Shown: positions 1 through 64,000 of the stretch, piece after piece
Layout of the letters: the number at the start of each line of letters is the position of its first letter
Position numbering within the stretch: position 1 is the stretch's first letter
NCBI GenBank assembly: GCA_028286615.1
Contig: JAQBRG010000004.1
Span: 111,867-175,866 of the forward strand
Length of the DNA stretch: 64,000 nt
Direction: 5' to 3'
Source of the DNA: Parcubacteria group bacterium
GTDB lineage: Bacteria > Patescibacteriota > Minisyncoccia > Phycocordibacterales > Phycocordibacteraceae
The notes under the pieces: generated by a model
Databases searched by the model: none
What the model saw: the letters and a program-made list of their open reading frames with translations, nothing else
Told to the model about the DNA's origin: nothing
Position numbers and translations under genes: made by a program

Positions 1-434
1 CCGACATAAACCCTGTTGCGGTTGAGAATACAAATATTAACTTCAAGAAATTCAACCTTTCGAATGCGGTGGCTGTTGTGTCGGATGTATTTTCTAATGT
101 ACCCAAGAAGAAGTACGACTCAATAATCTTTAATCTTCCGTACCATGACGGGGTGCCTGCAAATGATCTGGAGAAAGGTGTTATTGATGCTGGCTATACA
201 GCAATGATCCAATTCTTTGCGCAGGCAAAACCTTTTCTCGCTGAGGATGGAAAGATGTATATAGGATTCTCTCAATCGGGAAATATTCAGAAGTTCATGG
301 AGACGCTGGAGGAAAATCACATTCAGATTGAAGATATGGAAGAAAAGAATTCGTGGGACCAGCCAGGGTACACAGGTTCTGATTTCCACTACAACTGTCA
401 GGTATATACGTGTTCCTTCAAGACAGCTGCATAA
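1..434 (+). CDS. Class I SAM-dependent methyltransferase, RsmC-like (16S rRNA m2G family) C-terminal fragment. The ORF runs open to the window start (5'-partial).
   Basis: Open frame from position 3 with no upstream stop. The motif VFSNV..YDSIIFNLPYHDG matches the RsmC/RsmD-type catalytic NPPF/NPPY motif IV and its flanks. Confidence 0.6.
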   Translation, partial: DINPVAVENTNINFKKFNLSNAVAVVSDVFSNVPKKKYDSIIFNLPYHDGVPANDLEKGVIDAGYTAMIQFFAQAKPFLAEDGKMYIGFSQSGNIQKFMETLEENHIQIEDMEEKNSWDQPGYTGSDFHYNCQVYTCSFKTAA

Positions 435-2209
435 ATCCCGTGAAGAACCCCTCTCGCATTGAGTTGGTTGATTTCGAGTCTGTAAAGGACATTCTTAAAA
501 ATGTTTCTGCAGATAATTCTGGATACCACTCTATTCCTACAGGTAATGTAAAAGCTCTAGAAGCTTTTCTCCTCAAGAAGAAGGGAAACATAACCAGAGT
601 AGAGTATGCGAAAGGGGAAGATGTAGTGCAAAAAGGAGTCGTTACTTTTAAGTCTTTGAAGAACAACACAGAGTTCTCCTATGCGCAGGTGCCGCTCGGC
701 ATCGTCCTAAAAGGAAGTCTCGTTGTTCTTAAGAACGGAAGAGGAACAAAGACTCTTTCAGAGGGGGACTTTCTAGGCCTCTTTGAAACAAGTGATTGGT
801 TGCTTACAAAACATACGCGTCACATAGGGGATTGGACGCTCGTAGCAGATACCGATACGAAAGTAGCGTTCTTCGACAAGAGCCTTCTTTCTGAAAGTAA
901 CCCAGAGGCAGAAGGTTTTAGGGACTATCTAATAGAGCTAGCTCGGGCAGATCACGTCCCGCAGCCTATTAGCACGTTGCCGCTTCTAGATTGGATCGCT
1001 GCACACACTACGCGCAAACGCCTGGATGATTGCGCTGTAGTAGTTCATACACACCTATTACCAAATAGTTTCCCTTTCTTTCGTCACCTCGCTCACTTGG
1101 TTGGTCCCGGTCGTATCTTTATCTTAGAGAAACCGTACTCAACTATTCGTTCAGTCTTCAATGATCTGGTGAGGTCTGGATATGACGTGACGCAGGTTCG
1201 TATGGAGCAAGATATGCCCTACGAGTTTGCTACACAGAAGAGTACAGAGATCTTATGGCGAAAGGTTGTTCAACTTCAGAAGAAACAAGGCTTCAAGAAA
1301 ATACTTGTAGTAGATGATGGAGGAGATCTGTGGCTGTCTATTCCATGGCAAGAGCTTAATGGAGTGGAGATAGTGGGCGTTGAACAAACTCAACGGGGCA
1401 TAGCTCGTATAGAAGGCGGAGGTGTAAGGACTCCACCCATAGTGAGTGTTGCGTCTTCAGGGATAAAGAAGTTAGTTGAATCTGAATTCATAGGCATCTC
1501 GGTTGTTAAAAAACTGAAGGAAGTCGGGGCCCTTGATGCTGCAAAGCAAATAGGAATACTTGGCGTGGGTAGCATAGGCGCTGCTGTAGAACGAGCGCTT
1601 GTCGCTGAAGGACGCACGGTTATTTGTTATGACCCTGCGTATCACTCGTCTACTTTGAAGCCAGGTAATGCCATCAGTTCAATAGACGTTCTTTTGAATA
1701 AGAGCGATCTCATTATCGGAACTGTCGGCGATGATTCCGTAATCGGCACAGCGTTAGAGCGTGTTTCAGGAGATAAGGTTTTTGCAAGCGCATCGTCAGC
1801 AGACATAGAGTTCGGATCGCTACTCAAGCTTGCAGAACCCTCGTTGGATATCTTTGGTACAAGGACAGTGCAGGTACATAAAGACTTTCGTATACAGATC
1901 CTAAACGGAGGTTACCCAATCAACTTTGACCGCATAAAGGACTCAACTCCCGACGAAGATATCGTTCTAACACGCTGCCTCCTCTACATAGGAGCTATGC
2001 AGGCCGCACATCTTCTTTCAGAACATATACAGAAGCCTGGACTCTATGATCTAGACAAGGTCTCGCAGCAACATCTCCTAAAGCGTTGGATTGAATATAA
2101 ACGCCAGCTTGGACAGAAACATCACGTGAAAGACGAAGATGTGGCTAAGATTCTCGCATATAGTTCGCTAAAGGACGCCATGAGGACACCTAGTGTCTGG
2201 GAGGAGTAG
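410..2209 (+). CDS. 599-aa protein with an N-terminal cNMP-binding-like region and a C-terminal adenosylhomocysteinase-like Rossmann NAD-binding domain
   Basis: Long ORF in the right orientation. It carries VVDDGGD and GVGSIG (GxGxxG) motifs, and an SDLIIGTVG...SADIEF segment resembling the AdoHcyase NAD domain. The N-terminal GDFLGLFE...TLVADTDTKVAFFDK segment is weakly similar to cNMP-binding proteins. Confidence 0.5.
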   Translation: MFLQDSCINPVKNPSRIELVDFESVKDILKNVSADNSGYHSIPTGNVKALEAFLLKKKGNITRVEYAKGEDVVQKGVVTFKSLKNNTEFSYAQVPLGIVLKGSLVVLKNGRGTKTLSEGDFLGLFETSDWLLTKHTRHIGDWTLVADTDTKVAFFDKSLLSESNPEAEGFRDYLIELARADHVPQPISTLPLLDWIAAHTTRKRLDDCAVVVHTHLLPNSFPFFRHLAHLVGPGRIFILEKPYSTIRSVFNDLVRSGYDVTQVRMEQDMPYEFATQKSTEILWRKVVQLQKKQGFKKILVVDDGGDLWLSIPWQELNGVEIVGVEQTQRGIARIEGGGVRTPPIVSVASSGIKKLVESEFIGISVVKKLKEVGALDAAKQIGILGVGSIGAAVERALVAEGRTVICYDPAYHSSTLKPGNAISSIDVLLNKSDLIIGTVGDDSVIGTALERVSGDKVFASASSADIEFGSLLKLAEPSLDIFGTRTVQVHKDFRIQILNGGYPINFDRIKDSTPDEDIVLTRCLLYIGAMQAAHLLSEHIQKPGLYDLDKVSQQHLLKRWIEYKRQLGQKHHVKDEDVAKILAYSSLKDAMRTPSVWEE

Positions 2210-2248
2210 CTTCATGCAAACCCAACCCTATAGGCGTAGTATGTTTCT

Positions 2249-3436
2249 ATGGAACCGCTCGCGGCACGCCTCCGGCCCAAAACCATAGACGAAGTGGTGG
2301 GACAGGAGCATTTGGTAGGGGAAGGGAAGCCTCTTCGAGTTGCTATAGAGAAGAAACATCTCTTCTCCTTTTTGCTATGGGGACCTCCGGGAACAGGAAA
2401 GACAACCATTGCTCGTATATATGCGAACGCGCTCGATGCAGACCTATACGAACTCTCTGCAGTCTCAGCAGGGAAGGAAGACATTCGGCAGATTGTTGAG
2501 GGGAATACGCCCAAGAAGAAAAGAGGAGACTTCCAAGAACCTTTTAGCTCAGATGTGTTCGCGCCTTCGAAACCAAAACTCTTGTTTCTAGATGAGATAC
2601 ATCGTTTTAACAAAGCCCAACAAGATTTCTTGCTTCCATATGTTGAAAGCGGACAGCTAACTCTTATAGGAGCAACAACGGAGAATCCGTCATTCGAAGT
2701 TATTCCCGCACTTCTCTCTCGTGCACGCGTATTTGTGCTTGAACCGCTCTCAGAAGAGGCACTACGCTCCATTGTGTCTCGTGCGGGTGTAAAGCTTGGT
2801 AGCGACGCGTTTGAGTGGCTTATGGGCTATGCCAATGGCGATGCTCGCAAGGCTCTCGGACTCCTTGAAGGCGTAATAGCTCTCTATGGAAAAAAGATTA
2901 CGGTTGCGAACCTAAACAAAGCACTTGAGTCTCCGCACCTTCGCTACGACAAGAAGGGAGAAGAACACTACGACACCATCTCAGCGTTCATTAAAAGCAT
3001 GCGAGCCTCACAACCTGATGCTTCTATATACTATCTAGCTCGCATGGTTGAAGCCGGCGAAGATCCACTTTTCATTGCGCGTCGCATGGTTATATTCGCT
3101 TCTGAAGATATAGGACTTGCTCAACCAACCGCTCTTGTTGTTGCGAACGCAGTGTTCCGCGCTTGCGAGGTTATTGGATACCCAGAATGCGCTATTAACC
3201 TCGCGCATGGCGTTGCATACCTTGCTCGCTGCAAGAAGACTAAGTCTGCGTATGAAGCACTAAGGGCGGCACAGGCGGACATTGCTAAGTACGGGAATCT
3301 TCCAATACCTAAGAAGATACGAAATGCGCCAACCAAGCTCATGAAAGACCTAGATTATGGCAAAGGGTATGAACGATACGATACCGAGAGTTATTTACCG
3401 GAGAAGTTGAAGGACAGGAAATACTTGGAGGAGTAA
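2249..3436 (+). CDS. rarA: Replication-associated recombination protein A (AAA+ ATPase RarA/MgsA)
   Basis: The N-terminus LRPKTIDEVVGQEHL and the Walker A motif LWGPPGTGKTT match RarA. The full-length architecture matches RarA. Confidence 0.9.
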   Translation: MEPLAARLRPKTIDEVVGQEHLVGEGKPLRVAIEKKHLFSFLLWGPPGTGKTTIARIYANALDADLYELSAVSAGKEDIRQIVEGNTPKKKRGDFQEPFSSDVFAPSKPKLLFLDEIHRFNKAQQDFLLPYVESGQLTLIGATTENPSFEVIPALLSRARVFVLEPLSEEALRSIVSRAGVKLGSDAFEWLMGYANGDARKALGLLEGVIALYGKKITVANLNKALESPHLRYDKKGEEHYDTISAFIKSMRASQPDASIYYLARMVEAGEDPLFIARRMVIFASEDIGLAQPTALVVANAVFRACEVIGYPECAINLAHGVAYLARCKKTKSAYEALRAAQADIAKYGNLPIPKKIRNAPTKLMKDLDYGKGYERYDTESYLPEKLKDRKYLEE

Positions 3437-3440
3437 AAAG

Positions 3441-3470
3441 AAATCGCACTGATAGAAATCAGCGCGATTT
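3441..3470. terminator. Bidirectional intrinsic terminator between rarA (+) and the minus-strand ORF
   Basis: Hairpin AAATCGCACTGAT-AGAA-ATCAGCGCGATTT (11/12 bp) directly after the rarA stop, with A/T-rich flanks on both sides. Confidence 0.5.
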
Positions 3471-3498
3471 GATGAATGAACATCCAGGAACTAAAACA

Positions 3499-3993
3499 CT
3501 ATTCTTCTAATGGATGAGGGAACCAGAAAGGATTAATAGATAATCTTTTGGCTTTATCCGTAGATAGAAGCTTCTGGCGTTCTCCATTTCGAGACTGCAT
3601 CTTAACCAGGCTCCCCTTTGCGTGTCTGATGCACCCAGATGTAAATCGCTGCTGTTGCTTGATGAAGTAGTAGGCAGCAGCTTGAGCATGAAGAGCGAGC
3701 TGCTCCTCTGTTTCGGCCAGCTCGATGTTGCAAACGTGAAAGTAGTTAGTCCAGACGCCGGCTTTTGGGAGAAGGTGAACAACGAAGTTCCCACCATCTT
3801 CGCCACCCGGGCAGTGCCGGAAGTCCCACGCTTCGTAGGGAAGTTCTTCATTTGCGAGCAGGAGCTCGTTCATGAAAACCTCTACGAACAGAAATGCGGT
3901 TGGCATAGCCCGACTCTGATCGATTGTGTCGGGTTCGATAAACCACTTGTCGTCTTGGCTATAAGTAATCGAGGTCATGATTCGCCCTTTCAA
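3499..3993 (-). CDS. Hypothetical protein. The likely true start is the internal Met MTSITYS at 3978.
   Basis: ORF of 164 aa whose 3' end abuts the bidirectional terminator. No recognisable domain. Confidence 0.45.
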   Translation of the reverse strand: MKGRIMTSITYSQDDKWFIEPDTIDQSRAMPTAFLFVEVFMNELLLANEELPYEAWDFRHCPGGEDGGNFVVHLLPKAGVWTNYFHVCNIELAETEEQLALHAQAAAYYFIKQQQRFTSGCIRHAKGSLVKMQSRNGERQKLLSTDKAKRLSINPFWFPHPLEE

Positions 3994-4084
3994 GGTGCAT
4001 TGTTCCTATCAGTCGCCGAACGATTTCAGCGCCTGAATAAGAGGGAGAAGCATGCTTCTCCCAAGTTCTTGTCAGTCCGGACAC

Positions 4085-4486
4085 CTACTCCCTAGGTTGG
4101 GGATGCAAGCTCCATGCCGCAGCAACCAGTTCGTCAGGAGTCGGGCCATTCAGAAGACCAAAGATATCGAGCCCTGCTTCCTCTTTGTATTGACTAAAGA
4201 GCACCACGCCCATCCCTCCGTCAGCCCTAGCGTTCGAGCTCCCTTCCCCAATCATCTTACCGAGAGTGGCAATAGAGTTCTTGCAGCAGGAACAGACGCC
4301 GAAGAGAAGAATTTCGGGACGCTCTTCCAGCGGGCTCACCATTCTTGCGCCGACAGCTTCAAAGGCTGCACGCACATCAGCGGGAATAGTCTTACCAGAC
4401 TGGTGAGAGTAGTAGCCGACACGGGTCTTACGACCAACCATGAAGTTCATTCGAGTGCCCCTCCTTAGGGCATTGGTGCAAGGCAC
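4085..4486 (-). CDS. Hypothetical protein
   Basis: ORF of 133 aa on the same strand as the neighbouring ORF. Its start region is divergent from the TrmB-like gene. No recognisable domain. Confidence 0.4.
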   Translation of the reverse strand: MPCTNALRRGTRMNFMVGRKTRVGYYSHQSGKTIPADVRAAFEAVGARMVSPLEERPEILLFGVCSCCKNSIATLGKMIGEGSSNARADGGMGVVLFSQYKEEAGLDIFGLLNGPTPDELVAAAWSLHPQPRE

Positions 4487-4603
4487 CGTTTAAATGGAAG
4501 TTTCAATTTGACTCTGGTGAGAAGTATGTCATAAGTATCAAAATAGTCAAGTAATGTCGGACATGTGTTGACAAGTCTTCGACAACAAATTAGGCTGTAT
4601 CTA

Positions 4604-5362
4604 ATGGATGAAAAACTCCTAGAACCGCTGAATCTTAATGAAAGCGAGATAGCCGTATACCAGGCCGTGCTTCGAAGTGGAGCCATCGCGCCGGCAGACC
4701 TTGCTAAGGCTTCGGGAATTAAACGCACAACCGCCTACAGCGTTGCTCGTTCCTTGGTAGATAAAGGACTGCTTTCGGAAGATGCCACTCGCAGACCTCG
4801 AGTATTTACCCCCTCAACTCCTGAGCAGGTGTCCGGCCTTATTGAAACGGAAAGGCGACAACTTGTCTTAAAAGAGGAATCTCTTAATAAGGTTGCTGCA
4901 GAGCTTGCTAAGCTCTCAGCTAAAACGACCTACCCTGTTCCAACGGTACGTTTTATAGAGGAAGCGAAGATTGATTCGTTTCTCAGGCAACAGACACCAA
5001 TATGGGATAAGAATCTTAAGGAGACTGAGCCAACATGGTGGGGCTTCCAAGACCATACATTTGTAGAGCACTTTGCTAAATGGATTAGCTGGTATTGGAA
5101 CCAGTCTTCTAAAGATGTGAATCTCAAACTTCTATCAAACAGGGCACCAGCCGAGGTTGCTTTTGGAGATAAGTACGCAGATCAGCGACATATTAAGTTC
5201 TGGGGTGAAGCAAATAACTTTATGTCTACTACATGGATCATAGGAGACTACATAGTGATGATTAATACACGAGCCAAACCTTTCTATCTTGTAGAGATAC
5301 ACGACAAGCTTATGGCACACGATCAACGAGAAGTATTTAGGAATCTATGGGATTTGGTGTAG
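4604..5362 (+). CDS. TrmB-family transcriptional regulator (N-terminal winged HTH)
   Basis: The LNLNESEIAVYQAVLRSGAIAPADLAKASGIKRTTAYSVARSLVDKGLL segment is a typical TrmB HTH, and there is a TrmB-like C-terminal domain. ATG at 4604; an alternative in-frame GTG lies at 4565. Confidence 0.7.
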   Translation: MDEKLLEPLNLNESEIAVYQAVLRSGAIAPADLAKASGIKRTTAYSVARSLVDKGLLSEDATRRPRVFTPSTPEQVSGLIETERRQLVLKEESLNKVAAELAKLSAKTTYPVPTVRFIEEAKIDSFLRQQTPIWDKNLKETEPTWWGFQDHTFVEHFAKWISWYWNQSSKDVNLKLLSNRAPAEVAFGDKYADQRHIKFWGEANNFMSTTWIIGDYIVMINTRAKPFYLVEIHDKLMAHDQREVFRNLWDLV

Positions 5363-5372
5363 GCTAGCGAAT

Positions 5373-5933
5373 ATGAAAATCGGCATCATGGGCGCGCAGG
5401 GAAGCTTCTCGGAAGAAGCAGCAAGGAAGTATGTAGAGAAAGAGTCGTTAGAGAATGTAGACATTGAATACCTCATATCAGCTGAACGCGTACTCTCAGC
5501 TCTTGAGGCAGGAGAGATAGACCTCGGAGTATTCCCAATAGAAAACAGCAACGGCGGCATTGTTATAGAAGCCGTGCACGCCATGGCAGCACACCGCTTC
5601 AAGGTTAAGAAGATGTTTGAGATTGACGTGCACCAGAACCTGCTCGCTATGAAGGGAGTAAATCCAGAACAGATAACACTTATAACCTCGCACGACCAAG
5701 CACTGAAGCAATGTCGTATGTATTTAAAACGTAAGTGGCCAGGCGTAGATATTCAGGAATACGCAGACACCGCCAAGGCAGCACAGGATCTTGCTTCCGG
5801 AGCACTTCCTCCAACAACTGCTGTTATTGCTTCACGCGCTGCAGCAGACTTATACAACCTAGAGATTCTCGAAGAGAGTATTCAGGATCTGAAATTTAAC
5901 TACACGAGTTTCGTTGTTGCAGAGAAGATCTAG
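5373..5933 (+). CDS. pheA: Prephenate dehydratase (PDT catalytic domain only, no ACT domain)
   Basis: The motifs IGIMGAQGSFSEEAA, GVFPIENSNGG, ALKQC and NYTSFVV correspond to conserved PDT motifs. Confidence 0.75.
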   Translation: MKIGIMGAQGSFSEEAARKYVEKESLENVDIEYLISAERVLSALEAGEIDLGVFPIENSNGGIVIEAVHAMAAHRFKVKKMFEIDVHQNLLAMKGVNPEQITLITSHDQALKQCRMYLKRKWPGVDIQEYADTAKAAQDLASGALPPTTAVIASRAAADLYNLEILEESIQDLKFNYTSFVVAEKI

Positions 5934-5943
5934 CAAAAAGAAA

Positions 5944-5970
5944 AACCCCGCATCTGCGGGGTTTTTCTTT
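5944..5970. terminator. Bidirectional intrinsic terminator (pheA + / hup -)
   Basis: Hairpin AACCCCGC-ATCT-GCGGGGTT flanked by AAAAA and TTTTTCTTT. Confidence 0.75.
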
Positions 5971-5981
5971 AAGCAAACTGC

Positions 5982-6254
5982 TTATTTAACTGAATCCTTA
6001 AGGGCCTTTGCGGCGCGGAACTTAGGAGTACGAGTTGCAGCGATCTTGATAGTCTCGCCGGTACGTGGGTTGCGGCCAGTACGAGCTGGACGAGCCTTGG
6101 CGCTGAAGATGCCGAGACCTGCGATTGAAACTTCGTCACCAGACTTAAGGCCTGTTGTGATGCTCTCGATAACAGCTTCAACTGCGCGCTCTGCATCAGC
6201 CTTTGTGCTGCCGAGAACGTCCTGCACCTTTGCTGCAATATCTGCTTTATTCAT
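5982..6254 (-). CDS. hup: DNA-binding protein HU
   Basis: MNKADIAAKV...GLGIFSAKARPARTGRNPRTGETIKIAATRTPKFRAAKALKD is a full-length HU with the arm motif. Confidence 0.9.
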   Translation of the reverse strand: MNKADIAAKVQDVLGSTKADAERAVEAVIESITTGLKSGDEVSIAGLGIFSAKARPARTGRNPRTGETIKIAATRTPKFRAAKALKDSVK

Positions 6255-6330
6255 AGTACTTGTTTTTGGGTTAATCCCTTCCGGGGTTCTTACGAGCCCC
6301 TCGGGAGGGCTATGCTCAAAAGTATAGGAA

Positions 6331-6708
6331 ATGAGCCATATTACGCAAGAGGGCTTGAAAAAATCGGTGGATAAGGTGAAATTAGGAATTTCAGCAGATT
6401 ATACTGTTTACATGAGCATGGAACATGGTGGAACTTTAAATCATGGAGAGAATCTAAATAGAGAAAAGAGGCATCCAACCCGTGAAGAGTACGAAGCTAA
6501 GGTTGTGGCAGATCTCGAGCAACAATTTAAAACGATTAGAGAGAATCTAAACAACGGCAAGCGCGGTATAAGTAAGTATTTAACTGGATATGCTTATGAC
6601 AGGCTGCTAGAACTAGAGGAAAAGAAGCACATACCAGCTGACATAGCAGAAAGACTGCGCGACGAGGCGGATAAGTTCTTTGATGAGCTGGGAGAAAAGG
6701 CAGCTTAA
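6331..6708 (+). CDS. Hypothetical protein
   Basis: ORF of 125 aa, charged and hydrophilic, with no recognisable domain. Confidence 0.45.
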   Translation: MSHITQEGLKKSVDKVKLGISADYTVYMSMEHGGTLNHGENLNREKRHPTREEYEAKVVADLEQQFKTIRENLNNGKRGISKYLTGYAYDRLLELEEKKHIPADIAERLRDEADKFFDELGEKAA

Positions 6709-6713
6709 AATAG

Positions 6714-6746
6714 TTGACTTACAAGTATACTTTAAAGTATACTTGT
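6714..6746 (+). promoter_or_regulatory. Sigma70-like promoter (TTGACT-18-TATACT) overlapped by a perfect 26-bp palindrome; predicted antitoxin operator
   Basis: TTGACT lies at 6714-6719 and TATACT at 6738-6743. The palindrome ACAAGTATACTTTAAAGTATACTTGT spans 6721-6746 and ends 3 nt before the antitoxin ATG at 6750. Confidence 0.6.
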
Positions 6747-6749
6747 AAC

Positions 6750-6995
6750 ATGACTCCTCAAATCATTGGCATTAAAGAATTACAGAACAAATTAAAGTAC
6801 GTAGCTGATGCAACGCTGCTTGGTGTTTCTTTTACTGTAGTGCGTGGTTCTAAGCCAGTTTTTCGCATCGAGCCAATTCTTCCTACTAAACGAACAGGTA
6901 CATTAGAGGACGCATTTAAGGCCTTGGCTTTTAAAGGAGAAAAGGATTTATCTCAGCGAATTGACGACATCGTATATGGCGGGAAACTTCATTGA
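6750..6995 (+). CDS. Phd/YefM-type antitoxin
   Basis: The N-terminus QIIGIKELQNKLKYVADATLLGVSFTVVRGSKPVFRIEP has the typical Phd/YefM fold signature. It overlaps the downstream PIN toxin gene by 20 nt. Confidence 0.6.
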   Translation: MTPQIIGIKELQNKLKYVADATLLGVSFTVVRGSKPVFRIEPILPTKRTGTLEDAFKALAFKGEKDLSQRIDDIVYGGKLH

Positions 6996-7371
6996 TACAA
7001 GCGTTCTCATTTCATTCTTCAATGAAAAAGACTCGCTGCATGAGCGAGCTCAGTTAATTTTAAGAGAGATCCAAAAACCCCTGCTTGTGCATGAATACGT
7101 AGTCTTAGAAACCGCTACTGTGCTTATGAATCGAGTTGGAAAATCCTCGGCAGATGAGTTTATGCGAATAACGCTGGGAAATGCAGACTTTGAACTCCAC
7201 TTGAGCTCAGAGGTAGGATTCCTTGCTTCAGCAGAAACTTTTGTTCAGAATCAAAACAAACTTTCTTTTGTAGACACGGCGTTGCTCTCTTTGTCAGGAA
7301 CTAGTCAAATTATTACCTTTGACGAAGAACTTAACCGTGCAATTAAGAAGCGTAAGGAAAAGAAAGATTAG
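6976..7371 (+). CDS. vapC: PIN-domain toxin (VapC-like ribonuclease)
   Basis: The N-terminus FIDTSVLI carries the first acidic residue, SFVDTALLSL is a later Asp motif, and the size is about 130 aa. It is paired with the upstream antitoxin. Confidence 0.7.
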   Translation: MAGNFIDTSVLISFFNEKDSLHERAQLILREIQKPLLVHEYVVLETATVLMNRVGKSSADEFMRITLGNADFELHLSSEVGFLASAETFVQNQNKLSFVDTALLSLSGTSQIITFDEELNRAIKKRKEKKD

Positions 7372-8897
7372 CGAGCAAACTCAACAACTCGGTTCTCACG
7401 TATAACGTTAACCTTAATCTCTCCAGGATAACGGAGTTCCTTTTGAATACGCTCAGATATTTCGCGTGCCAGTTTGTGCATCGCGAGGTCCGTAACCTTG
7501 CCCGGATTAACGAACACACGTATCTCGCGGCCTGCAGATATGGCATATACCTTCTCAACTCCAGGGAAGGTTGAAGCAATTCGCTCAAGATCTCCAAGGC
7601 GTTCAAGATATCGCTCAACAGTGTCGCGACGTGCGCCAGGACGTCCCGCAGATATGGCATCTGCAACCTGCACAATTATAGATTCAGGTGTTTCATACGG
7701 ATATTCCTCGTGATGCGATTGCATCGCTTGGATTATTTCTTTCTTAACACCGAACTTCTCAAGAATACGACGACCTATCTCAACGTGCGTACCCTGCACT
7801 TCGTGGTCTACGGCTTTTCCAATGTCATGAAGAAGAGCACCTGCGCGAGCAGTTTGGGCATTAGCTCCAAGTTCTTCTGCGAGCATGCCGGCGATATGTG
7901 CCATTTCAATAGAGTGCTGCAGTACGTTCTGTCCGTAGCTCGTACGGAACCAGAGGCGCCCAAGAAGCGCTATAAGGCGAGGATCAAGACCAACGATACC
8001 AACTTCAAATGCAGCTTCTTCGCCCTTCTGCTTAATTGTCTCGTTAATCTCAGCCTTTGCTTTTGCAACGGTCTCTTCAATCTTTGCGGGCTGAATACGG
8101 CCATCAGTTAGAAGGCTTTCAAGTGCGAGCTTAGCTGTATGGCGGCGAAGCGGATCAAACGAAGAAAGCGTTATTTTGTCGGGTGCCTCATCGATTATTA
8201 CATCTACTCCCGTAGCGCGTTCAAAAGCTTTGATGTTGCGGCCATCCTTTCCGATTATCTTTCCCTTCATCTCCTCAGAAGGAATAGGTACTGAAAGCGT
8301 CATAACTTCCGCATTAACTGCGCTACCCATGCGATGTATAACGGAGAGAAGAATAGATTTAGCTCGAGCTTCAAGCTGCTCGCGTCCGTGAGCCTCAAGC
8401 TTCTGAAGACGAGAAAGAAAAGACTCTTCCTGAGAAGCCTCAACTTCTTTCATAAGTTCCTTGCTGGCTTCAAGTTCAGAAAGGCGGCCAATGCGTACGA
8501 GCTCTTGGCGGCGTTCAGCAAGCGTCTTCTCAGCTTCGCGCTTTACATTGGCTGCTTCGTTCTCACGGTTACGTATCTCCTCAGCTTCACTTGAGAGGTG
8601 TTGCTCTCGTTCATCAAGGAATTCCTCACGCTTTGCGATACGTTCTGCAGCCTTTGAAAGTTTCTCCTCACGAGCACGAAGAGGTTCCATGCGCTCTTTC
8701 TCAAGCTTTATGGCACGTTCTTCCGCTTCTGCGAGCAAACGGCTTGCGCGCTCCTTGGCCTCGAGCATCTTTTGCTTAACTTCAAGCTCCAAAGAGCCTC
8801 GTTGGGACAAGGAAATAAGCCACCTGAGCACATAGCCAAGCGCGATGCCGGCGGTGCCCGAAAGCGCCAGAAGAGCGAGAATGAGTTTTATAGACAT
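7368..8897 (-). CDS. rny: Ribonuclease Y
   Basis: The protein has an N-terminal TM helix, a coiled-coil region, a KH domain (IIGKDGRNIKAFE) and an HD domain (LLHDIGK). Length is 509 aa. Confidence 0.9.
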   Translation of the reverse strand: MSIKLILALLALSGTAGIALGYVLRWLISLSQRGSLELEVKQKMLEAKERASRLLAEAEERAIKLEKERMEPLRAREEKLSKAAERIAKREEFLDEREQHLSSEAEEIRNRENEAANVKREAEKTLAERRQELVRIGRLSELEASKELMKEVEASQEESFLSRLQKLEAHGREQLEARAKSILLSVIHRMGSAVNAEVMTLSVPIPSEEMKGKIIGKDGRNIKAFERATGVDVIIDEAPDKITLSSFDPLRRHTAKLALESLLTDGRIQPAKIEETVAKAKAEINETIKQKGEEAAFEVGIVGLDPRLIALLGRLWFRTSYGQNVLQHSIEMAHIAGMLAEELGANAQTARAGALLHDIGKAVDHEVQGTHVEIGRRILEKFGVKKEIIQAMQSHHEEYPYETPESIIVQVADAISAGRPGARRDTVERYLERLGDLERIASTFPGVEKVYAISAGREIRVFVNPGKVTDLAMHKLAREISERIQKELRYPGEIKVNVIRENRVVEFAR

Positions 8898-9023
8898 ACT
8901 GAAAGCCCGTATGGGGTTAATCCCACCTTACCGTAAAGGATATGAGGCGTAAATGAGAGGCTATTTGACTATGTAATTTACTCGTGCTCTTATACTCTCA
9001 ACCTAATCCAAAGGAGAAATGGG

Positions 9024-9407
9024 ATGAGGAAGTACCTTATAGTAAGCATCTTCGTTTTGGTTGCCGCTTGTGATCAGCCACCTCCTACTCCGCAACAGTC
9101 CGCGAAGCACTCCGCTGCTCTACAGGAGTGGAAAGACAACTGCACGGAGGAGAAACTCAAGACTTGTTTGGGGGCATTCGTGGTCTGGAGCAACTCCAGG
9201 ATCACACATATCGTGACGGGCCCTTCTCGGAGGGTGGGAGCAGACCTGCACGATGAGTACGCGACTTCCAATGGCTATATGAAGGATATGGTCGATCAAG
9301 ACACCAGCTACGGCTATATCGAAAAGATCGTGCGACCTGGCGAAGCTGACTGGTACGATACCGCCGTTGCGTTCAGTCGTCAGTTTTTGTACAAACCTGG
9401 GATGTAA
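9024..9407 (+). CDS. Hypothetical lipoprotein (signal peptide with lipobox LVAAC)
   Basis: MRKYLIVSIFVLVAAC is a lipoprotein signal. An AAAGGAG Shine-Dalgarno site lies upstream. GC is somewhat higher than the surrounding sequence. Confidence 0.55.
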   Translation: MRKYLIVSIFVLVAACDQPPPTPQQSAKHSAALQEWKDNCTEEKLKTCLGAFVVWSNSRITHIVTGPSRRVGADLHDEYATSNGYMKDMVDQDTSYGYIEKIVRPGEADWYDTAVAFSRQFLYKPGM

Positions 9408-9427
9408 CACCAGACAAGCTAACGCAA

Positions 9428-9455
9428 AACGGCGCGGACTCACATCCGCGCCGTT
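9428..9455. terminator. Bidirectional terminator (lipoprotein + / clpP -)
   Basis: Perfect 11-bp stem AACGGCGCGGA-CTCACA-TCCGCGCCGTT, sitting 3 nt from the clpP stop. A U-rich tract follows on the minus strand. Confidence 0.65.
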
Positions 9456-9458
9456 CGT

Positions 9459-10067
9459 CTATTTAACTTTGTAGACCTGGTCTACGATGCCGTATTTCTT
9501 TGCCTCCTCAGCTGTTAGGAAGAAGTCTCGATCTACATCACGTTCTATCTTCTCAAGAGGCTGGCCAGACTGCTTTGCGAGGATCTTGTTCAAACGATCG
9601 CGAAGAGAAAGGATACGCTTGGCACTAATTTCAATGTCTGTTGCCTGTCCTTCAGCTCCGCCGTGTGGCTGGTGGATCATGATGTCTGCATTTGGAAGAG
9701 CGAAACGCTTTCCTTTAGCTCCTGAAGCAAGAATGATAGAGCCCATAGATGCGGCCATACCAACTGCAACCGTAGCAACGTCTGGCTTCACGTGGTTCAT
9801 GGCGTCAACAATAGCGAGGCCTGAGTGTACGTGGCCACCCGGGGAGTTAACGTAAAGGTAGATATCTTTCTTCGGGTCCTCAGACTCAAGGAAAAGAAGC
9901 TGGGAGATGATGAGGTTGGCAACATCGTCATCAATACCGCCGCCAAGAAAGACGATACGGTCTTTAAGAAGTCGAGAGTATATGTCGTATCCTCGCTCTC
10001 CGAACTGGGACTTTTCTATAACCATTGGCACAAGCATGGAAGCGGAAGGGATTTTTGAGTTTTTCAT
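9459..10067 (-). CDS. clpP: ATP-dependent Clp protease proteolytic subunit
   Basis: The segment [35 protein letters not shown] plus the catalytic Ser/His/Asp context identify ClpP. The internal Met MKNSKIP was chosen as the start. Confidence 0.9.
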
Positions 10068-10158
10068 AAGCAAAGCGTTAGTAGAGGCATGGTAGCAGAA
10101 ATGGCAACAAAGGAAAAACCGCGATGTCTCCATCGCGATTTATCAAAGTATATCTAGC

Positions 10159-10557
10159 TTAGGCCGAGATCTCGCGGGAGCGTTCGGTCATAACGCGTTT
10201 GCGTTCATACTGTTGCCCGAGCTCAAAGAATATATGCCCGATTCCTTCCGCCAGCTCACGCACACCCTGGCTAGATTCACTGGTTGACCAGTACAATCCA
10301 ATCGCGCTTTGGACGCATCTTTTTTCAGTGTAGCCGGATCCCTTACGCATAGCTTCAATTAAAGACACCACTGCGCAAACTTCCCGGCATTCTTCAGCTG
10401 CTTCTTCATGAATCTCTTCGAGAGTGAGGTCGTCGTGCAGCATGCACGTCAAAGGAACACTGACGGGTTCAGTAGATCGGTATATAACCAGATTCAAATT
10501 CGGCAGAGCAATTTTATTTCGGCTACCAGCCATGGGAATCTCTCCTCTTTCTCGCAA
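10159..10557 (-). CDS. Hypothetical protein
   Basis: ORF of 132 aa upstream of clpP on the same strand. Confidence 0.4.
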   Translation of the reverse strand: MRERGEIPMAGSRNKIALPNLNLVIYRSTEPVSVPLTCMLHDDLTLEEIHEEAAEECREVCAVVSLIEAMRKGSGYTEKRCVQSAIGLYWSTSESSQGVRELAEGIGHIFFELGQQYERKRVMTERSREISA

Positions 10558-10595
10558 AACCTTACGCTTTTAACTAATGAGGGTCAATCACGTGA

Positions 10596-10823
10596 TTAGA
10601 TTGGATACGTTGAAGTTGCTCTCGCGTTAACCGTAGTGTCTTCTTCCCCTGTATCTGTTTGAGTATCTTCGGTCTGCGTCACCGGGATAACCTCAGTATT
10701 TTCAGTTGCTCGCTTATGCCACATGTACGCTGCACCCGCGACTATAACAATAAGGAGTACTACGATACTCAGTACGCTTCCGTATGAAGTGCGAACAACT
10801 GGGGCTTCGGGGTTCTGGTCCAT
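10596..10823 (-). CDS. Hypothetical small membrane protein
   Basis: 75 aa with a single TM helix (LSIVVLLIVIVAGAAYMW) and an acidic Thr-rich tail. Confidence 0.35.
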   Translation of the reverse strand: MDQNPEAPVVRTSYGSVLSIVVLLIVIVAGAAYMWHKRATENTEVIPVTQTEDTQTDTGEEDTTVNARATSTYPI

Positions 10824-10897
10824 GTAAATTACGTTAGTACGCTAAGTATAGTTTGAAGGTACGGTATTACAGCTGTGGACATGATGAAGAAAACAAA

Positions 10898-10926
10898 AGA
10901 CCCCGCAGATGCGGGGTCTTTTGTGT
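10898..10926. terminator. Intrinsic terminator downstream of ppa
   Basis: Hairpin AGACCCCGC-AGAT-GCGGGGTCT flanked by AAAACAAAA and TTTTGTG. Confidence 0.75.
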
Positions 10927-10936
10927 AAGACGTAAA

Positions 10937-11458
10937 TTAACTCTTCTTGTCGGTGTAGAGCTGGCAGGCGCGTGTAAACGCTTCTTCTGCATCAGCTTTT
11001 CCCTTGAAGTCTCCAAGAGATACTTCCTTCCCCTGAAGCTGTTTATAGGTTGAGAAGAAGTGCGCGATTTCTTTAAGCTGATGCTTGTTGAGATCGGCCA
11101 GATCTTTGATGTCTGCGAAACGAGGATCGTCAGCAGGAACAGCAATTATCTTTTCGTCTGCCTCGCCGCCATCAACCATGGGGAGAATGGCAACAGGACG
11201 AGCACGTACGAGGATGCCTGGGATAAGAGGGTAGGTAGTGAGTACTACTACATCAAGCGCATCGCCATCATCCCAAAGTGTCTGCGGTACGAAACCGTAG
11301 TCGAAAGGATAATCCTGCGCGCTGTGCATCACGCGATCAAGCGCAATGAGCCCAGTCTCTTTATCAATCTCATACTTATTCTTAGAACCTTTAGGAATCT
11401 CGATGATTACGTTCATCTCTTCCTTCGAACCTGGGTGAATGTCGTGAAGAAGGTTCAT
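10937..11458 (-). CDS. ppa: Inorganic pyrophosphatase (family I)
   Basis: The segments DYPFDYGFVPQT, DGDALDVVVL and GEADEKIIAV are typical of family I PPase. Confidence 0.9.
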   Translation of the reverse strand: MNLLHDIHPGSKEEMNVIIEIPKGSKNKYEIDKETGLIALDRVMHSAQDYPFDYGFVPQTLWDDGDALDVVVLTTYPLIPGILVRARPVAILPMVDGGEADEKIIAVPADDPRFADIKDLADLNKHQLKEIAHFFSTYKQLQGKEVSLGDFKGKADAEEAFTRACQLYTDKKS

Positions 11459-11463
11459 GCGGG

Positions 11464-12885
11464 TTACGCGTTATCGCTAATAGTTTCAGAAGACTCGTCG
11501 CGTGCCTCTTCAGCATCGCTAACTGAACCGTTGTCGGTCATCTTGGTCTCTTCCTCCATAGTAAGGGATGAGCCAGACGGATCTTCTTCTGTAACAACAG
11601 ATTCGGTCTCAGTTGGATCGATTCCTGCAGCAACTGCTGGGTCCATGTCTTCAGTACTGTCGGCTTCTGCAACTGATTCGTCTGAGGCTCCAGCTGGAGT
11701 TTCAGAAACCGTTACGCCTTCGCCATTAGATTCGGCAACGCTTTTGCCGCCAACTGATTCGATGTCAATGTTCCAGCCCGTGAGCTTGGCTGCAAGACGA
11801 ACGTTCTGCCCTCCGCGACCAATAGCGAGAGACTGCTGGTCTTCGGTAACAGTAACGGTTGCGCGATGATTCTCTTCGTCGAGCTTAACTTCAACGATAG
11901 TAGCGGGAGAGAGAGACTCCTTAACGAATGCGGTCTGGTCTTCAGACCATTCGATAATATCGATACGCTCTCCGCCAAGTGCTGCCATAACAGTAGAAAC
12001 ACGAACTCCGCGCTGGCCAACGAGTGAACCAACCGGATCTACGTGCGGATCGTTTGAAGCAATAGCAATCTTGGTGCGGCTACCCGGTTCGCGAGCAATA
12101 CCCTTAACCTCGATGCTTCCTGCAGCAAGTTCAGGCACTTCCATCTCAAAGAGACGAACGAGGAAGCGGGGGTGTGAACGGGAAAGACGGAGGTATACGC
12201 CACGGAATCCCTCATCAACCGCATAGAGGTATGCGCTAACGCGTTCTCCTGGACGGTATCGCTCTCCTGGAATCTGTTCCTCGTAAGGAATGATGCCGGT
12301 TGCGCGTCCGAGGTCGAGGAATATAGAACCGCGTTCAACGCGCTGGACGATACCCGTAACAACCTCGCCCTTCTTGTGGCCGAATTCGTCGAGGATAGAA
12401 AGCTTTTCAGCTTCGCGTATCTTCTGGATAACAACCTGCTTTGCAGTCTGTGCTGCAATGCGACCGAAGTCGTCCTGTGGCTCAAGAGGGAAGATCATCT
12501 CTTCTCCAACCTCAATACCACGCTTGATGCGCTTAGCGTCGTCTATAAGCATGTGCTTTTCAGCGTCAAAGCGAGGGAGCTCGCCTTCAGCAACTACTTC
12601 CTCATGCTCGTGCTGAGGGAAGTGCGGGTGCGGTACTTCTGCTTCCACCTCTCCTTCTTCAGGGAAACGGACCATAGTGTCGTCCACAACAAGCTTTACC
12701 TGCTCGAAAGCTACGGTGCCTGAGTTCATATCAAGCTTGCCGCGAACAACCTGTCCACGCTTTCCGTATTCCTTCTTGTAGGCAGTTGCCATTGCCTGCT
12801 CTATTGCGTCTACCATCACCTCCTTAGAGATGCCGCGCTCCTCGAACTCTCCGAGCACTAGATTTATTGTTTTGAGATCCAACAT
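11464..12885 (-). CDS. nusA: Transcription termination/antitermination factor NusA, with an acidic C-terminal extension
   Basis: The protein has an NusA N-terminal domain, an S1 domain (VVTGIVQRVERGSIFLDLG) and two KH domains (GQRGVRV, IGRGGQNVRLAAKLTGW). Confidence 0.9.
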   Translation of the reverse strand: MLDLKTINLVLGEFEERGISKEVMVDAIEQAMATAYKKEYGKRGQVVRGKLDMNSGTVAFEQVKLVVDDTMVRFPEEGEVEAEVPHPHFPQHEHEEVVAEGELPRFDAEKHMLIDDAKRIKRGIEVGEEMIFPLEPQDDFGRIAAQTAKQVVIQKIREAEKLSILDEFGHKKGEVVTGIVQRVERGSIFLDLGRATGIIPYEEQIPGERYRPGERVSAYLYAVDEGFRGVYLRLSRSHPRFLVRLFEMEVPELAAGSIEVKGIAREPGSRTKIAIASNDPHVDPVGSLVGQRGVRVSTVMAALGGERIDIIEWSEDQTAFVKESLSPATIVEVKLDEENHRATVTVTEDQQSLAIGRGGQNVRLAAKLTGWNIDIESVGGKSVAESNGEGVTVSETPAGASDESVAEADSTEDMDPAVAAGIDPTETESVVTEEDPSGSSLTMEEETKMTDNGSVSDAEEARDESSETISDNA

Positions 12886-12940
12886 ACCTTTCTGTATTTA
12901 ATTGTGCGCACCTTTATATATGTAAGGAAATAGCTTCCTT

Positions 12941-12968
12941 AAAAAGAAAGGTCCGCGGGTGCGGACAT
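12941..12968 (-). terminator. Terminator-like hairpin plus U-tract on the minus strand, immediately upstream of nusA
   Basis: Stem GTCCGC-GGGT-GCGGAC, followed on the minus strand by CTTTCTTTTT. It lies between a promoter-like element and the nusA start. Confidence 0.5.
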
Positions 12969-12982
12969 TTCAGATAGATAAA

Positions 12983-13003
12983 ACATACCATATATAGGTA
13001 TGT
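12983..13003. promoter_or_regulatory. Perfect inverted repeat ACATACC-ATATATA-GGTATGT upstream of the TetR gene (candidate operator)
   Basis: A 7-bp-arm palindrome in an AT-rich spacer, 80 bp upstream of the TetR start. Confidence 0.4.
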
Positions 13004-13082
13004 TGCGTCAATGCGAGGAGGAGAGTAAGGTTGCCGGTAGATAGGGTATTGTCCCACAGTCAATTGAATACAGGAGGACGAC

Positions 13083-13715
13083 ATGGAAGTCGCTCAAGAA
13101 ACAGTCCGTCAGCCTACCGCTCGGGCTATCTCCAAGATGAAAACAAAGGAAGGGGTCTTACGGGCAGCCCGCGAGCTCTTCAGTACGCAGGAATACGAAA
13201 GCGTAACCACTCGAGGTGTCGCCGAAAAAGCCGGCATGAGCACGGGGGCCATGTTCGCAAACTTCGAAAACAAGGCCGACCTGTTTGCTGCCGTTCTCGG
13301 GCAGGCTGTCGAAGAGCGCAGAAAGCTTATCGAAATCTCAATGGAGGAGGCGGAAGATTCTGCGGAGGAAGCACTGCTTGCCATTTTTTCCGCAGCCTAT
13401 ACCTTCCATTACGAGCAACGTACTCTATCGAGTTCTTTGATGGCCGCTTTGTGGATGCGGTATCCTGACGAAGTTTTGGCTCGCGCTACTTCCGAGATGC
13501 GCAAACAAGACAGCTTGTTTATCCATCAGGCTCTTTGGAAGGGTGCGGAGAAGGGGAAATTCCATGCCAAGCTCGCCTTGGACATGGATCTTGTTGCAGA
13601 CACTCTGCACGCACTTCTCTTATCTCAACAGTTTCTGTGTATGGCAGGGCACACCCTAGCAATCCATAAGGTGCACGCTCAGATAAAGTTGGTGCTCGGA
13701 ACATTGAGCAAGTAA
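13083..13715 (+). CDS. TetR/AcrR-family transcriptional regulator
   Basis: The N-terminal HTH GVLRAARELFSTQEYESVTTRGVAEKAGMSTGAMFANFENKADL is TetR-like. GC is high compared with the backbone. Confidence 0.8.
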   Translation: MEVAQETVRQPTARAISKMKTKEGVLRAARELFSTQEYESVTTRGVAEKAGMSTGAMFANFENKADLFAAVLGQAVEERRKLIEISMEEAEDSAEEALLAIFSAAYTFHYEQRTLSSSLMAALWMRYPDEVLARATSEMRKQDSLFIHQALWKGAEKGKFHAKLALDMDLVADTLHALLLSQQFLCMAGHTLAIHKVHAQIKLVLGTLSK

Positions 13716-13740
13716 GACATCTGGCATTAATGTAAGAAAT

Positions 13741-13776
13741 AGGCGCGCTACGAGATACTCGTAGCGCGCCTTTATT
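13741..13776 (+). terminator. Intrinsic terminator after the TetR gene
   Basis: 13-bp stem AGGCGCGCTACGAG-ATAC-TCGTAGCGCGCCT followed by TTTATT. Confidence 0.7.
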
Positions 13777-13894
13777 GACAATATAATTTAATACTGTACT
13801 CTGTCGTCAGTATCTAGCCACGTGGCTTACATCACCTCCACCTGAGGCGATCTACGATCTTTGTAATCGTCTCAAACCCAAAAAGGGAAAGAAA

Positions 13895-14347
13895 ATGAAC
13901 GAACGCATGCTTGGTCTTCCGAACGGCCGCAACCTGAGTAGCGAGCAGCGCGTTCGGCGCTCACTCATCGACCAGCTGCTTCGCTGGGGGATGCTCGGCG
14001 CGGTCGGGGTCTGTCTGGTGTTGATGGTCCACGCCGAATACAGATATCACCACCAACCCCTCCAACATTTGGCCATCAGTCACGATGGAAATCTGATCGA
14101 TGTGCCGGCAGGCCCTTACCAAACTGGCATCTATCGCGCGTTTCAAATCGCCAAAGACGCCAAGCGGCCGGTCTGTTTCGGTGGTGACATCCGTTACTTC
14201 TGCAACAAGGACTACGCACTATTCCAGCATCTCTGGGCCTATCATGACGCAATCTCAGTCAATGTTCCTGTCCGCGCCGGCGAGGAATTCACCCGCGACC
14301 GGCACGGCGTCTGGCACGATGGCCCACCCTCGCGCCTTCCGAAGTAG
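13895..14347 (+). CDS. Hypothetical membrane-anchored protein (island gene)
   Basis: 150 aa with an N-terminal TM helix (GMLGAVGVCLVLMV). Codon usage is high-GC. Confidence 0.5.
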   Translation: MNERMLGLPNGRNLSSEQRVRRSLIDQLLRWGMLGAVGVCLVLMVHAEYRYHHQPLQHLAISHDGNLIDVPAGPYQTGIYRAFQIAKDAKRPVCFGGDIRYFCNKDYALFQHLWAYHDAISVNVPVRAGEEFTRDRHGVWHDGPPSRLPK

Positions 14348-14507
14348 CCACCCGCGGGTCGTGTTTTGAGACGAAGCGCCCACCGAACCTAACTCGGTGG
14401 GCGTCTTCTTATTTACATACCGTGAGATATTTGACAAATACAGTATTTACCCTATAATCTACGCAGCACCATTCACATCCACAAGACTCAATCGAAGGGG
14501 TACGAAT

Positions 14508-15581
14508 ATGAGTTCCTTGAGAGTTAATCGTCGTTTTTTGCTTGCCACTGCACTCGGTTCGACTGCAGTGGTTGTTGGCGGCGCGGCTCTCATGTTGAGA
14601 AACCACGCCCCGACTCTGGAACAACCGAGCGCCAGCTCTGAATACCCGATGGGGAAACTCGCTGGTCGGAACATCGGGAGCCTCTACGCCATCTACATCG
14701 GCTACGAGGGCAAGATCCCGTCCAGACTTAAGATCAACTGGCCGCAACGCATGGAATACATGTGGACCGCTAAGGTCACCAACTCGCATAACAACCGAGT
14801 GGTGCGCCAGACGCGAGACAAGTTGCTGCCTGAGTTTGCGCACGGGGAACCCAAGCGCATGTCGCTCGCCGCCTATCTCAAGGTGGCGGACGGCCAAGCC
14901 GATCTTCTGCATAAGAAGCTCGACTGGGACAAGGTCGGCAGCATGTACTTCACCCGTCAGGGGAAGGTCAACAAGCGCAAGCAACGCCTCCTCAAGAATG
15001 TCGCAGGGCAGGTTCGGGGGAACGAGTTGATCGCCTACGCTCTGACCGAGCTCATGCCCGGTCAGAATGACGGCGCCTTCAACCGCGACTTCCTCGACTT
15101 CCTGCTTCGGCAAGGAGGAAGGGAATTCGTTGAACGCATTCCTGCGCTCTACGACGACCGCACGTCGTTCGGCACCTACCAATTCACCTCGTTCGCTCTC
15201 TACGACGTTCCGGGTGAAAGGCGCGGCGCTTCGAATGTGAACCAGGCGTTGCCTCCGATGTATCGGATTCCCGGGAGCGTGATGCTTCTCCGGGAGAACG
15301 ATCACTTCAAGGCGGCCTATCTGTTCGCCGTGCACAACCTGGCGGTTGCTATCGCCAGACTGGACGACAAGCAGGTGCACACCTTCGAACGCAATCGTCG
15401 GCAGAAGGTGGATTCCATCGTGGAGTTCATCGCCGTCGCGCACCACGGCCCTGCCGCCGCTTACAATGCTTGCGGACGCTGGCTCGACAACAAAGCCAAG
15501 CAACCCTTCAGGAACTCCTGCTCGGGTCGCTATCGCACCTACGCAAACAAGACGGCGAATAACTACAAAGCTTTGGCGTAA
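14508..15581 (+). CDS. Hypothetical secreted protein with a twin-arginine (Tat) signal peptide
   Basis: The start MSSLRVNRRFLLATALGSTAVVVGGAA has an RRFLL Tat motif followed by a hydrophobic region. Weak AYNAC and G-x-Y-Q motifs are reminiscent of lysozyme-like transglycosylases, but this is not established. Confidence 0.55.
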   Translation: MSSLRVNRRFLLATALGSTAVVVGGAALMLRNHAPTLEQPSASSEYPMGKLAGRNIGSLYAIYIGYEGKIPSRLKINWPQRMEYMWTAKVTNSHNNRVVRQTRDKLLPEFAHGEPKRMSLAAYLKVADGQADLLHKKLDWDKVGSMYFTRQGKVNKRKQRLLKNVAGQVRGNELIAYALTELMPGQNDGAFNRDFLDFLLRQGGREFVERIPALYDDRTSFGTYQFTSFALYDVPGERRGASNVNQALPPMYRIPGSVMLLRENDHFKAAYLFAVHNLAVAIARLDDKQVHTFERNRRQKVDSIVEFIAVAHHGPAAAYNACGRWLDNKAKQPFRNSCSGRYRTYANKTANNYKALA

Positions 15582-15597
15582 ATGCCACAAACTAAAA

Positions 15598-15636
15598 ACA
15601 CCCGAGTTGGTCCTGCCAATTCGGGTGTCTTTTTAT
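15598..15636. terminator. Bidirectional intrinsic terminator
   Basis: Hairpin ACACCCGA-...-TCGGGTGT with T-tracts on both strands. Confidence 0.7.
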
Positions 15637-15653
15637 ATACACTAGTCTCTATT

Positions 15654-15944
15654 TCATGCAGCCTCTCTAATTTCCTCCCCTGGAGCGATGGAGTTGAGGA
15701 TTTCAAGCGCTTCTTCTGTAGACTTTCCCTCACACGAAAGTACCTTTTCGGGATCTGCGGCGAATAGCGTACGAAGTTTGTCGTGCGCCTCGTTAGAATC
15801 ATGCGCGCTGATTACGCCGGAAGCGCCTGCATCTTTGAGTAGTACGTAATAAAGAGGATCGCCGCTAGTAAGTCGGACAGACTCGGGGGTGGGTTTAGCC
15901 TCCGAAGAAGGACCTTTAGCAAAGACATTTTCGTGTGAGTTCAT
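15654..15944 (-). CDS. Hypothetical small protein
   Basis: ORF of 96 aa ending at the bidirectional terminator. Low complexity. Confidence 0.3.
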   Translation of the reverse strand: MNSHENVFAKGPSSEAKPTPESVRLTSGDPLYYVLLKDAGASGVISAHDSNEAHDKLRTLFAADPEKVLSCEGKSTEEALEILNSIAPGEEIREAA

Positions 15945-16006
15945 ATATATAAATTGTACTGCATGTTTCCGTGTCTATAAACAGGAGGCAGGAGAGGGTT
16001 ATTGCC

Positions 16007-16034
16007 TTGACGATATGAGTTTTCTTAGTATAGT
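16007..16034 (+). promoter_or_regulatory. Sigma70-like promoter TTGACG-16-TATAGT
   Basis: Good -35 and -10 hexamers about 60 bp upstream of the 16094 ORF. A GAGGAGGG Shine-Dalgarno site precedes the ATG. Confidence 0.5.
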
Positions 16035-16093
16035 TGCGACAGTACCAATAGATTTTTGACTTCAACCTACTGCTCCCTGAGGAGGGCTAACGT

Positions 16094-16882
16094 ATGAACC
16101 GTACGCAATGGACTACCAGGCACGTCGTTATCGGCGTGGTTGGCGCAGGCGCGCTTCTCGTCGCAGGAATCATGCTGTTCGGCCCGAAGGCTTCGGCCAG
16201 GGTCGACGTGGTCGAGGGGATCAAACCCGTCTCCACGCAGATGCTCGGCATCGCCGGCACCATCGACGACATGGCCAAGCTTCCGGTGGCGGAACGTGGC
16301 GCCTATCTCGAGCGCAACTGGCCGCATCTCTCGGAGGACATGGTTTTCTTCCTCCAGCGGCGCGGCAAGATCGCTCCGGGTGTCGAACCCACGAAGGTCG
16401 AGTTCTACTTCGGCTCGATGGACAAGGTGCTCGCCGAGAATGGCGACGGCGGCCGGCAACGTGGCTACTTCGCGAACCAACTGGTCGCCGTGGTGACAGT
16501 TCCGGGCCAAAAGGATCCCATCAAGGTCCTGGTCCAATGCACCAACGGCACCTTCGCGCTCGTCGAAGACCTGCGCAAGCTGCAGGCCGTCGGCGAGCAC
16601 ACTCCGCAAATGCGCTTCACTCTGGGCGCAGGCGAGGGGTTCACGCGTCACCTCGACTACCCGGCGGCGATCCAGCTCGCTCAAGATCTGGGCAAGCCGC
16701 TCTTCCGCACCGGGCGTATGACTCCGGAGAACCGGATCACTCCGGATCAAGCGCGGGCCCTCGAGAGCAGCCTGGACTGGGTGCAGGTTACCGTCGGCAA
16801 CGTCTTCCAAGGCGACAAGGTCGACCTGATCGCCGGCACCTACACTCCGGTCAACGGCCAGGTGATCCGCTTCCATCACTAA
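16094..16882 (+). CDS. Hypothetical membrane-anchored protein (island gene)
   Basis: 262 aa with an N-terminal TM helix (VVIGVVGAGALLVAGIMLF) and a strong Shine-Dalgarno site. GC is very high (about 67 % in a 60-nt sample). Confidence 0.55.
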   Translation: MNRTQWTTRHVVIGVVGAGALLVAGIMLFGPKASARVDVVEGIKPVSTQMLGIAGTIDDMAKLPVAERGAYLERNWPHLSEDMVFFLQRRGKIAPGVEPTKVEFYFGSMDKVLAENGDGGRQRGYFANQLVAVVTVPGQKDPIKVLVQCTNGTFALVEDLRKLQAVGEHTPQMRFTLGAGEGFTRHLDYPAAIQLAQDLGKPLFRTGRMTPENRITPDQARALESSLDWVQVTVGNVFQGDKVDLIAGTYTPVNGQVIRFHH

Positions 16883-16912
16883 GCTTCAAGACCTCGATTT
16901 TTTCGAGGCAAC

Positions 16913-16947
16913 GCTCGTCGATTCATTTCGATGAGCGTTTTTCTTTT
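16913..16947 (+). terminator. Intrinsic terminator at the right edge of the high-GC island
   Basis: 9-bp stem (with one G-U pair) GCTCGTCGA-TTCATT-TCGATGAGC followed by GTTTTTCTTTT. Confidence 0.65.
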
Positions 16948-17014
16948 CCCCGCACACACAAATACGCGCACATGCCTTTGGTACGCGCGCGTTATACTTT
17001 GAATAAACAACGGC

Positions 17015-18766
17015 ATGCAAGTATCTGAAAGCGAACTAAAAGAATTCATTCTCGATTCGGGACTCGTGTCTCGAAAGGATGTTGAAGATGCCGATGACGA
17101 GGCAAAGAAAAAGAAACAGTCTATTGGAGACATTCTTGTATCTCGCGGTACTCTTTCTCCTGACGCGCTCAGGCGTATTAAGGCATACGTGCTCGGTATT
17201 CCTTTCGTTAACCTGAAGGACAAGAAGATTCCTCTAGATGTTCTTTCCCTTATCCCTGAACCAATTGCTCGCACGCACAGTATCGTTGCGTTTAAGAAGG
17301 AAGGAGACAATCTTGAGGTTGCCATGCTTGATACCGAAGATCTTCCGGCTATAGACTCGGTACGAAAGACTACAGGACTTAAGATCCTTGCTCGCCTGAC
17401 GGATGACGAATCTCTCAAACACATTCTTCTTCAGTACCAGAAGTCTCTCAAGGAAGAATTTGGAGACCTCATAACAACAGAAGCAGGGAAGATTAACGTT
17501 ATCAAAGACGAAGAAGGGCAGGAGATTTCAGGAGACGATCTTAAGAAGATGGCAGAAGACCTGCCAATTGTGCGTATTGTTGATACGTTGCTGCGCCACG
17601 CCATTATCCAGAAGGCTTCCGACATTCATGTGGAGCATATGGAGAACGAGGTGTTGGTTCGCTACCGCATAGACGGTGTGCTACATGACGCCATGACTCT
17701 GCCACGCTCTGCAGCCGCCGGTATAACCGCACGTATAAAGGTGCTCGCGAACCTGAAGCTCGACGAGAAGCGTCTTCCGCAGGATGGACGATTCAAGATG
17801 GAGACTGAAGCCGACAAGGTCTCATTCCGTGTATCGCTTCTCCCAACCTATTACGGAGAGAAGATCGTTATGCGTCTCCTTCGCGAAACAGGAGAGGGCT
17901 TTACGCTTGATGTCCTTGGCTTCCATGGAAGTTCTCTTGAGCGCATACACCAGTCCATGAAGCAGACGACGGGTATTCTTCTCATCTCAGGACCTACTGG
18001 TTCCGGAAAGACCACAACGCTCTACACCATTCTCGATATTCTTAATACGCCCGACGTTAACATTTCAACGGTTGAAGATCCTATCGAGTACCAGATGAAG
18101 CGCGTTAACCAAACACAGGTTAATCCTGCTATTGGTTTTACATTCGCTAACGGTCTCCGTGCACTCCTTCGCCAGGACCCGAACATCATCATGGTTGGAG
18201 AGATTCGAGATAGCGAGACCGCATCGCTCGCTATTAACGCTGCTCTTACGGGACACCTCGTGCTCTCAACTATTCACACCAACTCAGCAGCCGGTGCTAT
18301 TCCTCGCCTTATGGATATGGGTGTTGAACCGTTCCTTCTCGTCTCAACCCTTCGTATGGTTATGGGACAGCGCCTTGTGCGCAGACTTTGCGATGGACAT
18401 GAGGAATATACGCTTGATAAGACAGAGCGTTCCAAGGTAGCGAGTGAAGATAAGTTTGAAGCAGCTCTTGCAGCTCTTGCTGAAGAGAAGCTTGTTAAGG
18501 CCGGAACAAAGCTAGACAATCTTCCTTTCCATAAAGCGATGCCTTCTGCTGAGTGTGAAGACGGATACGCAGGACGTATTGGTATCCATGAGATTCTTAC
18601 CGTTTCTCCTGCTATTCGCGACCTTATTCTGCACAACGCTCCACCGGATGCTATTGAAGCGCAGGCTCGCAAAGAGAATATGCTTACAATGCTTGAAGAC
18701 GGTATTTATAAAGCATCACGTGGCATTACAAGTCTTGAAGAGGTGTTGAGGGCAGTTTCGGAATAA
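17015..18766 (+). CDS. pilB: Type IV pilus assembly ATPase (GspE/PilB family)
   Basis: Walker A motif LISGPTGSGKTTTLYT, a GspE N-terminal domain, an Asp box, Walker B, and the tetracysteine-like region CDGHEEY...C. Confidence 0.9.
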   Translation: MQVSESELKEFILDSGLVSRKDVEDADDEAKKKKQSIGDILVSRGTLSPDALRRIKAYVLGIPFVNLKDKKIPLDVLSLIPEPIARTHSIVAFKKEGDNLEVAMLDTEDLPAIDSVRKTTGLKILARLTDDESLKHILLQYQKSLKEEFGDLITTEAGKINVIKDEEGQEISGDDLKKMAEDLPIVRIVDTLLRHAIIQKASDIHVEHMENEVLVRYRIDGVLHDAMTLPRSAAAGITARIKVLANLKLDEKRLPQDGRFKMETEADKVSFRVSLLPTYYGEKIVMRLLRETGEGFTLDVLGFHGSSLERIHQSMKQTTGILLISGPTGSGKTTTLYTILDILNTPDVNISTVEDPIEYQMKRVNQTQVNPAIGFTFANGLRALLRQDPNIIMVGEIRDSETASLAINAALTGHLVLSTIHTNSAAGAIPRLMDMGVEPFLLVSTLRMVMGQRLVRRLCDGHEEYTLDKTERSKVASEDKFEAALAALAEEKLVKAGTKLDNLPFHKAMPSAECEDGYAGRIGIHEILTVSPAIRDLILHNAPPDAIEAQARKENMLTMLEDGIYKASRGITSLEEVLRAVSE

Positions 18767-18840
18767 GATTGATTTAAATAACAGCTTGTGGTGTAGTCAT
18801 GGGCAGAGCCGGCTTTTCCCGGTACCAATGAGGGTTACTC

Positions 18841-19230
18841 ATGCCCGTAGAGTTCATGCCCGCCCTGAACAGGTGGATACGCAGATTCTTGTTCGCCATT
18901 GTTGTTGGAGTCGCGGTATTCATCTATATGCTGCGGTTTATGCCTGATGATTTTTTCGCTCCTACCCAGGGCAACGAGATGGTTACGGTCGTCATGGTGC
19001 CTGTTTTTGCCGCAGCGTTCGCGTTTTTGGGATATCGAAGCCCTGTTGTAACTGGCGTGGGCTGCTTGCTCTTCGCGGGAATATTTTGGGTACTTGCCTG
19101 GACTACTCCTTCGCCAGCAACAAACGAGTTTCAGGTTGCGCATGTGATAACGCTGATGTGCATTGCGGGCCCCATCTGCGCAGGTGCGTGGTTGGTCAAG
19201 GCCGGCTGGAAACTCTCTCGTGGTCGGTAA
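18841..19230 (+). CDS. Hypothetical polytopic membrane protein inserted between pilB and pilC
   Basis: 129 aa with 3-4 predicted TM helices and elevated GC. It is followed by its own terminator. Confidence 0.45.
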   Translation: MPVEFMPALNRWIRRFLFAIVVGVAVFIYMLRFMPDDFFAPTQGNEMVTVVMVPVFAAAFAFLGYRSPVVTGVGCLLFAGIFWVLAWTTPSPATNEFQVAHVITLMCIAGPICAGAWLVKAGWKLSRGR

Positions 19231-19252
19231 TTGCCATTACGTGCGCACCTTA

Positions 19253-19286
19253 ACCCGCAGCTCTTCAAACGGCTGCGGGTTTTTGC
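19253..19286 (+). terminator. Intrinsic terminator between the membrane ORF and pilC
   Basis: Hairpin ACCCGCAGC-...-GCTGCGGGT followed by TTTTGC. Confidence 0.6.
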
Positions 19287-19303
19287 ATGCTACGATTATC
19301 CCA

Positions 19304-20518
19304 ATGAAGTTCCGCGTTGTTGTTAAGAGTGCAGAAGGCAAAGAAGAGAAGCGTCTCATGGATGCTCCTAATCGTTTTGCGGTATATAGCGAGATAGAGA
19401 AGGAAGGCTCCTCGGTCGTGTCTGTTGAAGAGGGGGCTGGAAGTCTTCTTCCTAAATGGGCCACCATTTCTATTGGTGGAGGAGGCGTTAAGACTGACGA
19501 GAAGATAACTTTCACAAAGAACCTCTCGGCCATGCTTGGAGCCGGACTTACGCTTTCTCGTGCACTCTCAGTTATTCAGCGACAGGCAACGAACAAGAAC
19601 CTGAAGCGCGTAACAAATACGCTTGAGAACGAGGTTAAGAAGGGAAGCGCATTCCATGAGGCGCTCGCAATGCATCCGCACATTTTCTCAAAGCTTTTCA
19701 TAGCGATGACAAAAGCGGGCGAGGAATCAGGAACACTTGCTGACGCGCTTAAGGTTGTAGCAAAGCAAATGGAACGCTCTAACAATCTTCAAAAGAAGGT
19801 TAAGGGAGCCATGATCTACCCATCTATTATTCTCGTAGCCATTCTGGTTATCGGAGTGCTTATGATGATCTTCGTGGTGCCAACACTTTCAGCAACGTTC
19901 AAATCGCTTAACGTAGACCTTCCTAAGGCAACTCAGATAATTGTTGCGATGTCTGACTTCATGGCGAACAATGCCATTTTGGTACTCGTACTTCTAGCCG
20001 CAGGTATTGGAGGATTCATTCTTTTCCTCAAGACCAAGATAGGAGGGACTATAACGCTCGCTATTTCGCTTCGCATTCCTGTTATTGGAGAGCTGGTACG
20101 CGAGACTATGAGCGCACGCGCAGCGCGCGCTATGTCCTCGCTTCTTTCTTCAGGAGTTGAAATGCTCTCAGCTCTCTCAATTGCAGGAGAGGTTGTTGGA
20201 GAGAATACGTTTGGAAAGGTTATTAAAGAAGCAGAAGAACGTGTACGTAAAGGAGAATCTCTATCTGCAGCGTTTGAAGCGCACAACAAGCTCTATCCTA
20301 TTTTCGTATCTGAGATGATTACGGTTGGAGAGGAGACAGGAAAGGTTGCAGACATGCTTGGGCAGGTTGCCGAGTATTATGAAAGCGATGTGGAGGAGCG
20401 AACAAAAGACCTCTCAACTATTATCGAACCGGTTCTCATGCTCGTTATCGGAGGATTCGTAGGAATCTTCGCTATCTCAATGATTTCTCCTATCTACTCG
20501 TTGTCTGACAAGATTTAG
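19304..20518 (+). CDS. pilC: Type IV pilus assembly platform protein (GspF/PilC family)
   Basis: Two GspF repeats with TM segments. It follows pilB as expected. The start was taken at MKFRVV. Confidence 0.85.
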   Translation: MKFRVVVKSAEGKEEKRLMDAPNRFAVYSEIEKEGSSVVSVEEGAGSLLPKWATISIGGGGVKTDEKITFTKNLSAMLGAGLTLSRALSVIQRQATNKNLKRVTNTLENEVKKGSAFHEALAMHPHIFSKLFIAMTKAGEESGTLADALKVVAKQMERSNNLQKKVKGAMIYPSIILVAILVIGVLMMIFVVPTLSATFKSLNVDLPKATQIIVAMSDFMANNAILVLVLLAAGIGGFILFLKTKIGGTITLAISLRIPVIGELVRETMSARAARAMSSLLSSGVEMLSALSIAGEVVGENTFGKVIKEAEERVRKGESLSAAFEAHNKLYPIFVSEMITVGEETGKVADMLGQVAEYYESDVEERTKDLSTIIEPVLMLVIGGFVGIFAISMISPIYSLSDKI

Positions 20519-20608
20519 TTCGATACCTAGTCTGCAAGCAAAGCTGGTCGCAGGCTTAATCCAGTCTCACGAAATATGGTATACCTTCTTCAGAAGAAGG
20601 AGCGTTAA

Positions 20609-20803
20609 ATGAAGAGACATCTTGCAACTCGTGAATCTATCGCGAAGCTACAGGAGGCTCGCAAGAAGCGTGTGTCCCAAGCCCTGGCCAAGAAAGGGAA
20701 CGAAAACGGGCTTTCTAAGGCACAGGTCCACCAAGCCGTTATGTCTATATCCAAGTCTGGATATAGGGTGCCGGCAAAACTTGTGCCCAAAGTCCCCTCC
20801 TAG
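20609..20803 (+). CDS. Hypothetical small basic protein
   Basis: 64 aa, with a GAAGGAG Shine-Dalgarno site 8 nt upstream of the ATG. Confidence 0.35.
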   Translation: MKRHLATRESIAKLQEARKKRVSQALAKKGNENGLSKAQVHQAVMSISKSGYRVPAKLVPKVPS

Positions 20804-20927
20804 GAGGGGACTTTCAGATTCTAGGATTAAGAAAAAGTTCCCAACATCGTCCCAGACAGCAATAGTATTTGATATTGGTGTATCCTCGTGGTTCACTAAC
20901 CGGCAGGTGGCAGTAAGGAGAATAAAA

Positions 20928-21170
20928 ATGGTCGATTGGTGTAAGCCGATCCGGTTCGAAAATGGCGAGCCATGCGAGCTGCAAAGAACGAATCCTGACG
21001 GATGGAAACAGTGGGGTACCCGTGAAGACGGCGCCTATCCAACTCGAGAAATCCACCGGCTTGGCATAGACGAATCAACGCTCGGTGGAGCAATGTCTGC
21101 TCATTGGTTCGTGCATGAAGACGGGGAAATACACTGGCCAGGCTATAACGTCGTGAATATTCCTGAGTAG
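20928..21170 (+). CDS. Hypothetical small protein
   Basis: 81 aa (MVDWCKPIRF...), with an AGGAG Shine-Dalgarno site upstream and a terminator downstream. Confidence 0.4.
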   Translation: MVDWCKPIRFENGEPCELQRTNPDGWKQWGTREDGAYPTREIHRLGIDESTLGGAMSAHWFVHEDGEIHWPGYNVVNIPE

Positions 21171-21180
21171 AACAAGTGGC

Positions 21181-21216
21181 GCCGCCCTAGACTTCGATGA
21201 CTAGGGCGGCTTTACA
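21181..21216 (+). terminator. Intrinsic terminator
   Basis: Hairpin GCCGCCCTAG-...-CTAGGGCGGC followed by TTTACAT. Confidence 0.55.
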
Positions 21217-21266
21217 TACAAAACTTTCAAGATTGCCCTGAGCTCTCCGAGGTATAATGTTCCTAT

Positions 21267-21605
21267 ATGAAATACTTTGTCACATACCAAATGCCGCATA
21301 CAGGGTTAGATGAGTGGATGAAAATGCCAGAAGATGAACGAAAAGCCCAAGAGGTCCAGATGCAGTCCGATTGGAATACTTGGATGGCAGATCATAAAGA
21401 CGTGGTTACTGAAACTGCAGGTGTTGGAAAGCCTAAGCGCATAACTTCAACAGGAGTAGAAGATGCACGTAACGATTTAATGATGTACTCGTTTGTAGAG
21501 GCAGAATCAATCGAGGCAGCTGCAGAAATGTTTAAGAACCATCCGCACTTCGGTATCCCAGGAGCATGGATTGAGGTTATGTCAGTAAACAAGAACATAA
21601 ATTAA
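21267..21605 (+). CDS. Hypothetical protein
   Basis: ORF of 112 aa followed by a strong bidirectional terminator. Confidence 0.5.
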   Translation: MKYFVTYQMPHTGLDEWMKMPEDERKAQEVQMQSDWNTWMADHKDVVTETAGVGKPKRITSTGVEDARNDLMMYSFVEAESIEAAAEMFKNHPHFGIPGAWIEVMSVNKNIN

Positions 21606-21616
21606 ATTCAACCTTA

Positions 21617-21660
21617 GCTATGTAAAAAGCACGCCATCGATGGCGTGCTTTTTACATAGC
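21617..21660. terminator. Bidirectional intrinsic terminator (44-bp palindrome)
   Basis: GCTATGTAAAAAGCACGCCATCGATGGCGTGCTTTTTACATAGC: a GC stem flanked by A5 and T5 tracts. Confidence 0.75.
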
Positions 21661-21673
21661 TAACAGAACTTAT

Positions 21674-22114
21674 TTATTGTGCAGATGCCCCAGCCTGCAC
21701 GTTAACTGAAAGCTTCTTGATGAGGTTTGAGAGGGTGTCGAGGAAGTTTCCTGTTCCTGCACGTGCCTGTGCCTCAAACTCGTCAAAGTTAGCGCTGATA
21801 GCAGCCCACTCCTGCTTGCCTGCTTCATCAGCATTTTCATATGAAGCAGCAAGGCGTGCGCGAACCGCAGCATACTGGTCCTTCAAAGAGTCATACGTTT
21901 CCCCAGCTTGTTCTCGTGCGCGAAGCGCAGTGAGGTCTGCCACTGCCTGAGCACGGACTGCGGTGCGATCCATAGCCTGCGCAGTTGTTGTTGCAGCTTG
22001 CTGAGTATTATTTACTGCCTTATCAGCGGCCCCTCGCCCAAAGGCAAGAAATGCTAGAAGCAAAAGTATGACCACGCCCACTACAATCCATACGTTCTTG
22101 TTAGTACTGTCCAT
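21674..22114 (-). CDS. Hypothetical membrane-anchored Ala/Gln-rich protein
   Basis: 146 aa with an N-terminal TM helix (VWIVVGVVILLLLAFLAF) and a coiled-coil-like remainder. Confidence 0.45.
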   Translation of the reverse strand: MDSTNKNVWIVVGVVILLLLAFLAFGRGAADKAVNNTQQAATTTAQAMDRTAVRAQAVADLTALRAREQAGETYDSLKDQYAAVRARLAASYENADEAGKQEWAAISANFDEFEAQARAGTGNFLDTLSNLIKKLSVNVQAGASAQ

Positions 22115-22217
22115 ATCTTTGTATTTTTAATTAAGGTGTTCGACTACCTTACGACTAGGAACGTGTTGATTTCATGAAAGGGAATAGAGTCCGAGCAATG
22201 CGGTATCATACCTATAT

Positions 22218-23930
22218 ATGAAGCCCATGCGCGGCCTGTCCCTTATTGATGTGCTTGTAGGCACCGCTCTTTCTGTTGTTATATTTCTCGCACTCTTCGG
22301 ACTTCTTCGCGCTTCACTTCTCGTTTCTTCTCTCGCAAAAGCAAAAGCAGGCGCTACCGCTGTTGCAGACAGCCAGATGGAATATATTCGCTCTCTTGAT
22401 TACGACTCCGTTGGTGTTGCAGGAGGTATTCCAGCAGGAACCATCCCTCAGTACGCAACAACAACGCTCAACAGTATCCCGTACGGTGTTCGTACTCTCA
22501 TTGAATATTATGACGACGCTAAAGACGGTCTTGGGGCCAGCGACTCTAACGGCATCACAACCGATTACCGACGTATAAAGATAGCCATAACGTATTACGT
22601 GCGCGGGAAGCAGTATGAGGTTGATGTGATATCGAACTACGCACCTCCTTCCATAGAGACAACCGTTAACGGGGGAACTCTCAAGGTTGCGGTTGTGAAC
22701 GCGTCGGGTGTCGCGGTGTCTGGAGCTTCGGTTCGTGTGCAGAACACTAGTACTTCTCCAACGATCGACTTCACCACCTTCTCCGATATAACGGGCAGCA
22801 TCTCTCTTCCGGGCGCACCTACGTCAACGCAGTACCAGATTGCTGTTAGCAAGGCGGGATACTCAAGTGCACAAACATACGCGCGTGATGCAACTAATCA
22901 GAATCCAAACCCTGGATACTTCACCGTTGCAAAGAACCAGACAACAACAGGAACTTTTGCCATAGATCTCCTCTCCTCTCTTACGCTTCGTACGTTCTTG
23001 CCTATAGCTACCGGCACCTCAACTGATTCGTTCCCAAACAGCTCGAACCTCAGCAGCATGAGCAACACGGTAGTTTCTACAGGCGCCGTCGCACTAAGCT
23101 CAGTTGTTGGTGTATACAGCACTTCTGGCACTGCAGTTTCAACCACGACAGCTCCAACCTATCTCGCATCTTGGACTAGTGCTTCAGCAACTGAGTCAAA
23201 GCCAGCAAGTACGGACATACTGGTGCGTGTAGTTGATAGCTCGGGCACACCGCTCTCTGAGACTGATCTCCCGGGTAACAGCGCAGGCTTTACGACATTC
23301 CCTATAAACCTCTCAACTGTTTCAACAACTACGTACCCTAGCCTAGCTCTCTCAGCCACGCTTACAACTTCAGACACAACAGTTACGCCCCAGCTACAAG
23401 ACTGGGCGCTTGTATACAAGGCAGGACCGACGCCAGTTCCAAACGTTGCGTTCACGCTTACCGGCGCCAAAACAACTGGTTCAACAGGAGCGGGAGCTGC
23501 TATATACAAGACCAACGTTTCGAACACTACAGATTCAACAGGAAGCCGAACTATGAGTCTTGAGTGGGACTCATACAAGTTAGGGCTTACGAGCAACGAT
23601 GTTATTGATGCCTGCACTCCTCCTCCATACGCGCTTACGCCTGGAGTTTCTTACGACCAGTCTCTCTATCTGGGTACGGCAACAACGAACCGTGCGCTTA
23701 TCTCGGTACGTGACAATGCAGGTAACGTAGTGCCAGGAGCCTCAGTTACACTCGCGCGTACTGGCTTTACGCAGACCGTAACCACATCTAACTGCGGCAC
23801 GGCGTACTTCGGAGGGGTTACAAGTGCTACCAACTACACCGTTACCATTTCAAAGTCCGGCTATACTACCTCTACATACACCAATGTCTCAGTATCCGGA
23901 CAAACTTTCTATGCAGCATCATTCCCGTAG
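22218..23930 (+). CDS. Large PilV-like minor pilin/pilus tip protein with a Thr/Ser-rich repetitive C-terminal region
   Basis: The N-terminus MRGLSLIDVLVGTALSVVIF is a prepilin-type class III signal (G-[FL]-[ST]-L-I-[DE]). The protein is 570 aa, very rich in T/S/N, and carries many N-x-T/S sequons. Confidence 0.6.
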   Translation: MKPMRGLSLIDVLVGTALSVVIFLALFGLLRASLLVSSLAKAKAGATAVADSQMEYIRSLDYDSVGVAGGIPAGTIPQYATTTLNSIPYGVRTLIEYYDDAKDGLGASDSNGITTDYRRIKIAITYYVRGKQYEVDVISNYAPPSIETTVNGGTLKVAVVNASGVAVSGASVRVQNTSTSPTIDFTTFSDITGSISLPGAPTSTQYQIAVSKAGYSSAQTYARDATNQNPNPGYFTVAKNQTTTGTFAIDLLSSLTLRTFLPIATGTSTDSFPNSSNLSSMSNTVVSTGAVALSSVVGVYSTSGTAVSTTTAPTYLASWTSASATESKPASTDILVRVVDSSGTPLSETDLPGNSAGFTTFPINLSTVSTTTYPSLALSATLTTSDTTVTPQLQDWALVYKAGPTPVPNVAFTLTGAKTTGSTGAGAAIYKTNVSNTTDSTGSRTMSLEWDSYKLGLTSNDVIDACTPPPYALTPGVSYDQSLYLGTATTNRALISVRDNAGNVVPGASVTLARTGFTQTVTTSNCGTAYFGGVTSATNYTVTISKSGYTTSTYTNVSVSGQTFYAASFP

Positions 23931-24507
23931 AGCGTTCTCGCTAGCCGAGACAGTTGTGGTTGTTGCTATTACCTCTGTAGTTGGCATAGCTATCACTGGA
24001 TCTATAGCGTACTTCTATAAAGCGAATGCATTCGTATTGCAGCAGGTTAGTTCTATTGATAGTGCGCACCGCGGTCTCGACATCTCTTTCCGCAACCTGC
24101 GAGAAGCTTCGTATGGAGACGACGGTTCGTATCCAATTGCGAGCGTTGCAACCTCCTCGATTATTTTCTTCAGCGATGTTGATAACGACGGGGTAGTGGA
24201 GAAGATTCGTCTGTATCTTCTTAACGGTACTTTATACCGCACGGTAGCTAATTCGGCCGGCAGCCCGCCTTCATACGTAGGACAGACAGAGGCTACCAGT
24301 ACAATCGCCACAACCGTGGTGAACTCAGCATCGACACCAATATTCAGGTACTACAACTCTGCGGGCACCGAACTAACGGGCACTATCAATCTTTCGCAGA
24401 TAACCTCAATTGAGACGCGTCTCGATGTGGACCTTAACCCGCTTCGTGCGCCGGACCTCTTCACGCTTAAGGCTTCAGCAACACTTCGCAACCTGCGGAC
24501 GCAGTAA
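23911..24507 (+). CDS. Prepilin-type N-terminal cleavage/methylation domain protein (PilW/FimT-like minor pilin)
   Basis: RRAFSLAETVVVVAITSVVGIAI is a prepilin leader followed by a hydrophobic helix. It overlaps the upstream gene by 20 nt. Confidence 0.6.
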   Translation: MQHHSRRAFSLAETVVVVAITSVVGIAITGSIAYFYKANAFVLQQVSSIDSAHRGLDISFRNLREASYGDDGSYPIASVATSSIIFFSDVDNDGVVEKIRLYLLNGTLYRTVANSAGSPPSYVGQTEATSTIATTVVNSASTPIFRYYNSAGTELTGTINLSQITSIETRLDVDLNPLRAPDLFTLKASATLRNLRTQ

Positions 24508-24516
24508 TATAGAGAT

Positions 24517-25932
24517 ATGAAAAAAGCACCACGCGGATACCTCATGCTTCTCGCACTCGTGTTCGGTGCCATATTCCTTTTGGTACTCGGGGCGCTCTCG
24601 AGCTTTGTGCTCTCTGAAAACAAGCTGCAGTCTAGTGCAACAGCAAAGTCTCGAGGCCTCGCTATTGCTGAAGCCGGACTCGAATACTATCGATGGTTCT
24701 TGGCGCACAACCCAAACGACGTGCAGAACGGGACAGGCGTAGCTGGACCATATGTTATTCCCTACAACGATCCAGAGGGAGGAGAGACCGGCAGTATTTC
24801 TCTAGCCGTAACCGCAAACACTTCTTGCGGACTGACCACCTCAATAGATATTCGTTCAACGGGTACACCTTCTGAAAACGTTAACGCAAAACGTACTATC
24901 GCAGCTCGTTACGCACGTCCAACTGTTGCGCAGTACTCCTATATATTGAACGACAGCGTATGGGCAGGTTCAGATCGTGTTATTAGCGGACCGTATCACA
25001 GCAATGGAGGAGTGCGCATGGACGGCACCGCGAATTCTTCGGTAAGCAGCTCGCTTTCGACATGGCTCTGCACCTCGTCCTTCGGCTGTTCTTCTAACCA
25101 GACCAAAGCAGGAGTGTGGGGAGCAGGTACTAACCAGACACTTTGGAGCTACCCAACGCCACAAGTAGACTTCGCAGCTATCTCTGCCAACTTTGCTACG
25201 CTTAAAACAACCGCAACCGCGCAAGGATTGTATTTTCCTCGTTACAGTTCAGGCACAAGCGGCGTCTCTGCTAACAAGGGCTACCATCTTATTTTCAATA
25301 GCAACGGAACGGTTACGGTGTACCGTGTTTCAAACGAATACGTAACCGACATTCGAGCAGCGGTAGATGGTTCGGATGACACATCAGACTACGCTCGTAT
25401 AAAGACGGAAGCGCTCTACAACACATACACCATTCCTGCGAACTGCGGACTTATCTACATAGAGGACAATGTATGGGTTGAAGGCACGCTTAACAGCAAG
25501 GTTACGGTTGTTGCAGCAAATACTATTACTACGGGCGTGGCGCCAAACGCATACCTTCCAGACAACATTTCCTATGTAGCTACTGACGGAACCGACGGCC
25601 TCGCACTTATCGCTGAGAACAACATCCTTGTTACGCCCGACTCTCCTTCAACGATGAGCGTAAAGGGAATCTTTATTGCCCAGGACGGTGCCTTTGGACG
25701 CAATCTCTACGACTGCCCATCAAGCTTTGAGCCAAAAGGAACCCTCACCATCACTGGTACTACCGTTTCAAACAAGCGTACTGGTACGAAATGGGTAAAT
25801 GGATGCGGATCAAGTGACGGGGGCTACCAGACACGTATCGATACCTATGACCGTAAGCTTTCAACAGATCCTCCAGCATTTACGCCTTACACTAGTACCG
25901 ACTACAGCTTCGTTGAGTGGAAAGAGGAATAG
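24517..25932 (+). CDS. PilX-like type IV pilus assembly/minor pilin protein
   Basis: The N-terminus GYLMLLALVFGAIFLLVLGALSSFVLSENKLQSS resembles the PilX_N domain. It is followed by a large Thr/Ser/Gly-rich domain. Confidence 0.55.
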   Translation: MKKAPRGYLMLLALVFGAIFLLVLGALSSFVLSENKLQSSATAKSRGLAIAEAGLEYYRWFLAHNPNDVQNGTGVAGPYVIPYNDPEGGETGSISLAVTANTSCGLTTSIDIRSTGTPSENVNAKRTIAARYARPTVAQYSYILNDSVWAGSDRVISGPYHSNGGVRMDGTANSSVSSSLSTWLCTSSFGCSSNQTKAGVWGAGTNQTLWSYPTPQVDFAAISANFATLKTTATAQGLYFPRYSSGTSGVSANKGYHLIFNSNGTVTVYRVSNEYVTDIRAAVDGSDDTSDYARIKTEALYNTYTIPANCGLIYIEDNVWVEGTLNSKVTVVAANTITTGVAPNAYLPDNISYVATDGTDGLALIAENNILVTPDSPSTMSVKGIFIAQDGAFGRNLYDCPSSFEPKGTLTITGTTVSNKRTGTKWVNGCGSSDGGYQTRIDTYDRKLSTDPPAFTPYTSTDYSFVEWKEE

Positions 25933-25979
25933 ATACTTGCAGATTAAAGAAGGTTAGTGCGTAATGGGGGAAGACGTTA

Positions 25980-26384
25980 ATGTCATCACATATTGTTCAA
26001 GAGGGTGCGATGAGTGGAGCTTTAAACAGGCCCCTGACTGGGATTGAAGCTGCGCGTGCTGAGCTTCAGGCAAGTCAAATAGAAAGAGAACTTCGAAAGC
26101 TGCTTTTATCCATTCCGCAATTGCACGTAACTTCGCATGTCCAGGTGCGAAATCTGATGTTGGTAACCAAGCAAACGCCAGCAGAAGATTTTCAAAGAAA
26201 CGCGGTTTCGGTTGAGATACGCTCAAATGTATCTGCATCCCCGCTAGTTCGAGTTATCTGCAAATACGATGGCTGGCTGTACTGTCTCATTCGCGGCAAG
26301 ACCGCGTGGAGAGAATCAGCCACCCATCAAGCTTCAGTGTTCGACAAAATCAAACAGATCCTTGTGGAGAAGCTCCATACTTGA
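25980..26384 (+). CDS. Hypothetical protein
   Basis: ORF of 134 aa. A competing 94-aa ORF lies on the minus strand. Weak support. Confidence 0.3.
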   Translation: MSSHIVQEGAMSGALNRPLTGIEAARAELQASQIERELRKLLLSIPQLHVTSHVQVRNLMLVTKQTPAEDFQRNAVSVEIRSNVSASPLVRVICKYDGWLYCLIRGKTAWRESATHQASVFDKIKQILVEKLHT

Positions 26385-26457
26385 GGAAACCTTAGAGGAG
26401 GCGGCCAACACAGCCGTCTCTTTCTGTATGTAGCCCCCAGCCTGCTATCATACGAGT

Positions 26458-27198
26458 ATGCTTATTGTCGGAAATTGGAAAGCGTACGTAGAAACGGTTG
26501 AAAAGGCCAAGAAGTTGTTTGCTTCTGCAAAGACTTTGGCTAGCAAGGGAGAGACGGAAATTGTAGTTGCTCCTCCAGCTCCATACCTCGGCGTTATTTC
26601 AGGAGGGAAGAATAAGGTAGCACTTGCTGCTCAAGATGTTTCTATAACTACCGGAGGCGCGCAGACAGGAGAAGTAACGGTTGCGCTCCTCGCGGAACTT
26701 GGTGTTACGTACGCTATTGTCGGACATTCCGAACGACGTGCTCGCGGAGAAACAGATGCGATGGTTGCGGAGAAGGTTCGTCATGCTCTCGCGCACGGCA
26801 TTACCCCCATTCTTTGCATAGGCGAAAAGGAACGAGATCCTGACGCGCAGTACCTAAAGCGTATCCGCGAAGAGATAACTTCAGTGTTCGTAGCACTCTC
26901 ACAGAAAGAACGTATGCAGATTGTTATCGCGTACGAACCTATATGGGCTATTGGGAAATCTGTACTTGAAGCCATAACCCCAGCAGAACTTGCTGAGATG
27001 GTGCTTTATATAAGAAAGGTGCTCGGAGAATTTCTTCCTGGACGCGGAAACCTGAAGTCCAGAGTTTTGTATGGAGGTTCAGTTGAGCCTGCTAATGCGC
27101 GACAGCTCGCAGCCGGCAGCGGTATTGATGGATTCCTTGTAGGGCGTGCAAGTACTGATGCTGCTACGTTTGCTGCGTTAGTTAAAGCAGTCTCTTAA
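26458..27198 (+). CDS. tpiA: Triosephosphate isomerase
   Basis: The segments IVGNWK, AIVGHSERR and IAYEPIWAIGKS, plus the active-site His and Glu context, identify TIM. Confidence 0.9.
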   Translation: MLIVGNWKAYVETVEKAKKLFASAKTLASKGETEIVVAPPAPYLGVISGGKNKVALAAQDVSITTGGAQTGEVTVALLAELGVTYAIVGHSERRARGETDAMVAEKVRHALAHGITPILCIGEKERDPDAQYLKRIREEITSVFVALSQKERMQIVIAYEPIWAIGKSVLEAITPAELAEMVLYIRKVLGEFLPGRGNLKSRVLYGGSVEPANARQLAAGSGIDGFLVGRASTDAATFAALVKAVS

Positions 27199-27202
27199 AA
27201 GT

Positions 27203-28348
27203 ATGCAGACGGTTCGCGACATCCCAATTCTCGAGAATATCCCTGTACTAGTACGTACGGCACTTAACGTACCTGTTAAGGACGGAAAGGTTGCGGGTGC
27301 CTTTCGTTTACATCGCGCACTTCCAACTATTAATTATCTTCGCGAGCGACATGCACGCGTTGTCCTAATTGGACACATTGGAGAGAAGGGAACAGAAACA
27401 CTTGAGCCCGTGTACCGAGCCATGAAGGAAATGGTGCCAGGACTTGAGTTCTGTCCGGTTACAACCGGTGAAGCTGCGCGTGCTGCTGTGCGGCAACTAG
27501 CACCAGGCGGCGTGCTTATGCTTGAGAACTTACGTAGAGACAAAGGAGAAGTTGGGAACGACAAGAAGTTTGCTACAGCGCTTGCCGAACTCGCTGACGT
27601 GTTTGTCATGGATTCCTTTGACGTATGTCACAGACCACACGCATCGGTTGTTGGGGTGCCTGAGCTGCTGCCGGCGTACGCAGGCCTTTTGGTTGAAGAA
27701 GAAGTGCGAGAACTTTCTAAAGCGCTTAAGCCAAAGCACCCATCGCTTGCGGTTATCGGAGGTGCAAAATTCTCAACAAAGGAACCAGTACTCAAGAAAC
27801 TTCTCGAACTGTACGACCATGTGTTTGTGGGAGGTGCACTCGCAAACGATTTCATGCAGGCACTTGGAAAACCTGTAGGAAAATCCCTTATATCAGGTGC
27901 AGACAAAGCTGCCGTCAAGATTCTTCTTGGAAACAGAAAGCTCGCTCTACCTCTTGATTACGTACTTGCTCCTATGGGTGCAGATAGAAGCGTAGGAAGA
28001 GTTGCTGCTACAGACGATGTGCAGCCAGAAGAAGCGATACTGGATGATGGGCCTAAGACTTCTGAAATGCTTAATGGATATGTCGCAAAAGCTAAGACAG
28101 TTCTTTGGAACGGACCTCTTGGAAACTACGAGCATGGATTTACTGATGGAACCGAAGCTTTTGCACACGCTATAGCAAAAAGTCCCACGCATTCTATCGT
28201 TGGAGGAGGGGATACTGTTGCTGCAATTGAGAAACGCGGGCTTACAGACCACATCTCATTCATTTCAACAGGAGGAGGAGCCATGCTCGATTTCTTAGCA
28301 TATGGAACGCTCCCAGGGCTAAAGGCTCTTGATAAGAAATATAAATAG
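27203..28348 (+). CDS. pgk: Phosphoglycerate kinase
   Basis: The segments LVRTALNVP, AVIGGAKFSTK and WNGPLG (the hinge/nucleotide site), at 381 aa, identify PGK. Confidence 0.9.
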   Translation: MQTVRDIPILENIPVLVRTALNVPVKDGKVAGAFRLHRALPTINYLRERHARVVLIGHIGEKGTETLEPVYRAMKEMVPGLEFCPVTTGEAARAAVRQLAPGGVLMLENLRRDKGEVGNDKKFATALAELADVFVMDSFDVCHRPHASVVGVPELLPAYAGLLVEEEVRELSKALKPKHPSLAVIGGAKFSTKEPVLKKLLELYDHVFVGGALANDFMQALGKPVGKSLISGADKAAVKILLGNRKLALPLDYVLAPMGADRSVGRVAATDDVQPEEAILDDGPKTSEMLNGYVAKAKTVLWNGPLGNYEHGFTDGTEAFAHAIAKSPTHSIVGGGDTVAAIEKRGLTDHISFISTGGGAMLDFLAYGTLPGLKALDKKYK

Positions 28349-28420
28349 GGTATAATACCCTTCAGAACCGCCCCATTCTGCCCCTGAGACGGGCTCAGTT
28401 ATTTTCTTGGAGAGATCAAG

Positions 28421-29059
28421 ATGGCTGCTGCAATTCCGATGCGTGAACAAAAGGTCGAAAGATCAAGGAAGCACAACAAGTCCGAGACCCCCGTGAAGTA
28501 CCTTTTGGACAGCCCAAAAATACATATCAAGTCGGGTTTTCTGGATATTTGTCTTCTCGCCTTGGTCCCGGAATCACAAGACCCTGCGCCCTTCGCGATG
28601 GAGGTCGCCGACGGCGAAGAGACGATGGGTGAGGTCCGTCCTTTGGAAGATGCCGAGGCACCTTCGTCCAAGACTCGGCGCAGAAGGAAGACGGAGATTG
28701 AAGGTCGATTTAAGGACGGTCTCCAGACTGATCTGCGCGGCGCACTTCGCAAATTCTACTCCTTGCATGATGAGATCGAGAAGGGTGGCACAAACTCGTT
28801 CATCCTGATCCTGATGCGAGGAAAGCAAGCGCTGCACATTGACTACGAAAAAGGGAGATCCAAGAAAGGATCCAAGAAGCCCTATCATGTACGAGTCGGT
28901 CCGTACAAAGAGACCCAGATTCCTGCAAAAGGATGGACCATCTACTTCCGTCCCTCGGACGACTATAAGCCTCCCAAACCCAAACCGGAGCCCGCACCAT
29001 TCGTTTCCAAGGCTCAACTCGCTGCCGAAGCTGAGCAACGAGCAGCAGCAGCCAACTAA
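28421..29059 (+). CDS. Hypothetical basic protein
   Basis: 212 aa, Lys/Arg/Pro-rich, with a C-terminal PKPKPEP segment and elevated GC. A terminator lies downstream. Confidence 0.4.
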   Translation: MAAAIPMREQKVERSRKHNKSETPVKYLLDSPKIHIKSGFLDICLLALVPESQDPAPFAMEVADGEETMGEVRPLEDAEAPSSKTRRRRKTEIEGRFKDGLQTDLRGALRKFYSLHDEIEKGGTNSFILILMRGKQALHIDYEKGRSKKGSKKPYHVRVGPYKETQIPAKGWTIYFRPSDDYKPPKPKPEPAPFVSKAQLAAEAEQRAAAAN

Positions 29060-29081
29060 AAATCTGTCCTACAGCTAAATA

Positions 29082-29131
29082 TTGTTTCAATACCTATTGA
29101 AACAACCCCCGGAGCTTTGCGGCCCCGGGGG
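29082..29131. terminator. Tandem hairpins forming a bidirectional terminator
   Basis: TTGTTTCAA-TACCTA-TTGAAACAA (perfect 9-bp AT stem) followed by a CCCCCGG...CCGGGGG GC stem. Confidence 0.5.
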
Positions 29132-29136
29132 ATCTT

Positions 29137-29556
29137 CTATTCTATGGAAAGCACCGCGCGAAGTTTCTCAGCCAGCTTGCTGCTCTCGCTCGGGTTGTAC
29201 GGCGTCTTTGCTTGCCAATGCGCGTACCCGTCATTCTCAAAACGAGGAATGATATGTACATGCGTGTGAAAGACAGCTTGCCCTGCAGGCTCTTCATTAT
29301 TCATTTGAATATTGATGCCGTCTGCGCCAACAGTCTCCTTAATAACTGGAGTGAGCTTGTGTACGGTTTTCATAACAGCAGCAAACGATTCCTGGTTTAT
29401 ATCTAAGAGATTGCGAGACGGTACTTTTGGAATAACAAGCGCATGCCCAAGGTTAATTGGGTGCGAATCAAGAAAAGCTAGCGTATCTTCGTCTTCGTGT
29501 ATGATTTCAGCCGGGATTTCCCGGTTGATTATCTTCATAAAAATAGTATCTTCCAT
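29137..29556 (-). CDS. HIT-family hydrolase (histidine triad protein)
   Basis: HTHVHIIPR is a histidine triad (HxHxHxx). Start taken at MEDTIFMKII. Confidence 0.8.
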   Translation of the reverse strand: MEDTIFMKIINREIPAEIIHEDEDTLAFLDSHPINLGHALVIPKVPSRNLLDINQESFAAVMKTVHKLTPVIKETVGADGINIQMNNEEPAGQAVFHTHVHIIPRFENDGYAHWQAKTPYNPSESSKLAEKLRAVLSIE

Positions 29557-29601
29557 ACCCTCAGCATACTGGTTCGGCGTTTCTGATACAATGCGCCCAC
29601 G

Positions 29602-31338
29602 ATGTTCTCTTTGCATGATCCTATTGATGACGAAGTACGCAAGGCTTTCGCTGCCTACGATGACTTTACTGCAGCACTCCTTTCAAGAAGGGGTATAAAA
29701 ACTAAAGAAGAAGCAGAAGCCTTTCTTTCTCCTTCCTATGACGAGCATATCCATGACCCTATGCTTATTACTGACATGCCTAAGGCCGCAGCACGTGTAG
29801 CGGCAGCGATTAATTCAGGAGAGCGGATAACGGTGTGGAGCGATTATGACTGTGACGGTATTCCAGGAGGCGTTATATTGCATGACTTCCTTAAGAAAGC
29901 AGGGGCCAATTTCACAAACTATATTCCGCACCGCCACCTTGAAGGATACGGAGTTAATACTGACGGCATAGAGAAGCTCGCGAAAGAGGGAACGAAGCTC
30001 GTTATTACCGTTGACTCAGGTATTACCGATAACGAAGCAGTTGCACGAGCTTCTGAACTTGGCATGGACGTTATTGTTACTGACCATCACTTGCCTGGGA
30101 AAGAACTTCCTCCTGCGTTTGCGGTAGTTGATCCTAATGCGCGCGTGGATGAGACCTATCCCTTCCGCGAACTATGTGGCGCCGCTCTCGCATGGAAACT
30201 CGTATGCGCAACACTCGCACAAGGATTTAATGGAAGAGAAAAGATTCCTGTTGGATGGGAGAAGTGGCTGCTCGATATGGCAGGCCTCGCAACCATTGCA
30301 GACATGGTCCCGCTCTCGGGAGAGAACCGAGTTATAGCAAAGTACGGACTCTACGTTATGCGTAAGTCTCCACGTATTGGTCTACAGAAACTCTGTAAGG
30401 CAGCTCGCGTTAATCAAAGATTTATTGATGAAGGTGATGTTGGTTTTATGATTGCGCCACGCGTGAATGCTGCATCTCGTATGGGAGACCCGCGCGAAGC
30501 ATTCAGACTTTTTACAACAGAAGACGAGAGTGAAGCAGAAACTTTAGCCAAGGGTCTTGAGTCTTTGAATCGAACACGTCGCGCAACCGCAGGAGCCATC
30601 ACTCGTGCAGTACATGAAAAGATAGAAGCGCGATTGCTTGAAGGAAAAGAATTAGGAACCGTTATCGCTCTTGGCGATCCTGATTGGCGCCCGGGACTTC
30701 TCGGACTTGTTGCAAGCGGCATTGCAGACGAATACGAGCGTCCAGTATTTTTGTGGGGAAGAGAAGGGAACGACACGCTCAAAGGTTCGTGTAGAAGCGG
30801 CCCAGGAAAAGTTAGCGTGAATGCAATTATGATTGCAGCGAAAGATACGTTTATCGAATTCGGAGGACATGCAGTTTCCGGAGGATTCTCTATTGCTCCC
30901 AATGCAGTGTTCGATCTTGAAGACAGACTCGTAGCGGCACTCGCATCCATGCCTGCAGGGGAATTAATTGAAATACCACGCGCAGATGGAGAGCTCACAC
31001 CCGAGCAGGCAACATCAAAACTTCTTTCAAGTCTTGAGAGGTTCGCTCCCTACGGCATGAAGAACGAGAAACCAAAGTTCGCTTTTCCAAATGTGCTTTT
31101 GCAGGAAGTGTCTTGGTTTGGAAAAGCCGGCGAACATCTCCGCATAAAAATACTTCGCGGAGACGAGCAGTTTCCAGACGTACCTCTCGAGGCAATCTGC
31201 TTTTATGCAAAACGCGAGCTTGGAAACATCTCTACCAAAATTGAACCAGGGGAGCGCAGACATGTGATGGCATTCCTTGAGAAGGACCAGTTCTCCCGAG
31301 GACAGCCAATTCGGTTGCGACTCATCGCCATTTCTTAA
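29602..31338 (+). CDS. recJ: Single-stranded-DNA-specific exonuclease RecJ
   Basis: DHH motifs (WSDYDCDGIPG, VDSGITD, VIVTDHH), a DHHA1 region and a C-terminal OB domain. Confidence 0.85.
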   Translation: MFSLHDPIDDEVRKAFAAYDDFTAALLSRRGIKTKEEAEAFLSPSYDEHIHDPMLITDMPKAAARVAAAINSGERITVWSDYDCDGIPGGVILHDFLKKAGANFTNYIPHRHLEGYGVNTDGIEKLAKEGTKLVITVDSGITDNEAVARASELGMDVIVTDHHLPGKELPPAFAVVDPNARVDETYPFRELCGAALAWKLVCATLAQGFNGREKIPVGWEKWLLDMAGLATIADMVPLSGENRVIAKYGLYVMRKSPRIGLQKLCKAARVNQRFIDEGDVGFMIAPRVNAASRMGDPREAFRLFTTEDESEAETLAKGLESLNRTRRATAGAITRAVHEKIEARLLEGKELGTVIALGDPDWRPGLLGLVASGIADEYERPVFLWGREGNDTLKGSCRSGPGKVSVNAIMIAAKDTFIEFGGHAVSGGFSIAPNAVFDLEDRLVAALASMPAGELIEIPRADGELTPEQATSKLLSSLERFAPYGMKNEKPKFAFPNVLLQEVSWFGKAGEHLRIKILRGDEQFPDVPLEAICFYAKRELGNISTKIEPGERRHVMAFLEKDQFSRGQPIRLRLIAIS

Positions 31339-31357
31339 GTTGGTATACTGAACCTAT

Positions 31358-31774
31358 ATGCATTTCACTATTTACGCGGACGGAGGAGCCAGAGGCAATC
31401 CGGGTCCCGCTGGAGCTGGAGCTGTTGTGCGAGACGAACAAGGCAAAACCATATCCGAAGTCTCGGAGTTTTTAGGACACGCAACCAACAATGTCGCAGA
31501 GTACACGGCGATAGTACGTGCGCTCGAGCAGCTAACAGACATTCTTAAGGACAAAGCAGGCGAAGCATCCGTAACCATCAATATGGATAGCATGCTCGTG
31601 GTTAAGCAGATGACAGGAGAATGGAAGCTCAAGCATCCAGGACTAAAACCACTCGCAGCGAGAGTTAAAGAGATGTGTGCCCTGTTTCACACGGTGACTT
31701 TCAACCACGTATATAGAGAGAAGAATAAGGATGCAGACGCGCTTGCTAACAGAGCAATGGATCTAGGCCGCTGA
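31358..31774 (+). CDS. rnhA: Ribonuclease HI-family protein
   Basis: DGGARGNPGPAGAGAV, NNVAEYTAIVRAL and REKNKDAD correspond to the RNase H catalytic D-E-D-D framework. Confidence 0.8.
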   Translation: MHFTIYADGGARGNPGPAGAGAVVRDEQGKTISEVSEFLGHATNNVAEYTAIVRALEQLTDILKDKAGEASVTINMDSMLVVKQMTGEWKLKHPGLKPLAARVKEMCALFHTVTFNHVYREKNKDADALANRAMDLGR

Positions 31775-31824
31775 TCTTATCAAAAAGTCATAATTATTTT
31801 ATCTCAGTGTGTTAACTTCTGCGG

Positions 31825-33318
31825 ATGCCAGGATACGGGCTCTCTGCAGCTCTCGGATTTACAGTCGGTGTAGGTCTTGGAACGTTTAGTGCGCTGTCTT
31901 GGCCGACATTACTATTCTTTGGCTTGCTTTCGCTACTGATTTTGGGCAGTGGTGTGTGGCCGGTGCGAAGAAACACCTGTATCGCCGTAGGCATATTTTT
32001 GCTCATGGTGGTACTAGGCGTTTGCCGTTTCATGGAAAGCGAACAGAGGAAAGTAGCCTCTGTGATGATAGTTCCGAGGTTCGGTGTTTCACAAGAAGGA
32101 AAGATCGTAGCGGACCCTGATATACGAGAGAGTTCGCAGCGCGTAACGGTTGAGATTGAAATAGAAGGAAAGAAGACACGAATTCTTGCCGTTACCCCTC
32201 TGTACCCTCAGCTTTCTTTCGGACAAAGAGTTCTTGTCTCTGGGACTCCTGAACTACCTAAACCCTTTGAGACAGATGGGGGACGAACATTCAGGTACGA
32301 CAAGTTTCTTGAGAAGGATGGCATCTTTGCCATCGTGCAGAAAGCGAATGTTAAAGTTCTCGGTCCTCCTGAAGGGCTGTTTGCTCAACTGCTTTCCTAC
32401 CTCTATCTTGGAAAACACATCTTTACGGATGCCCTTGGAGCGGCGCTTCCGGAACCCGAGTCCAGCCTCGCTGTTGGAATTCTCACAGGAGGAAAGCAGG
32501 GACTAGGAAAAGAATTGCTTGAAGCGTTTACGATTGCCGGACTCCTGCCTGTTGTTGTCTTGTCTGGATACAACGTGATGATTGTGGTTGAGGCAGTGCT
32601 GCGAATATTTTCTTTTCTGCCAAAGCGGATTTCCATTGTTGTGGCTGCGATAACCATTACGCTTTTCGTACTTGTTGCGGGTGCCGGGTCTTCAGCAGTC
32701 CGTGCAGGGTTCATGGCTGGACTCGGATTACTCGCACGATTTACTGACCGAACATACGATGTGCTGCGTGCGCTCATTATCGTACTTGTGGTGATGCTGA
32801 TAATTAATCCACTCTACCTTGTGTATGATCCTGGGTTTCAATTCTCATTCGCTGCAACACTCGGTCTTGTTCTCGGCTCGCCACTCGTACTAGAGAGACT
32901 CTCCTGGATCAAGGGAAGATTCTTACGAGAGATTCTTGCTTCAACAATTGCAGCTCAAGTATTTGTGCTCCCGCTTCTTCTGTACCAAACAGGAAATCTT
33001 TCTCTGGTCTCGCTTCCTGCAAATGTTCTTGTGCTTCCGGTTGTGCCGCTTGCGATGCTTTTCTCTGCGATAGCAGGAGTGTGCACTTTAGTGTTTCCCG
33101 CACTCGGACCCTTGATCGCTTTTCCTGCGTACACGCTTCTATGGTTCGTTATTGCTGTCGCAGAGAATATTGCACGACTCCCGTTTGCAGATGTTGTTAT
33201 TCCAATCTTTCCGTTTTGGGTTGTGGGTCTTTCGTACGTGGTTTTGTTTTGGATAGGAAAGAGAATAAAAAAGAACCAGTGGGATGACCCACTGGTTCAG
33301 ACTTCGAACAAGGACTAG
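31825..33318 (+). CDS. comEC: DNA internalization competence protein ComEC/Rec2, membrane channel portion (DUF4131 plus competence domain, no MBL domain)
   Basis: Polytopic membrane protein of 497 aa with an N-terminal OB-like region and a ComEC-type TM core (ILTGGKQGL...LLPVVVLSGYNVMIV...AGSSAVRAGFMAG). Confidence 0.7.
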   Translation: MPGYGLSAALGFTVGVGLGTFSALSWPTLLFFGLLSLLILGSGVWPVRRNTCIAVGIFLLMVVLGVCRFMESEQRKVASVMIVPRFGVSQEGKIVADPDIRESSQRVTVEIEIEGKKTRILAVTPLYPQLSFGQRVLVSGTPELPKPFETDGGRTFRYDKFLEKDGIFAIVQKANVKVLGPPEGLFAQLLSYLYLGKHIFTDALGAALPEPESSLAVGILTGGKQGLGKELLEAFTIAGLLPVVVLSGYNVMIVVEAVLRIFSFLPKRISIVVAAITITLFVLVAGAGSSAVRAGFMAGLGLLARFTDRTYDVLRALIIVLVVMLIINPLYLVYDPGFQFSFAATLGLVLGSPLVLERLSWIKGRFLREILASTIAAQVFVLPLLLYQTGNLSLVSLPANVLVLPVVPLAMLFSAIAGVCTLVFPALGPLIAFPAYTLLWFVIAVAENIARLPFADVVIPIFPFWVVGLSYVVLFWIGKRIKKNQWDDPLVQTSNKD

Positions 33319-33989
33319 GTTAGTGTTATTTGCAGCTTGAGAAAACTTTCACCTCGTCTTGTTCTGTATATGCTCGCTATCTTCTTAAACAGCTCGAAGT
33401 TTCCAACGGCCGGAGGATCGAGGACGTATGCTTCGAGCTTATCGATGTCTTCTTGCCGGACCAGCAAAACTTTCAGAATCCTGGTCCGCTTATCGTCAGA
33501 AAGGTCACGGATCAAACAGATTTGGTAACGGGTTTCGGTGTAGGGAAGTCCTGCGGCCCTTTTTGCTTCGTGCGTAGCAAAGGACGAAGCGATCCTGTCT
33601 CGTATTGGCCCCAGAAATATTTCTGTGTGCTTGCCGAAACTCAAGACGGGTTTGTCTGGTCTAGCCAAAATAGACTTCAGGACAACCGACACAAAGAGAA
33701 AACGGTTTTTCAGGTAGATGTCCCGGATAGAGAGCGTCGGTCCGAACACACGGCTCTGGCAAGCATCGGATTTCCCTTTCCAGATTAGCCCTCTTTGCTT
33801 TCGGTTGTGGTCGTTACGGGTAAAGTACATTCCCGCAATCTTGATATTCGTGAAGTCTTGCCGGGTTAGGGCAAGGTAGATATCGAGCGCATGATACAAC
33901 GCGTACGCGATCAACCCGACAATAATGGCGGCGAGGATCTTCACGAAGACCGAATCAAACAACCCTGTCATGTCCCACCTCCTCTTCAA
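33315..33989 (-). CDS. Hypothetical membrane-anchored protein
   Basis: ORF of 224 aa with an N-terminal TM helix. It is convergent with comEC (4-nt overlap). Confidence 0.4.
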   Translation of the reverse strand: MKRRWDMTGLFDSVFVKILAAIIVGLIAYALYHALDIYLALTRQDFTNIKIAGMYFTRNDHNRKQRGLIWKGKSDACQSRVFGPTLSIRDIYLKNRFLFVSVVLKSILARPDKPVLSFGKHTEIFLGPIRDRIASSFATHEAKRAAGLPYTETRYQICLIRDLSDDKRTRILKVLLVRQEDIDKLEAYVLDPPAVGNFELFKKIASIYRTRRGESFLKLQITLT

Positions 33990-34087
33990 GGTTCAATTTC
34001 TCCATATGGAGTCGGGGTCACATTAGAACTAATCCAGGAAAGCGTCAATTTTGCATAGTAATTTAGGAATTGAGTAGCAAAGAGAAA

Positions 34088-34118
34088 CTCCCGCGCTAAG
34101 CGGGAGCCTCTTTAATTC
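34088..34118 (-). terminator. Intrinsic terminator downstream of sodA
   Basis: CTCCCGC-GCTAA-GCGGGAG, followed on the minus strand by TTTCTCTTTGC. Confidence 0.7.
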
Positions 34119-34136
34119 GATCTAATAGTTGGAAGA

Positions 34137-34718
34137 CTATACGAACCGCTTCTCAACCGCAGTCCAATTCAAGTTATCTAGGAATGCTTCAACGTAGGTC
34201 TTCTTCTCTGCAGGAACGTAATCAACCATGTAGGCATGTTCCCAAAGGTCTATCGCAAGGATGATAGGAAGGCCAGCGAGCTGTCCTATCTCGTGATCGT
34301 TCACGAATGCAGTGTGAAGCGTGTCTGCAACCGCATCGAAGTAGGTAACAACCCAACCAATACCGCGAGTGCCGGCTACTTCTTTAAGATGAGCGATAAA
34401 CGCGTCCCAGCTGCCATACTTCTTAATTGCAGCTCGTACAAGCGCTCCATCTGCCGCAGGAGCCACTGCGCCGTCCTCAAGCTGAGAGAAGTAGTATTCG
34501 TGCATGCGCATGCCGTCAAACTCAAATCCGAGGCGTCGGCGAAGCTCGTTCATAGTGAAAGCGTTTCCTTCAGCGTCTTCTTCACGAAGCTTGGCAATCT
34601 TCTCAAGGATGAGGTTTACGTGCTTTACATAGCCTTCGTAAAGAGCGAGATGGACTTCTATCTGCTTGGCTGAGATTCCCTTAAGTTCAGGAAGGTTAAA
34701 TTTCTGTGCGGTGTACAT
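34137..34718 (-). CDS. sodA: Superoxide dismutase (Fe/Mn family)
   Basis: The metal-ligand motif DLWEHAYM (D-x-W-E-H-A-Y-Y/M), N-terminal helices containing His ligands, and a size of 193 aa. Confidence 0.85.
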   Translation of the reverse strand: MYTAQKFNLPELKGISAKQIEVHLALYEGYVKHVNLILEKIAKLREEDAEGNAFTMNELRRRLGFEFDGMRMHEYYFSQLEDGAVAPAADGALVRAAIKKYGSWDAFIAHLKEVAGTRGIGWVVTYFDAVADTLHTAFVNDHEIGQLAGLPIILAIDLWEHAYMVDYVPAEKKTYVEAFLDNLNWTAVEKRFV

Positions 34719-34756
34719 ATATGTCTTAGTTATCAGTGGCAAAAGTATACCTTTTC

Positions 34757-35215
34757 CTATATATTCTGGTGTTTTGAGTATAAATCGAGCACATCGTCTA
34801 CAGATTCTGAACGATTGAGGCTCTTGATCTCTTCAAGCGTAAACCAGCCGGCCTTGTCCACATTCTTAGTGTCTATCTTGTATTCAGGAGAATTAACTTG
34901 GGCGTGGAAAGCACACACCACATCCTTCTTGTACTGGCGGGTATGAAAATAGTTACCAATCGAGACCAGTTCTGCAGGGGCTACGGTTAGATCTCGTCTA
35001 ACTCGACGCCAGGCTGTTTCTTCTGGTGTTTCGTTACGCTTCTTGCGGCCTCCAGGAAGCGTCCAGTATTTAATACCGTATGTCTTGGTTATAAGGAGGA
35101 ATCGGTTTTCGTACTGAATAAGAAGCTTGGCGCTTTCGGCACGGGGCTCAGTTAGACGCCAAAAAGCGAGCTCCAAGGGACCTTTCATACGATTCCTGAG
35201 TCGTTTTAGAAACAT
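34757..35215 (-). CDS. NUDIX hydrolase
   Basis: Nudix box GGRKKRNETPEETAWRRVRRDL (G-x5-E-x7-R-E-x2-E-E). Start taken at MFLKRL. Confidence 0.75.
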   Translation of the reverse strand: MFLKRLRNRMKGPLELAFWRLTEPRAESAKLLIQYENRFLLITKTYGIKYWTLPGGRKKRNETPEETAWRRVRRDLTVAPAELVSIGNYFHTRQYKKDVVCAFHAQVNSPEYKIDTKNVDKAGWFTLEEIKSLNRSESVDDVLDLYSKHQNI

Positions 35216-35266
35216 TTTATATAGTGTACACGAAATTTTGAGGAATATCCGTATATACTCCCTCTT

Positions 35267-36142
35267 GTGAACATCTCTATTTCTCGTAGTCCTTGGATAG
35301 GAATTCTTGCCGTTACGCTCTTGGTTGGAGTAAATATTGCTGTTGCGGCTCTGGTTATCCATCCAGACAGCCCAAATTTGAAGGTCTCATTCTTAAATGT
35401 AGGGCAAGGAGACTCTATTTTGATACAAAGCCCTTCGGGTACGGATTTATTAATAGATGGAGGGCCGGATCGTGCAGTATTGCGAGAGCTTGGAAAGAAG
35501 CTGGGGCTATTTGATAGAAGTATCGATATGGTTGTTGAGACACATCCGGACAAAGACCATATCGCGGGACTTTCGGACGTCCTGGCACGCTACAAAGTGT
35601 CTACATTCATGAGCCCGAACGTTAAAAACGATACGGCAACCTTCGCTCGTCTTACAGATGCTGTGGCAAAGGAGCCGGGACTTACGAACATAATAGCCAA
35701 AAGAGGCATGCGCATTCATCTCGGAGACGGCGCGTACGCAGACGTGCTCTATCCAGACCACGACGTATCTGCCTTAACGGAGACCAATGACGGCTCAATC
35801 GTGCTCCACGTTGTCTATGGAGCAACATCTTTCATGCTAACGGGAGACCTGCCTTCAACGCTTGAAGACAAGATAATTACGTACGACAACAATGACGGGG
35901 TACTAAAGAGCCAGGTGCTCAAAGCCGGACATCATGGGTCTAAGACTTCAACGGACGCTGCGTGGCTCGCGGTAGTTGACCCGGACACGGTTGTTATTTC
36001 AGCAGGGAGGGACAATACATACGGACACCCAGCTCCTGACACGCTCGATAGGATACGTGCTTCAGGTGCCAGTATCCTCTCAACTATAGATAGCGGAACT
36101 ATCACATTCGTGAGTGATGGAAAGATTGTGAGGGAGGAGTAA
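35267..36142 (+). CDS. ComEC/Rec2-type metallo-beta-lactamase-fold protein (stand-alone MBL domain with an N-terminal TM anchor)
   Basis: SFLNVGQGDSILIQ and HPDKDHIAG (MBL His motifs), plus AGHHGSKTST, are typical of the ComEC C-terminal domain. Confidence 0.75.
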   Translation: MNISISRSPWIGILAVTLLVGVNIAVAALVIHPDSPNLKVSFLNVGQGDSILIQSPSGTDLLIDGGPDRAVLRELGKKLGLFDRSIDMVVETHPDKDHIAGLSDVLARYKVSTFMSPNVKNDTATFARLTDAVAKEPGLTNIIAKRGMRIHLGDGAYADVLYPDHDVSALTETNDGSIVLHVVYGATSFMLTGDLPSTLEDKIITYDNNDGVLKSQVLKAGHHGSKTSTDAAWLAVVDPDTVVISAGRDNTYGHPAPDTLDRIRASGASILSTIDSGTITFVSDGKIVREE

Positions 36143-36216
36143 GTCCAGCCGCCTCGACATTTCAAGTAAATTATTTTATAGTCCGATTTAAGTAACCAAT
36201 CAAATAGGAGGTTTAC

Positions 36217-36819
36217 GTGTTCTTTTCTCTCAGCTCTAGCAATAGTGGCCTGCCCCTACTGGTCCACTGCGAATGGGACGCTCATAATACATCCTGCGAT
36301 CTCTTCTTTTGCTGCTCGCAAGAGCAACTCCGGGAACTGCTCGCTTCGGGCAGTCTGCATGAAGGCATTGTCGAACTCCAGACTGCCTTGAACGAGCTGC
36401 CGCCGACTTCTGAAGAACCTGCAATTCATTTGACCGGCGATGTTGCTGCCTCAACGGGCGCGTCAATCGTCGCTCTCGTAAATAACGGCGTGGAGATCCA
36501 TACACTGACCAGCAATTCAGAACTGAGTGGTTTCTGGCAACCCTCGCCCGATCGTCCTGCTGGCTCAGGCATATTGATTTGGGTCGACATGGAGACGAAG
36601 TATCACGTCGCCATCGCGCACTCCAAGGAGCAAGCCTGCTCAGTTGTTCGTGGGTTAGCGGACTGGATGGACCATGCTCGAATTCAACAGCTTTTGAACA
36701 AGATCAGTTTGTGGAATGCTCCGGATACGTCTGAAGATCCAGCGCTTCTGATTCAAGGTAAAGTTGCCGAGCTCATGCACTGGGGCTCAATGTTCGGTAA
36801 AATAGCGCAGGTGCTTTGA
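36217..36819 (+). CDS. Hypothetical protein (GTG start)
   Basis: A strong AGGAGG Shine-Dalgarno site lies 6 nt upstream of the GTG. 200 aa with elevated GC, followed by a terminator. Confidence 0.5.
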   Translation: MFFSLSSSNSGLPLLVHCEWDAHNTSCDLFFCCSQEQLRELLASGSLHEGIVELQTALNELPPTSEEPAIHLTGDVAASTGASIVALVNNGVEIHTLTSNSELSGFWQPSPDRPAGSGILIWVDMETKYHVAIAHSKEQACSVVRGLADWMDHARIQQLLNKISLWNAPDTSEDPALLIQGKVAELMHWGSMFGKIAQVL

Positions 36820-36838
36820 CAAATATTGACTGAGATCG

Positions 36839-36872
36839 ATCCCGGGAAGCTTAGGCTGCCCGGGATTTTTCT
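36839..36872 (+). terminator. Intrinsic terminator
   Basis: ATCCCGGG-...-CCCGGGAT (8-bp stem) followed by TTTTTCTG. Confidence 0.7.
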
Positions 36873-36935
36873 GTAATTCCAGACAGATAATGCACAAAAA
36901 AGAAACCTCGGCCGGAGCACGAGGCTCCTCCGAGG

Positions 36936-37268
36936 TTAAAAGGGATTGTCTGGAGCATTAATGCGTACTCCGATTTCGCGAAACCGCATCTTCATGCGTA
37001 CCCTGGTATGGGTAAATCCGTTTTCGATAACAAGATGATTCATGCGCGATGCCGCCGCTTCCTTCAGAGCTTTTGCGATTTCTCGAGCTTCTTTTTGGGG
37101 AGCCACTTTCTCGATAGTTACCAGCAGTTGATAGGCGGCGACAGCCTGGTCAGCCGACATGGACGTAATACTTCCAAACACCTTGTGAAGCTGACTCACC
37201 AGATTATCCGGGCTCAGGTCACGAAGCTCTTCGAAGGTGGCGGTAACAGCTGCAACTTCATTAGTCAT
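36936..37268 (-). CDS. Hypothetical protein
   Basis: ORF of 110 aa. An extended GC hairpin with a U-tract lies immediately 3' on the minus strand (36893-36937). Confidence 0.45.
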   Translation of the reverse strand: MTNEVAAVTATFEELRDLSPDNLVSQLHKVFGSITSMSADQAVAAYQLLVTIEKVAPQKEAREIAKALKEAAASRMNHLVIENGFTHTRVRMKMRFREIGVRINAPDNPF

Positions 37269-37353
37269 TGTTGTTCACCTTGTTTGGTTTTGGCCTAGAC
37301 AGACCCTAGCATGTGTTGCAAAAAGACTCCAGTATCGTCCCAGGAACACTAGC

Positions 37354-37384
37354 AAAAGAGCCTCCGAACGAGGCTCTTTTGCTT
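37354..37384. terminator. Terminator downstream of rpmB
   Basis: AGAGCCTC-CGAACG-GAGGCTCT flanked by A/T tracts. Confidence 0.6.
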
Positions 37385-37403
37385 ACTTTTCTTAGTCAGA
37401 TAT

Positions 37404-37646
37404 TTAAATAAGACCTGCCTTTTTGAGAGTGGCGAATGCGCCGTTCTTCTTAATGTGACGAAGTCCGTTTACTGAAATGTCGAGAAGGAAAGACTTGCCG
37501 AGTTCTGCAACGAAGATGTTGCGCTTGTGGAGATTAGCCTTACGACGAACCTTGCCAGTTGGGTTGAACTGGGTTGCACGGGTACGGTTAGAGTAGCGCC
37601 CACCGATTTGGGTGCTCTTTCCGGTTATGTCGCAGCTTCGTGCCAT
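37404..37646 (-). CDS. rpmB: 50S ribosomal protein L28
   Basis: MARSCDITGKSTQIGGRYSNRTRATQFNPTGKVRRKANLHKRNIF is an L28 signature. Confidence 0.8.
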   Translation of the reverse strand: MARSCDITGKSTQIGGRYSNRTRATQFNPTGKVRRKANLHKRNIFVAELGKSFLLDISVNGLRHIKKNGAFATLKKAGLI

Positions 37647-37691
37647 AGTCCCCGCATGCTAGCATAGGGCCACGTACTTAGGCAAATCATT

Positions 37692-38321
37692 ATGGAAATC
37701 GCTATTTTCGGCATCGTAGTCCTCATCTTCTCCATCATCGTGCATGAGGTGGCTCATGGGTATGCAGCTAATGCTCTTGGAGACCCAACAGCCAAGCTTC
37801 AGGGCCGCCTAACGTTGAATCCATTGCCTCATATAGACCTGATTGGCTCTATTATCATTCCAGCGATACTTGTTCTTACGCACTCAGGGTTTCTTTTTGG
37901 TTGGGCTAAGCCTGTGCCCTATAATCCCTACAACCTTAAGAACAGGAGGTGGGGTGAGGCGATTGTTGGTGTGGCGGGCGTGGCAACGAACCTTATCATT
38001 GCTGTTGTCTTTGCGTTCGTAACGCGCTTTGCAGCAGAGGCTGGAAATGAAGCGTTTGCGAATCTTGCAGCCATCGTTACGCTCACGAATCTGTACTTGG
38101 GACTTTTCAACCTCGTACCAATTCCGCCACTCGACGGGTTTACGGTACTTCGCGGCATTCTTCCGTTCCGTGCCTCGCAATCTCTGGCTGCCTTTGAAGA
38201 GAAGCTTCAGGCAGGAGGTATTCTCACGCTTATAGTTATTCTCTTTTTGTTCTCACACTTCCTCGCCGCACCATTCAGTATCTTGGTTCAGAATATATTT
38301 GTGTTTCTTGTAGGCGTGTAA
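37692..38321 (+). CDS. Site-2 protease family zinc metalloprotease (peptidase M50)
   Basis: HEVAHG (HExxH) sits within a TM helix. The protein is polytopic and has the NLVPIPPLDG motif. Confidence 0.75.
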   Translation: MEIAIFGIVVLIFSIIVHEVAHGYAANALGDPTAKLQGRLTLNPLPHIDLIGSIIIPAILVLTHSGFLFGWAKPVPYNPYNLKNRRWGEAIVGVAGVATNLIIAVVFAFVTRFAAEAGNEAFANLAAIVTLTNLYLGLFNLVPIPPLDGFTVLRGILPFRASQSLAAFEEKLQAGGILTLIVILFLFSHFLAAPFSILVQNIFVFLVGV

Positions 38322-38330
38322 CTTACTTAC

Positions 38331-38723
38331 ATGAAAGACTTTGAAGAAAAGATCCGTAAACATCTCGAAGAACGCGCGTGGAATGAACTGCGTCCTTCAG
38401 ATCTCGCCAAATCAATAATTATTGAAGGAGCTGAACTGCTCGAACTCTTTCAATGGAATAATCCTGAATATACAGACGTTAAAGAAGATGCAGAGAAGAT
38501 GGCCCAGATTCGCAAAGAGCTCGCTGATGTAATGATCTATTGTTTTGATATGGCCGTTATTCTCGGTATAGATGTTGAAACTATGTTGAACGAAAAGTTA
38601 GCCAAGGTCGCGGAGAAATATCCTACACATTTGTTTAATAAAGAAACACGAGATAAGGAACCTGGCACTGAGGACGCGTATCTAAAGATAAAGGAGGAAT
38701 ATCGAAGAAAAGGGAAAAATTAA
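38331..38723 (+). CDS. MazG-like nucleotide pyrophosphohydrolase
   Basis: EGAELLELFQW and ELADVMIYC are NTP-PPase EExxE/D motifs. Confidence 0.75.
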   Translation: MKDFEEKIRKHLEERAWNELRPSDLAKSIIIEGAELLELFQWNNPEYTDVKEDAEKMAQIRKELADVMIYCFDMAVILGIDVETMLNEKLAKVAEKYPTHLFNKETRDKEPGTEDAYLKIKEEYRRKGKN

Positions 38724-38727
38724 ATGT

Positions 38728-39315
38728 ATGGAATCTACTCTCAAGTTCATGAGCCTGCTTCTAGATTTTCAGAAGATACGGCGCGCGTATCATGCGAACG
38801 GAGAAGAGAGGAACGAGAACGATGTAGAGCATAGCTACAAGCTCGCCATGTTGGCATGGTATGTAGCTTCAGCCGGGAATACAAAATTGAATATGGATTT
38901 AATTCTGCGCTACGCACTCGCACACGATTTGGTTGAGGTGCATGCAGGAGATACCTATATCTATTCTAAGGACACCGAACATTTAGCTTCAAAGATTGAA
39001 CGAGAAGAAGCAGCTGCACAAAAACTCAAAGAAGATTTCCCAGAGTTTCCGGAGTTGCACAAATGCATTCAGGCGTACGAGAGACGCGAGGATAAAGAGA
39101 GTAGATTCGTATACGCATTAGACAAGGTCCTCCCTGTGCTAGACATCTATTTAGACAACGGACGTTCTTGGAAGCGCGACATGGTTACACTCCAAATGCT
39201 TATAGAGAACAAGACCTCCAAGGTCGCCCTGTCTCCCGAAGTAGAACCGTATTTTACGGAGTTGCTAGAAATCCTTCGTTCAAAGGAAGGAAGTCTTTTT
39301 CCTAAAGATACATAA
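38728..39315 (+). CDS. HD-domain phosphohydrolase (YfbR-like 5'-deoxynucleotidase family)
   Basis: NDVEHSYKLAMLA...HDLVEVHAGD contains the H...HD...D metal-ligand pattern. Confidence 0.75.
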   Translation: MESTLKFMSLLLDFQKIRRAYHANGEERNENDVEHSYKLAMLAWYVASAGNTKLNMDLILRYALAHDLVEVHAGDTYIYSKDTEHLASKIEREEAAAQKLKEDFPEFPELHKCIQAYERREDKESRFVYALDKVLPVLDIYLDNGRSWKRDMVTLQMLIENKTSKVALSPEVEPYFTELLEILRSKEGSLFPKDT

Positions 39316-39321
39316 AAGAAA

Positions 39322-39348
39322 AAGCGACCCGTTTGTGACGAGTCGCTT
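39322..39348 (-). terminator. Terminator downstream of the XRE regulator gene
   Basis: AAGCGAC-...-GTCGCTT with TTTTTCTTTTAT on the minus strand. Confidence 0.6.
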
Positions 39349-39377
39349 CTCCCTATATAAGGAAGTGTTCGAAGAAC

Positions 39378-39893
39378 TTACTGCTCTTCGGGGTTTGCGT
39401 CCATGCCGGCTAGGGCGCGGATGAGGTCGAGGATCTTGTGACGGACTCGACCGCGCCTGATCTTCGGGAAGACCGTGGCGATCTCCAGGCCTTCGGCGGT
39501 CATCAGGAAATCGTGGACGGCGCGATCGTCGCTGGCGGGCGCGAGCTCGACGATGCCGAGCAGCGGATCGGCCAGACCTTCGAAGAAGTAGGAGATCGGG
39601 GCCTGGAGGGCCTGAGCGATCTGATACAGCTTGGAGGCGCTGACGCGGTTGGCGCCACGTTCGTACTTCTGGACCTGCTGGAACGTCAGCTCCAGAGCGT
39701 CGGCCAGGTGTTCCTGGCTGACGCCCAGGATTTTGCGGCGCATGCGGATGCGGGCGCCGACGTGCAGGTCGACCGGATTGGGCTGATGGCTGGCGTCATT
39801 CGCCGCGTGGGCTGCAGAGCCCATGGGCTTCCGGGCGTTGTTGGATGATGGCACTTTGTTGTCCTCCTGGACGGTACTGTTGAAACAGCCCAT
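39378..39893 (-). CDS. XRE-family (Cro/cI-type HTH) transcriptional regulator; high-GC foreign gene
   Basis: HTH ILGVSQEHLADALELTFQQVQKYERGANRVSASKLYQIAQAL. GC is about 62 % in a 60-nt sample. The promoter TTGACA-17-TAATGT abuts the ATG, suggesting a leaderless mRNA. Confidence 0.7.
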   Translation of the reverse strand: MGCFNSTVQEDNKVPSSNNARKPMGSAAHAANDASHQPNPVDLHVGARIRMRRKILGVSQEHLADALELTFQQVQKYERGANRVSASKLYQIAQALQAPISYFFEGLADPLLGIVELAPASDDRAVHDFLMTAEGLEIATVFPKIRRGRVRHKILDLIRALAGMDANPEEQ

Positions 39894-39958
39894 ACATTAA
39901 TACATATATAGGTATTTGTCAATCTTTCTAACCGTTACACACCTCTGTTCTTGCGTAT

Positions 39959-39972
39959 CGAACAATTGTTCG
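39959..39972 (+). promoter_or_regulatory. SOS box (Cheo-type LexA operator CGAACAATTGTTCG) followed by a TATACT -10 element
   Basis: A perfect match to the Gram-positive-type LexA consensus CGAACnnnnGTTCG, 15 nt upstream of the lexA-like ATG. Confidence 0.7.
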
Positions 39973-39986
39973 ACTATACTAGAAAC

Positions 39987-40547
39987 ATGGAACACAAAGC
40001 CAAAATCCACTCCTTTTATAAGAAGAATCGCCGGATGCCTTCTATAACGGAGATAATGAAGCTGTGCGGGCTACGCTCTCGAAGCTCCGCATTCTATGTA
40101 TCGGAGCAGCTTGTTAAGGACGGGATGGTTAAGAAGGATAAGGCAGGGAAGTTGGTGCCGGCCGAAGGAATGTTCTCGCTTCCTCTCGTGGGACATATAC
40201 GCGCAGGGTTTGCCGCTCCTGCCGAAGAAGAACTTGCAGATACTATTTCAATAGGCGAGTACATGCTGCGAGACCCGAATGCGAGCTACCTGCTCCAGGT
40301 AGAAGGGGACTCAATGGAGGATGCGGGTATTCATGGGGGAGACATGGTGGTGTTCGAGCGCACACAGAACTTCAAGCCAGGAGACATTGTTGTTGCTCTC
40401 ATTGAGGACGGATACACGCTCAAATATTTGCGTAAGAAGGGAAGTGCTTTTTATTTGGAAGCTGCGAACGACAGGTATCCAGACATACATCCGAAAGAAG
40501 GACAGATTGTAGGAGTGGTAACAGCAACGTTCCGTAAATATAAATAG
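39987..40547 (+). CDS. lexA: LexA-like repressor / S24 peptidase (winged-HTH N-terminal domain plus an autocleavage domain)
   Basis: QVEGDSMEDAGIHGGDMVVF (Ser of the GDSM motif) with a Lys further downstream (LKYLRKKG). The N-terminus has DNA-binding helices. The gene is preceded by an SOS box. Confidence 0.75.
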   Translation: MEHKAKIHSFYKKNRRMPSITEIMKLCGLRSRSSAFYVSEQLVKDGMVKKDKAGKLVPAEGMFSLPLVGHIRAGFAAPAEEELADTISIGEYMLRDPNASYLLQVEGDSMEDAGIHGGDMVVFERTQNFKPGDIVVALIEDGYTLKYLRKKGSAFYLEAANDRYPDIHPKEGQIVGVVTATFRKYK

Positions 40548-40548
40548 T

Positions 40549-41844
40549 ATGGCGGACTACACTCAAGCAATTATCCATTTCGATGGCGACTCGTTCTTCG
40601 CTTCAGTTGAGCAAGCGCTTGATTATCGCCTCCGAGGGAAGCCGGTAGTAACCGGTGCTGAACGCGGGGCAGCAACGTCGCTTTCACACGAAGCCAAACT
40701 GCGTGGCGTGCATCGCAGTATGAACATGAAAGAGATACGACGTATCTGTCCTGAAGCAATTCTCGTACCTTCGAACTACACCGCATACTCAGTCTTCGCG
40801 CAGCGCATGTATCGCATCGCACGAGAGTTCACTCCTTTCGTAGAGGAGTACAGTATCGACGAATGTTTCGCGGACATAACCGGTCTCGCTGAAGACAGGG
40901 GTACTACGTACGAAGCCATAGCGCTTGCTGTAAAAGCAAAGCTCGAACAAAGTCTCGGTGTTACGTTTGGTGTAGGACTTGCGCCGTCAAAGACGCTTGC
41001 GAAGGTTGCGTCGAAATACCACAAACCTGCAGGCTTCACTTCTATTCCGAACGACGCTATCGAAGACATTCTTCGCGATATGCCCGTGCACGATATCTGG
41101 GGACTGGGAGGAAGCTCGAGTGCCACACTTAAAAACTTAGGAGTACACACCGCGCTTGAGTATGCACAGAAGAGCGATGCGTGGATGCGGGAACACAATC
41201 TTGCTAAACCCATGCGTGAGATATGGCTTGAGCTGCAAGGATATGCAATCAAGCAACTCACTCTTACGCATAGCCATAGGATTAAATCCATTATGAAAAC
41301 GCGCACGTTTACGCCGCCTTCTTTAGATCAGGCATATATATTTTCGCAGCTCTCAAAGAATGTAGAAGCCGCATGCCAAGGACTGCGGTGGCGTCATGCG
41401 AAAGCACGTGCAGGAAGTTTCTATCTTAAGACTCAAGAATTTACCTACCACAGCGTGTCGTTAGGATTCCCAACACCAACGAACGATCCTTCAGAAGTAC
41501 TCAAAGCAATCGCGGCTCATTTCTCTAAAGTGTACGCAACAGAAATTCTGTACCGTGCGAGTGGTGTAACACTGCATACACTTGTGCCAGACGAAGTTGA
41601 AACGCCAGACCTCTTTGGGGATTCTGTATTAGCGCAGGAAAAAGAAGGAACACTTATATCAGTAGACGCGCTTAACCGAAGACATGGACACCACACAGTC
41701 TTTCTCGGCTCTACACTCGCTGCACTATCTGAACGCAAAGACGCACCTGCGAGGAAGAAAAATATACACACACCCAAGTTCCTCCAGGCAGGAGATTCTC
41801 TAAAGAAGTCTCTCAACATTCCATACCTAGGTACTGTTCACTAA
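40549..41844 (+). CDS. Y-family translesion DNA polymerase (UmuC/DinB-like)
   Basis: HFDGDSFFASVE (catalytic Asp motif), YSIDECFAD and the little-finger region. It starts 1 nt after the lexA-like gene. Confidence 0.85.
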   Translation: MADYTQAIIHFDGDSFFASVEQALDYRLRGKPVVTGAERGAATSLSHEAKLRGVHRSMNMKEIRRICPEAILVPSNYTAYSVFAQRMYRIAREFTPFVEEYSIDECFADITGLAEDRGTTYEAIALAVKAKLEQSLGVTFGVGLAPSKTLAKVASKYHKPAGFTSIPNDAIEDILRDMPVHDIWGLGGSSSATLKNLGVHTALEYAQKSDAWMREHNLAKPMREIWLELQGYAIKQLTLTHSHRIKSIMKTRTFTPPSLDQAYIFSQLSKNVEAACQGLRWRHAKARAGSFYLKTQEFTYHSVSLGFPTPTNDPSEVLKAIAAHFSKVYATEILYRASGVTLHTLVPDEVETPDLFGDSVLAQEKEGTLISVDALNRRHGHHTVFLGSTLAALSERKDAPARKKNIHTPKFLQAGDSLKKSLNIPYLGTVH

Positions 41845-41901
41845 TTCCGTAAAAGAGGTGTAGAGTTTGGAAAGGACGCAACCAATAAGGGAGAGAAGCC
41901 T

Positions 41902-42243
41902 ATGCGTAAGCTCTTTGTTGTAACAACAGCAGCCATATTCCTTCTCTCTGCGGGGGAGGTTGTGGCAGAAGATAACTGCGGGAACAAGTCTCGAGATTCG
42001 AGACCGCCAAACTTCTGCTTTATGAATTCAAATAAAGCACAACCACCTGTAAAAGATGTGCGCGAGGATGACCCGTTTCGGGTTGTTATGCCGCTCTCCG
42101 CTAAGGGAGAACGGAAAATAAAGCGCAGCATCAGTCTCTGGCAGGGAGGTGTCTCGAAATATGGCGACCAGAACATGAGCTCGTCTGTCGAAGCAAAATC
42201 CAAGAACCGGGGAATCGCTATCGAAGCGAAAATCCTGTTCTAA
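41902..42243 (+). CDS. Hypothetical secreted protein
   Basis: Signal peptide MRKLFVVTTAAIFLLSAGEVVA. 113 aa. Confidence 0.45.
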   Translation: MRKLFVVTTAAIFLLSAGEVVAEDNCGNKSRDSRPPNFCFMNSNKAQPPVKDVREDDPFRVVMPLSAKGERKIKRSISLWQGGVSKYGDQNMSSSVEAKSKNRGIAIEAKILF

Positions 42244-42255
42244 CAATCTATTTAT

Positions 42256-42281
42256 AGGACGTCCTAATCTGAGGACGTCCT
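42256..42281. terminator. Two direct copies of the self-complementary 10-mer AGGACGTCCT separated by 6 nt (terminator and/or protein binding site)
   Basis: The sequence AGGACGTCCT-AATCTG-AGGACGTCCT lies between the convergent genes at 41902 (+) and 42290 (-). Confidence 0.5.
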
Positions 42282-42289
42282 AAGTTGTT

Positions 42290-42757
42290 TTATACCGTTC
42301 GCTTATACCGGCCAATTAATTCCGCCGTCTCAATTACGTGTCCTTCCATAGCATTCTCAACTGTCTCGCGCGTAGAGCCTTCAGGTATATCAAGCATGGA
42401 ATCTAGAGCATACAGCTTGAAGAAATAACGGTGTTCAGATGGTTCGTGATCTGTTGGAGGACAAGGACCGGTGTAATGCTTGTCGCCGCGCCCGTTTGCT
42501 CCGGGGGTGCCAACTGTCTCTCCTTCAGGTATCTCCTCGGTGTCGGCAGGGATGTTAAACAAAACCCAATGCGTAAAGACTCCTTCTGGCATAAGTGCCT
42601 TGGGCACGTCTGGATCGTCAGCTATTAGTGCTAAAAATCGTGCTCCTTCTGGCACATCTTCTACCTGAAGGGCAGGCGACAATAAGCGGTCTCCGTCGCA
42701 AGTGTACTCAGAGGGAATAGCCCCACCCTCTTCAAATGCAGTGCTGGTTATTTTCAT
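42290..42757 (-). CDS. YbhB/YbcL-family phosphatidylethanolamine-binding protein (PEBP/RKIP-like)
   Basis: TCDGD, DPDVP, HWVLFNIP, YTGPCPP and HRYFFKLYAL are PEBP signature blocks. Confidence 0.8.
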   Translation of the reverse strand: MKITSTAFEEGGAIPSEYTCDGDRLLSPALQVEDVPEGARFLALIADDPDVPKALMPEGVFTHWVLFNIPADTEEIPEGETVGTPGANGRGDKHYTGPCPPTDHEPSEHRYFFKLYALDSMLDIPEGSTRETVENAMEGHVIETAELIGRYKRTV

Positions 42758-44940
42758 ATGTTTTCAGTATACGTATGCCAGATGATGTTTCTGTGTGGAA
42801 GGAAAGACAAAATTCTTCTTAAGATCTGCATGCAGAAGTCTACAATCTTCCTAAAACCACTCTGGTCTACGGTTGAGAGAGTTGCAGACGGCCCATCTTC
42901 TGGAATTCGCTGAACGCTAGGCGTGCTTTCTTCTTGAGTTTCTACAAGGCGAGACGGTTGATGCTCCTGCGCTTGAGGCACCGCGAACACTGTTGCAGAC
43001 GTACTGCTTGGCAGAGAGATTGTATCTGTGAGATGCACGGACGAAGTGTGAGACGGGCTTTCCTGGGCGTGCTCTATATTAGAAGTCTCTGTAGGAATCT
43101 CAGATTCTTCTGGAGTTTCTTTTCCATACACAGTTGTACTTCCAATGGTTAGTGGAATTTCTATATCAATAGTTCCGTCCCCATCTTCGTCTACAGCAAG
43201 AGGAAATGCTTCTGAAATACTGCCGTGAATGTGCATGGTTGCTATCGTGTTCGCCGTTGCTGGTACGTCGGCAATAGTCGATGTCGCAACAATCAGATCA
43301 TCAGACTTCTCTTGTATATCAAGCGAGAAAGTTCCTTCTGCCTGTCCACGCATAACCAGTTCGTACACATCTTCGGCTGGAACAATTGCATACTTAACGT
43401 CACCGAATTCCCCATACTCGCCAACAACTTCGTGCTCCTCGTTATACAGCTCAAGCGTAAGAGGGGAGTGCAAGAAAAAGAAAAGTTCTCTGAGGGGATT
43501 TTGAACTGGCTCAACATTTAAGACATGCTCAGAAGTTTCTGGTTCTTCATACAAGATCTTTTTGATAAAAGATCGTACCTCCTGCACTTCAAACAGATCT
43601 CCGTGCGTGTACTTGTGTATTCCTGTACGCAGAGTTGAAAGATTAATCCAGTATTTATGTACTGAACCGCCCGTATCTATAAGATGCGCACTTGTTGCAG
43701 GCACCACGCCATCTCCAGCCTTAAAGAACTGCGGTCTGTATAAAGATTTGTATGTGCCATCAATCGTCTCTTGTTCGTAGAACTCTATGCCTGAGAACGT
43801 ATTCGCACCCCACCCTGCGAGCTCATATACATCAATCTCTGAAGGAGGCATCCACAAGTCCAAGTTCGCATGCGTACTCGCTCCATTAAATAGAAATGGA
43901 TGCGTAAGCACGTTCGCACTTTCTATGTCTTCTACTTCAGGCTTTGTCCTTCCTCCTTCTTTTGATTCAAGAAAGCCTTCAAGCTCGAGCCATGAATTAA
44001 TACTTTCTCCGTACGCGTCTTTCTCAAGCGTGTATGAATTCCTTGCAGAGAATGTTGTGACGGGAGGATTAATTACATTGTTCAAGTATGAGAAGGATGG
44101 AAGCAAGTTGTATGCCATGGGCGCATGTTCTGCGAGAGTGCGTGCCGTTGCACGAGAGGTGAACAGAGAACAGAGAGAACCCAGAATACTATTTGTAGAG
44201 CATGCATCGAATGGAAGTGCTTCTCCATATCCAAACAGAAGGCCTCCTATAGCTTGAGGTGCGCCACTCTGAGGTACGCCAACTAGGACAATTTTGTCTA
44301 CCAGATTCTCTACGTGCTCCTCAACAAGCTTCTGCAACAAAGCCTTAGCTAGAAGTCCTCCGTTGCTGTGCGCTACGATGCTAACTTTTCCTGTCTGCGA
44401 ACTCGCAGCAAGTTGTGCCAGTGTCTGTTCTATATAAGGTGTACTGGTCGCAACGTTGAAGTAGATCTTAGTGTCTTCTCTCGTGCCGTTCGTAAGAAGA
44501 TCGTCTAAAGAAAGTCGCCAGTCGTATGCGACAGCTTTCCAATCAGAAATGGTGCCTTGGTCCTTAAGACTGGCTAAGTCTTGTAGAAATGAAGCGTAGA
44601 ACCTCAATCCGAAAGACTCGTCGAGCACATCACCCTCGTTGGTATGAATATCAGCTCTAATGCCTTTGCCGTCGTCGTTCAAGAAGAGATCTTTCTCGTC
44701 CCTGTCTCGTTTAGGCTCCCATACCTTGGTCTCCCCACAGGATTCGCCACTATTTACACAAACTGCCGCTTTATACAGCCGGCTTCCTTTAATACCAGGC
44801 AGAAACAGAACATTTGAGACTTTCGGAGCCTCAGAACCCAGCAAACTCGGGCTTTCAAGGTCTTCAGCTCTAGCCAAGCCAGGGCCTGATAGAAGAAAGG
44901 CACCTATTAATAGGGGTGTAAGGCATGTTTTGTGTTTCAT
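42754..44940 (-). CDS. Secreted alpha/beta-hydrolase lipase/esterase (AHSxG nucleophile motif) with a long C-terminal extension
   Basis: Signal peptide MKHKTCLTPLLIGAFLLSGPGLARA. IVAHSNGG is a lipase AHSxG motif like that of Bacillus LipA. The gene shares a 4-nt ATGA overlap with the downstream PEBP gene. Confidence 0.65.
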   Translation of the reverse strand: MKHKTCLTPLLIGAFLLSGPGLARAEDLESPSLLGSEAPKVSNVLFLPGIKGSRLYKAAVCVNSGESCGETKVWEPKRDRDEKDLFLNDDGKGIRADIHTNEGDVLDESFGLRFYASFLQDLASLKDQGTISDWKAVAYDWRLSLDDLLTNGTREDTKIYFNVATSTPYIEQTLAQLAASSQTGKVSIVAHSNGGLLAKALLQKLVEEHVENLVDKIVLVGVPQSGAPQAIGGLLFGYGEALPFDACSTNSILGSLCSLFTSRATARTLAEHAPMAYNLLPSFSYLNNVINPPVTTFSARNSYTLEKDAYGESINSWLELEGFLESKEGGRTKPEVEDIESANVLTHPFLFNGASTHANLDLWMPPSEIDVYELAGWGANTFSGIEFYEQETIDGTYKSLYRPQFFKAGDGVVPATSAHLIDTGGSVHKYWINLSTLRTGIHKYTHGDLFEVQEVRSFIKKILYEEPETSEHVLNVEPVQNPLRELFFFLHSPLTLELYNEEHEVVGEYGEFGDVKYAIVPAEDVYELVMRGQAEGTFSLDIQEKSDDLIVATSTIADVPATANTIATMHIHGSISEAFPLAVDEDGDGTIDIEIPLTIGSTTVYGKETPEESEIPTETSNIEHAQESPSHTSSVHLTDTISLPSSTSATVFAVPQAQEHQPSRLVETQEESTPSVQRIPEDGPSATLSTVDQSGFRKIVDFCMQILRRILSFLPHRNIIWHTYTENI

Positions 44941-44997
44941 CCGGGCAGGATACCTGATGGAGATATGAGAAAAATGACGGCTAAAACCAAGCAAAGG

Positions 44998-45027
44998 TTT
45001 GCATTTCCTAGCAGCCTCCTATATATT
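44998..45027 (+). promoter_or_regulatory. rpsL promoter, TTTGCA-17-ATATAT(T)
   Basis: The hexamers lie 35-65 nt upstream of the rpsL ATG. Confidence 0.5.
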
Positions 45028-45062
45028 GCAGGTATCCCGCAGAGCGGGTTTTCATTTGCCAC

Positions 45063-45473
45063 ATGGCCACAATCAACCAGCTCACAAAGTCCGCCCGCAA
45101 GAACAAGACCCGCAAATCAAAGGTGGTGGCCCTTGGTCGTGGTTTCAATGCACTTAAGAACCGCCCTACCTTCTACCCAGCTCCTTTCAAGCGTGGCGTT
45201 TGCACGAAGGTAACTACGAAAACCCCTCGCAAGCCTAACTCAGCTATCCGTAAGATCGCTCGCGTACGTCTCACCAACGGCATGGAAGTAACCGCATACA
45301 TTCCAGGAGAGGGACACAACCTCCAGGAACACTCAGTGGTTATGCTTCGTGGTGGTCGCGTGAAGGACATTGGTGTGCAGTACACCATCGTTCGCGGACG
45401 TCTCGACACGGCCGGTCTTGATAAGCGCCGCCGCTCTCGCTCTCGCTATGGTGCTAAGAAGCCAAAAGCATAG
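45063..45473 (+). CDS. rpsL: 30S ribosomal protein S12
   Basis: [48 protein letters not shown] is an S12 signature. Confidence 0.9.
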
Positions 45474-45498
45474 GCTCTATCAGTTTTAGTACGAAATC

Positions 45499-45963
45499 AT
45501 GCGCCATCCTGTAAAAAACAAGTATCCTCGCCGACCAGACCTTATCTATCAGTCTGAGGCTATCTCCCGTTTCATTAACACTGTTATGTGGGACGGAAAG
45601 AAAGACACAGCTCGTGCCGTTGTGTACGCTGCTCTTGATAAGATCAAGGCACAGGAACTCGATCCTCTTGAGACTTTTGAGACTGCTATCCGCAACGTTT
45701 CTCCGCTCATGGAGGTTCGTTCTCGCCGCGTCGGAGGTGCTAACTACCAGGTTCCTCGCGAAGTTCCTCAGCAGCGCCGCGTATCTCTTGCATACCGTTG
45801 GCTCATCAACGCAGCTCGCGCAAAGAAGGGAAAGCCTATGGCAGACAAGCTTGCAGAAGAAATCATGCTCGCTGTTAAGAACGAAGGCTCAGCAATCAAG
45901 AAGAAGGACGACATGCACCGCATGGCAGACGCCAACAAGGCATTTGCCCACTTCGCTTGGTAA
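45499..45963 (+). CDS. rpsG: 30S ribosomal protein S7
   Basis: VMWDGKKDTARAVVYAAL...RRVGGANYQVP is an S7 signature. Confidence 0.9.
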   Translation: MRHPVKNKYPRRPDLIYQSEAISRFINTVMWDGKKDTARAVVYAALDKIKAQELDPLETFETAIRNVSPLMEVRSRRVGGANYQVPREVPQQRRVSLAYRWLINAARAKKGKPMADKLAEEIMLAVKNEGSAIKKKDDMHRMADANKAFAHFAW

Positions 45964-45984
45964 TTCCAATAACAAGAAAGCAGA

Positions 45985-46018
45985 AACCGCGCTCAAGCTT
46001 GGGCGCGGTTTTTGTTAT
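45985..46018 (+). terminator. Intrinsic terminator after rpsG
   Basis: AACCGCGC-...-GCGCGGTT followed by TTTGTTATTT. Confidence 0.75.
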
Positions 46019-46023
46019 TTATC

Positions 46024-46284
46024 TCATTGGGGTTTCTTCAAATCTCCCATCTTCTCAAGAAGCTCCCTTGATTGCTTAGAGGTATTTCTGAAGCCTAGGG
46101 AGGAAAGATCGTGAGTGCCTGTTGCTCCCCAAGACTGACCCATATTGTCGGTGGCGTAAGTAATGCCGCCGACAGAAGTAAAGCTGGGCGTTCTGCTCGC
46201 TTTTTGATCGCTTGAGAAAGTTATGTTTGGCATAGGCTTAAAGCCTAACTTACGTAACTGTTTACTTAGCCTGCTCGTAGCCAT
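46024..46284 (-). CDS. Hypothetical protein (weak)
   Basis: ORF of 86 aa, Ser/Lys-rich. No other support. Confidence 0.25.
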   Translation of the reverse strand: MATSRLSKQLRKLGFKPMPNITFSSDQKASRTPSFTSVGGITYATDNMGQSWGATGTHDLSSLGFRNTSKQSRELLEKMGDLKKPQ

Positions 46285-46424
46285 CTACGGCTCCTATTGT
46301 TCGAGGCAATTGATGAAGGCGAAGTTTGTGTCTGCCTTGCAATCCGGATGTTTGGTTTCCGCGTATCTGGGAACATCTAGCACGTAGCCTACGCTTATTT
46401 TACGTGTCAGCAAGAATTCTTTTA

Positions 46425-46453
46425 TTGCGCAGATTAAGAACGAGGCATATATT
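46425..46453 (+). promoter_or_regulatory. Promoter TTGCGC-17-TATATT for the KGG-motif gene
   Basis: The hexamers lie 45 nt upstream of the ATG, and a GGAAGGAAG Shine-Dalgarno site is present. Confidence 0.45.
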
Positions 46454-46498
46454 CAAAACAGGACTCCATGGGGAGTTGAGAGTAGGGAAGGAAGTCAG

Positions 46499-46708
46499 AT
46501 GGACGGATCAGAGAAACCAGTGCGTCGCTCCGCACCTCGCGGATTCGCGGCAATGGACGCCGATAAACGTCGCGAGATCGCTCGCAAAGGCGGCAAGAGC
46601 GTCCCGGACGAGAAGCGCAGCTTCTTCCAAGACCGCACTCTGGCCGCCGACGCCGGCAGGAAAGGCGGCAAGCAAACGCAGTCGGGACGGACTCCTGAAA
46701 TCCAGTAG
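46499..46708 (+). CDS. KGG-repeat general stress protein (YciG-like)
   Basis: Two KGG motifs (ARKGGKS, GRKGGKQ) in a 69-aa hydrophilic basic protein. High GC. Confidence 0.55.
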   Translation: MDGSEKPVRRSAPRGFAAMDADKRREIARKGGKSVPDEKRSFFQDRTLAADAGRKGGKQTQSGRTPEIQ

Positions 46709-46771
46709 TCACTAAATAAGACCCAAAATAAAGCCGCGCCTCCTCCCAGGGGCGCGGTTTCTACAATGTAT

Positions 46772-47110
46772 TCAATTCGGTAGCACAGCTTTCCCGACGT
46801 GTGTGAATCCATAGGGCTCAAGATCGACACATTTAAGGATTCGCCACGCTTGGCCAGTTTCATCATAGGCAATGGTCAGACCACCGAGCTTGTTACCAAA
46901 TTCCATAGACATAAAACAAGGTTCGTTTTCAGCTAGGGGACGAAAAACCTTCTTTGCCTCGAGAGGGCTGATTTTGGGCGGGGCTACCTCCTCCGAAAGA
47001 AGGTAGCGAGCTTTAATTAAAGAAACCTCTCGCTTGTCATCTTTGGGGTTGAATGGCTCGAATCCAAGGTGATAAAGCTTGGCTGCGAAAGGGCCTAGGG
47101 AGTCGGTCAC
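46772..47110 (-). CDS. Hypothetical protein
   Basis: ORF of 112 aa. Confidence 0.35.
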   Translation of the reverse strand: MTDSLGPFAAKLYHLGFEPFNPKDDKREVSLIKARYLLSEEVAPPKISPLEAKKVFRPLAENEPCFMSMEFGNKLGGLTIAYDETGQAWRILKCVDLEPYGFTHVGKAVLPN

Positions 47111-47182
47111 TGGACATCTCCTCTGTCTGGCAGGACTCTAACACTTTGGCCGCTTTTTGTCTGTATTTTCGTCTCGAGAGAC

Positions 47183-47212
47183 TTGACAAAGTGACTCTGT
47201 TGCTGTATATTA
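47183..47212 (+). promoter_or_regulatory. Promoter TTGACA-17/18-TATATT
   Basis: Consensus -35 hexamer and a near-consensus -10 hexamer upstream of the 47271 ORF. Confidence 0.5.
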
Positions 47213-47270
47213 GACGCAGCTCATAAGCGCAGGATGTTCCTGCCATGCAAGGCTCAGGAGGGCCTAGAAC

Positions 47271-47510
47271 ATGAATTCTTCGAAAATCCTCGGTTCGATC
47301 GCGGTTATCGGAATGGTCATGATGGCGGTTTCGACCCCCATCCTGCTCAACCAGCCCACCGATTTCTACATCGACGCCGTCTTCAACAAGTACCTGTCCT
47401 TCGTCATGATCTTCGCCGTCGGCCTCGGAATCTTCGCTTCGGCCACCCCGTTCGCCGTCCGCGCCTGGTTCCACGAGCGTCAGCAACTGCTGGCCATCGA
47501 AGCCAACTAA
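47271..47510 (+). CDS. Hypothetical small membrane protein (two TM helices)
   Basis: 79 aa with hydrophobic segments IAVIGMVMMAV and FVMIFAVGLGIFA. High GC. Confidence 0.45.
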   Translation: MNSSKILGSIAVIGMVMMAVSTPILLNQPTDFYIDAVFNKYLSFVMIFAVGLGIFASATPFAVRAWFHERQQLLAIEAN

Positions 47511-47532
47511 ACAACCCCGCCTCCAAGGAGGC

Positions 47533-47572
47533 ACCGGTCGTAGCAATAAAATGCTATGACCGGTTTTTCGTT
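47533..47572 (+). terminator. Intrinsic terminator upstream of fusA
   Basis: ACCGGTCGTAGCA-...-TGCTATGACCGGT followed by TTTTCGTTTC. Confidence 0.7.
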
Positions 47573-47647
47573 TCTTGCGCTTTGGTGCCGCTTTCAGTAC
47601 ATTATAGGTAACGCATTGGCGGGCTTTTTATTTTATTTACTCTACTT

Positions 47648-49795
47648 ATGAACCGCGATTATCCTCTCGAGAAAGTGCGCAACTTCGGTATCGTCGCCCA
47701 CGTGGACGCCGGCAAGACCACCACGTCTGAACGTGTGCTCTTCTACACAGGCTCCCAGCACAAGATTGGAGAGGTGCACGAAGGAGAGACCACCACAGAC
47801 TGGATGGAACAGGAGCGCGAGCGCGGCATCACTATTACTGCTGCTGCCATTACCTGTTTCTGGACTAAGTCCCAGGAGAAGGACAAGAAGGATGTTGCGA
47901 AGAAGTATCGCTTCAATGTTATCGACACTCCAGGACACATCGACTTCACCGCCGAGGTTAAGCGTTCTATGCGTGTGCTCGACGGCGCAATTGTAGTGTT
48001 CGACGGCGTGGCTGGAGTTGAGCCTCAGTCTGAGACTAACTGGCGCTACGCAGACGAAGCCAAAGTGCCTCGCGTTTGTTTCATCAACAAGCTTGACCGT
48101 ACTGGTGCATCGTTCGAAGACTCATACCAGTCCATCCTCGACCGTCTTTCAAAGAAAGCAGTACGTGCACAGATTCCTATGGGAGCTGAAGGAGACTTCG
48201 AAGGAGTTGTGGATCTTCTTTCAATGAAGGCATACACCTTCTCTGGAAACATGGGCGAAGAAGTAATCGAGGGAGAGGTACCAGAGAAGTATCTTGAAGA
48301 TGCTAAGAAGTACCGCACCGAACTCGTTGAGCGCATCGTTGAACATGACGAGGCCCAGATGAACGCGTTCTTCGAAGGAAATGAGCCAACACTCGACGAG
48401 CTCAAGGCAACGCTTCGCAAGGCAGTTATTGATAACGAGATTTTCCCCGTATACACCGGTTCTGCTCTTAAGAACAAGGGTGTGCAGCTCGTACTTGATG
48501 CGGTTGTGGACTTCCTTCCGTCTCCAGTAGACCTCAAGCCAGTTAAGGGAATCAATCCAAAGACCGGAGAAGAAATTGAACGAAAGCCGGACGACAGCGA
48601 GCCATTTACAGCGCTTGCTTTCAAACTTCAGACAGACCCATTCGTTGGAGCTCTTACCTTCTTCCGTGTGTACGCAGGTACTGTTACTGCTGGTTCATAC
48701 GTATACAACGCCAACACCGGTTCTAAGGAGCGTGTAGGACGTATCGTGCGTCTTCAGGCAGACAAGCGTGAGGAAGTGGAGAAGGTTTTCACCGGAGAGA
48801 TCGCCGCTATGGTGGGTCTTAAGGATACGAAGACCTCACACACTCTTTGTGACGAAGCTAATCCAATCATCCTTGAGGAGATTAAATTCCCTGAGCCTGT
48901 GGTATCGCTTCGCATTGAACCAAAGACTAAGGCAGACCAAGAGAAGATGGGCATGGCACTTAAGAAGCTTTCGGACGAAGACCCAACCTTCAAAGTTTCT
49001 TCTGACGACGAGACTGGCGAGACCATCATCGCAGGTATGGGTGAGCTCCACCTTGAGATTCTTGTGGATCGCATGCAGCGCGAGTTCAACGTGGGAGCTA
49101 ACGTTGGTAAGCCACAGGTGGCATACCGCGAAACTATCATGGGAACTGCTGACGTTGATAACAAGTACATCAAACAGACAGGAGGTAAGGGTCAGTATGG
49201 TCACGTGAAGATCAAAGTTAAGCACATGGAGCCAGTTGATCCTGAGGCCAAGGTTGCCAAGAACACTACTCGTGAAGACCACTTCGAGTTCATCAACAAC
49301 ATTAAGGGAGGTGTTATTCCATCTGAATACTTCAACCCTATTGAAAAGGGTATTCGCGAAGCAATGAACCGTGGTGTTCTTGCTGGATACCAGATGGTTG
49401 ATGTGTCCGTAGACCTCTATGATGGGTCCTTCCATGATGTGGACTCCTCTGAAATCGCCTTCAAGATCGCAGCATCTCAGGCATTCCAGGAAGCAGCTCA
49501 GAAGGCTAAGCCAGTTATCCTTGAGCCTATTATGAACGTTGAGGTTGTTGTCCCTGAGCAGTTCATGGGAGACATCACGGGTTCTATCTCAGGTAAGCGT
49601 GGTTCTATCGAAGGAATGGAAGATCGCGGTATGAACAAGGCTATCAAGGCCAAGGTACCGCTTTCAGAAATGTTCGGATACACCACTTCTCTCCGCTCTA
49701 TGACGGAAGGACGCGGTTCTATGACTATGGAATTCGATCACTACGAGGTTGTTCCTCAGAACGTGGCGGCAGATATCATCGCAAGCAGGAAGTAA
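47648..49795 (+). CDS. fusA: Elongation factor G
   Basis: The G domain AHVDAGKTT, followed by DTPGH and NKLD, at a full length of 715 aa. Confidence 0.95.
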
Positions 49796-49812
49796 TTTCT
49801 GAGTGGAGTTTG

Positions 49813-49846
49813 CAAAAGACCGCTTTCAAGCGGCCTTTTGCTTTGT
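49813..49846 (+). terminator. Intrinsic terminator after fusA
   Basis: GACCGC-TTTCAA-GCGGCC (one mismatch) followed by TTTTGCTTTG. Confidence 0.55.
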
Positions 49847-49907
49847 ATGAAATAAGAAAAGGCTTGAGTGGTTAAATACTCAAGCCTTTTCGCACGAAAG
49901 ATCGTCG

Positions 49908-50147
49908 TCAATTGCTGCTCTTTGGGGGCATGTTGATTCGTAACAGGCACACGATGATAGTGATGAGCATGAAGATCAACGAAAGCAGAATGGCCCCTCT
50001 CCACCAGATAGAGGGGTAGCTTACATTTCCCCAAGCAGAGCCTAGCGCTGTCATCCCCCACACCGCGACCCCAAATGGGTGGCCAAAGAGCCACCCAAAA
50101 ACCAGGATGATGGTTGGCGGTCTCATCGTGCTATGCATAAGAGCCAT
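49908..50147 (-). CDS. Hypothetical small membrane protein (weak)
   Basis: 80 aa from the internal Met MALMH, with two hydrophobic helices. The long upstream extension of the ORF would overlap the tuf start and was discarded. Confidence 0.3.
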   Translation of the reverse strand: MALMHSTMRPPTIILVFGWLFGHPFGVAVWGMTALGSAWGNVSYPSIWWRGAILLSLIFMLITIIVCLLRINMPPKSSN

Positions 50148-50440
50148 TGGAACCTTCTCCTCTGAAGCGTTATTGCCTCCTACCCGAACGGTACTTTCAA
50201 TGTCCGTATCTGTAAAGCAATCTCTATCTTTTAGCTTGACCGGCCGGTATCTCTCCGGTATCTTAATTGTTAACGCGAGTACGGCGCTCTTTTCAATGTT
50301 CCTCTCCATACGGGGTAGGGATGGCTGGAAGGCGCTGCGCGGGGGAAAACACCTAACGCCTTGGTCGCCTGCCATTCTCTGATAGAAGCAGGCAGGCGCG
50401 GTGAAGTTATCACTTTTAGCTACCACTAACTTACAAACGT

Positions 50441-51643
50441 ATGGCAGATGCATTCGATCGAAGCAAGCCGCACATGAACGTGGGCACCATCGGCCACGTT
50501 GACCACGGCAAGACGACGCTCACCGCGGCGATCCTCAATGTGCTTAACCTCAACAAGGCAGCAGGCTACAAGGCCCGCGCCGAGAACGTCGATAACATCG
50601 ACAACGCGCCTGAAGAAAAGGCTCGTGGTATTACTATCGCGCTCCACCACTCGGAGTACGAGAGTCCTAACCGTCACTACGCTCACATCGATGCGCCAGG
50701 ACACGCGGACTACATCAAGAACATGATTACGGGAGCTGCCCAGATGGATGGTGCAGTACTCGTAGTTGCTGCTACTGATGGTGCTATGCCTCAGACTCGT
50801 GAGCACATCTTGCTCGCAAAGCAGGTTGGTGTGCCTCGCCTCATCATCTTCCTCAACAAGGTAGATATGGTGGACGATGCAGACATGCTCGACCTCGTTG
50901 AAGAGGAAATCCGTGAGCTTCTAACGAAGCAGGGATTTGATGGAGCAACAACTCCAGTTATTCGCGGTTCAGGTCTTAAGGCTCTTGAAGCAACAGACCC
51001 AACCAACGAATATGCTCTTAAGGTGAAGGAGCTCGTCGATACGATGGACTCTTACTTCCCACAGCCAGAGCGCGATCTTGATAAGCCATTCCTTATGCCT
51101 ATCGAGGACATCTTCTCGATCGAAGGACGCGGTACCGTTATTACGGGACGCATCGAGCGCGGAATCATCAAGGTTGGTGAGGAAGTTGAAATTGTCGGCC
51201 TTCAGCCAACAGCTAAGACAACCGTTACTGGTATCGAGATGTTCAACAAGCAGCTCCAGACAGGAGAGGCAGGCGACAACGCAGGTATTCTTCTCCGTGG
51301 TACGAAGAAGGAAGACGTTCACCGTGGTCAGGTTCTCGCAAAGTCTGGTTCTGTAACGCCTCACACTGACTTCGAAGCAGAGGTATACATCCTCTCTAAG
51401 GACGAAGGTGGACGTCACACTCCTTTCTTCTCAGGATACAAGCCTCAGTTCTACGTTCGTACAACCGACGTAACTGGCGAAGTAACCCTTCCAGATGGAA
51501 AGGAAATGGTTATGCCAGGTGACACTGTTACCTTCAAGGTAAAGCTCACCGCGCCTATCGCACTTGAGGACAACACCCGCTTCTCAGTTCGTGAAGGAGG
51601 CAAGACTGTGGGAGCAGGTGTGGTCACTAAGATCACTGCGTAA
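50441..51643 (+). CDS. tuf: Elongation factor Tu
   Basis: [22 protein letters not shown] and NKVD, at 400 aa. Confidence 0.95.
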
Positions 51644-51655
51644 GCACTTACTCGT

Positions 51656-52018
51656 ATGGCAACCACCGCGAAAAAGACTACGAAGAAAGCGGCCGCAGGC
51701 GAAGCCGCGGCGGAGCCCAAGCTTCGCATCCGCGTGCGCGCCTACGAGCATAAGATCCTCGACCTTTCAGTGAAGCAGATCATGGACACCGCGAATCGCT
51801 TTGAAGCGAAGATCGTAGGCCCAGTACCGCTTCCAACTGAGATAAAGCGATGGACCGTGAACCGTTCTACGTTCGTTCACAAGGACGCACGTGAGCAGTT
51901 CGAAATGCGCATCCACAAGCGTCTTATCGACATCCTTTCGCCAAACCCAAAGGTTATTGAGGCTCTCACGAATCTCAACCTTCCTTCAGGCGTAACGATT
52001 GATGTGAAGATGGTCTAA
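51656..52018 (+). CDS. rpsJ: 30S ribosomal protein S10, with an Ala/Lys-rich N-terminal extension
   Basis: [14 protein letters not shown]...[36 protein letters not shown] is an S10 signature. Confidence 0.9.
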
Positions 52019-52041
52019 CTCGAAAGAGAAGACAAAAGCAA

Positions 52042-52070
52042 AACCGCCCGAGAGGGCGGTTTTCTTTATT
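52042..52070 (+). terminator. Intrinsic terminator after rpsJ
   Basis: AACCGCCC-GAGAG-GGCGGTT followed by TTCTTTATT. Confidence 0.8.
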
Positions 52071-52126
52071 GCCTACTAAATATGTTATCTTTTGCATCTG
52101 TTCTTTAGTTTTAAGGAGGTGGCTTC

Positions 52127-52474
52127 ATGCCTACCGTAGGTGGAATACCGCCTGTAGATCCTCACAGGCTTTACTTGAAGCGAGCGCATCGGGTCGGGAT
52201 GGTCTGGAAAGGAATTGATGACCACAATGTAGCGGTAGCGGTAGAGCTGGAAAGACAGAAGGGCATTCCGCAGAAAAATACCGAACGCTGGAAAAAATGG
52301 AAGGACGAGAACGGTGTTCGTCCTCGGGGCTATGACACTCTTGAAGTGTGGCGCGACCCTCGGACAATGCGGTTTTCCAAACCACCCACACCTCAGCAAC
52401 TGGCTCAGATGTTCGGCATGAAGACAGGTGCAGATCTGCCAATTCCGAACAGACGAAACAATGTCAGACCATAA
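52127..52474 (+). CDS. Hypothetical protein inserted between rpsJ and rplC
   Basis: A strong AAGGAGGT Shine-Dalgarno site lies 6 nt upstream. 115 aa, followed by a 9-bp-stem terminator. Confidence 0.55.
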   Translation: MPTVGGIPPVDPHRLYLKRAHRVGMVWKGIDDHNVAVAVELERQKGIPQKNTERWKKWKDENGVRPRGYDTLEVWRDPRTMRFSKPPTPQQLAQMFGMKTGADLPIPNRRNNVRP

Positions 52475-52501
52475 TCAAACTTGGTTATGCAAAATGAAGA
52501 A

Positions 52502-52538
52502 CGGCCCCGCGATAGTCTGCGGGGCCGCTTATTTTACG
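52502..52538 (+). terminator. Intrinsic terminator
   Basis: CGGCCCCGC-GATAGTCT-GCGGGGCCG followed by CTTATTTTA. Confidence 0.7.
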
Positions 52539-52736
52539 GTCCGAAAGGACCTAGAGGCGAGTGGCGGAATCGACGAAGCCGTTGTCGGTTTCGCGCCTGA
52601 TGCCGCTGGAACCACCGTCGCCGATGGCTTCGCCTTCGGGCAAAATCCAGCTGGACGGATCACGCCTGATGTCCCGGTTCATGAAAGACCTCTCTTCCTG
52701 TCTCGACGTTGAGACTTTCGCACTATAGCACCCCTA

Positions 52737-52864
52737 TTTGCATTTAAAACCCGCCCCCTGTATAGTTCCCAAGTCGCTAAGTACGTCCTTCGGGACGGAC
52801 CAATGGCCGGAAGGCTCCGTTTGGGAGCCCAACGCGCTATTGGATTAGCGCGCTTTATTTTTAC
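52737..52864 (+). promoter_or_regulatory. rplC operon promoter (TTTGCA-18-TATAGT) and structured leader: a UUCG-tetraloop hairpin plus a terminator-like hairpin with U-tract ending 3 nt before the ATG
   Basis: TTTGCA at 52737-52742 and TATAGT at 52761-52766. CGTCC-TTCG-GGACG at 52784-52797. CGCGCT-ATTGGATT-AGCGCG followed by CTTTATTTTT at 52833-52862. Confidence 0.5.
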
Positions 52865-53479
52865 ATGAAATTCATCCTCGCTCGCAAAGTTCGCATGACC
52901 CAAGTCTTCGAAGAAGATGGTCGTGTGTTTGCTGGTACCGTTCTAAAGACTGGTCCAGTTGAGGTAACTCAGGTAAAGACTATGGAAACTGACGGCTATG
53001 AGGCTGTTCAGGTTGGTTTCGGCGAGCAGAAAGCAGCTCGTCGTAGCAAGGCCGTTCTTGGACACACCAAGGGCAAAGCTTTCCAGGTCTTGAAGGAGTT
53101 CCGCGGCGAAGTAGGAGATCTTGCTCTTGGTGCTGAGATCACTCCTGACGTATTTGCTGCAGGAGACGCGGTTACAGTATCAGGCGTTTCTAAGGGAAAG
53201 GGCTTTGCGGGCGTGGTTAAGCGCCATGGTTTCCATGGAGGACGCCGCTCGCACGGTCAGAAGCACTCGGAGCGTGAAGCAGGTTCTATCGGTGGAGGCC
53301 CAGGCCGCGCTGGAGGACGTGTTTCTAAGGGCATTCGCATGGCCGGCCGCATGGGCACGGACCGCGTAACGGTGACGAATCTTCGGGTTCTTCGTGTCGA
53401 TACCGCACGTGGCGAAATCATCATCTCAGGCGCAGTGCCAGGAGCTCCTGGAACACTCGTTGAGGTTCGTGCACAGTAA
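52865..53479 (+). CDS. rplC: 50S ribosomal protein L3
   Basis: GVSKGKGFAGVVKRHGF...GGPGRAGGRVSKG is an L3 signature. Confidence 0.9.
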   Translation: MKFILARKVRMTQVFEEDGRVFAGTVLKTGPVEVTQVKTMETDGYEAVQVGFGEQKAARRSKAVLGHTKGKAFQVLKEFRGEVGDLALGAEITPDVFAAGDAVTVSGVSKGKGFAGVVKRHGFHGGRRSHGQKHSEREAGSIGGGPGRAGGRVSKGIRMAGRMGTDRVTVTNLRVLRVDTARGEIIISGAVPGAPGTLVEVRAQ

Positions 53480-53490
53480 TTTTCGTACTT

Positions 53491-54249
53491 ATGGCAACCG
53501 CAAAGAAAACAGTCGCAAAGAAAGCAGCACCTAAGAAGGTGGCAGCTACTCCTGTAGCCGCAAAGACTCTTGGCAACATGGAGGCATCTGTTTGGAACAT
53601 GGCAGGTACTTCAACAGGAACAATCACACTTCCTGAAGAACTCTTCGGTGTTCGTTGGAACGCAGACCTCGTACACCAGGTGGTAATTGGTATGCAAGCT
53701 AACGCTCGCCCAACAACTGCACACACGAAGTTCCGTGGAGAAGTAGCAGGAGGAGGAAAGAAGCCTTGGAAGCAGAAGGGTACAGGACGTGCTCGTCACG
53801 GTTCTACTCGCTCTCCAATCTGGAAGGGTGGAGGTGTAACGCACGGTCCACGCGCTGAAAAGGACTACACCGTTAAGATCAACCGCAAGATGCGCGCTGC
53901 TGCTCTTGCTGCTGTTCTCTCACGCAAGTTCAAGCACGGCGAGATCATCTTCGTAGACTCTCTTTCAATTGCTGCACCTAAGACTGCACAGGCTCGCACC
54001 GCGCTTATCGCAATTGCTAAGGCATCAGGACAGGCAATGCTCGCAACCAAGCGCAAGAACGCAGCCGTTGTGGCATTCGCAAAGAAGGATGCAATGAGCG
54101 AGAAGTCTTTCCGCAACATCAACAGCCTTACGCTCGACGAAGTTCGTAACCTCAACGCTGCAGACCTCGTAACAAAGAAGTACCTTGTTATCGAGAACCC
54201 AGCAGAGGCACTCCCAGTTCTAACAGCCCGCTTCGGCAAGAAGGCATAA
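53491..54249 (+). CDS. rplD: 50S ribosomal protein L4, with an Ala/Lys-rich N-terminal extension
   Basis: KKPWKQKGTGRARHGSTRSPIWKGGGVTHGPR is an L4 signature. Confidence 0.9.
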   Translation: MATAKKTVAKKAAPKKVAATPVAAKTLGNMEASVWNMAGTSTGTITLPEELFGVRWNADLVHQVVIGMQANARPTTAHTKFRGEVAGGGKKPWKQKGTGRARHGSTRSPIWKGGGVTHGPRAEKDYTVKINRKMRAAALAAVLSRKFKHGEIIFVDSLSIAAPKTAQARTALIAIAKASGQAMLATKRKNAAVVAFAKKDAMSEKSFRNINSLTLDEVRNLNAADLVTKKYLVIENPAEALPVLTARFGKKA

Positions 54250-54259
54250 CGATATCTAT

Positions 54260-54634
54260 ATGGCACTTTTCTCAAGCGACAAAAAGAAGACAGTATCAAA
54301 GAAGGCATCTGGAGATGTGGTAGTTCAGCGCGGCATGCTCGCACTTGATGACTCACGCATCGCTAACGTGCTTAAGCGCCCTTGGTTCTCTGAGAAGGCA
54401 CTTATTGGTACTGAAAAGGGAATCTACGTATTCGAAGTTCCTCCTTCCGTAACGAAGATCGATGTTAAGAACGCAATACAGAAGACGTACGGCGTTATGC
54501 CCCGCAAGGTTCGTATGGTTAACCTTCCTGCTAAAACTGTCTCACTTCGCTCACGTCGTGGCACAGGAACCCGTGCAGCCCGTCACAAGGCATACGTGTA
54601 CCTTAACGAGGGTGACAGCATTCAGTTTGCATAG
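54260..54634 (+). CDS. rplW: 50S ribosomal protein L23
   Basis: KGIYVFEVPPSVTKIDVKNAIQKTYGV...VRMVNLPAK is an L23 signature. Confidence 0.9.
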   Translation: MALFSSDKKKTVSKKASGDVVVQRGMLALDDSRIANVLKRPWFSEKALIGTEKGIYVFEVPPSVTKIDVKNAIQKTYGVMPRKVRMVNLPAKTVSLRSRRGTGTRAARHKAYVYLNEGDSIQFA

Positions 54635-54651
54635 TTTCTAATTATTTACGT

Positions 54652-55494
54652 ATGAAAAGCTTCAAGCCAACCTCAAAAAGCCGCCGCTCAATGACCGTCG
54701 TAACGTACCGCGGCGTGCTTTCTGGCGACAAGCCACACAAGGCACTTCTTTCAACGAAGAAGAACCAGGCAGGACGTAACAACTCTGGACGTATTACCGT
54801 TCGTCACCAGGGTGGAGGCCACAAGCGCCGTCTTCGCGATATCGACTTTAAGTACGACAAGAAGAACATCCCAGCTCGCGTTGAGACTATTGAGTACGAT
54901 CCATACCGAACCGCATTCATTGCTCTTTCAGTATTCGCCGATGGAGAGCGCCGTTACGTAACAGTTCCTAAGGACATGAAGGTTGGAGACACATTCATGG
55001 TTGGAGAGAATGCACCTATTAAGACTGGCAACCGTCTTCCTCTCGCGAAGATTCCTTCAGGAACATTCATCTACAACGTAGAGCTTCGTGCAGGAGCAGG
55101 AGCACGCATCGCTCGTTCAGCTGGTATCTACGCTGAGATCATCGCGCACGACGCAGGATACGTGCAGGTTAAGATGCCTTCAACTGAAGTTCGCAAGATT
55201 TCTGAACAGGCATGGGCATCTATCGGTGTTGTTGGAAACGAAGAGCAGCGTCTCGCTAACTACGGAAAGGCAGGTAAGAGCCGTTGGAAGGGTATTCGCC
55301 CAACCGTTCGTGGTACTGCCATGAACCCGGTAGACCACCCACACGGAGGTGGTGAAGGAAAGCAGGGACGTGGTCTCCGCCGTGCCAAGAGCATGTGGGG
55401 CAAGCCAACAGGCAAGGGCCAGAAGACTCGCACTCCAAAGAAATACTCAAACAAGCACATTGTTTCTCGCCGAAAGGTTGGAAAGAAGGGCTAA
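54652..55494 (+). CDS. rplB: 50S ribosomal protein L2
   Basis: RHQGGGHKRRLR and GTAMNPVDHPHGGGEGK are L2 signatures. Confidence 0.95.
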   Translation: MKSFKPTSKSRRSMTVVTYRGVLSGDKPHKALLSTKKNQAGRNNSGRITVRHQGGGHKRRLRDIDFKYDKKNIPARVETIEYDPYRTAFIALSVFADGERRYVTVPKDMKVGDTFMVGENAPIKTGNRLPLAKIPSGTFIYNVELRAGAGARIARSAGIYAEIIAHDAGYVQVKMPSTEVRKISEQAWASIGVVGNEEQRLANYGKAGKSRWKGIRPTVRGTAMNPVDHPHGGGEGKQGRGLRRAKSMWGKPTGKGQKTRTPKKYSNKHIVSRRKVGKKG

Positions 55495-55496
55495 AG

Positions 55497-55530
55497 AAAA
55501 ACCCCGCAGAAGCGGGGTTTTCTTTTATAT
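55497..55530 (+). terminator. Intrinsic terminator after rplB
   Basis: AAACCCCGC-AGAA-GCGGGGTTT followed by TCTTTTATAT. Confidence 0.8.
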
Positions 55531-55537
55531 AGATAAC

Positions 55538-55566
55538 TTGACATATATAGAATTTAATTCTATATA
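55538..55566 (+). promoter_or_regulatory. Promoter TTGACA-17-TATATA whose spacer and -10 form a perfect 21-bp palindrome ATATAGAATT-T-AATTCTATAT
   Basis: The hexamers and the palindrome (55545-55565) lie 27 nt upstream of the AAAGGAGG Shine-Dalgarno site plus ATG of the 55593 ORF. Confidence 0.55.
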
Positions 55567-55592
55567 AAGGGCAGTCAACAAAGGAGGCTTTC

Positions 55593-55823
55593 ATGCCCGT
55601 TCTCATCGCAATCTCTTTGATTTTGTATATCGTCTTCGTGCTCTTTGTCGCCTTAAAGTCTGGATCGGTCACAATCGACGGTCGGGAAATCAAGGACCCA
55701 TTCCTTCGGGGTCTTATTGCGCTAGCCATCTGGCCGTTAATTGGCCTTGTTCTCTGGCTGATTGGTTTGGTTGGTGGCTTTTTGCTCTTACCGTTCGCTG
55801 CTTTATTCGGCCTTGTCCATTAG
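55593..55823 (+). CDS. Hypothetical small membrane protein (two TM helices) inserted in the S10 operon
   Basis: Strong Shine-Dalgarno site. 76 aa, with two hydrophobic helices. Confidence 0.5.
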   Translation: MPVLIAISLILYIVFVLFVALKSGSVTIDGREIKDPFLRGLIALAIWPLIGLVLWLIGLVGGFLLLPFAALFGLVH

Positions 55824-55895
55824 ACGAGAGCGCCAGAAGTCTCGTGGAGAAGCTTTGCTTCCGCGAGGCTTTTTCATTTAATAAGGATCAATATT

Positions 55896-56330
55896 TTAAG
55901 CGAACTCTCGTATGTTTTGTGCAATCTCTTTAAGCTCTTCTTGCGGGCTGATTGGCCTGTCGCCAGTTGGCCGGTATAGGAATTCTCTTGGTTCGTATTC
56001 GTACACACCGGCATCTCCTTCTTTTCGAGGCAGGACATGCAGATGGAAATGCGGTACAGATTGTCCACCAATCTTCTCTTCGTTCCATGCATAGTTAAAT
56101 CCTTCTGTGCCAAACACTTTTTGCATAGAGACCTTAATTCCTGCACGAAGTTGCTCAATAGCTTCGCGCTCAGCTTCAGTTAGTTCCTCGTAGTACTGCA
56201 CATGTCGAATGGGCGATATGAGCGTGTGCCCAGGAACGATAGGAATGTTTGTAAGGAACGCGAAAGCTAAATCGTTCTTAACGATCGTACGATCTTCTAA
56301 TTCCGCATTGCCACAGAAAGCACACTCCAT
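55896..56330 (-). CDS. HIT-family hydrolase (second paralog in the window)
   Basis: HFHLHVLPR is a histidine triad. The N-terminal CAFCG resembles a zinc-binding motif. Confidence 0.8.
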   Translation of the reverse strand: MECAFCGNAELEDRTIVKNDLAFAFLTNIPIVPGHTLISPIRHVQYYEELTEAEREAIEQLRAGIKVSMQKVFGTEGFNYAWNEEKIGGQSVPHFHLHVLPRKEGDAGVYEYEPREFLYRPTGDRPISPQEELKEIAQNIREFA

Positions 56331-56332
56331 AT

Positions 56333-57142
56333 TTATTGAACTTTATACCCAGGCTTCAGGATGTCTGAAAGCTGTGAGAGCGGAACAGGAAACTCAACAG
56401 TTCCAAGTACATACGGGCCAACGGCGTATGGAGAGAAGACAATAACGAGATTGTCACCCTCTACATAGAAGGTCTGGAAGCTCTCAACTACTGGCTTCGT
56501 ACCGTCTTCGATCATATCCATAGGCACTTCAGACACTGCTACCTGCTCGCGTTCAGCGATGATGCCAGGAAGCTGTGCACGAGAGATCTGGGAGAGCTTG
56601 GTTAGATAGTTTGCGCCTGGAACAAAGAGATTTCCAATAGCGAGGTTGATACCGGTTGAGGTGTCGAAGGTAAAGGAGTGATAGTAGGTGTTGGGGTGCG
56701 CTCCGAGAGTGTTCGCGTATATCTCGTAGAGATAGGTAATGGTGCTAGGAGACATGTGCGTGGTGTACGCGATGGTAAGTGCGTACTTGCGATCATCCTT
56801 CCCGATACCCTGCATATCAATATCTTCTTGAGTAAGATCATTTAGACCAGACTCCTTCTTAAAGGTATCGATAGTATCCGTTACCCACGCCTTCATAAGA
56901 GCAGCTGCCTGAATGCCCGCTCCGGCCTCGCTACTAGCTGAAAGAGCTGCAGCCTTAGGGAATAGTGCTCGAACCTCGTAGTACTGCTGAAGATCAATGA
57001 TTTGCTCGTTGTTCTGGGCTTCTTGCTCAGTACCTGTAGAAGTCTGCAACGCGGGAGCCGGGTGAGTGGCCATAAACCAAAGGGCAAGACCAAGAATAAT
57101 GAATGCGGCGATGCCAACCCCAACGAATTCCTTGTTTTTCAT
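56333..57142 (-). CDS. Membrane-anchored DUF3298/DUF4163-like protein (RsiV/PdaC C-terminal-domain family)
   Basis: N-terminal TM helix. The C-terminal PYAVGPYVLGTVEFPVP motif is characteristic of DUF3298. Confidence 0.5.
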   Translation of the reverse strand: MKNKEFVGVGIAAFIILGLALWFMATHPAPALQTSTGTEQEAQNNEQIIDLQQYYEVRALFPKAAALSASSEAGAGIQAAALMKAWVTDTIDTFKKESGLNDLTQEDIDMQGIGKDDRKYALTIAYTTHMSPSTITYLYEIYANTLGAHPNTYYHSFTFDTSTGINLAIGNLFVPGANYLTKLSQISRAQLPGIIAEREQVAVSEVPMDMIEDGTKPVVESFQTFYVEGDNLVIVFSPYAVGPYVLGTVEFPVPLSQLSDILKPGYKVQ

Positions 57143-57169
57143 ATAGAGATAAGTATATATCTAAACAAA

Positions 57170-57193
57170 GGACCCTGCGCGTGCGCAGGGTCC
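57170..57193 (-). terminator. Terminator downstream of the 57200-57766 ORF
   Basis: GGACCCTGCGC-GCGCAGGGTCC, followed on the minus strand by TTTGTTTAG. Confidence 0.6.
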
Positions 57194-57199
57194 GTACTC

Positions 57200-57766
57200 T
57201 TACATATGCCAGCAGATCATCTTATCGAGTTCGTCCGAAAGCAGGCTGCCGCCCGGGAAAACAAAGAACCAAATTTCCCAGGTTACTTGAAGTCGCTCAA
57301 ACATCTCGTGGACTTCGTTTCTTTCAAGAGCGCGGAAGGATTTTCTTGGATGCGGTTCAATTCCCACTAATTCATCGCTATCGATCGCTTCCCGTAACGC
57401 ACGGACAGCCAGCGGGATGCTTTGCTTAGAGACTCGCGATAAGCGCCACCCCAGCCACCTTGCCAGGCGCGAGTAATGTCGTTGCTGACGTCTGTCCCAT
57501 ACTGTGTTCAGTCGCTTGACGGCCTCGTCCTGTCGCTTTTCCAGGCTCGAAACCTTAGAAACGTGTTTAGTTAGCTTGTTATTTCGATCCGTAATCCGCA
57601 CCACCGTCTTGGACCGATGGCTAAAATCTCCAGTCTCAAGAGCTTCTCTGGAGGCCTGAATTACGTTACCTGCAGGTGGAAAGAACTCAATTTGGATGAT
57701 GTTTGGGAGTATATGCCCCATAACCGGTCTCCCTTTCTCATGAATGGACTGGCAAAACCCTAACAT
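57200..57766 (-). CDS. Hypothetical protein
   Basis: ORF of 188 aa (or a shorter version from MGHILPN). It is the first gene of a three-gene minus-strand cassette. Confidence 0.4.
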   Translation of the reverse strand: MLGFCQSIHEKGRPVMGHILPNIIQIEFFPPAGNVIQASREALETGDFSHRSKTVVRITDRNNKLTKHVSKVSSLEKRQDEAVKRLNTVWDRRQQRHYSRLARWLGWRLSRVSKQSIPLAVRALREAIDSDELVGIEPHPRKSFRALERNEVHEMFERLQVTWEIWFFVFPGGSLLSDELDKMICWHM

Positions 57767-57813
57767 AACGGCCTAAAGTTTGACACTTACCGCCATTTCG
57801 TATAGATTTTACC

Positions 57814-57840
57814 TATCCCGCCCAGCGGGCTTTTAACTAC
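57814..57840 (+). promoter_or_regulatory. rpsS leader hairpin plus U-tract, TATCCCGC-CCA-GCGGG-CTTTT, ending 2 nt before the ATG
   Basis: Same arm sequences as the rpsL leader hairpin. Preceded by a TTGACA-15/16-TATAGA promoter at 57780-57807. Confidence 0.5.
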
Positions 57841-57842
57841 TC

Positions 57843-58190
57843 ATGTCCCGTTCCCTCAAGAAAGGCCCATACGTCGACTTCAAGCTCCTGAAGAAAGTTC
57901 AGGACAAAAAGCCTGCATCTGCAGGGGTTATTAAGACGTGGGCACGTAACAGCCAGATCGCTCCTGAGTTCGTTGGATTCACATTCGGTGTACACAACGG
58001 CAAGCAGCACCTGGAAGTTCTTGTGGCTGAGGAGATGGTAGGGCACCGCCTGGGAGAATTCTCTCCAACTAAGAAGTTCGTTCGTCACGGAGGAAAGATG
58101 CAGAAGCAGCTTGAGCAGAAGAAGCAGCAGGCAGAAATAACCGCAGCTAAGGCTGCAAAGGCAGCTCCAGCAGCGCCTAAGAAGAAATAA
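57843..58190 (+). CDS. rpsS: 30S ribosomal protein S19, with an Ala/Lys-rich C-terminal extension
   Basis: [12 protein letters not shown]...[18 protein letters not shown] is an S19 signature. Confidence 0.9.
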
Positions 58191-58191
58191 T

Positions 58192-58608
58192 ATGGCTTCT
58201 ACTGGAACACACCGACCGCCAGCTAAGGCTCGCAAAGAAGAAGCGAAGAAGCAGATTCGTGCTTCTATCGACACCTACAACCAGGCCCCTCGCAAGGTTC
58301 GTCTTGTGACCGACATGATCAAGGGCAAGCGCGTTGCTGACGCTATCGCTGCTCTCTCATTCCTTCCTAAGCGCGCATCTCTTCCAATCAAGAAGCTCAT
58401 CGAGTCAGCTGCAGCTAACGCAAAGCAGAAGGGAGAAGACGTAGACATGCTCCGCGTTGAGGATATTCGTGTAGACTCAGCAGGTATGCTCGTTCGATTC
58501 ATGCCTCGCGCTATGGGTCGTGCAGCTCCTATCCGCAAGCGTCGCAGCCAGGTGGTTATCACCCTCGGTATCGATCCTAAAGCCGTAGCTAAAGCTGCAA
58601 AGGCATAA
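58192..58608 (+). CDS. rplV: 50S ribosomal protein L22
   Basis: PRKVRLVTDMIKGKRVADAIAALSFLPKRAS is an L22 signature. Confidence 0.9.
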   Translation: MASTGTHRPPAKARKEEAKKQIRASIDTYNQAPRKVRLVTDMIKGKRVADAIAALSFLPKRASLPIKKLIESAAANAKQKGEDVDMLRVEDIRVDSAGMLVRFMPRAMGRAAPIRKRRSQVVITLGIDPKAVAKAAKA

Positions 58609-58614
58609 TTTTAT

Positions 58615-59295
58615 ATGACACACACCGTACATCCTTACGCACACCGCCTTGGCATCATCCGTGATTGGAAGAGCCGTTGGTTTGCTATAGACAAGAAGTC
58701 ATACCGCGAGAATCTTGCGGTTGACGCTGCTATCCGTGGCTTCCTCAAGAAGCGTCTTAAGGGTATGCACGTTTCAGATACTGAAATCGAGCGTTCTGCT
58801 AACGAAGTACGCGTTATTCTCCACACTGCTCGCCCAGGTCTCGTAATCGGTCGCTCAGGTGAGAACGCAACCAAGCTCCGCACCGAGCTCAACAAGGTTG
58901 TTCGCAAGATCGCTCCAGCACACGGACGTTCAGTGAAGCTCGACATCATGGAAATCCGCCAGCCTGAGACTTCAGCTGCGGTTGTTGGCCAGATGGTTGC
59001 CGAAGGACTTGAGAAGCGTATGCCGTTCCGCCGCGTTCTTAAGGGAACAGTTGAGAAGGTCATGGGTGTTCGCGAGGTTATCGGAATCCGCATCGTGGTT
59101 TCCGGTCGTCTTGGTGGCGCTGACATGAGCCGCACCGAGCAGATCAAGCGCGGACGTATTCCTCTTCAGACTTTCCGTGCAAATATCGATTACGCGCAAG
59201 TCGAAGCGCTTCTTCCGTACGGAATCATCGGTATCAAGGTTTGGATCTACCTAGGTGAGACCTTCGAGTCCAGCACGCCAGCTACCACAAAATAA
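58615..59295 (+). CDS. rpsC: 30S ribosomal protein S3
   Basis: The KH domain VIGRSGENATKL and the C-terminal domain GRLGGADMSRTEQIKRGRIPLQTFRANIDY are S3 signatures. Confidence 0.9.
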   Translation: MTHTVHPYAHRLGIIRDWKSRWFAIDKKSYRENLAVDAAIRGFLKKRLKGMHVSDTEIERSANEVRVILHTARPGLVIGRSGENATKLRTELNKVVRKIAPAHGRSVKLDIMEIRQPETSAAVVGQMVAEGLEKRMPFRRVLKGTVEKVMGVREVIGIRIVVSGRLGGADMSRTEQIKRGRIPLQTFRANIDYAQVEALLPYGIIGIKVWIYLGETFESSTPATTK

Positions 59296-59297
59296 TT

Positions 59298-59717
59298 ATG
59301 TTGTTTCCTAAAAAAGTTAAACACCGCAAGTGGCAGACAGGACGTAAGTCCCCTGAGAAACTCGCACGTCCTGAGACTCGTGGTATCACGGTAGCCTTCG
59401 GTTCGTACGGTCTTAAGGCCACAAGTCCTTCACGCGTTACTTCTAACCAGATTGAGGCCGCTCGTAAGGTTCTTACACGCGTAACCGGAAAAGGTGGTAA
59501 GCTCTGGATTCGCATCTTCCCAGACCGTCCAATCACCAACAAGCCTGCTGAGGTAGGCATGGGTAAGGGTAAGGGAGATCCTAAGCACTTCGTGTTCGAG
59601 GTACGTCCAGGACGTGTGCTCTTCGAGCTTGATGGTGTGGACGATGCTAAGGCACGGGACGCACTTCGCCGCGCTGGTGGAAAGCTTCCGCTTAAGACTA
59701 CGATAGTCACCCGCTAG
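59298..59717 (+). CDS. rplP: 50S ribosomal protein L16
   Basis: MLFPKKVKHRKWQTGR...GMGKGKGDPKHFVFEVRPGRVLFEL is an L16 signature. Confidence 0.9.
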   Translation: MLFPKKVKHRKWQTGRKSPEKLARPETRGITVAFGSYGLKATSPSRVTSNQIEAARKVLTRVTGKGGKLWIRIFPDRPITNKPAEVGMGKGKGDPKHFVFEVRPGRVLFELDGVDDAKARDALRRAGGKLPLKTTIVTR

Positions 59718-59727
59718 ATATTTACGT

Positions 59728-59922
59728 ATGGCAAAGAAAATTTCATTCAAAGAGAAGAGTGCAGACGAGCTAGCAAAGCTTCTTATGGAGAAGCGTGAAG
59801 AGCTTCGTACCCTTCGTTTCTCATTCGCAGGTTCTCGTGGCAAAGACAGCAATGCTGCAGGAAAGACTCGCAAAGACGTCGCTCGTATCCTTACGGAGAT
59901 GACCGCAAAGAAGATCGCATAA
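59728..59922 (+). CDS. rpmC: 50S ribosomal protein L29
   Basis: LMEKREELRTLRFSFAGSRGKDSN is an L29-like helix pair. 64 aa, in the expected position. Confidence 0.85.
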   Translation: MAKKISFKEKSADELAKLLMEKREELRTLRFSFAGSRGKDSNAAGKTRKDVARILTEMTAKKIA

Positions 59923-59930
59923 ACACTACT

Positions 59931-60179
59931 ATGGAAAACACTAACCCAAAGCCTCAGACCTTCCGCGGAACCGTTGTTAAAACGGCCATGAAGGACACGG
60001 CTACCGTTTCCGTATCTCGCTACGTGAAGCACCCTAAGTACCAGAAGTTCCAGATCCTCACGAAGAAGTTCCTCGTTGACGACAAGGGTAACACTGCTAA
60101 GGAAGGGGACGAGGTTACTATCGTAGCCTGCGCACCTATCTCTAAGCGCAAGTCATTCAAGATCGCCAAGGCCGATTAA
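59931..60179 (+). CDS. rpsQ: 30S ribosomal protein S17
   Basis: FRGTVVKTAMKDTATVSVSRYVKHPKYQK...GDEVTIVACAPISKRKSF is an S17 signature. Confidence 0.9.
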   Translation: MENTNPKPQTFRGTVVKTAMKDTATVSVSRYVKHPKYQKFQILTKKFLVDDKGNTAKEGDEVTIVACAPISKRKSFKIAKAD

Positions 60180-60190
60180 CTACCTTTACC

Positions 60191-60568
60191 ATGATCCAGA
60201 CCCAATCAATCGTAACCATTGCAGACAACTCAGGCGGTAAAATCGCTCGTGTCTTCAAGGTGCTCGGTGGCTCAAAGCGTCGCTACGCACAGATCGGGGA
60301 TGTGGTTGTGGCTTCTATCCAGACTGCAGAACCTCGCAAGTCAGTTAAGAAGAAGGACATCGTTAAGTGCGTGGTTGTTCGTCAGCGCAAGGCATACCGC
60401 CGTGCTAACGGCATCTACGTGCGCTTTGATGACAACGCCGTTGTTATCATCGAGAAGCAGGGAAAGGAGATGGGTCCTAAGGGAAACCGTGTCTTTGGTC
60501 CTGTACCACGCGACCTCGTCGACCGCGGATGGCAGAACATCGCATCCCTCGCACCTGAGGTTGTATAA
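60191..60568 (+). CDS. rplN: 50S ribosomal protein L14
   Basis: MIQTQSIVTIADNSGGKIARVFKVLGGSKRRYAQIGDVV is an L14 signature. Confidence 0.95.
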   Translation: MIQTQSIVTIADNSGGKIARVFKVLGGSKRRYAQIGDVVVASIQTAEPRKSVKKKDIVKCVVVRQRKAYRRANGIYVRFDDNAVVIIEKQGKEMGPKGNRVFGPVPRDLVDRGWQNIASLAPEVV

Positions 60569-60578
60569 CATTTGATAT

Positions 60579-60923
60579 ATGTCTAAAGCATCTAAAGGTC
60601 TCCAGACCGCAAAGTTTAAAGTAAAGAAAGGTGACGAAGTTATCGTTATCTCAGGCAAGGACAAGGGCACAACCGGAAAGGTTGCTCGCGTTCTTCCTCA
60701 GGAAGCCAAGGTTGTTATCGACGGCGTTGCTCTCGTTAAGCGTCACCTTCGCAAGACCGGTCGCGGCCAGTCTGGGCGCATCATTGAGAAGCCTCGTGCA
60801 ATCGCTATCTCAAACGTTATGGTCTATGACGCAAAAGAGAAGAAGGGTACTCGCGTTAAGCGCGTTCTCGCAGACGGCAAGCGTTCACGCGTAACCGTAA
60901 AGAGCGGCACCACCCTCTCGTAA
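60579..60923 (+). CDS. rplX: 50S ribosomal protein L24
   Basis: The KOW motif KKGDEVIVISGKDKGTTGKV. In the expected position. Confidence 0.9.
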   Translation: MSKASKGLQTAKFKVKKGDEVIVISGKDKGTTGKVARVLPQEAKVVIDGVALVKRHLRKTGRGQSGRIIEKPRAIAISNVMVYDAKEKKGTRVKRVLADGKRSRVTVKSGTTLS

Positions 60924-60933
60924 TCCTATATTT

Positions 60934-61476
60934 ATGTTGATTTCAAAAGAAAAACAGGCAAGCGCATTTGATGCACTCAAAGGACAGTTCGGTTACGCGA
61001 ACGTCTTCGCGTCTCCCAAGCTCGTAAAGGTTACGGTGTCTTCAGGCGTAGGTAAGGCAGACAAGGCTCGCAAGGCACTTGTTGAGAGCCGTCTCGCTCG
61101 TATCACGGGCCAGAAGGCATCAGCTCGTCCTGCTAAGCAGTCCATCGCACAGTTCAAGATGCGTGAAGGCGATATCGTTGGCTTCCAGGTTACGCTCCGC
61201 GGCAACCGTATGAATGACTTCGTAGACAAGCTCATCCACATCGCACTTCCTCGTACTCGTGACTTCCGTGGTCTTACGGCGACAGCAATCGACGAGATGG
61301 GTAACCTCACGATCGGTATCAAGGACCATACAATCTTCCCCGAGACTACAGACGAAGATCTTAAGGACGTGTTTGGTATCGCCATCACCCTCGTTACAAC
61401 CGCCAAGAACAAGGTTGAAGCTGAAGCATTCTTCCGCCACCTAGGCATTCCGTTTAAGAACGAAACTGAGGCATAA
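60934..61476 (+). CDS. rplE: 50S ribosomal protein L5
   Basis: PKLVKVTVSSGVG, GQKASARPAKQSIAQFKMREGDIVGFQVTLRG and DFRGL are L5 signatures. Confidence 0.9.
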   Translation: MLISKEKQASAFDALKGQFGYANVFASPKLVKVTVSSGVGKADKARKALVESRLARITGQKASARPAKQSIAQFKMREGDIVGFQVTLRGNRMNDFVDKLIHIALPRTRDFRGLTATAIDEMGNLTIGIKDHTIFPETTDEDLKDVFGIAITLVTTAKNKVEAEAFFRHLGIPFKNETEA

Positions 61477-61480
61477 GACA

Positions 61481-61510
61481 AACGGCCCGAAAGGGCCGTT
61501 TTGCTTTAGC
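61481..61510 (+). terminator. Intrinsic terminator after rplE
   Basis: AACGGCCC-GAAA-GGGCCGTT followed by TTGCTTTAG. Confidence 0.8.
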
Positions 61511-61599
61511 GGTTTTATAGCCATAGCTATTTGACAAGCTAGCTAATATTCAGTATTGTGATTTCAGACCCAATAACCAGCCCTTGAAAGGGGATACCC

Positions 61600-62136
61600 A
61601 TGACAGTTTCGTGTGATGCTGAATATGTATTCATCTCTCCTGACGCGATCCGTCTATCAGAACGTATGCGCAGTTTGGTCGAGGATGTTCAAAGCGTCCT
61701 CTGCGTTGAAGTGGAAGGGAAAAACTTAACGCTCAGGTTCTCTTTTGAGCGTGCGAACGAAGTAGGGATGAGCTCTGTTTATAGCATGACAAACGAGATA
61801 TTCGAGTTGGCAAAGATTCTTAAATACGCTGAGGAACAGCATCGTATTCCGCTTGACGACCTTCTCGAGTTCCTTCCGAGCGATAACATGACAGTCTCGG
61901 ACATGCGGAGTTCACTCGGAAGCCTGAACGAGAGAGTCACCAATGAGGTGGCTGGAATTATTGCCCATCGTTTCAACGAGAGCTACGTAACAGTTGAGGG
62001 ATGGAAAGATCGCGTGGAAGGCAGATTCTTGTTCGCTACAATAACCTTGGCCGGGCACGGCGAGGTGTTCGGTACCTTCGACAATGATTTTCCTTTTGAG
62101 GAAGCAGCCGTCTTGTTTGACGAAATAGAAAAGTAA
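61600..62136 (+). CDS. Hypothetical protein inserted between rplE and rpsN
   Basis: 178 aa. Preceded by a TTGACA-17-TATTGT promoter-like element. A terminator lies downstream. Confidence 0.5.
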   Translation: MTVSCDAEYVFISPDAIRLSERMRSLVEDVQSVLCVEVEGKNLTLRFSFERANEVGMSSVYSMTNEIFELAKILKYAEEQHRIPLDDLLEFLPSDNMTVSDMRSSLGSLNERVTNEVAGIIAHRFNESYVTVEGWKDRVEGRFLFATITLAGHGEVFGTFDNDFPFEEAAVLFDEIEK

Positions 62137-62151
62137 GAAGCATCTTATTCA

Positions 62152-62188
62152 ATGCCCTGCGGGAAAACCGCAGGGCATGGTTATTTTC
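62152..62188 (+). terminator. Intrinsic terminator
   Basis: ATGCCCTGCGG-GAAAA-CCGCAGGGCAT followed by GGTTATTTTCG. Confidence 0.75.
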
Positions 62189-62270
62189 GTCCCTATGGCC
62201 GGCGTTTGTTTGACAGATGCATCCTAAAAGTGTTTGATGCGCATAGATACAGCAAAGAAGGGAACTACCT

Positions 62271-62738
62271 ATGCAAGCGACTCTCGCGCGGCCGAGCCTC
62301 AAACTCGTGTCTTGGTGCCATCTGAAGCCGGTGACGATCAAGATCGAACAGCATGTTCCGGTCGATCCACGAATCTTCCCTGCGGCCCAGGAGGGGTTTG
62401 ATGACTTCTCCATGGCGTCTCAGGTCTCATATTTCGGCTATAAAATGGGGCTCGTCGACATCTCGGGCCTTACGCACGAGGAGGTGAAGGAGCGGGTTAA
62501 AATCGATTTTGATTACGGGCATTCGACATCGGCAGTCGAATTTCTTAGGTGTCTCGAGTTCATTCAGTCGGAGCACTGCACGCCTTTCCCGTTCGAGCGC
62601 ATCGCCGCGTATCCGGTAGGGAGCGAGCCTGTGGCCGCAGTACGCATCGAAAATGGCTTCAAACGTGTCCCGTGTCCCGATCCAGAGACCCTCTGGGAGC
62701 CCGGCACACTTGGCCTGTTCAACGTCCCAGACCTTTAG
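62271..62738 (+). CDS. Hypothetical protein (elevated GC), inserted upstream of rpsN
   Basis: 155 aa. A GCGGGG-type hairpin with TCTTGTCTT lies downstream on the + strand. A competing 111-aa ORF on the minus strand was rejected. Confidence 0.4.
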
Positions 62739-62814
62739 TCCAAGTATCCAAGGCCCCGCCAAGCGGGGTCTTGTCTTAATTTCACAGAAAGTAATGCGAC
62801 TGACCAGCCTAGGT

Positions 62815-62843
62815 TTGACAGCCTACTTCCTAGCTGATAGATT
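62815..62843 (+). promoter_or_regulatory. Promoter TTGACA-17-TAGATT upstream of rpsN
   Basis: The hexamers lie 30 nt upstream of the rpsN ATG. Confidence 0.5.
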
Positions 62844-62874
62844 ACTTGAACGGCTCCCCGGAGCTATTTTTCTT

Positions 62875-63144
62875 ATGGCAAAAGCATCCCAAATCGCCCG
62901 CAACAACAAGCGCATCAAGCTTGTTGCAAAGTACGCTGTTAAGCGTGCTGCTCTTAAGGCTGCGGGGGATTCAGTGGGTCTTCAGAAGCTTCCCAAGAAC
63001 TCTTCACCAGTACGTGTAAACAACCGCTGTGCCGTAACCGGCCGCCAGCGCGGATACATGCGTCCTTTCGGACTTTCTCGCATCACGTTCCGCGAACTCG
63101 CACGTGAGGGAAAGATCCCAGGTGTTAAGAAGGCTTCTTGGTAA
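62875..63144 (+). CDS. rpsN: 30S ribosomal protein S14 (long, non-zinc form)
   Basis: [29 protein letters not shown]...[39 protein letters not shown] is an S14 signature. It has only a single Cys, so it is not the Zn-ribbon type Z. Confidence 0.85.
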
Positions 63145-63154
63145 TTTACGTACT

Positions 63155-63544
63155 ATGGTTACTGACCGCGTTGGAGATTTCATCATCCGTCTTAAGAATG
63201 CAGGAGCTATTAACAAAGCTTCGGTGTCTGTTCCGTACTCAAAGCATGTTGAAGAGATCGCAAACAAGCTTAAGTCTCTTGGCTACGTAGCTAACGTTGG
63301 AAAGAGCAAAGAGCCTTACATGTTTGAAGTTGCTCTCGCGTACGACGAACGTGGACAGCACAAGATCCGCGGCGTGAAGCGTGTTTCAAAGCCAGGTCGT
63401 CGTCTCTACATTCCTTCAACTGATGCACACACAGTGAAGAATGGTCTTGGTGCTCGTCTTATCTCAACTCCTCGTGGAGTTCTTACTGACTCAGAAGCTC
63501 GCAAGGTCCGTGCTGGCGGCGAGAATCTCTTTGAGATCTGGTAG
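63155..63544 (+). CDS. rpsH: 30S ribosomal protein S8
   Basis: MVTDRVGDFIIRLKNA...GLGARLISTPRGVLTDSEARKVRAGGENLFEIW is an S8 signature. Confidence 0.9.
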   Translation: MVTDRVGDFIIRLKNAGAINKASVSVPYSKHVEEIANKLKSLGYVANVGKSKEPYMFEVALAYDERGQHKIRGVKRVSKPGRRLYIPSTDAHTVKNGLGARLISTPRGVLTDSEARKVRAGGENLFEIW

Positions 63545-63559
63545 TTTCATTTCTGTACT

Positions 63560-64000
63560 ATGTCCCGTCTCGCTAAAAAGCCTATCGCTATCCCTTCCAA
63601 AGTAACCGTCACTGCTGACGGAGGCATGCTTATGGTTAAGGGTTCAAAGGCAACACTCGAACGCTCCATTCACCCTGGTATCTTGATTGAAGTTACTCCT
63701 GAGGGCGTATTGGTTACTCCTCGCAACACGAGCAAGCTTTCTAAGGCTCTTACCGGAACTTTCGCCGCACACGCACAGGCAATGATGATGGGAGTAGAAA
63801 CTCCTTTTAAGAAGACGCTCATCATGAAGGGTGTTGGATTCAAGGTTGAACTTCGTGGACGCGACCTCGTGTTCAACGTAGGTTTCTCTCACCCCGTAAC
63901 CCTTACCGTTCCTGAGGGACTTGAGGCACGTGTTGAGAAGCTCAACATCATCGTTGAAGGCGCAGACAAGCAGAAGGTTGGACAGTTCGCAGCAGAGATT
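63560..64000 (+). CDS. rplF: 50S ribosomal protein L6 (3'-partial; runs off the window end)
   Basis: MSRLAKKPIAIPSKVTVT...MKGVGFKVELRG is an L6 signature with no stop before position 64000. The ORF was not in the supplied track because it lacks a stop codon. Confidence 0.9.
   Translation, partial: MSRLAKKPIAIPSKVTVTADGGMLMVKGSKATLERSIHPGILIEVTPEGVLVTPRNTSKLSKALTGTFAAHAQAMMMGVETPFKKTLIMKGVGFKVELRGRDLVFNVGFSHPVTLTVPEGLEARVEKLNIIVEGADKQKVGQFAAEI

Follow-up and report, generated by a model that had tools for sequence, protein, structure and literature searches.

S-Adenosylhomocysteine (SAH) hydrolase (SAHH) ranks among the most conserved of all known enzymes, and to our knowledge its 'oxidise, eliminate, re-reduce' NAD-dependent chemistry has few characterised offshoots. 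The AHCYL proteins share about 50% identity with AHCY and carry extensions that are disordered PEST-type regions in eukaryotes. Here, we analysed a protein of a Parcubacteria group bacterium, encoded at the beginning of a 64-kb stretch of DNA (hereafter the window), in which a core with the SAHH fold follows a domain with the cyclic nucleotide-binding (CNB) fold. Literature searches found no published description of a CNB domain attached to a SAHH-fold enzyme, and no published work on the SAHH-like superfamily to which this core belongs. The features that the protein has in common with SAHH (human AHCY, 1LI4; Thermotoga maritima, 3X2F) are the two-domain fold, the DDGGD motif, the NAD loop GxGxxG and an acidic residue that follows beta2. 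However, it lies below the curated thresholds for SAHH, its NGG(F/Y)PxNFD loop differs, and neither the N-terminal 'AExEMPGLM' segment nor the C-terminal Lys/Tyr tail of SAHH can be aligned to it. Also unlike SAHH, it possesses an additional N-terminal CNB-fold domain and is genetically linked to one particular methyltransferase and, in other lineages, to an ECF importer. Its best profile matches in the PDB are AHCYL1/IRBIT and AHCYL2 (3mtg and 3gvp, 3e-11), with which it shares the general plan of a SAHH-fold core preceded by a region that is, or here may be, regulatory. The extensions of the AHCYL proteins nevertheless differ from a folded CNB domain, and whereas these proteins remain close to AHCY, the family described here is a distant sister group whose conservation argues for catalysis.

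The maximal open reading frame of the gene (positions 410 to 2209, forward strand) starts with GTG and encodes 599 aa. The motifs that the preliminary description had quoted from this frame were all recovered: VVDDGGD at aa 300-306 (nt 1307-1327), GVGSIG at aa 385-390 (nt 1562-1579), SDLIIGTVG at aa 432-440 (nt 1703-1729) and SADIEF at aa 463-468 (nt 1796-1813). The frame is a real, conserved gene and no chance ORF, since a homologue search retrieved, besides the identical protein P0001, 130 homologues, of which the 120 listed have E-values between 0 and 1e-123, the alignment of 72 sequences is conserved (mean column identity of 48%, with invariant residues in both halves of the protein) and the AlphaFold2 model is confident (pLDDT 92.9, pTM 0.92). 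The true start is probably the GTG at 440 rather than the one at 410, because the resulting N-terminal length and non-overlap agree with the close relatives. This codon lies 5 nt past the stop of the upstream methyltransferase gene (432-434) and yields 589 aa; in close relatives, whose proteins are 584-590 aa long and start with M-x8-VDL, the two genes do not overlap. In the window, they either overlap by 25 nt (start at 410) or are separated by 5 nt (start at 440), and therefore they probably form one operon.

The SAHH-like part, whose internal boundaries are approximate, extends over the last two thirds of the protein. The first part of the substrate-binding (catalytic) domain (aa ~186-372, positions 965 to 1525, forward strand) contains H215, DDGGD (302-306), EQTQRG (325-330), K353 and E357. 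It is followed on the same strand by the NAD-binding Rossmann domain (aa ~373-497, positions 1526 to 1900), with GVGSIG (385-390), Y407-D408, GTVG (437-440) and SASSADIEF (460-468), and by a C-terminal segment (aa 498-599, positions 1901 to 2206) that opens with N-G-G-(Y/F)-P-x-N-F-D (aa 499-507, nt 1904-1930). The model displays the two-domain SAHH topology, i.e. a substrate-binding domain plus a NAD-binding Rossmann domain, and when residues ~186-599 were compared with the PDB by Foldseek, all of the 50 best matches were genuine SAH hydrolases (E down to 8e-16), with ~410-440 aligned columns, a target-normalised TM of ~0.6-0.73 and ~16-21% identity. The family profile also matched SAHH and SAHH-like chains of the PDB at 3e-11 over both domains. 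These matches substantiate the AdoHcyase-superfamily core proposed from the letters of the sequence, and the preliminary description was equally right that this is not a canonical SahH. Among the Pfam AdoHcyase models, PF00670 reached only 12.3 bits (cut-off 27; E 0.18) and PF05221 gave no match; the NCBIfam model ahcY (TIGR00936) gave no match at E<=1; and four active-site positions are substituted. Searches of Pfam, NCBIfam and the PDB did not place the protein in any well-characterised family devoid of a cNMP domain, such as the ornithine cyclodeaminases.

To compare active sites, residues were mapped by hhalign onto human AHCY (sequence verified as identical to 1li4_A). The equivalents of H55, D131, T157 and K186 are retained as H215, D303, T327 and K353, whereas E156, D190, N191 and H301 are substituted by Q326, E357, S358 and S463, respectively, the change from D190 to Glu being conservative. 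The Lys, Asp and His whose conservation had been raised as a question at the outset are thus all in place. In an alignment of 61 superfamily members (20 of the Patescibacteria type and 41 distant ones), H215, D303, T327, K353 and E357 are invariant or near-invariant, and Q326, E357 and S463 are fixed. The glycines of the GxGxxG NAD loop (G385, G387 and G390) and the acidic D408, which corresponds to human E243, are invariant in the same members, as are N499, G500, G501, P503, N505, F506 and D507 in 61 out of 61; N-G-G-(Y/F)-P-x-N-F-D is also the pattern by which the superfamily was retrieved. Judged from sequence, this invariance of the catalytic residues, the NAD loop and D408 is what one would expect if the enzyme is active rather than decayed. 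Nevertheless, the replacements E156 to Q326, N191 to S358 and H301 to S463, which concern the ribose, NAD and water-activating residues of SAHH, together with scores far below the AdoHcyase and ahcY cut-offs, suggest that the 5'-side chemistry or the substrate may differ from SAH hydrolysis. For the adenine/NAD loop of SAHH (Asn346, Leu347, His353 and Met358) and its C-terminal Lys426/Tyr430 tail, three local profile alignments produced three different non-significant registers, and profile alignments failed to place the NGGYPINFD loop onto a specific SAHH loop. The variable pocket residues R329, R508, K354 and D306 split the proteins into two subfamilies, with no correlation to the presence of the methyltransferase.

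The N-terminal domain (aa ~17-181, positions 458 to 952, forward strand) adopts the CNB fold, with N-helices, a beta-barrel, a helix resembling that of the phosphate-binding cassette (PBC) and a C-helix. Modelled alone with AF2 (pLDDT 92), it displays the eight-stranded beta-barrel, the PBC helix and the flanking N- and C-helices of CNB domains, and all of its 50 best Foldseek matches in the PDB are such domains (PKG, PKA-R, CNG/HCN, SLC9C1, PycTIR), with E-values of 7e-7 to 1e-5 and a query-normalised TM of 0.45-0.59. The sequence signal is sub-threshold: Pfam PF00027 (cNMP_binding) gives 15 bits for the window protein, below the gathering score of 27.5, and profile matches in the PDB had E>=0.015. 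Across the family, 8 of 26 members match PF00027 at E<=10 (best 1e-4), and cupin families appear at a similar level. A cupin identity was rejected; its Pfam matches are as weak as those to cNMP_binding, but the fold search gave CNB domains only. It is thus the fold that bears out the cNMP- or effector-binding-like N-terminus suggested by the preliminary description.

The PBC-like segment GDFLGLFETSDWLLTKHTRHIGDW (aa 119-142, positions 764 to 835, forward strand) includes the invariant E126 and R137, and G123, F125, G140 and W142 are likewise invariant in the 72-sequence alignment. The spacing of its 'G-x-F-E ... R' is similar to that of Gly-Glu...Arg, where the Glu contacts the ribose 2'-OH and the Arg the cyclic phosphate, in the PBC of known CNB domains (PKA-R, PKG, CAP/CRP, CNG/HCN, PycTIR and the nucleoside-binding Trypanosoma PKA-R 6h4g), which have the same fold and a helix at the PBC position, the register of G123-L-F-E126...R137 against canonical PBCs being set by sequence alone. 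'GLFE' is kept in both fused and separately encoded CNB-like modules, whereas R137 is conserved in the Patescibacteria type only, the separately encoded homologues keeping the Glu but not the Arg. This loss, the score below the PF00027 threshold and the attached SAHH-fold enzyme distinguish the module from classical CNB domains, and its ligand need not be a cyclic nucleotide.

The gene immediately upstream encodes a methyltransferase, of which the window contains the 3' part (last ~144 codons, positions 1 to 434, forward strand; PF05175 MTS, 9.8e-7). The full protein of 241 aa begins ~291 nt before the window (3797-4519 of locus L001) and matches PF05175 MTS at 3.7e-19. It shares with enzymes of the HemK/PrmC, Mtq2 and RsmC/RsmD types this domain, the GxGxG SAM loop ('LELGPGCG') and an NPPY-type motif IV, here 'FNLPYH', with N(L/A)PYH common to the orthologues; the loop and the motif are conserved in all of them, as in MTS methyltransferases. 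Unlike those enzymes, it has an N-terminal 'H-x-T-T-x-P-Y-L ... V-M-S-P-K-Y-D-W', and its best NCBIfam matches (HemK2/MTQ2, PrmC and RsmC types) are all below the equivalog cut-offs. A further difference is its fusion to the CNB-SAHH-like protein in several lineages. The preliminary description had linked the two proteins by adjacency, and the link goes beyond that. The methyltransferase adjoins the CNB-SAHH-like gene in the window (L001) and in L005-L007, and orthologues are fused to it in independent lineages, either N-terminally (P0108, P0113, L022, L024 and P0129) or C-terminally (L020, L021, L023, L026, L031, L044, L047, L048, L052, P0123, P0133 and P0138). The HemK/RsmC-type methyltransferase is a genuine partner of the CNB-SAHH-like protein, and a facultative one. 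Over half of the Patescibacteria-type loci (L002, L004 and L008-L019) lack the methyltransferase within 6 kb, as does most of the superfamily. A reciprocal search of metagenome contigs starting from the methyltransferase returned stand-alone relatives only; this type of methyltransferase is therefore not exclusive to the system. SAH is the one metabolite obviously common to a SAM-dependent methyltransferase and a SAHH-fold enzyme.

The SAHH-like core is a member of an extensive, uncharacterised family that is sister to the SAH hydrolases and comprises at least 916 clusters (50% identity, E<=1e-30), for which no dedicated Pfam or NCBIfam model exists. Its active site is conserved yet systematically altered. 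The Patescibacteria-type architecture accounts for only ~130 clusters when grouped at 90% identity and ~25 representatives when grouped at 50%, and was found at ~23 loci among GTDB species representatives, a count that may be too low as exact motif patterns were required. CNB-like and SAHH-like modules are coupled across phyla, as fused or adjacent genes, and the CNB-like module was encountered only beside SAHH-like genes or fused to them; when further architectures with this module were sought, two fragments were the sole result. In Proteobacteria, the two modules are separate adjacent genes, often located behind an ECF importer, and the C-terminal ~300 aa of these separately encoded CNB-like proteins have no Pfam or PDB similarity. 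At 11 loci with unrelated flanks, genes for ECF-S (CD3073 family, 1e-26), ECF-T, ECF-A, the CNB-like and the SAHH-like protein formed a compact cassette, with or without the methyltransferase. Taken together, the gene probably marks an undescribed nucleoside- or SAH-handling system. Its recurrent partners (the CNB-fold module, the HemK-like methyltransferase and the ECF importer) make it testable both in Patescibacteria with minimal genomes and in free-living Proteobacteria.

We tentatively favour the reading in which a CNB domain, fused to a complete SAHH-fold core, works as a unit with the upstream methyltransferase and employs the NAD-dependent mechanism, possibly on SAH. The most likely function of the protein would be that of a ligand-gated, NAD-dependent SAHH-type enzyme for SAH or a related nucleoside. 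In this mechanism, a ribonucleoside-type ligand would be transiently oxidised at its 3'-OH by tightly bound NAD+. The residue pairs K353/E357 and D303/H215, which correspond to K186/D190 and D131/H55 of SAHH, would then bring about beta-elimination of the 5'-substituent or its exchange, before the sugar is re-reduced by the NADH. The simplest candidate substrate would be the SAH that the partner methyltransferase releases, or an adenosyl compound closely resembling it, while the CNB-like domain may gate the catalytic core in response to a bound nucleoside or nucleotide-like effector. If SAH is hydrolysed, the system would provide a ligand-regulated removal of product inhibition tethered to the methyltransferase. 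If it is not, the family points to new nucleoside chemistry, possibly to a new micronutrient. Either outcome would correct the generic labels presently given to members of the superfamily, which are misleading or uninformative ('Adenosylhomocysteinase' in some MAGs, 'NAD(P)-dependent oxidoreductase' from PGAP).

Alternatively, the same architecture could act on a substrate other than SAH, in a salvage or modification pathway for a nucleoside-like micronutrient, an explanation that we regard as possible but doubtful. The compound would be imported by the ECF transporter in Proteobacteria and transiently oxidised by the SAHH-like enzyme, an amino-methyltransferase would methylate the substrate or the product, and the Patescibacteria gene would represent a minimal version of the pathway. 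The position of the proteobacterial cassette behind an ECF-type importer indeed points to an imported substrate rather than an internal by-product, and its recurrence between unrelated flanks is in line with this idea. The fixed changes E156Q, D190E and H301S and the distinct NGG(F/Y)PxNFD argue for an altered specificity. Moreover, the SAHH-like core often occurs without any methyltransferase, and relatives exist in genera, such as Legionella and Bradyrhizobium, that would be expected to have a canonical AhcY. On the other hand, no ECF genes were seen next to the Patescibacteria-type genes, no riboswitch or other clue to the ligand was found in the 11 ECF-type loci and L001, no candidate substrate can be named, and a shared SAH accounts more simply for the repeated fusion with a SAM-dependent methyltransferase. 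A broader version, which as a whole appears to us similarly doubtful, would be a widespread, hitherto unrecognised pathway formed by the CNB-like module, the SAHH-like enzyme and the N(L/A)PYH amino-methyltransferase, joined in Proteobacteria by the ECF importer, that takes up, senses and remodels an adenine-nucleoside-like metabolite by transient NAD-dependent oxidation of the SAHH type and subsequent N-methylation; it would serve nucleoside or cofactor salvage or signalling, with a CNB domain sensing a non-cyclic nucleoside, and would not be a variant of the methyl cycle.

It is unlikely that the protein is a non-catalytic sensor or regulator, i.e. a pseudo-enzyme of the IRBIT/AHCYL kind that would bind NAD and/or SAH/SAM together with a CNB ligand and regulate the methyltransferase or transcription. 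The PDB chains that its profile matches best belong to human AHCYL proteins, which are catalytically inactive, three positions of the SAHH active site are altered, CNB domains are classical sensor modules, and TrmB-like winged-helix regulators are associated with the system, in one case through an N-terminal fusion. However, the Lys/Asp/His equivalents and Q326, E357 and S463 are invariant in more than 60 very divergent members, as is typical of a conserved active site, and the superfamily consists mostly of stand-alone proteins of enzyme size, which have no partner that they could regulate.

We consider it more unlikely still that the gene encodes the housekeeping AhcY of the organism with an extra domain, as the source annotations ('Adenosylhomocysteinase') would imply. 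The fold is that of SAHH and no second, canonical SAHH is encoded within the 64-kb window, but the protein fails all curated AhcY models, is only ~16-21% identical to SAHH structures and has a patchy distribution (the ~130 clusters, ~25 representatives and ~23 loci given above), which argues against a universal housekeeping enzyme because such an enzyme would be far commoner. An ordinary NAD(P)-dependent enzyme of the D-2-hydroxyacid dehydrogenase type, performing net redox chemistry, is very improbable, even though PF02826 is the sole Pfam domain to exceed its cut-off (29.9 bits, cut-off 25.1; 4.4e-7, aa 377-437) and PGAP labels relatives as oxidoreductases. This match is restricted to 61 residues in the Rossmann beta-alpha-beta unit (positions 35-97 of the 178-position profile). 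Dehydrogenase matches in the PDB are similarly limited to profile positions ~369-429, whereas SAHH matches span 196-459, and DDGGD, E-x-T-x-x-G and K-x-x-x-(D/E) are SAHH-specific motifs. A plain 2-hydroxyacid dehydrogenase was thus rejected, its match being confined to the beta-alpha-beta unit with no dehydrogenase among the 50 best fold matches. Hardly plausible at all is a methylation-based anti-phage defence system resembling MADS, which comprises mad1-mad8, including kinase, nuclease and ATPase components and the predicted N6-methyltransferase mad2 (bioRxiv 10.1101/2023.03.30.534895): the distribution is patchy, relatives lie on Legionella conjugative plasmids and PADLOC matched the methyltransferase to mad2 (7e-21) and the ECF ATPase to mad3 (1e-24), but these matches rest on generic MTS and ABC-ATPase domains, no other mad genes were found, the CNB-like and SAHH-like proteins had no PADLOC match, the Patescibacteria genes lie among housekeeping genes and no phage homologues were found.

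Downstream of the CNB-SAHH-like gene, the window encodes a TrmB-like winged-helix protein of 265 aa (positions 4565 to 5362, forward strand; PF01978 TrmB, 9.5e-11), and a paralogue in divergent orientation (L001 2931-3674, reverse strand) precedes the methyltransferase gene, before the start of the window. The family of the former (cluster 5) recurs beside the system in L001, L005, L006, L007 and L022 and in the Woesearchaeota loci L038 and L049, which is suggestive of a possible regulator of the system. In L024, a winged helix-turn-helix domain is fused to the N-terminus of a protein that combines the methyltransferase, CNB-like and SAHH-like modules.

The open reading frame at positions 410..2209 of the forward strand is a real gene. 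It is present as in the preliminary description, opening with GTG and encoding 599 aa, and contains all the motifs quoted there (VVDDGGD at aa 300-306, GVGSIG at 385-390, SDLIIGTVG at 432-440 and SADIEF at 463-468). Our homologue search found the identical protein in a Parcubacteria-group MAG, along with 130 homologues; the 120 matches listed have E-values between 0 and 1e-123. Mean column identity is 48% in an alignment of 72 sequences, with invariant residues in both halves of the protein, and the full-length AlphaFold2 model (pLDDT 92.9, pTM 0.92) indicates, by its high pTM, that the two halves pack against each other in a defined way. Starting at GTG 410, which gives the longest frame, the gene would overlap the upstream methyltransferase gene by 25 nt. 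GTG 440, 5 nt past the methyltransferase stop codon (432-434), yields 589 aa and appears to be the more probable start, since it reproduces the N-terminus of close relatives, which are 584-590 aa long, begin with 'M-x8-VDL' and show no overlap with the gene upstream. Residues are numbered here from GTG 410.

In the predicted structure, the C-terminal two thirds of the protein is a complete S-adenosylhomocysteine hydrolase (SAHH) fold. SAHH was the best PDB match in a single-sequence search (6.5e-5), with an alignment that takes in the DDGGD and EETTTG regions as well as the Rossmann loop, and the family profile matched it at 3e-11 over profile positions 196-459, corresponding to the substrate-binding and NAD domains. 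When the AlphaFold2 model was compared with the PDB using Foldseek, all 50 of the 50 best matches were SAH hydrolases (best E 8e-16; 16-21% identity over about 410-440 aligned columns). The matches of 2-hydroxyacid dehydrogenases in the PDB profile search were confined to a Rossmann unit of ~60 residues, and PF02826, the sole Pfam domain over threshold, covers the same 61-residue unit. The protein thus shares its core fold, and perhaps its mode of action, with AhcY, but falls outside this family as curated: AdoHcyase_NAD reached 12.3 bits in the Pfam scan against a cut-off of 27, no NCBIfam ahcY model matched the protein, and the positions of human E156, N191 and H301 are not conserved. The preliminary assignment to the AdoHcyase superfamily, though not as a canonical SahH, therefore stands.

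The N-terminal third is predicted to be a cyclic-nucleotide-binding (CNB) fold domain, in agreement with the cNMP- or effector-binding module proposed from the sequence. At the profile level, the best PDB matches were all CNB domains, yet with E-values of at least 0.015; Pfam cNMP_binding matched 8 of 26 members (best 1e-4), with cupin families at a similar level, and the module of the protein itself did not pass the PF00027 threshold. Modelled separately (pLDDT 92), it retrieved CNB domains as 50 of its 50 top Foldseek matches (E 7e-7 to 1e-5), including those of PKG, PKA-R, CNG/HCN channels, SLC9C1 and the Pycsar protein PycTIR, as well as the nucleoside-binding PKA-R of Trypanosoma. We have little doubt about the overall architecture, a CNB fold joined to an SAHH fold. 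The segment G119-D-F-L-G-L-F-E126...R137-x-I-G-D-W142 appears to lie where CNB domains have their phosphate-binding cassette, and E126 and R137 are invariant within the Patescibacteria family. Separately encoded homologues of the module keep 'GLFE' and lack the arginine; the ligand may therefore not necessarily be a cyclic phosphate.

The active site was mapped by profile alignment of the family with human SAHH, using a reference sequence identical to 1li4_A at 432/432 positions and with checked residue numbering. Human H55, D131, E156, T157, T159, K186, D190, N191 and H301 correspond to H215, D303, Q326, T327, R329, K353, E357, S358 and S463, the GxGxxG loop to G385/G387/G390 and E243 to D408. 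When 20 Patescibacteria-type members of the superfamily are aligned with 41 distant ones, the (near-)invariant positions are H215, Y243, D302/D303, G304, E325-Q326-T327, G330, K353, E357, the glycine loop, D408, S460, S463 and E467, together with a superfamily signature, N499-G-G-(F/Y)-P-x-N-F-D507. Given this invariance of the mapped positions, the ribose-binding and proton-abstraction machinery of SAHH is, as judged from the alignment, retained in the family. The replacements of E156 by Gln, D190 by Glu and H301 by Ser are fixed in the superfamily, and N191 is usually replaced by Ser. Such conservation is consistent with an active enzyme whose specificity or 5'-side chemistry has changed; a decayed pseudo-enzyme is at odds with a conserved but systematically altered active site. 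The adenine/NAD loop of SAHH (N346, H353, M358) was placed in a different, non-significant register by each of three local alignments.

The methyltransferase encoded directly upstream (window ..434; 241 aa in L001, the locus holding the full-length gene) belongs to the MTS family (PF05175, 3.7e-19). Among NCBIfam models it comes closest to HemK2/MTQ2, PrmC and RsmC, without reaching the cut-off of any of them. Gene arrangements were established from iterated HMMs on 83 fetched loci, Pfam scans and protein sequences. An orthologous methyltransferase gene is adjacent upstream in the window (L001) and in loci L005, L006 and L007; in other members the enzyme is fused to the N-terminus (P0108, P0113, L022, L024, P0129) or to the C-terminus (L020, L021, L023, L026, L031, L044, L047, L048, L052, P0123, P0133, P0138) of the SAHH-like protein. 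These methyltransferases have in common the motifs VMSP(K/A)YDW, LE(L/I)GxGxG, (A/V)D(I/V)NP and N(L/A)PYH. Fusion in both orders across distant lineages is strong evidence for functional coupling, and the link suggested by the preliminary description is very likely genuine. Within 6 kb, the methyltransferase is absent from more than half of the Patescibacteria-type loci, such as L002, where the gene lies between map and adk in a ribosomal cluster, and L004, where it follows uvrB; in the fetched loci, the iterated HMMs found no methyltransferase at all for most of the superfamily. A reciprocal methyltransferase search of metagenome contigs recovered only stand-alone relatives (<=42% identity), none of them next to an SAHH-like or CNB-like gene. 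The SAHH-like core is thus the constant element. The CNB-like module and the methyltransferase both accompany it frequently, the latter facultatively. A CYTH+HD_assoc_2 protein is encoded near the CNB-SAHH-like gene in L002 (3204-5189) and an HD+HD_assoc_2 protein near a stand-alone methyltransferase relative in L085 (5894-7210), which may be coincidental.

In Patescibacteria the CNB-like module is part of the fusion protein. Many Proteobacteria instead encode it as the N-terminal part of a separate protein of 395-507 aa, whose gene lies directly beside the SAHH-like gene; the remaining ~300 aa of this protein match nothing known. Eleven loci with unrelated flanks contain a compact cassette of ECF-S, ECF-T, ECF-A, CNB-like and SAHH-like genes, with or without the methyltransferase; the ECF-S component belongs to the CD3073 family (1e-26). 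Cultivable carriers of the proteobacterial cassette include Bradyrhizobium sp. WSM3983 and Legionella yabuuchiae. Two paralogous TrmB-like wHTH proteins of about 250-265 aa flank the methyltransferase/CNB-SAHH-like pair, one at window 4565-5362 (forward strand), the other at L001 2931-3674 (reverse strand). Divergent genes for this protein type also lie upstream of the system in L005-L007, L022 and two loci of Woesearchaeota (L038, L049), and one member of the family carries an N-terminal wHTH fusion. The TrmB-like protein may be a dedicated regulator of the system.

Searched exhaustively with HMMER, 1.84 billion representatives yielded a superfamily of 916 clusters at E<=1e-30, rising to 2273 at E<=1e-10. 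Of the top matches, about 25 have the CNB-fused ~590-aa form; most are stand-alone proteins of 400-470 aa and some reach ~850 aa. In our scan of reference genomes, the full-length form occurs in Parcubacteria, Moranbacteria, Berkelbacteria, Saccharibacteria and Pacebacteria, and on a few short 'Gammaproteobacteria' MAG contigs that may be mis-binned; the Berkelbacteria chromosome OY969116.1 is one of the carrier genomes. Three contigs labelled 'Gammaproteobacteria' or 'Methylococcaceae' (L016, L017, L022; two of about 5 kb, one of 27 kb) encode Patescibacteria-type proteins with 45-53% identity to ours and are probably mis-binned contigs of Patescibacteria. Relatives lacking the N-terminal module (25-35% identity) are found in Proteobacteria, Woesearchaeota, Actinomycetes, Acidobacteria, Cyanobacteria, Verrucomicrobia and Bacteroidota. 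Every CNB- or methyltransferase-linked member falls in a subfamily with K241/D465/R508/R522; a second subfamily, with I241/Y306/K333/G508, is partner-less. The SAHH-like genes of DPANN archaea (Woesearchaeota MAGs L038, L045 and L049), together with the TrmB-like neighbour shared by L038 and L049, suggest inter-domain transfer between episymbiont lineages. A stand-alone member, WP_061363916.1, is encoded on a Legionella pneumophila plasmid (NZ_CP015948.1, 58056-59420; L084) and labelled 'NAD(P)-dependent oxidoreductase'; on conjugative Legionella plasmids the gene adjoins a large response regulator gene and is surrounded by toxin-antitoxin genes. Histidine-kinase or response-regulator neighbours recur in L034, L037, L050 and L055. 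Source annotations of the family read 'Adenosylhomocysteinase', 'hypothetical protein' or 'NAD(P)-dependent oxidoreductase', and our literature search found no published work on it. Neither the combination of CNB and SAHH folds nor the conserved three- to six-gene system around these proteins appears to have been described.

The best-supported model is that of an NAD-dependent SAHH-type enzyme, and catalytic activity is probable from the conserved residues. The NAD-binding loop and the Asp after beta2 suggest NAD rather than NADP as cofactor. By homology, a ribose-type substrate would be oxidized at 3', deprotonated via K353/E357, subjected to elimination or exchange at C5' with assistance from D303/H215, and finally re-reduced; the CNB-like domain could plausibly act as a ligand gate. 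Because of the repeated fusion with a SAM-dependent methyltransferase, SAH or a close adenosyl analogue is the most economical substrate, SAH itself being a tentative choice. The main alternative, suggested by the ECF cassettes and by the replacements fixed in the active site, is that the modules act on some other nucleoside-like compound, which may be imported; we regard this as possible, short of probable. A non-catalytic sensor seems unlikely. That the protein is the ordinary AhcY of its organism is more doubtful still, considering its patchy distribution and the failure of the family models, and a plain dehydrogenase is very improbable, as the similarity to dehydrogenases is limited to the Rossmann unit. 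A defence system resembling MADS is scarcely credible, as PADLOC matched generic domains only.

The remainder of the window contains ordinary Patescibacteria housekeeping genes and no methyl-cycle genes. Directly after the TrmB-like gene, a 186-aa ORF (5373-5933) has prephenate dehydratase (PDT) as its only Pfam domain in the L001 list and is unusually short for PheA. At 14000-18000, G+C rises to 0.54-0.55 (0.45-0.50 elsewhere), and long ORFs overlap on both strands (14397-15581 forward and 14409-15590 reverse; 16067-17028) just upstream of type IV pilus genes (PilB, 17015-18766; PilC, 19163-20518). Two small ORFs of 93 and 136 aa at 6714-7371 share 35 nt, an arrangement that resembles a type II antitoxin/toxin pair.

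Follow-up and report, generated by a model that had tools for sequence, protein, structure and literature searches.

In the 64-kb window analyzed here (the whole stretch of DNA, from a metagenome-assembled genome of the Parcubacteria/Paceibacterota), nusA and pilB flank a segment at approximately 13013-16936 that is probably a lineage-conserved slot for variable accessory genes, rather than a single recent island. Its cargo, which includes a gene for a GH23-like protein (p357), may come from high-GC members of the same lineage or be traded with them. The nusA and pilB genes appear to have promoters placed back to back, and the slot would occupy the space separating them in one family of Paceibacterota (CPR). 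All five open reading frames (ORFs) listed in the preliminary description are present, and an independent gene caller predicted the same five on an identical Logan contig (0 mismatches to the window over 9190 bp). They encode a TetR-family regulator, an orphan 150-aa protein (p150), an exported 357-aa protein (p357), a 96-aa product (as96), and a 262-aa protein (p262).

The GC content of 12941-17014 is 54.9 %, versus 49.0 % for the remainder of the window, and in a GC scan of the 64 kb with 800-bp or 1000-bp windows, no other site rose more than 2.5 sd above the mean. Earlier hand counts of GC content are exact (66.7 % at 16141-16200 and 41.7 % at 17101-17160). Of the high-GC 4-kb island that was proposed from them, the discontinuity is genuine, but it is patchy and located at third codon positions in three of the five genes instead of forming a uniform block. 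Specifically, GC at third positions (GC3) is 0.70 in p150, 0.74 in p357, and 0.82 in p262, the slot gene richest in GC (z scores of +2.6, +3.3, and +4.3 against 0.503 +/- 0.073 for other ORFs). The TetR gene (GC3 0.58), as96 (GC3 0.44), and every spacer (40-48 % GC) are backbone-like. Only three of the five genes thus have the deviating composition expected of a classical genomic island. The GC-rich patch is also a caution against inferring recent insertion from GC content.

Other hallmarks of a classical island are lacking. As previously noted, there is no tRNA in the window, no recombinase domain (integrase or transposase) in the five proteins, and no convincing direct repeat at the flanks, where a search returned only short matches at chance level. 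An Rfam scan of 12700-17200 yielded only a spurious lncRNA match (E 0.65). The statement that no protein has a recognizable domain holds for four of them, as Pfam, NCBIfam, and PHROGs gave no match to p150, p357, as96, or p262; the TetR protein, which matches PF00440, is the sole one of the five with a Pfam or NCBIfam match. The suggestion that the slot proteins are exported or membrane-anchored is supported.

In relatives, nusA and pilB are always divergent neighbors, and the gap between them ranges from 150 bp to 4130 bp. The cargo differs, consisting mostly of predicted exported or surface proteins; we identified a CsgG-like/SH3 protein, an RTX-repeat protein, a histidine-kinase-like ORF, a weak HIT-like protein, and a small secreted-looking ORF. 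Some relatives have a gap of only 150-437 bp, indicating that genes do get inserted here, and the slot is empty only in the more distant relatives L014, L017, and L018. Three other species (L002, L127, and L128) have a p357 orthologue in this slot between nusA and pilB, the latter two being the closest relatives (NusA 82-85 % identical). The orthologues have GC3 values of 0.70-0.77, against a host GC3 of between about 0.5 and 0.8, and those in the two mid-GC hosts are as GC-rich relative to their flanks as p357 is in the window. An orthologue of p262 occurs in the slot of L009/L010. These two genes are therefore not absent from this site in relatives, and the syntenic, GC-rich p357 orthologues together with the p262 orthologue in L009 argue against one recent 4-kb insertion. 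The preliminary description had named homologues at the same position and with the same composition in relatives as a finding that would refute the island, and this is what we observe for p357, which is thus not a recent insertion private to this genome.

The gene set does not recur as a unit. In a profile search of all loci examined, the window was the only place where members of both the p357 and the p262 family were detected. No p357-family ORF lies within 8 kb at either of the p262-family loci checked (L125 and L126), and more than 30 p357 loci are without a p262 relative in the DNA examined. The slot resembles variable "replacement" loci between core genes (capsule and O-antigen loci, integration hot spots) in its conserved nusA and pilB flanks and upstream elements, and in cargo that differs among related species and comprises compositionally deviant surface or exported proteins. 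Unlike those loci, it is tiny (0-4 kb), holds single unrelated genes instead of a pathway, is without recombinase or repeats, and has one cargo gene, p357, common to four species.

The TetR-family regulator (13083-13715, + strand; 210 aa) has an N-terminal TetR helix-turn-helix domain (PF00440 TetR_N, E 1.6e-13, 50.6 bits versus a cut-off of 24) and scores below the cut-off of every NCBIfam equivalog. Its own terminator, reported earlier, corresponds to a terminator-like hairpin with a perfect 14-bp stem at 13741-13771. Like other TetR-family repressors, the protein has the N-terminal domain and a length of approximately 210 aa, and its start lies 79 bp downstream of a palindrome. This perfect 8-7-8 palindrome, AACATACC-ATATATA-GGTATGTT (12982-13004), is a single match in the window, where no second copy was found with up to 3 mismatches allowed. 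Unlike those repressors, the TetR protein matches no equivalog and has no divergent target gene except nusA, and the palindrome largely coincides with the apparent nusA promoter. Specifically, the left arm and AT core overlap a minus-strand promoter-like site 5' of nusA (TTGACG, 18 nt, TGG-TATGTT), and TACCATATATAGG and TTGCGTCAAT are kept upstream of nusA in L002, L009, L016, L127, and L128, all of which are without TetR; the right arm is the only part specific to the window. The proposed TetR operator thus appears to be largely the conserved, apparent nusA promoter. No TetR homologue was found in the slots of relatives, and the TetR gene would be an unrelated, later tenant of the slot.

Judging from sequence signals, the five slot genes look like separate transcription units. 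The p150 gene (13895-14347, + strand), named by NCBI as a hypothetical protein of a Parcubacteria MAG, encodes one N-terminal hydrophobic segment (residues 28-46, from hydropathy) and is followed by a terminator-like hairpin at 14376-14404 (+ strand); a search of 5.8 billion proteins for p150 homologues returned self-hits only. A predicted perfect consensus promoter for p357 (TTGACA, 16 nt, TATAAT; 14431-14458, + strand) and a GAAGGGG ribosome-binding site precede its ATG at 14508. Downstream, a hairpin with T-runs on both strands (15594-15632), resembling a bidirectional terminator, is common to p357 and the convergent as96 (15654-15944, - strand), which has a promoter-like site at 15981-15953. 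The small antisense ORF described earlier exists, but it overlaps no gene; it lies alone in a 512-bp spacer. The independent caller predicted it, no homologue or domain was found, and whether as96 is a real gene is uncertain. The p262 gene (16094-16882, + strand) has a promoter-like site (TTGACG, 16 nt, TATAGT; 16007-16034, + strand) and a terminator-like hairpin (16910-16939, + strand) whose T-run enters a conserved element upstream of pilB, TTTTCTTTTCCCC. Beyond that element and upstream of pilB is a TATACT hexamer resembling a -10 box. The pilB upstream element is kept in several relatives: TTTTCTTTTCCCC is clearest in L009, L020, and L127, and TATACT occurs in L002, L014, L015, L016, and L020. 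The promoter-like and terminator-like sites that bracket p357 and p262 suggest that each is transcribed separately. Nothing we found favors the TetR-regulated module envisaged in the preliminary description, given these separate sites, the absence of TetR from the slots of relatives, and the joint occurrence of p357 and p262 in this window alone.

The main cargo gene is p357 (14508-15581, + strand). As claimed earlier, its product has a twin-arginine-type signal region; this reads VNRRFLLATALGSTAVVVGGAAL, with NRRFLL and a hydrophobic stretch, and fits the pattern expected for Tat export (S/T-R-R-x-F-L-K ahead of hydrophobic residues). Of 37 family members, 17 have a twin-arginine motif and four instead have a lipobox-like one, and the Pfam TAT_signal model matches three members weakly. 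Export via a twin-arginine-type signal or anchor is thus predicted. With roughly 40 members or more, this family of exported proteins goes undetected by current profile libraries. All homologues found are metagenomic, the few that are named are Patescibacteria, and no relatives were found in viral contigs. The modeled structure has a lysozyme-like alpha+beta catalytic fold, of the type seen in GH23 lytic transglycosylases and lysozymes. Residues K89, E181, D216, S220, G222, Q225, H312, P315, and Y345 are invariant in the family, and all of these except K89 are invariant in 46/46 sequences when homologues with 22-26 % identity (tblastn) are included. E181 closes the helix 171-182, and the residue after it is L or I, not S. 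Of the two weak motifs taken earlier as hints of a lysozyme-like fold, G-x-Y-Q proved invariant, and AYNAC is not conserved in the family.

Sequence searches place p357 far from known enzymes. Among 37 family members, no match to the SLT profile PF01464 or to any SLT or lysozyme Pfam family was detected at E <= 10; the one LysM match (E 0.13) is in the C-terminal extension of a single member. The family alignment (A1) does not match E. coli Slt70 in hhalign (probability 0.4 %), and a PDB-sequence profile search with it also gave no match. Against the 330-aa L125 protein, only a LysM-like stretch aligns, to the extension columns. The GLMQ and AYNAG motifs are absent from the family, with SFG(P/T)(Y/F)QFT and A(H)HxP in their place.

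The closest known system is the GH23 family-1 lytic transglycosylases (SLT, PF01464), which include E. coli MltE/EmtA, MltC, and Slt70 and the phage proteins phiKZ gp144 and phi6 P5. As in these enzymes, p357 has a helix whose C-terminal end carries an invariant Glu (E181), and like the Mlt lipoproteins it is predicted to be exported or membrane-tethered. By eye only, its E / GxxQ / xHxGP / YxxK series parallels ES / GLMQ / AYNAGP / Y of Slt70 in order. However, there is no detectable sequence similarity. In the motifs, TE(L/I)xP replaces ES, SFGxYQFT replaces GLMQ, AHHxP replaces AYNAG, and the Glu-to-Gln spacing is 44 residues versus 18 in Slt70. Also distinct are the invariant Asp216 and a helical N-terminal region of approximately 130 residues. 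Goose-type lysozymes and further lysozyme-superfamily proteins (GH19 chitinase, GH124, the T6SS muramidase Tse3) score lower than the lytic transglycosylases and likewise share no sequence similarity with p357, for which peptidoglycan is the predicted substrate.

Based on residue conservation and the modeled fold, p357 is probably a new, very divergent lysozyme-like enzyme that cuts peptidoglycan. It would cleave glycan strands with the invariant Glu181 as general acid, and D216, S220, G222, Q225, H312, and Y345 would line the cleft. The invariant Asp216 leaves open a hydrolytic muramidase instead of a transglycosylase. The target may be a host cell's wall or else the cell's own wall, which would be cut for remodeling or to let the adjacent type IV pilus through.

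The p262 gene would provide a second exported protein of the slot, as its product begins with a hydrophobic helix followed by ASA (read by eye as either a signal peptide or an anchor). The protein is one of an uncharacterized family of approximately 250-aa proteins in about 145 clusters. The fold of p262 is predicted confidently and is without a confident match to a known fold. Searches with Pfam over 81 family members gave nothing meaningful, and neither a PDB-sequence profile search with the family alignment (A3) nor a BFVD fold search gave a match.

How did three genes of this slot come to be so GC-rich? Their GC excess is almost entirely synonymous, and the relative synonymous codon usage of p150, p357, and p262 correlates with that of core genes of high-GC relatives (r = 0.84-0.85) versus 0.12 for the window backbone. 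The same slot of the high-GC relatives also contains these genes. High-GC members of the lineage may therefore be the source of the cargo or its partners in exchange, and neither a mobile element nor a distant donor would be required; p357 would have been in the slot since before the species diverged or been replaced there repeatedly. A single horizontal acquisition, by which a foreign 4-kb island of secreted or surface proteins arrived recently and works as one unit under TetR control, could account for the sharp GC contrast with the flanks, the empty slots of 150-437 bp in some relatives, and the presence of all five genes together only in this genome. We consider it improbable, and largely refuted already by the syntenic orthologues, given that p357 is equally GC-rich in the same slot of the closest relatives. 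It also does not fit the backbone-like TetR gene, as96, and spacers, the separate promoter-like and terminator-like sites of p357 and p262, the TetR gene found in no relative's slot, the palindrome that is largely the conserved, apparent nusA promoter, or the missing integrase, tRNA, and flanking repeat. An assembly or binning artefact, in which DNA of a high-GC organism was joined to a mid-GC contig, might be suspected in a metagenome-assembled genome whose composition shifts abruptly. We give it practically no credence: the independently built Logan contig is identical across both junctions, conserved nusA and pilB upstream elements lie at those junctions, and L127 and L128 have the same arrangement. 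Misassembly was rejected because of that contig.

Vertical inheritance of ancestral slot genes, with their high synonymous GC actively maintained while the backbone drifted lower, is a somewhat unlikely explanation that nonetheless accounts for several observations. A recombination hot spot with GC-biased gene conversion could supply the force involved, as could selection acting on the codon usage or mRNA structure of genes for exported proteins. Orthologues of p357 that are only 56-70 % identical all retain GC3 values of 0.70-0.77 across hosts with GC3 from 0.49 to 0.80, a pattern not expected if the genes had simply been transferred long ago and then ameliorated. Other cargo is GC-rich too (p150, and a 172-aa lipoprotein-like ORF of L128 with GC3 0.78), and p357 or p262 homologues are 9-18 GC points above their flanks in the unrelated mid-GC contexts L005, L008, L012, L097, L103, and L117. 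Against this, as96 and the TetR gene share the slot and are not GC-rich, and the p357 family follows host GC in hosts with 30-40 % GC, indicating no universal constraint; a universally high GC content of the family was rejected for the same reason. Distances among p357 proteins do not track NusA distances, a mismatch that favors exchange, although unequal evolutionary rates fit it as well as replacement does. A toxin-immunity pair, with p357 as a secreted peptidoglycan-degrading effector against competitors or hosts and membrane-anchored p262 as its immunity protein or inhibitor, is very improbable. The two families are found together only in the window, where a 512-bp spacer with a convergent ORF separates genes that each have a promoter-like site.

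Beyond the lineage-conserved slot that we favor, we suggest tentatively, as a doubtful possibility, that p357 founds a new Patescibacteria-restricted family of glycan-cleaving enzymes, with a GH23-like fold and a catalytic motif set of its own (TE-L-x-P / SFGxYQFT / AHHxP / YxxKT), that serve pilus passage or breach of host walls at the cell surface, and that the slot is a recombination hot spot whose cargo stays GC-rich across species through GC-biased gene conversion or because alleles of high-GC relatives are imported repeatedly. If true, locus-specific maintenance of composition would be directly observable here in ultrasmall bacteria, which is rare.

CPR/Patescibacteria live attached to other microbes. 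To our knowledge, how they remodel their own walls or breach those of hosts is largely unknown. One role proposed for exported lytic transglycosylases is in the breaching of host envelopes by Patescibacteria (PMC11665869). The predicted fold and invariant residues of p357 make a peptidoglycan-cleaving function directly testable, and p262 represents a second family with a confident model and no confident match to a known fold. Overall, these findings are a useful annotation and an evolutionary observation that leave current understanding in place and do not point to a new kind of system. The slot offers a compact natural case in which cargo flanked by core genes keeps a foreign-looking synonymous composition across species.

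Homologues, together with the names they bear, assign the window to a Parcubacteria/Paceibacterota (CPR) metagenome-assembled genome. The nusA and pilB genes are adjacent and divergent throughout the relatives fetched, which were collected via NusA and via look-ups of homologues of the genes found between them. The gap spans 150 bp in L017, 375 bp in L018, 437 bp in L014, 757 bp in L015, 1166 bp in L009, 1390 bp in L020, 1445 bp in L024, 1587 bp in L016, and 1960 bp in L002 (all loci of related genomes). In the window it reaches 4130 bp and holds a TetR gene (13083-13715, + strand), p150 (13895-14347), p357 (14508-15581), the 96-aa ORF as96 (15654-15944, - strand), and p262 (16094-16882). Cargo varies from relative to relative. 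L016 has a CsgG-like/SH3 protein whose start resembles a signal peptide, L020 an RTX-repeat protein, L024 an ORF that, by reading, resembles a histidine kinase, L015 a small ORF that looks secreted, and L002 a weakly HIT-like protein beside a p357 orthologue. The edges of the gap are conserved, as TTGCGTCAAT, TACCATATATAGG, and a GC hairpin on the nusA side and as TTTTCTTTTCCCC followed by TATACT on the pilB side, and they place the variable part between about 13013 and 16936. The whole locus resembles the core-gene-flanked variable loci of many bacteria, but is very small and lacks mobility machinery. In line with the preliminary description, which reported no integrase, tRNA, or flanking direct repeat, there is no tRNA in the 64-kb window, no convincing repeat around the slot, and no recombinase domain in the five slot proteins. 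Misassembly is ruled out because an independently built Logan contig (SRR13312974) is identical over 9190 bp spanning both junctions. In L128, the closest relative by NusA, the pyrophosphatase gene (ppa) beside nusA (L128 830-1417, - strand) is about 40 % identical to that of the window, compared with 73-80 % for L127 and L002, and seems to have been replaced.

The stretch at 12941-17014 had been described as a high-GC island, and the GC observation itself is real. Earlier hand counts (66.7 % and 41.7 % GC) proved exact on recount, and this is the sole site in the 64-kb window (mean GC 49.4 %) with 800-bp or 1000-bp windows >2.5 sd above the mean, peaking at 63 % near 16100-16900. It is not a uniform block, since the excess is confined to third codon positions of p150, p357, and p262 (GC3 0.70, 0.74, and 0.82), against 0.503 ± 0.073 across the window's other 70-odd ORFs; codon positions 1 and 2 look ordinary. 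The TetR gene (GC3 0.58), as96 (0.44), and every spacer (40-48 % GC) have backbone composition. Two ORFs in other frames over p262 (16067-16879, - strand, 270 aa; 16108-17028, + strand, 306 aa) are unsupported as genes; their GC3 is ordinary or low (0.43 in the + frame), and their length reflects high GC and hence few stop codons. A second short stretch (53101-53500) has 300-bp GC >2.5 sd above the mean, probably due to amino-acid composition, since the overlapping ORF (52865-53479) has an ordinary GC3 of 0.47. GC-rich singletons also occur outside the slot, as indicated by an isolated gene at 39378-39893 (- strand; 64 % GC, GC3 0.83, z = +4.5) for a 171-aa XRE-family HTH regulator (PF01381, E 1.7e-10), with codon usage also like that of high-GC relatives (r about 0.64-0.71).

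Recent insertion of the main gene, p357, in this genome alone is contradicted by GC-rich orthologues in the same slot of three other species, the very observation that the preliminary description had set against its own proposal. These are 56-62 % identical to the window's p357 and occur in L002 (NusA 77 % identical to the window's, host GC about 60 %, orthologue GC3 0.74), L127 (82 %, about 53 %, GC3 0.77 with flanks about 0.56), and L128 (85 %, about 53 %, GC3 0.70 with flanks about 0.51). The L009/L010 slot, in a host of 60 % GC, holds a p262 orthologue (57 % identical).

Exchange with high-GC members of the same lineage, or replacement from them, more probably accounts for the slot cargo. 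In codon usage, the three GC-rich genes correlate well with core genes of high-GC relatives (L002, L009, and L016; r = 0.84-0.85) and poorly with the window's own backbone (r = 0.12). Distances among p357 copies are out of step with NusA distances: the window's copy is about equidistant from all others, and those of L127 and L128 share 70 % identity with each other. In a set of 24 loci, genes of the p357 family follow host GC in low-GC hosts and lie 9-14 GC points above their flanks in several mid-GC hosts; p262 homologues behave alike (a 64.5 % gene in a 46.8 % contig, L012). Exchange does not account for the fact that p357 orthologues, divergent as they are, all hold GC3 near 0.74 regardless of host. 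This constancy leaves room for the main rival, in which biased gene conversion or another locus-specific force keeps slot genes GC-rich.

To judge from their sequences, the slot genes look like a collection of tenants rather than an operon or module. The five were found together nowhere besides the window; in profile searches of all fetched loci, it was the only contig to carry both the p357 and the p262 family; and TetR, p150, and as96 have a counterpart in no relative's slot. p357 and p262 are each flanked by promoter-like and terminator-like sites, with a perfect TTGACA-16-TATAAT upstream of p357, and hairpins lie downstream of tetR and p150. With p357 and p262 found together only in the window and flanked by signals of their own, and with no TetR in relatives' slots, the TetR-regulated module proposed earlier is not supported. 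The TetR protein has an HTH domain but matches no defined subfamily. A palindrome, AACATACC-ATATATA-GGTATGTT (12982-13004), is present once in the window, and its left arm and AT core overlie what resembles a promoter on the nusA strand (TTGACG, 18 nt, TGG-TATGTT). It is possibly a TetR operator overlapping the nusA promoter, but nothing requires this; left arm and core are conserved upstream of nusA in relatives without TetR, and only the right arm is particular to this genome.

The nusA leader contains a GC hairpin (GTCCGCACCCGCGGAC; 12951-12966, - strand) with a T-run behind it, downstream of the apparent nusA promoter and ahead of the nusA start. Conserved versions were found in eight of ten relatives checked, including L002, L009, L014, L015, L016, L020, and L128; none was seen in L017 or L018, and the L127 stretch read stops short of the site. 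The hairpin could be a leader attenuator through which NusA regulates its own expression, as described for Bacillus subtilis. Upstream of pilB (16937-17014), an element conserved in L002, L009, L014, L015, L016, L020, and L127 comprises TTTTCTTTTCCCC, often a GC-rich palindrome, and then TATACT. TATACT lies about 12-20 nt upstream of the start codon, which suggests a very short pilB leader.

On the basis of its predicted structure, p357 is most aptly classed as a new, divergent family within the lysozyme/GH23 superfamily. Its 36 homologues are all unnamed or "hypothetical", with the few named sources being Patescibacteria, and further homologues occur in metagenomes. The AlphaFold2 model from the 37-sequence alignment has a pLDDT of 91.2. 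The protein is predicted to fold and work like a GH23 lytic transglycosylase, but by sequence it fails the membership tests, and its motif set is its own; none of the sequence methods applied saw a relationship to GH23 or lysozyme. Invariant in 46/46 family sequences, a set including AT-rich-host homologues only 22-26 % identical (tblastn), are K89, E181 (at the end of helix 171-182), L200, G204, P212, D216, S220, G222, Q225, H312, P315, and Y345. By eye rather than by any statistic, the order TE181LMP, SFGTYQ225FT, AHH-GP315, TY345ANKT appears to parallel QES, GLMQ, AYNAGP, GY..K of Slt70. The lysozyme-like hint noted earlier for this protein is borne out by the predicted fold and invariant residues. 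The "G-x-Y-Q" string behind it is the real motif II of the family, and "AYNAC" is an unconserved coincidence. At the N-terminus, NRRFLL is accompanied by a hydrophobic stretch; 17/37 members have a twin-arginine motif and four a lipobox-like motif. Three homologues (P0024, P0027, and P0035) have a LysM-like C-terminal extension of about 100-150 aa, supported only weakly, by one Pfam match (E 0.13).

We predict that p357 is exported, stays attached on the outer side of the membrane, and cleaves peptidoglycan glycan strands there, with E181 as the acid. It could act as a lytic transglycosylase or, given the invariant D216, as a hydrolytic lysozyme, and its target could be the cell's own wall or that of a host. 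Patescibacteria have many surface proteins, among them lytic transglycosylases for which a role in compromising host envelopes has been proposed (PMC11665869). The slot position beside the type IV pilus genes pilB-pilC is conserved; more distant homologues sit in unrelated housekeeping contexts (e.g., EF-G and Dus), so conserved linkage lends no support to a dedicated role in the pilus. Adjoining the p357 homologue P0018, locus L005 (11342-12079, + strand) encodes a 245-aa secreted protein containing SVHPRGMAVDIRV...HFHLVV, which we take to resemble LAS/M15-type cell-wall metallopeptidases and which had no match in Pfam; if the resemblance is real, a p357 homologue would have another wall enzyme as its neighbour.

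The p262 protein belongs to an uncharacterised family without a recognisable fold. A word-index search recovered only two homologues, and an exhaustive profile search recovered 145 cluster representatives, each about 250 aa long. Many shorter proteins (about 130-150 aa, among P0137-P0186) stand alone and match only profile positions 170-250, so the C-terminal third seems to be a mobile domain in its own right. The N-terminal helix and the ASA after it look, by eye, like a signal peptide or anchor. Locus L125 (1206-2198, + strand) encodes, two genes upstream of its p262 homologue P0042, a 330-aa protein that combines a LysM-like stretch (FYRVRRGDTVSRI) with the SLT-like strings MQEAGG and AAFYNGKYW; it has no Pfam match, and its relation to the p357 profile is limited to the LysM-like segment. 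p150, an orphan, has a single hydrophobic segment.

Given the syntenic GC-rich p357 orthologues and the separately bracketed genes, the picture of a recently inserted regulated island was mostly wrong. Rather than defining a new kind of system, the locus is an annotation and evolutionary case.

Follow-up and report, generated by a model that had tools for sequence, protein, structure and literature searches.

Extended -10 promoters of the sigma-70 type combine a spacing of 16-18 bp between the two hexamers with a TG that stands one base upstream of the -10 element, and their spacer is normally not sequence-specific; the TRTG of the -16 region, known from Bacillus promoters, is the Gram-positive element to compare with them. 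In leaderless promoters, as found in Actinobacteria and Deinococcus, the -10 lies about 6-9 nt before the start codon. A site that overlaps the core promoter elements is the classic position for a repressor, and an inverted repeat covering divergent -10 elements near a tetR gene is the textbook TetR layout. Bidirectional promoters that arise from -10 symmetry, according to the account of Warman et al. 2021 given in PMC10268837, have coinciding -7 and -11 positions and transcription starts 18 bp apart. A putative mobile promoter has been defined as DNA in front of non-homologous genes that is at least 80% identical across 50 nt or more (Nijveen, Matus-Garcia, van Passel 2012; PMC3575422), and the SELEX consensus of the regulator PraR in two rhizobia is CAAC-N5-GTTG (PMC5527310). 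Very little is known about the promoters of Parcubacteria and Paceibacteria, and a literature search for promoter or leaderless data on Patescibacteria returned no paper joining Patescibacteria, leaderless and promoter.

We analyzed a 64,000-nt stretch of DNA from a Parcubacteria group bacterium, referred to here as the window, which has 49% GC and a non-coding share of 17% and carries nusA, a type IV pilus cluster, lexA with a Y-family polymerase, and the str and S10 ribosomal operons. An Rfam scan of the whole window gave no family match. The nearest genomes found are Paceibacteria/Kaiserbacteria-like MAGs with NusA identities of 67-73%, and the closest relative, judged by PilB and other proteins, is L004. 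A preliminary description of this DNA had reported a 13-mer upstream of two high-GC regulator genes, one of the TetR and one of the XRE family, and had interpreted it as a mobile promoter or operator cassette or as the site of a common regulator. The observation itself is confirmed and extended below and the interpretation turned out to be only partly right. The 13-mer most probably belongs to the normal promoters native to this organism, perhaps with a minor episode in which promoter DNA was reused for a gene of foreign origin.

Results

Three exact copies of the 13-mer lie between divergent genes

The 13-mer ATACCTATATATG occurs exactly three times in the window (Table 1). Copies A and B are the pair that had been described, found as CATATATAGGTAT when the forward strand is read, and both are exact; copy C, a third exact match in the opposite orientation, had been missed, and the count of two was thus too low. 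Each copy is intergenic and located within a predicted core promoter. In the ATACCTATATATG orientation the element faces nusA at A, XRE at B and the gene for a 570-aa pilin-like protein at C, and in the complementary orientation it faces TetR, lexA and a 146-aa gene, respectively. As one gene is faced on each strand, all three regions are divergent intergenic regions.

The longer similarity claimed for A and B is also borne out. On the minus strand the sequence at A is ATTGAC-GCA-ACATACCTATATATG and that at B ATTGAC-AAATACCTATATATG, with 20 of 21 aligned bases identical and one 3-nt gap, while A and C have a 14-mer in common (CATACCTATATATG) and match without gaps at 21 of 26 positions. The total similarity is therefore 13-14 nt exact, 21 nt for A-B and 26 nt for A-C, with a recognizable span of at most ~26-32 nt, and homology ends abruptly, with none left past ~25 bp in either direction. 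Measured against the promoter elements, the 13-mer is shifted by 2-3 bp at B compared with A, and its register at C is wholly different.

With up to two mismatches allowed, the 13-mer pattern has five matches against 0.5 expected, a count reached in none of 100 shuffles. The post-hoc question of how often any 13-mer is present at least three times in 64 kb gave 7% of simulations with an order-1 Markov model, 17% with order 3 and 34% with order 5, the last of which is overfitted; three copies alone are thus only moderately surprising. Only one other 13-mer is present three times in the window, and it belongs to a bidirectional terminator. When 703 pairs of intergenic regions were ranked by similarity, A-B came fourth, A-C eighth and B-C 16th, and the three pairs above A-B are stereotyped terminators. 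Location and extended similarity raise the significance of the triple. The repeat is real and probably no chance event, but it is no overwhelming statistical outlier. The window contains no intergenic copy with one mismatch, the matches with one or two mismatches being a coding site and a self-overlap of copy B. Three exact copies with no such neighbor look like a discrete class, as would result from descent or from a strong constraint on this very sequence, and unlike a graded family. In the 4 kb that precede the window in this genome there is no further copy. Across ~1 Mb of unrelated loci, chance alone produces exact 12-mer matches, one of them in L085.

Several other identities were considered for the 13-mer and discarded. 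A LexA SOS box (CGAAC-N4-GTTCG type) is disfavored by position, as the sole box in the window lies 44 nt from the 13-mer. An NrdR box, a Fur box, dif, a DNA-uptake sequence, and sigma-54 and phage-RNAP promoters do not fit in sequence, in spacing or in copy number. The small leader ORFs that would open at the ATG of the motif (25 codons at A, two at B and four in L004) are not conserved. An inversion between the inverted copies (A or B versus C) is contradicted by a gene order that is that of the relatives.

Table 1. Positions in the window of the 13-mer copies and of the features discussed with them.
Feature	Position	Strand	Remark
Leader hairpin of nusA, GTCCGC-ACCC-GCGGAC then T-run	12941..12966	-	Conserved; terminator- or attenuator-like
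Promoter of nusA: TTGACG (13011-13006), 18-nt spacer, TGG-TATGTT with -10 at 12987-12982	12982..13011	-	Predicted; called by scan
Copy A of ATACCTATATATG	12989..13001	-	Spacer and TG of extended -10, nusA promoter
GGTATGTT, the nusA -10 in inverted orientation; second arm of the inverted repeat	12997..13004	+	Candidate distal -10 facing TetR
Proximal TetR -10 GGTATTGT	13045..13052	+	~30 nt upstream of TetR ATG 13083; AGGAGG Shine-Dalgarno before ATG
Perfect palindrome GGTATCATACC	22202..22212		Overlapping -10 hexamers TATCAT (+, 22204-22209) and TATGAT (-, 22210-22205)
Copy C	22208..22220	+	Last 2 nt of -10, 8-nt discriminator/start-site region and ATG of pilin-like gene
Inserted segment	39316..39945		PraR-like XRE gene, promoter and terminator
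AGGAGG (39868-39863) and GTG (39854-39852)	39852..39868	-	Likely XRE ribosome-binding site and start; alternative ATG 39824
Hexamer TACATT	39893..39898	+	Reciprocal; overlaps TAATGT
Candidate XRE promoter: TTGACA (39923-39918), 17-nt spacer, TAATGT (39899-39894)	39894..39923	-	Read by eye
Copy B	39903..39915	-	Spacer of candidate XRE promoter
Control region of lexA: SOS box CGAACAATTGTTCG (39959-39972), -10 TATACT (39975-39980), 6 nt, ATG 39987	39959..39989	+	
Short form CCTATATAT	45018..45026	+	Overlaps rpsL promoter -10 (TTGCAT-17-TATATT)
Fourth CATATATAG	55543..55551	+	Right after TTGA; promoter TTGACA-17-TATATA, small ORF at 55593

The nusA promoter and the neighboring TetR gene

Copy A had been assigned to the TetR gene. 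It is not primarily a TetR element, as copy A sits between the predicted -35 and -10 hexamers of nusA and both hexamers are kept in relatives that have no TetR. Specifically, ATTGACGCAA, TGGTA and the leader hairpin are retained in seven related Paceibacteria genomes (among them L002, L003, L004, L008, L009 and L101), where the layout is ATTGACGCAA, ~10 nt, TGGTAYnTT, 11-14 nt and a hairpin ATGTCCGC...GCGGGCATTTCTTTTT, and the spacer varies. The 13-mer fills this variable spacer together with the TG. Among the relatives, only L004 has the spacer core CCTATATATGGTAT at the orthologous nusA site. L004 also has a second copy of the 10-mer core CCTATATATG of its nusA promoter, located at the start codon of rny, and the chance of such a second copy is ~0.007-0.03.

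The palindrome that had been described at A is an inverted repeat with real arms of 7-8 bp (AACATACC/GGTATGTT), but its 7-nt center is not self-complementary. The right arm is the conserved nusA -10 itself. The two -10-like elements at A stand back to back with predicted starts ~36 bp apart, which departs from the 18-bp symmetry rule. Inverted repeats of this size are expected by chance several times per 64 kb, and this one thus has little weight alone.

TetR had also been taken as a horizontally acquired gene. L101 encodes a TetR protein of 39% identity at the same nusA/TetR/pilB position, with a near-identical helix-turn-helix recognition region (GMSTGAVFANFENKADLF), indicating that this arrangement is older than a recent transfer, and TetR can no longer be regarded as a lone recent arrival. 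In L101 the equivalent of the proximal -10 is GAGTATTCT, and in both TetR genes a predicted -10 of the form G(G/A)GTATT(G/C)T is separated by some 27-30 nt from the start codon, which has a Shine-Dalgarno sequence ahead of it. A tblastn search found no TetR between nusA and pilB in L002, L003, L004 (a 13-kb locus) or L008. In L101 the nusA promoter is without the 13-mer next to a TetR gene, and the L004 locus contains the motif core but no TetR, so that motif and TetR do not go together across the relatives. Six TetR relatives were found, all with at most 53% identity over part of the protein, of which the L101 locus is the informative one; the others occur in proteobacterial-style contexts (HIG_1_N, GST) with no similar upstream repeat. 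A search of each site for two inverted half-sites, as in a TetR operator, found them only at A; B has ATAC/GTAT at another spacing and C has none. When L101 was searched for repeats, no convincing promoter motif shared between sites and specific to that species emerged.

The XRE insertion upstream of lexA

At B, the promoter proposed for XRE (TTGACA-17-TAATGT) is plausible, with a -35 that matches at six of six positions and a -10 that matches at only three of six yet keeps A-11 and T-7. It was not called by the scan tool because of this three-of-six match. The -7 and -11 positions of TAATGT and its reciprocal hexamer coincide, the same 18-bp geometry as at C on the rule given in PMC10268837. 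The suggestion of a leaderless XRE transcript fails. Its ATG at 39893 abuts the -10 and so lies upstream of any start that this -10 specifies, and homologues begin ~29 residues further in. A strong AGGAGG stands 8 nt before GTG 39854; the XRE mRNA should thus be leadered. The gene at this locus that is predicted to be truly leaderless is lexA, not XRE, its TATACT lying 6 nt before the ATG. The lexA loci of six relatives have the same layout of SOS box, TATACT, 6-7 nt and ATG, all without XRE and the 13-mer.

The foreign origin of XRE is upheld. The ORF (171 aa) has 64% GC, while its promoter and terminator are AT-rich and host-like, the best relatives of the protein are 77-78% identical, and the gene is missing at the lexA locus of six relatives. 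In four of these (L082, L085, L086 and L087) the segment is missing between the upstream gene, mazG-like or HD-domain, and lexA, which directly follows it there, and in L083 and L084 it is missing from the stretch of DNA covered upstream of lexA. Two XRE relatives that were checked are in a corC-lnt-XRE-metK context on contigs of 63-69% GC, and those carrying a source name are labelled Caulobacteraceae. The identities, the high-GC donor contexts and these labels indicate a single-gene acquisition from Alphaproteobacteria. From the lnt-XRE-metK synteny of the relatives and by comparison with the phrR/actA locus, we take the protein to be PraR/PhrR-like. The B promoter has no orthologue because it lies within the insertion, and the donor-side XRE loci have no promoter similarity to B. 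Donor loci also have a palindrome, ATATAAAG-N4-CTTTATAT, between XRE and metK, with a loose likeness to the motif core. Inverted 8-mers, CCTATATA and TATATAGG, bracket XRE at 39352 and 39905 with weak pairing. A search for the PraR consensus with at most one mismatch found no site near any 13-mer or the XRE promoter, and its count in the window is below chance expectation.

A predicted symmetric promoter at the pilin-like gene

Copy C is part of GG-TATCAT-ACCTATAT-ATG, and the minus strand of the palindrome at this site reads GGTATGAT. The two hexamers in the palindrome are offset by one base, so that their -7 and -11 positions coincide and the predicted starts are 18 bp apart, again following the geometry as described in the account cited above. 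The pilin-like protein begins MKPMRGLSLI, compared with MKALRGMSLI in L003, and this conserved N-terminus confirms by homology that the ATG at C is the start codon. With 8 nt between TATCAT and this ATG, inside the 6-9 nt range, copy C is within what is predicted to be a leaderless, symmetric promoter of the pilin-like gene. The orthologous promoter of L008 keeps TATCAT 6 nt before the ATG, and C is thus no simple overwrite. In the relatives the pilin-like gene comes directly after pilC; the 20.5-22.1 kb genes are peculiar to this genome.

Promoter signals across the window

The sequence TAnnnT is present 5-9 nt before the start codon in 22 of 66 genes (all at 6-9 nt), compared with 5-12 genes at control offsets. 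A Shine-Dalgarno-like sequence was found in ten of the 66 with no enrichment, and TAT stands directly before the start codon in nine. GGTAYnnT is enriched in intergenic DNA (19 of 47 copies), and genes of L003, L004, L009 and L011 likewise have an AT-rich tract and then GGTAYnnT ahead of them. Intergenic enrichment is strong for TATATA (14 of 28 copies). The 8-mer CCTATATA or its complement has eight copies, six of them intergenic, including the rpsL and sodA promoters, and the 9-mer CATATATAG has four copies, all intergenic, of which the one at 55543 belongs to a 23-bp perfect palindrome, TATATAGAATTTAATTCTATATA. At genes 21267 and 31358, CCTATATG is found at equal distance from GGTATAAT and GGTATACT. 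Short functional modules are generally stereotyped in this genome. Several other divergent intergenic regions have, by eye, apparent overlapping -10 hexamers on opposite strands.

As the complement of GGTAT, the TA tract and TG/ATG are all recurrent, the 13-mer is built entirely of promoter pieces. It is not specific to regulators, since the third copy is at a pilin-like gene and the forms CCTATATA and CATATATAG recur at rpsL, sodA and other promoters. The alternative that the preliminary description had set against itself, a frequent AT element with no link to regulator genes, came close to what was found here, through copy C and the shorter recurring forms.

Discussion

The claim that the element is promoter DNA is supported. 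All copies are inside predicted core promoters, and the presence of three copies in the divergent promoter cores of nusA/TetR, the pilus gene and XRE/lexA indicates that the 13-mer probably belongs to the usual native promoters and is no mobile cassette brought by foreign regulator genes. Our leading interpretation, held tentatively and at a little under an even chance, is that it may be a stereotyped piece of the sigma-70-type core promoters of this lineage, neither operator nor mobile cassette. In such a lineage grammar, an AT-rich tract would be followed by an extended -10, (T)GGTA(T/C)nnT, which would often stand 6-9 nt ahead of the start codon, so that the mRNA is leaderless, and would often be symmetric enough to face both ways between divergent genes. 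The 13-mer, ATACC-TATATAT-G, is the complement of GGTAT joined to a TA tract and a G, and thus sits where opposed promoters share DNA. Copy A would then be the spacer and TG of a vertically inherited nusA promoter, with its ATACC arm mirroring the nusA -10 towards TetR. At C, ATACC would be half of the symmetric -10 core, and TATAT-ATG would provide discriminator, start site and start codon. Copy B would be the spacer of a host-like promoter that expresses the horizontally acquired PraR-like XRE gene, and the B promoter most plausibly was derived from, or converged on, an A-type module. The differing position of the 13-mer relative to -35, -10 and start at A, B and C fits reuse in different promoter roles. 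We infer that the hexamers at the three sites may fire as promoters, and that the exact identity of the 13-mer reflects grammar and shared ancestry, not a bound protein.

Grammar alone does not predict three occurrences with 13 of 13 bases identical. The ACC and the greater part of the TA tract occupy, at A and B, spacer positions that RNA polymerase reads without specificity, and the forward-strand GGTATTTG at B is unusable as a -10, so the rationale of a mirrored -10 fails there. Two readings remain for the identity: ancestry of A and B with the host nusA module as source, or a protein that reads the 13-mer.

A bound protein is the more interesting minority reading. A single regulator encoded elsewhere would bind ATACCTATATATG and occlude the spacer at nusA and XRE or the start site at the pilin-like gene, resulting in co-regulation. 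The 13-mer would then be the putative operator of a CPR-bacterium regulator coupling nusA, a type IV pilus-associated gene and an acquired PraR-like regulator in a small regulon. We regard this proposal as unlikely, though it accounts for an identity that includes bases RNA polymerase does not read next to independently conserved -35 and -10 elements, for the overlap of all three sites with core promoter elements, for the high ranks of A-B and A-C among intergenic pairs, and for the L004 core at both nusA and rny. It has to contend with a 13-mer that is not palindromic and has no common second half-site, the inverted arm being present at A only, whereas recognizable operators in the window such as the SOS box are palindromes. 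The shifting register and the missing graded family of near matches also speak against an operator, as does the lack of a further copy in the upstream 4 kb. The adjacent candidate proteins fail as well: LexA has its own box, the PraR consensus is absent and TetR does not track the motif. A related but very improbable version makes the adjacent TetR the binding protein, recognizing AACATACC-N7-GGTATGTT and also touching B and C. An inverted repeat that overlaps both -10 elements in a tetR-proximal divergent region suits this version, as does the missing left arm in L004, whose locus is without TetR. Nevertheless the second arm is missing at B and C, one arm is merely the conserved nusA -10, repeats with 8-bp arms are expected several times in 64 kb, and the L101 nusA spacer has no motif even though the TetR recognition helix there is near-identical.

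The common-origin core of the preliminary description survives in part, since shared ancestry of A and B is possible on their 20/21 alignment with one 3-nt gap and the mobile cassette is unsupported. Such ancestry is retained in a reading where the source is a host promoter instead, with ~21-26 bp of the ancestral nusA promoter (-35 and spacer) copied or recombined upstream of XRE and perhaps into the promoter of the pilin-like gene, so that the identity would stem from recent common descent. We consider this copying doubtful. The A-B alignment includes ATTGAC, the A-C alignment is ungapped, the module at A is ancestral in that it is present in relatives while B lies in an insertion missing from six of them, the XRE ORF is GC-rich under a host-like AT-rich promoter and terminator, and three exact with zero one-mismatch intergenic copies fit descent. 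Against copying, similarity stops abruptly on either side, the -10 at C is orthologous to that of L008, and we know of no mechanism that copies ~20 bp. The extent of similarity, 13-14 nt exact and ~26-32 nt at most, also remains below the published criterion of at least 80% over at least 50 nt (PMC3575422), and for the same reason the mobile promoter claim is disfavored. Coincidence, with three AT-rich low-complexity promoters that happen to have the same 13-mer, is improbable. The Markov simulations, the intergenic excess of TATATA and the chance 12-mers in unrelated loci make it conceivable, but every copy sits in the promoter core of a divergent intergenic region, A-B extends to 20/21 at rank 4 of 703, no shuffle reached the observed count and the orthologous site is kept in L004. 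Finally, it is hardly credible that the 13-mer is a recombination or att site, or the terminal repeat of a mobile element with which the lineage-specific segment beside each copy arrived. Each copy does lie within ~100 bp of a segment missing there in most relatives (the TetR block, the 20.5-22.1 kb genes and XRE), and the inverted 8-mers do bracket XRE. At A and C, however, the 13-mer belongs to the native side and has conserved elements of the relatives around it, each segment has a single copy, neither the TetR block nor the 20.5-22.1 kb block is flanked by paired repeats, no integrase, transposase or recombinase family was found among the ORFs tested in the window, gene order matches that of the relatives and thus speaks against inversion, and the TetR position is common to L101.

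The repeat itself is modest and would be interesting only if a protein binds the 13-mer. In that case the foreign XRE gene would have been wired into host control by gaining a host operator, and L004 would present a case of turnover of this site, at nusA and rny. Independently of this, XRE is a concrete case of a foreign regulator gene under host-style signals, and for a group with so few described promoters the window provides a coherent picture of (T)GGTAYnnT after an AT tract, frequent predicted leaderless genes, hardly any Shine-Dalgarno use and symmetric divergent promoters.

Compared with known systems, the A region resembles TetR operators of the tetO type by an inverted repeat 79 nt upstream of tetR over divergent -10 elements, and differs in that both arms are present at one of three copies, one arm is the nusA -10 and L101 is without the motif. 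The likeness to mobile promoters is that similar upstream DNA precedes unrelated genes of one genome. The predicted nusA promoter resembles extended -10 promoters of the sigma-70 type, with TATG-G-TATGTT 18 bp after TTGACG; its spacing and TG were identified by scan, and the hexamers at B were read by eye. Unlike in those promoters, the repeated unit here is mostly spacer, and GG or TGG seems to be favored ahead of the hexamer in this lineage. As for bidirectional promoters with a symmetric -10, on the geometry given in the account cited above, the predicted pairs at C (TATCAT/TATGAT) and B (TACATT/TAATGT) are alike and A is unlike. Finally, copy C, lexA and about one third of the genes in the window resemble leaderless-mRNA promoters in their predicted layout, from which XRE differs.

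Regulatory sequences around lexA and the inserted XRE gene

The lexA control region contains a perfect SOS box, and the lexA ATG lies 6 nt past the -10 element. From its sequence lexA is predicted to be leaderless, and the same arrangement of SOS box, -10 and ATG is also found in six related metagenomic loci. The neighboring alphaproteobacterial PraR/PhrR-like XRE insertion consists of a single gene with 64% GC that has a promoter and a terminator of host style and is flanked by inverted 8-mers, namely CCTATATA at position 39352 and TATATAGG at position 39905. On the donor side, the alphaproteobacterial loci L097 (2960-2985) and L098 (2955-2980) both have a palindrome, ATATAAAG-N4-CTTTATAT, located between the PraR-like XRE gene and metK.

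Positions of regulatory elements and small open reading frames (window coordinates unless a locus is named)
Feature	Position	Strand	Description
nusA leader	12941-12981	-	Conserved; between nusA promoter and nusA start
lexA control region	39959-39989		Perfect SOS box CGAACAATTGTTCG between TTGCGT and TATACT
PraR/PhrR-like XRE insertion	39316-39945		In a CPR genome; HD-domain gene on one side, lexA on the other
Overlapping ORFs	20609-21170		64-aa ORF (MKRHLATRESIAKLQ...) overlapping 182-aa ORF in a different frame
Promoter of 76-aa membrane ORF	55533-55592		TTGACA-17-TATATA(A); holds 23-bp perfect palindrome TATATAGAATT-T-AATTCTATATA
GC-rich palindrome at pilB	16965-17000; L101 2995-3020; L004 about 4433-4456		Directly 5' of conserved pilB -10 (GCGTTATACT)
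Inverted AGTCAT / ATGACTAT units	L103 3675-3796		Repeated; divergent intergenic region beside TrmB-like gene
Bidirectional terminators	5940-5967, 10898-10919, 55496-55523		Stereotyped form AAAAACCCCGC-N4-GCGGGGTTTTT
rpsL and rpsS leader hairpins	45027-45062 and 57800-57842		

Candidate operators and recurrent intergenic elements

The 23-bp palindrome in the promoter of the 76-aa membrane ORF, within which the fourth CATATATAG falls, could be an operator. The GC-rich palindrome upstream of pilB, which may be either an operator or a terminator, is perfect in the relative L101, where its arms are 12 bp long, and imperfect in the window. Some 0.3-0.4 kb before the window begins, in locus L103 of the same genome, the inverted units beside the TrmB-like gene likely constitute a palindromic operator, which would give this genome a recognizable operator that is unlike the 13-mer.

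Regarding recurrence, the bidirectional terminators are the sole other 13-mer family present at three copies in the window, and the highest-scoring intergenic similarities in the window also come from them. An 8-mer (TCAAGTAA / TTACTTGA) has five copies in the whole window, all five of which are intergenic and each in a different intergenic region.

Small open reading frames and leader hairpins

Relatives lack the 20.5-22.1 kb block between pilC and the pilin-like gene. The two overlapping ORFs in this block may represent a frameshifted gene, and the C-terminal half of the 182-aa ORF is protein-like in appearance. The str/S10 ribosomal operons are broken by gaps of 0.6-1.7 kb (45964-47647, 49796-50440 and 52019-52864) that gave no Rfam matches. 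The first gap contains small ORFs such as a 69-aa ORF (46499-46708) whose sequence looks like that of a KGG-repeat stress protein.

Both rpsL and rpsS have a promoter followed by a GC hairpin (CCCGC-N3-GCGGG) and then a T-run just 5' of the start codon. The nusA leader contains the hairpin ATGTCCGC-loop-GCGGGCA, with a T-run after it. This hairpin is nearly invariant in seven genomes (those of the window and of the related loci L002, L003, L004, L008, L009 and L101) with variation in the loops, and by sequence it resembles a transcription attenuator. In Bacillus and E. coli, the nusA operon is known to be autoregulated through NusA.
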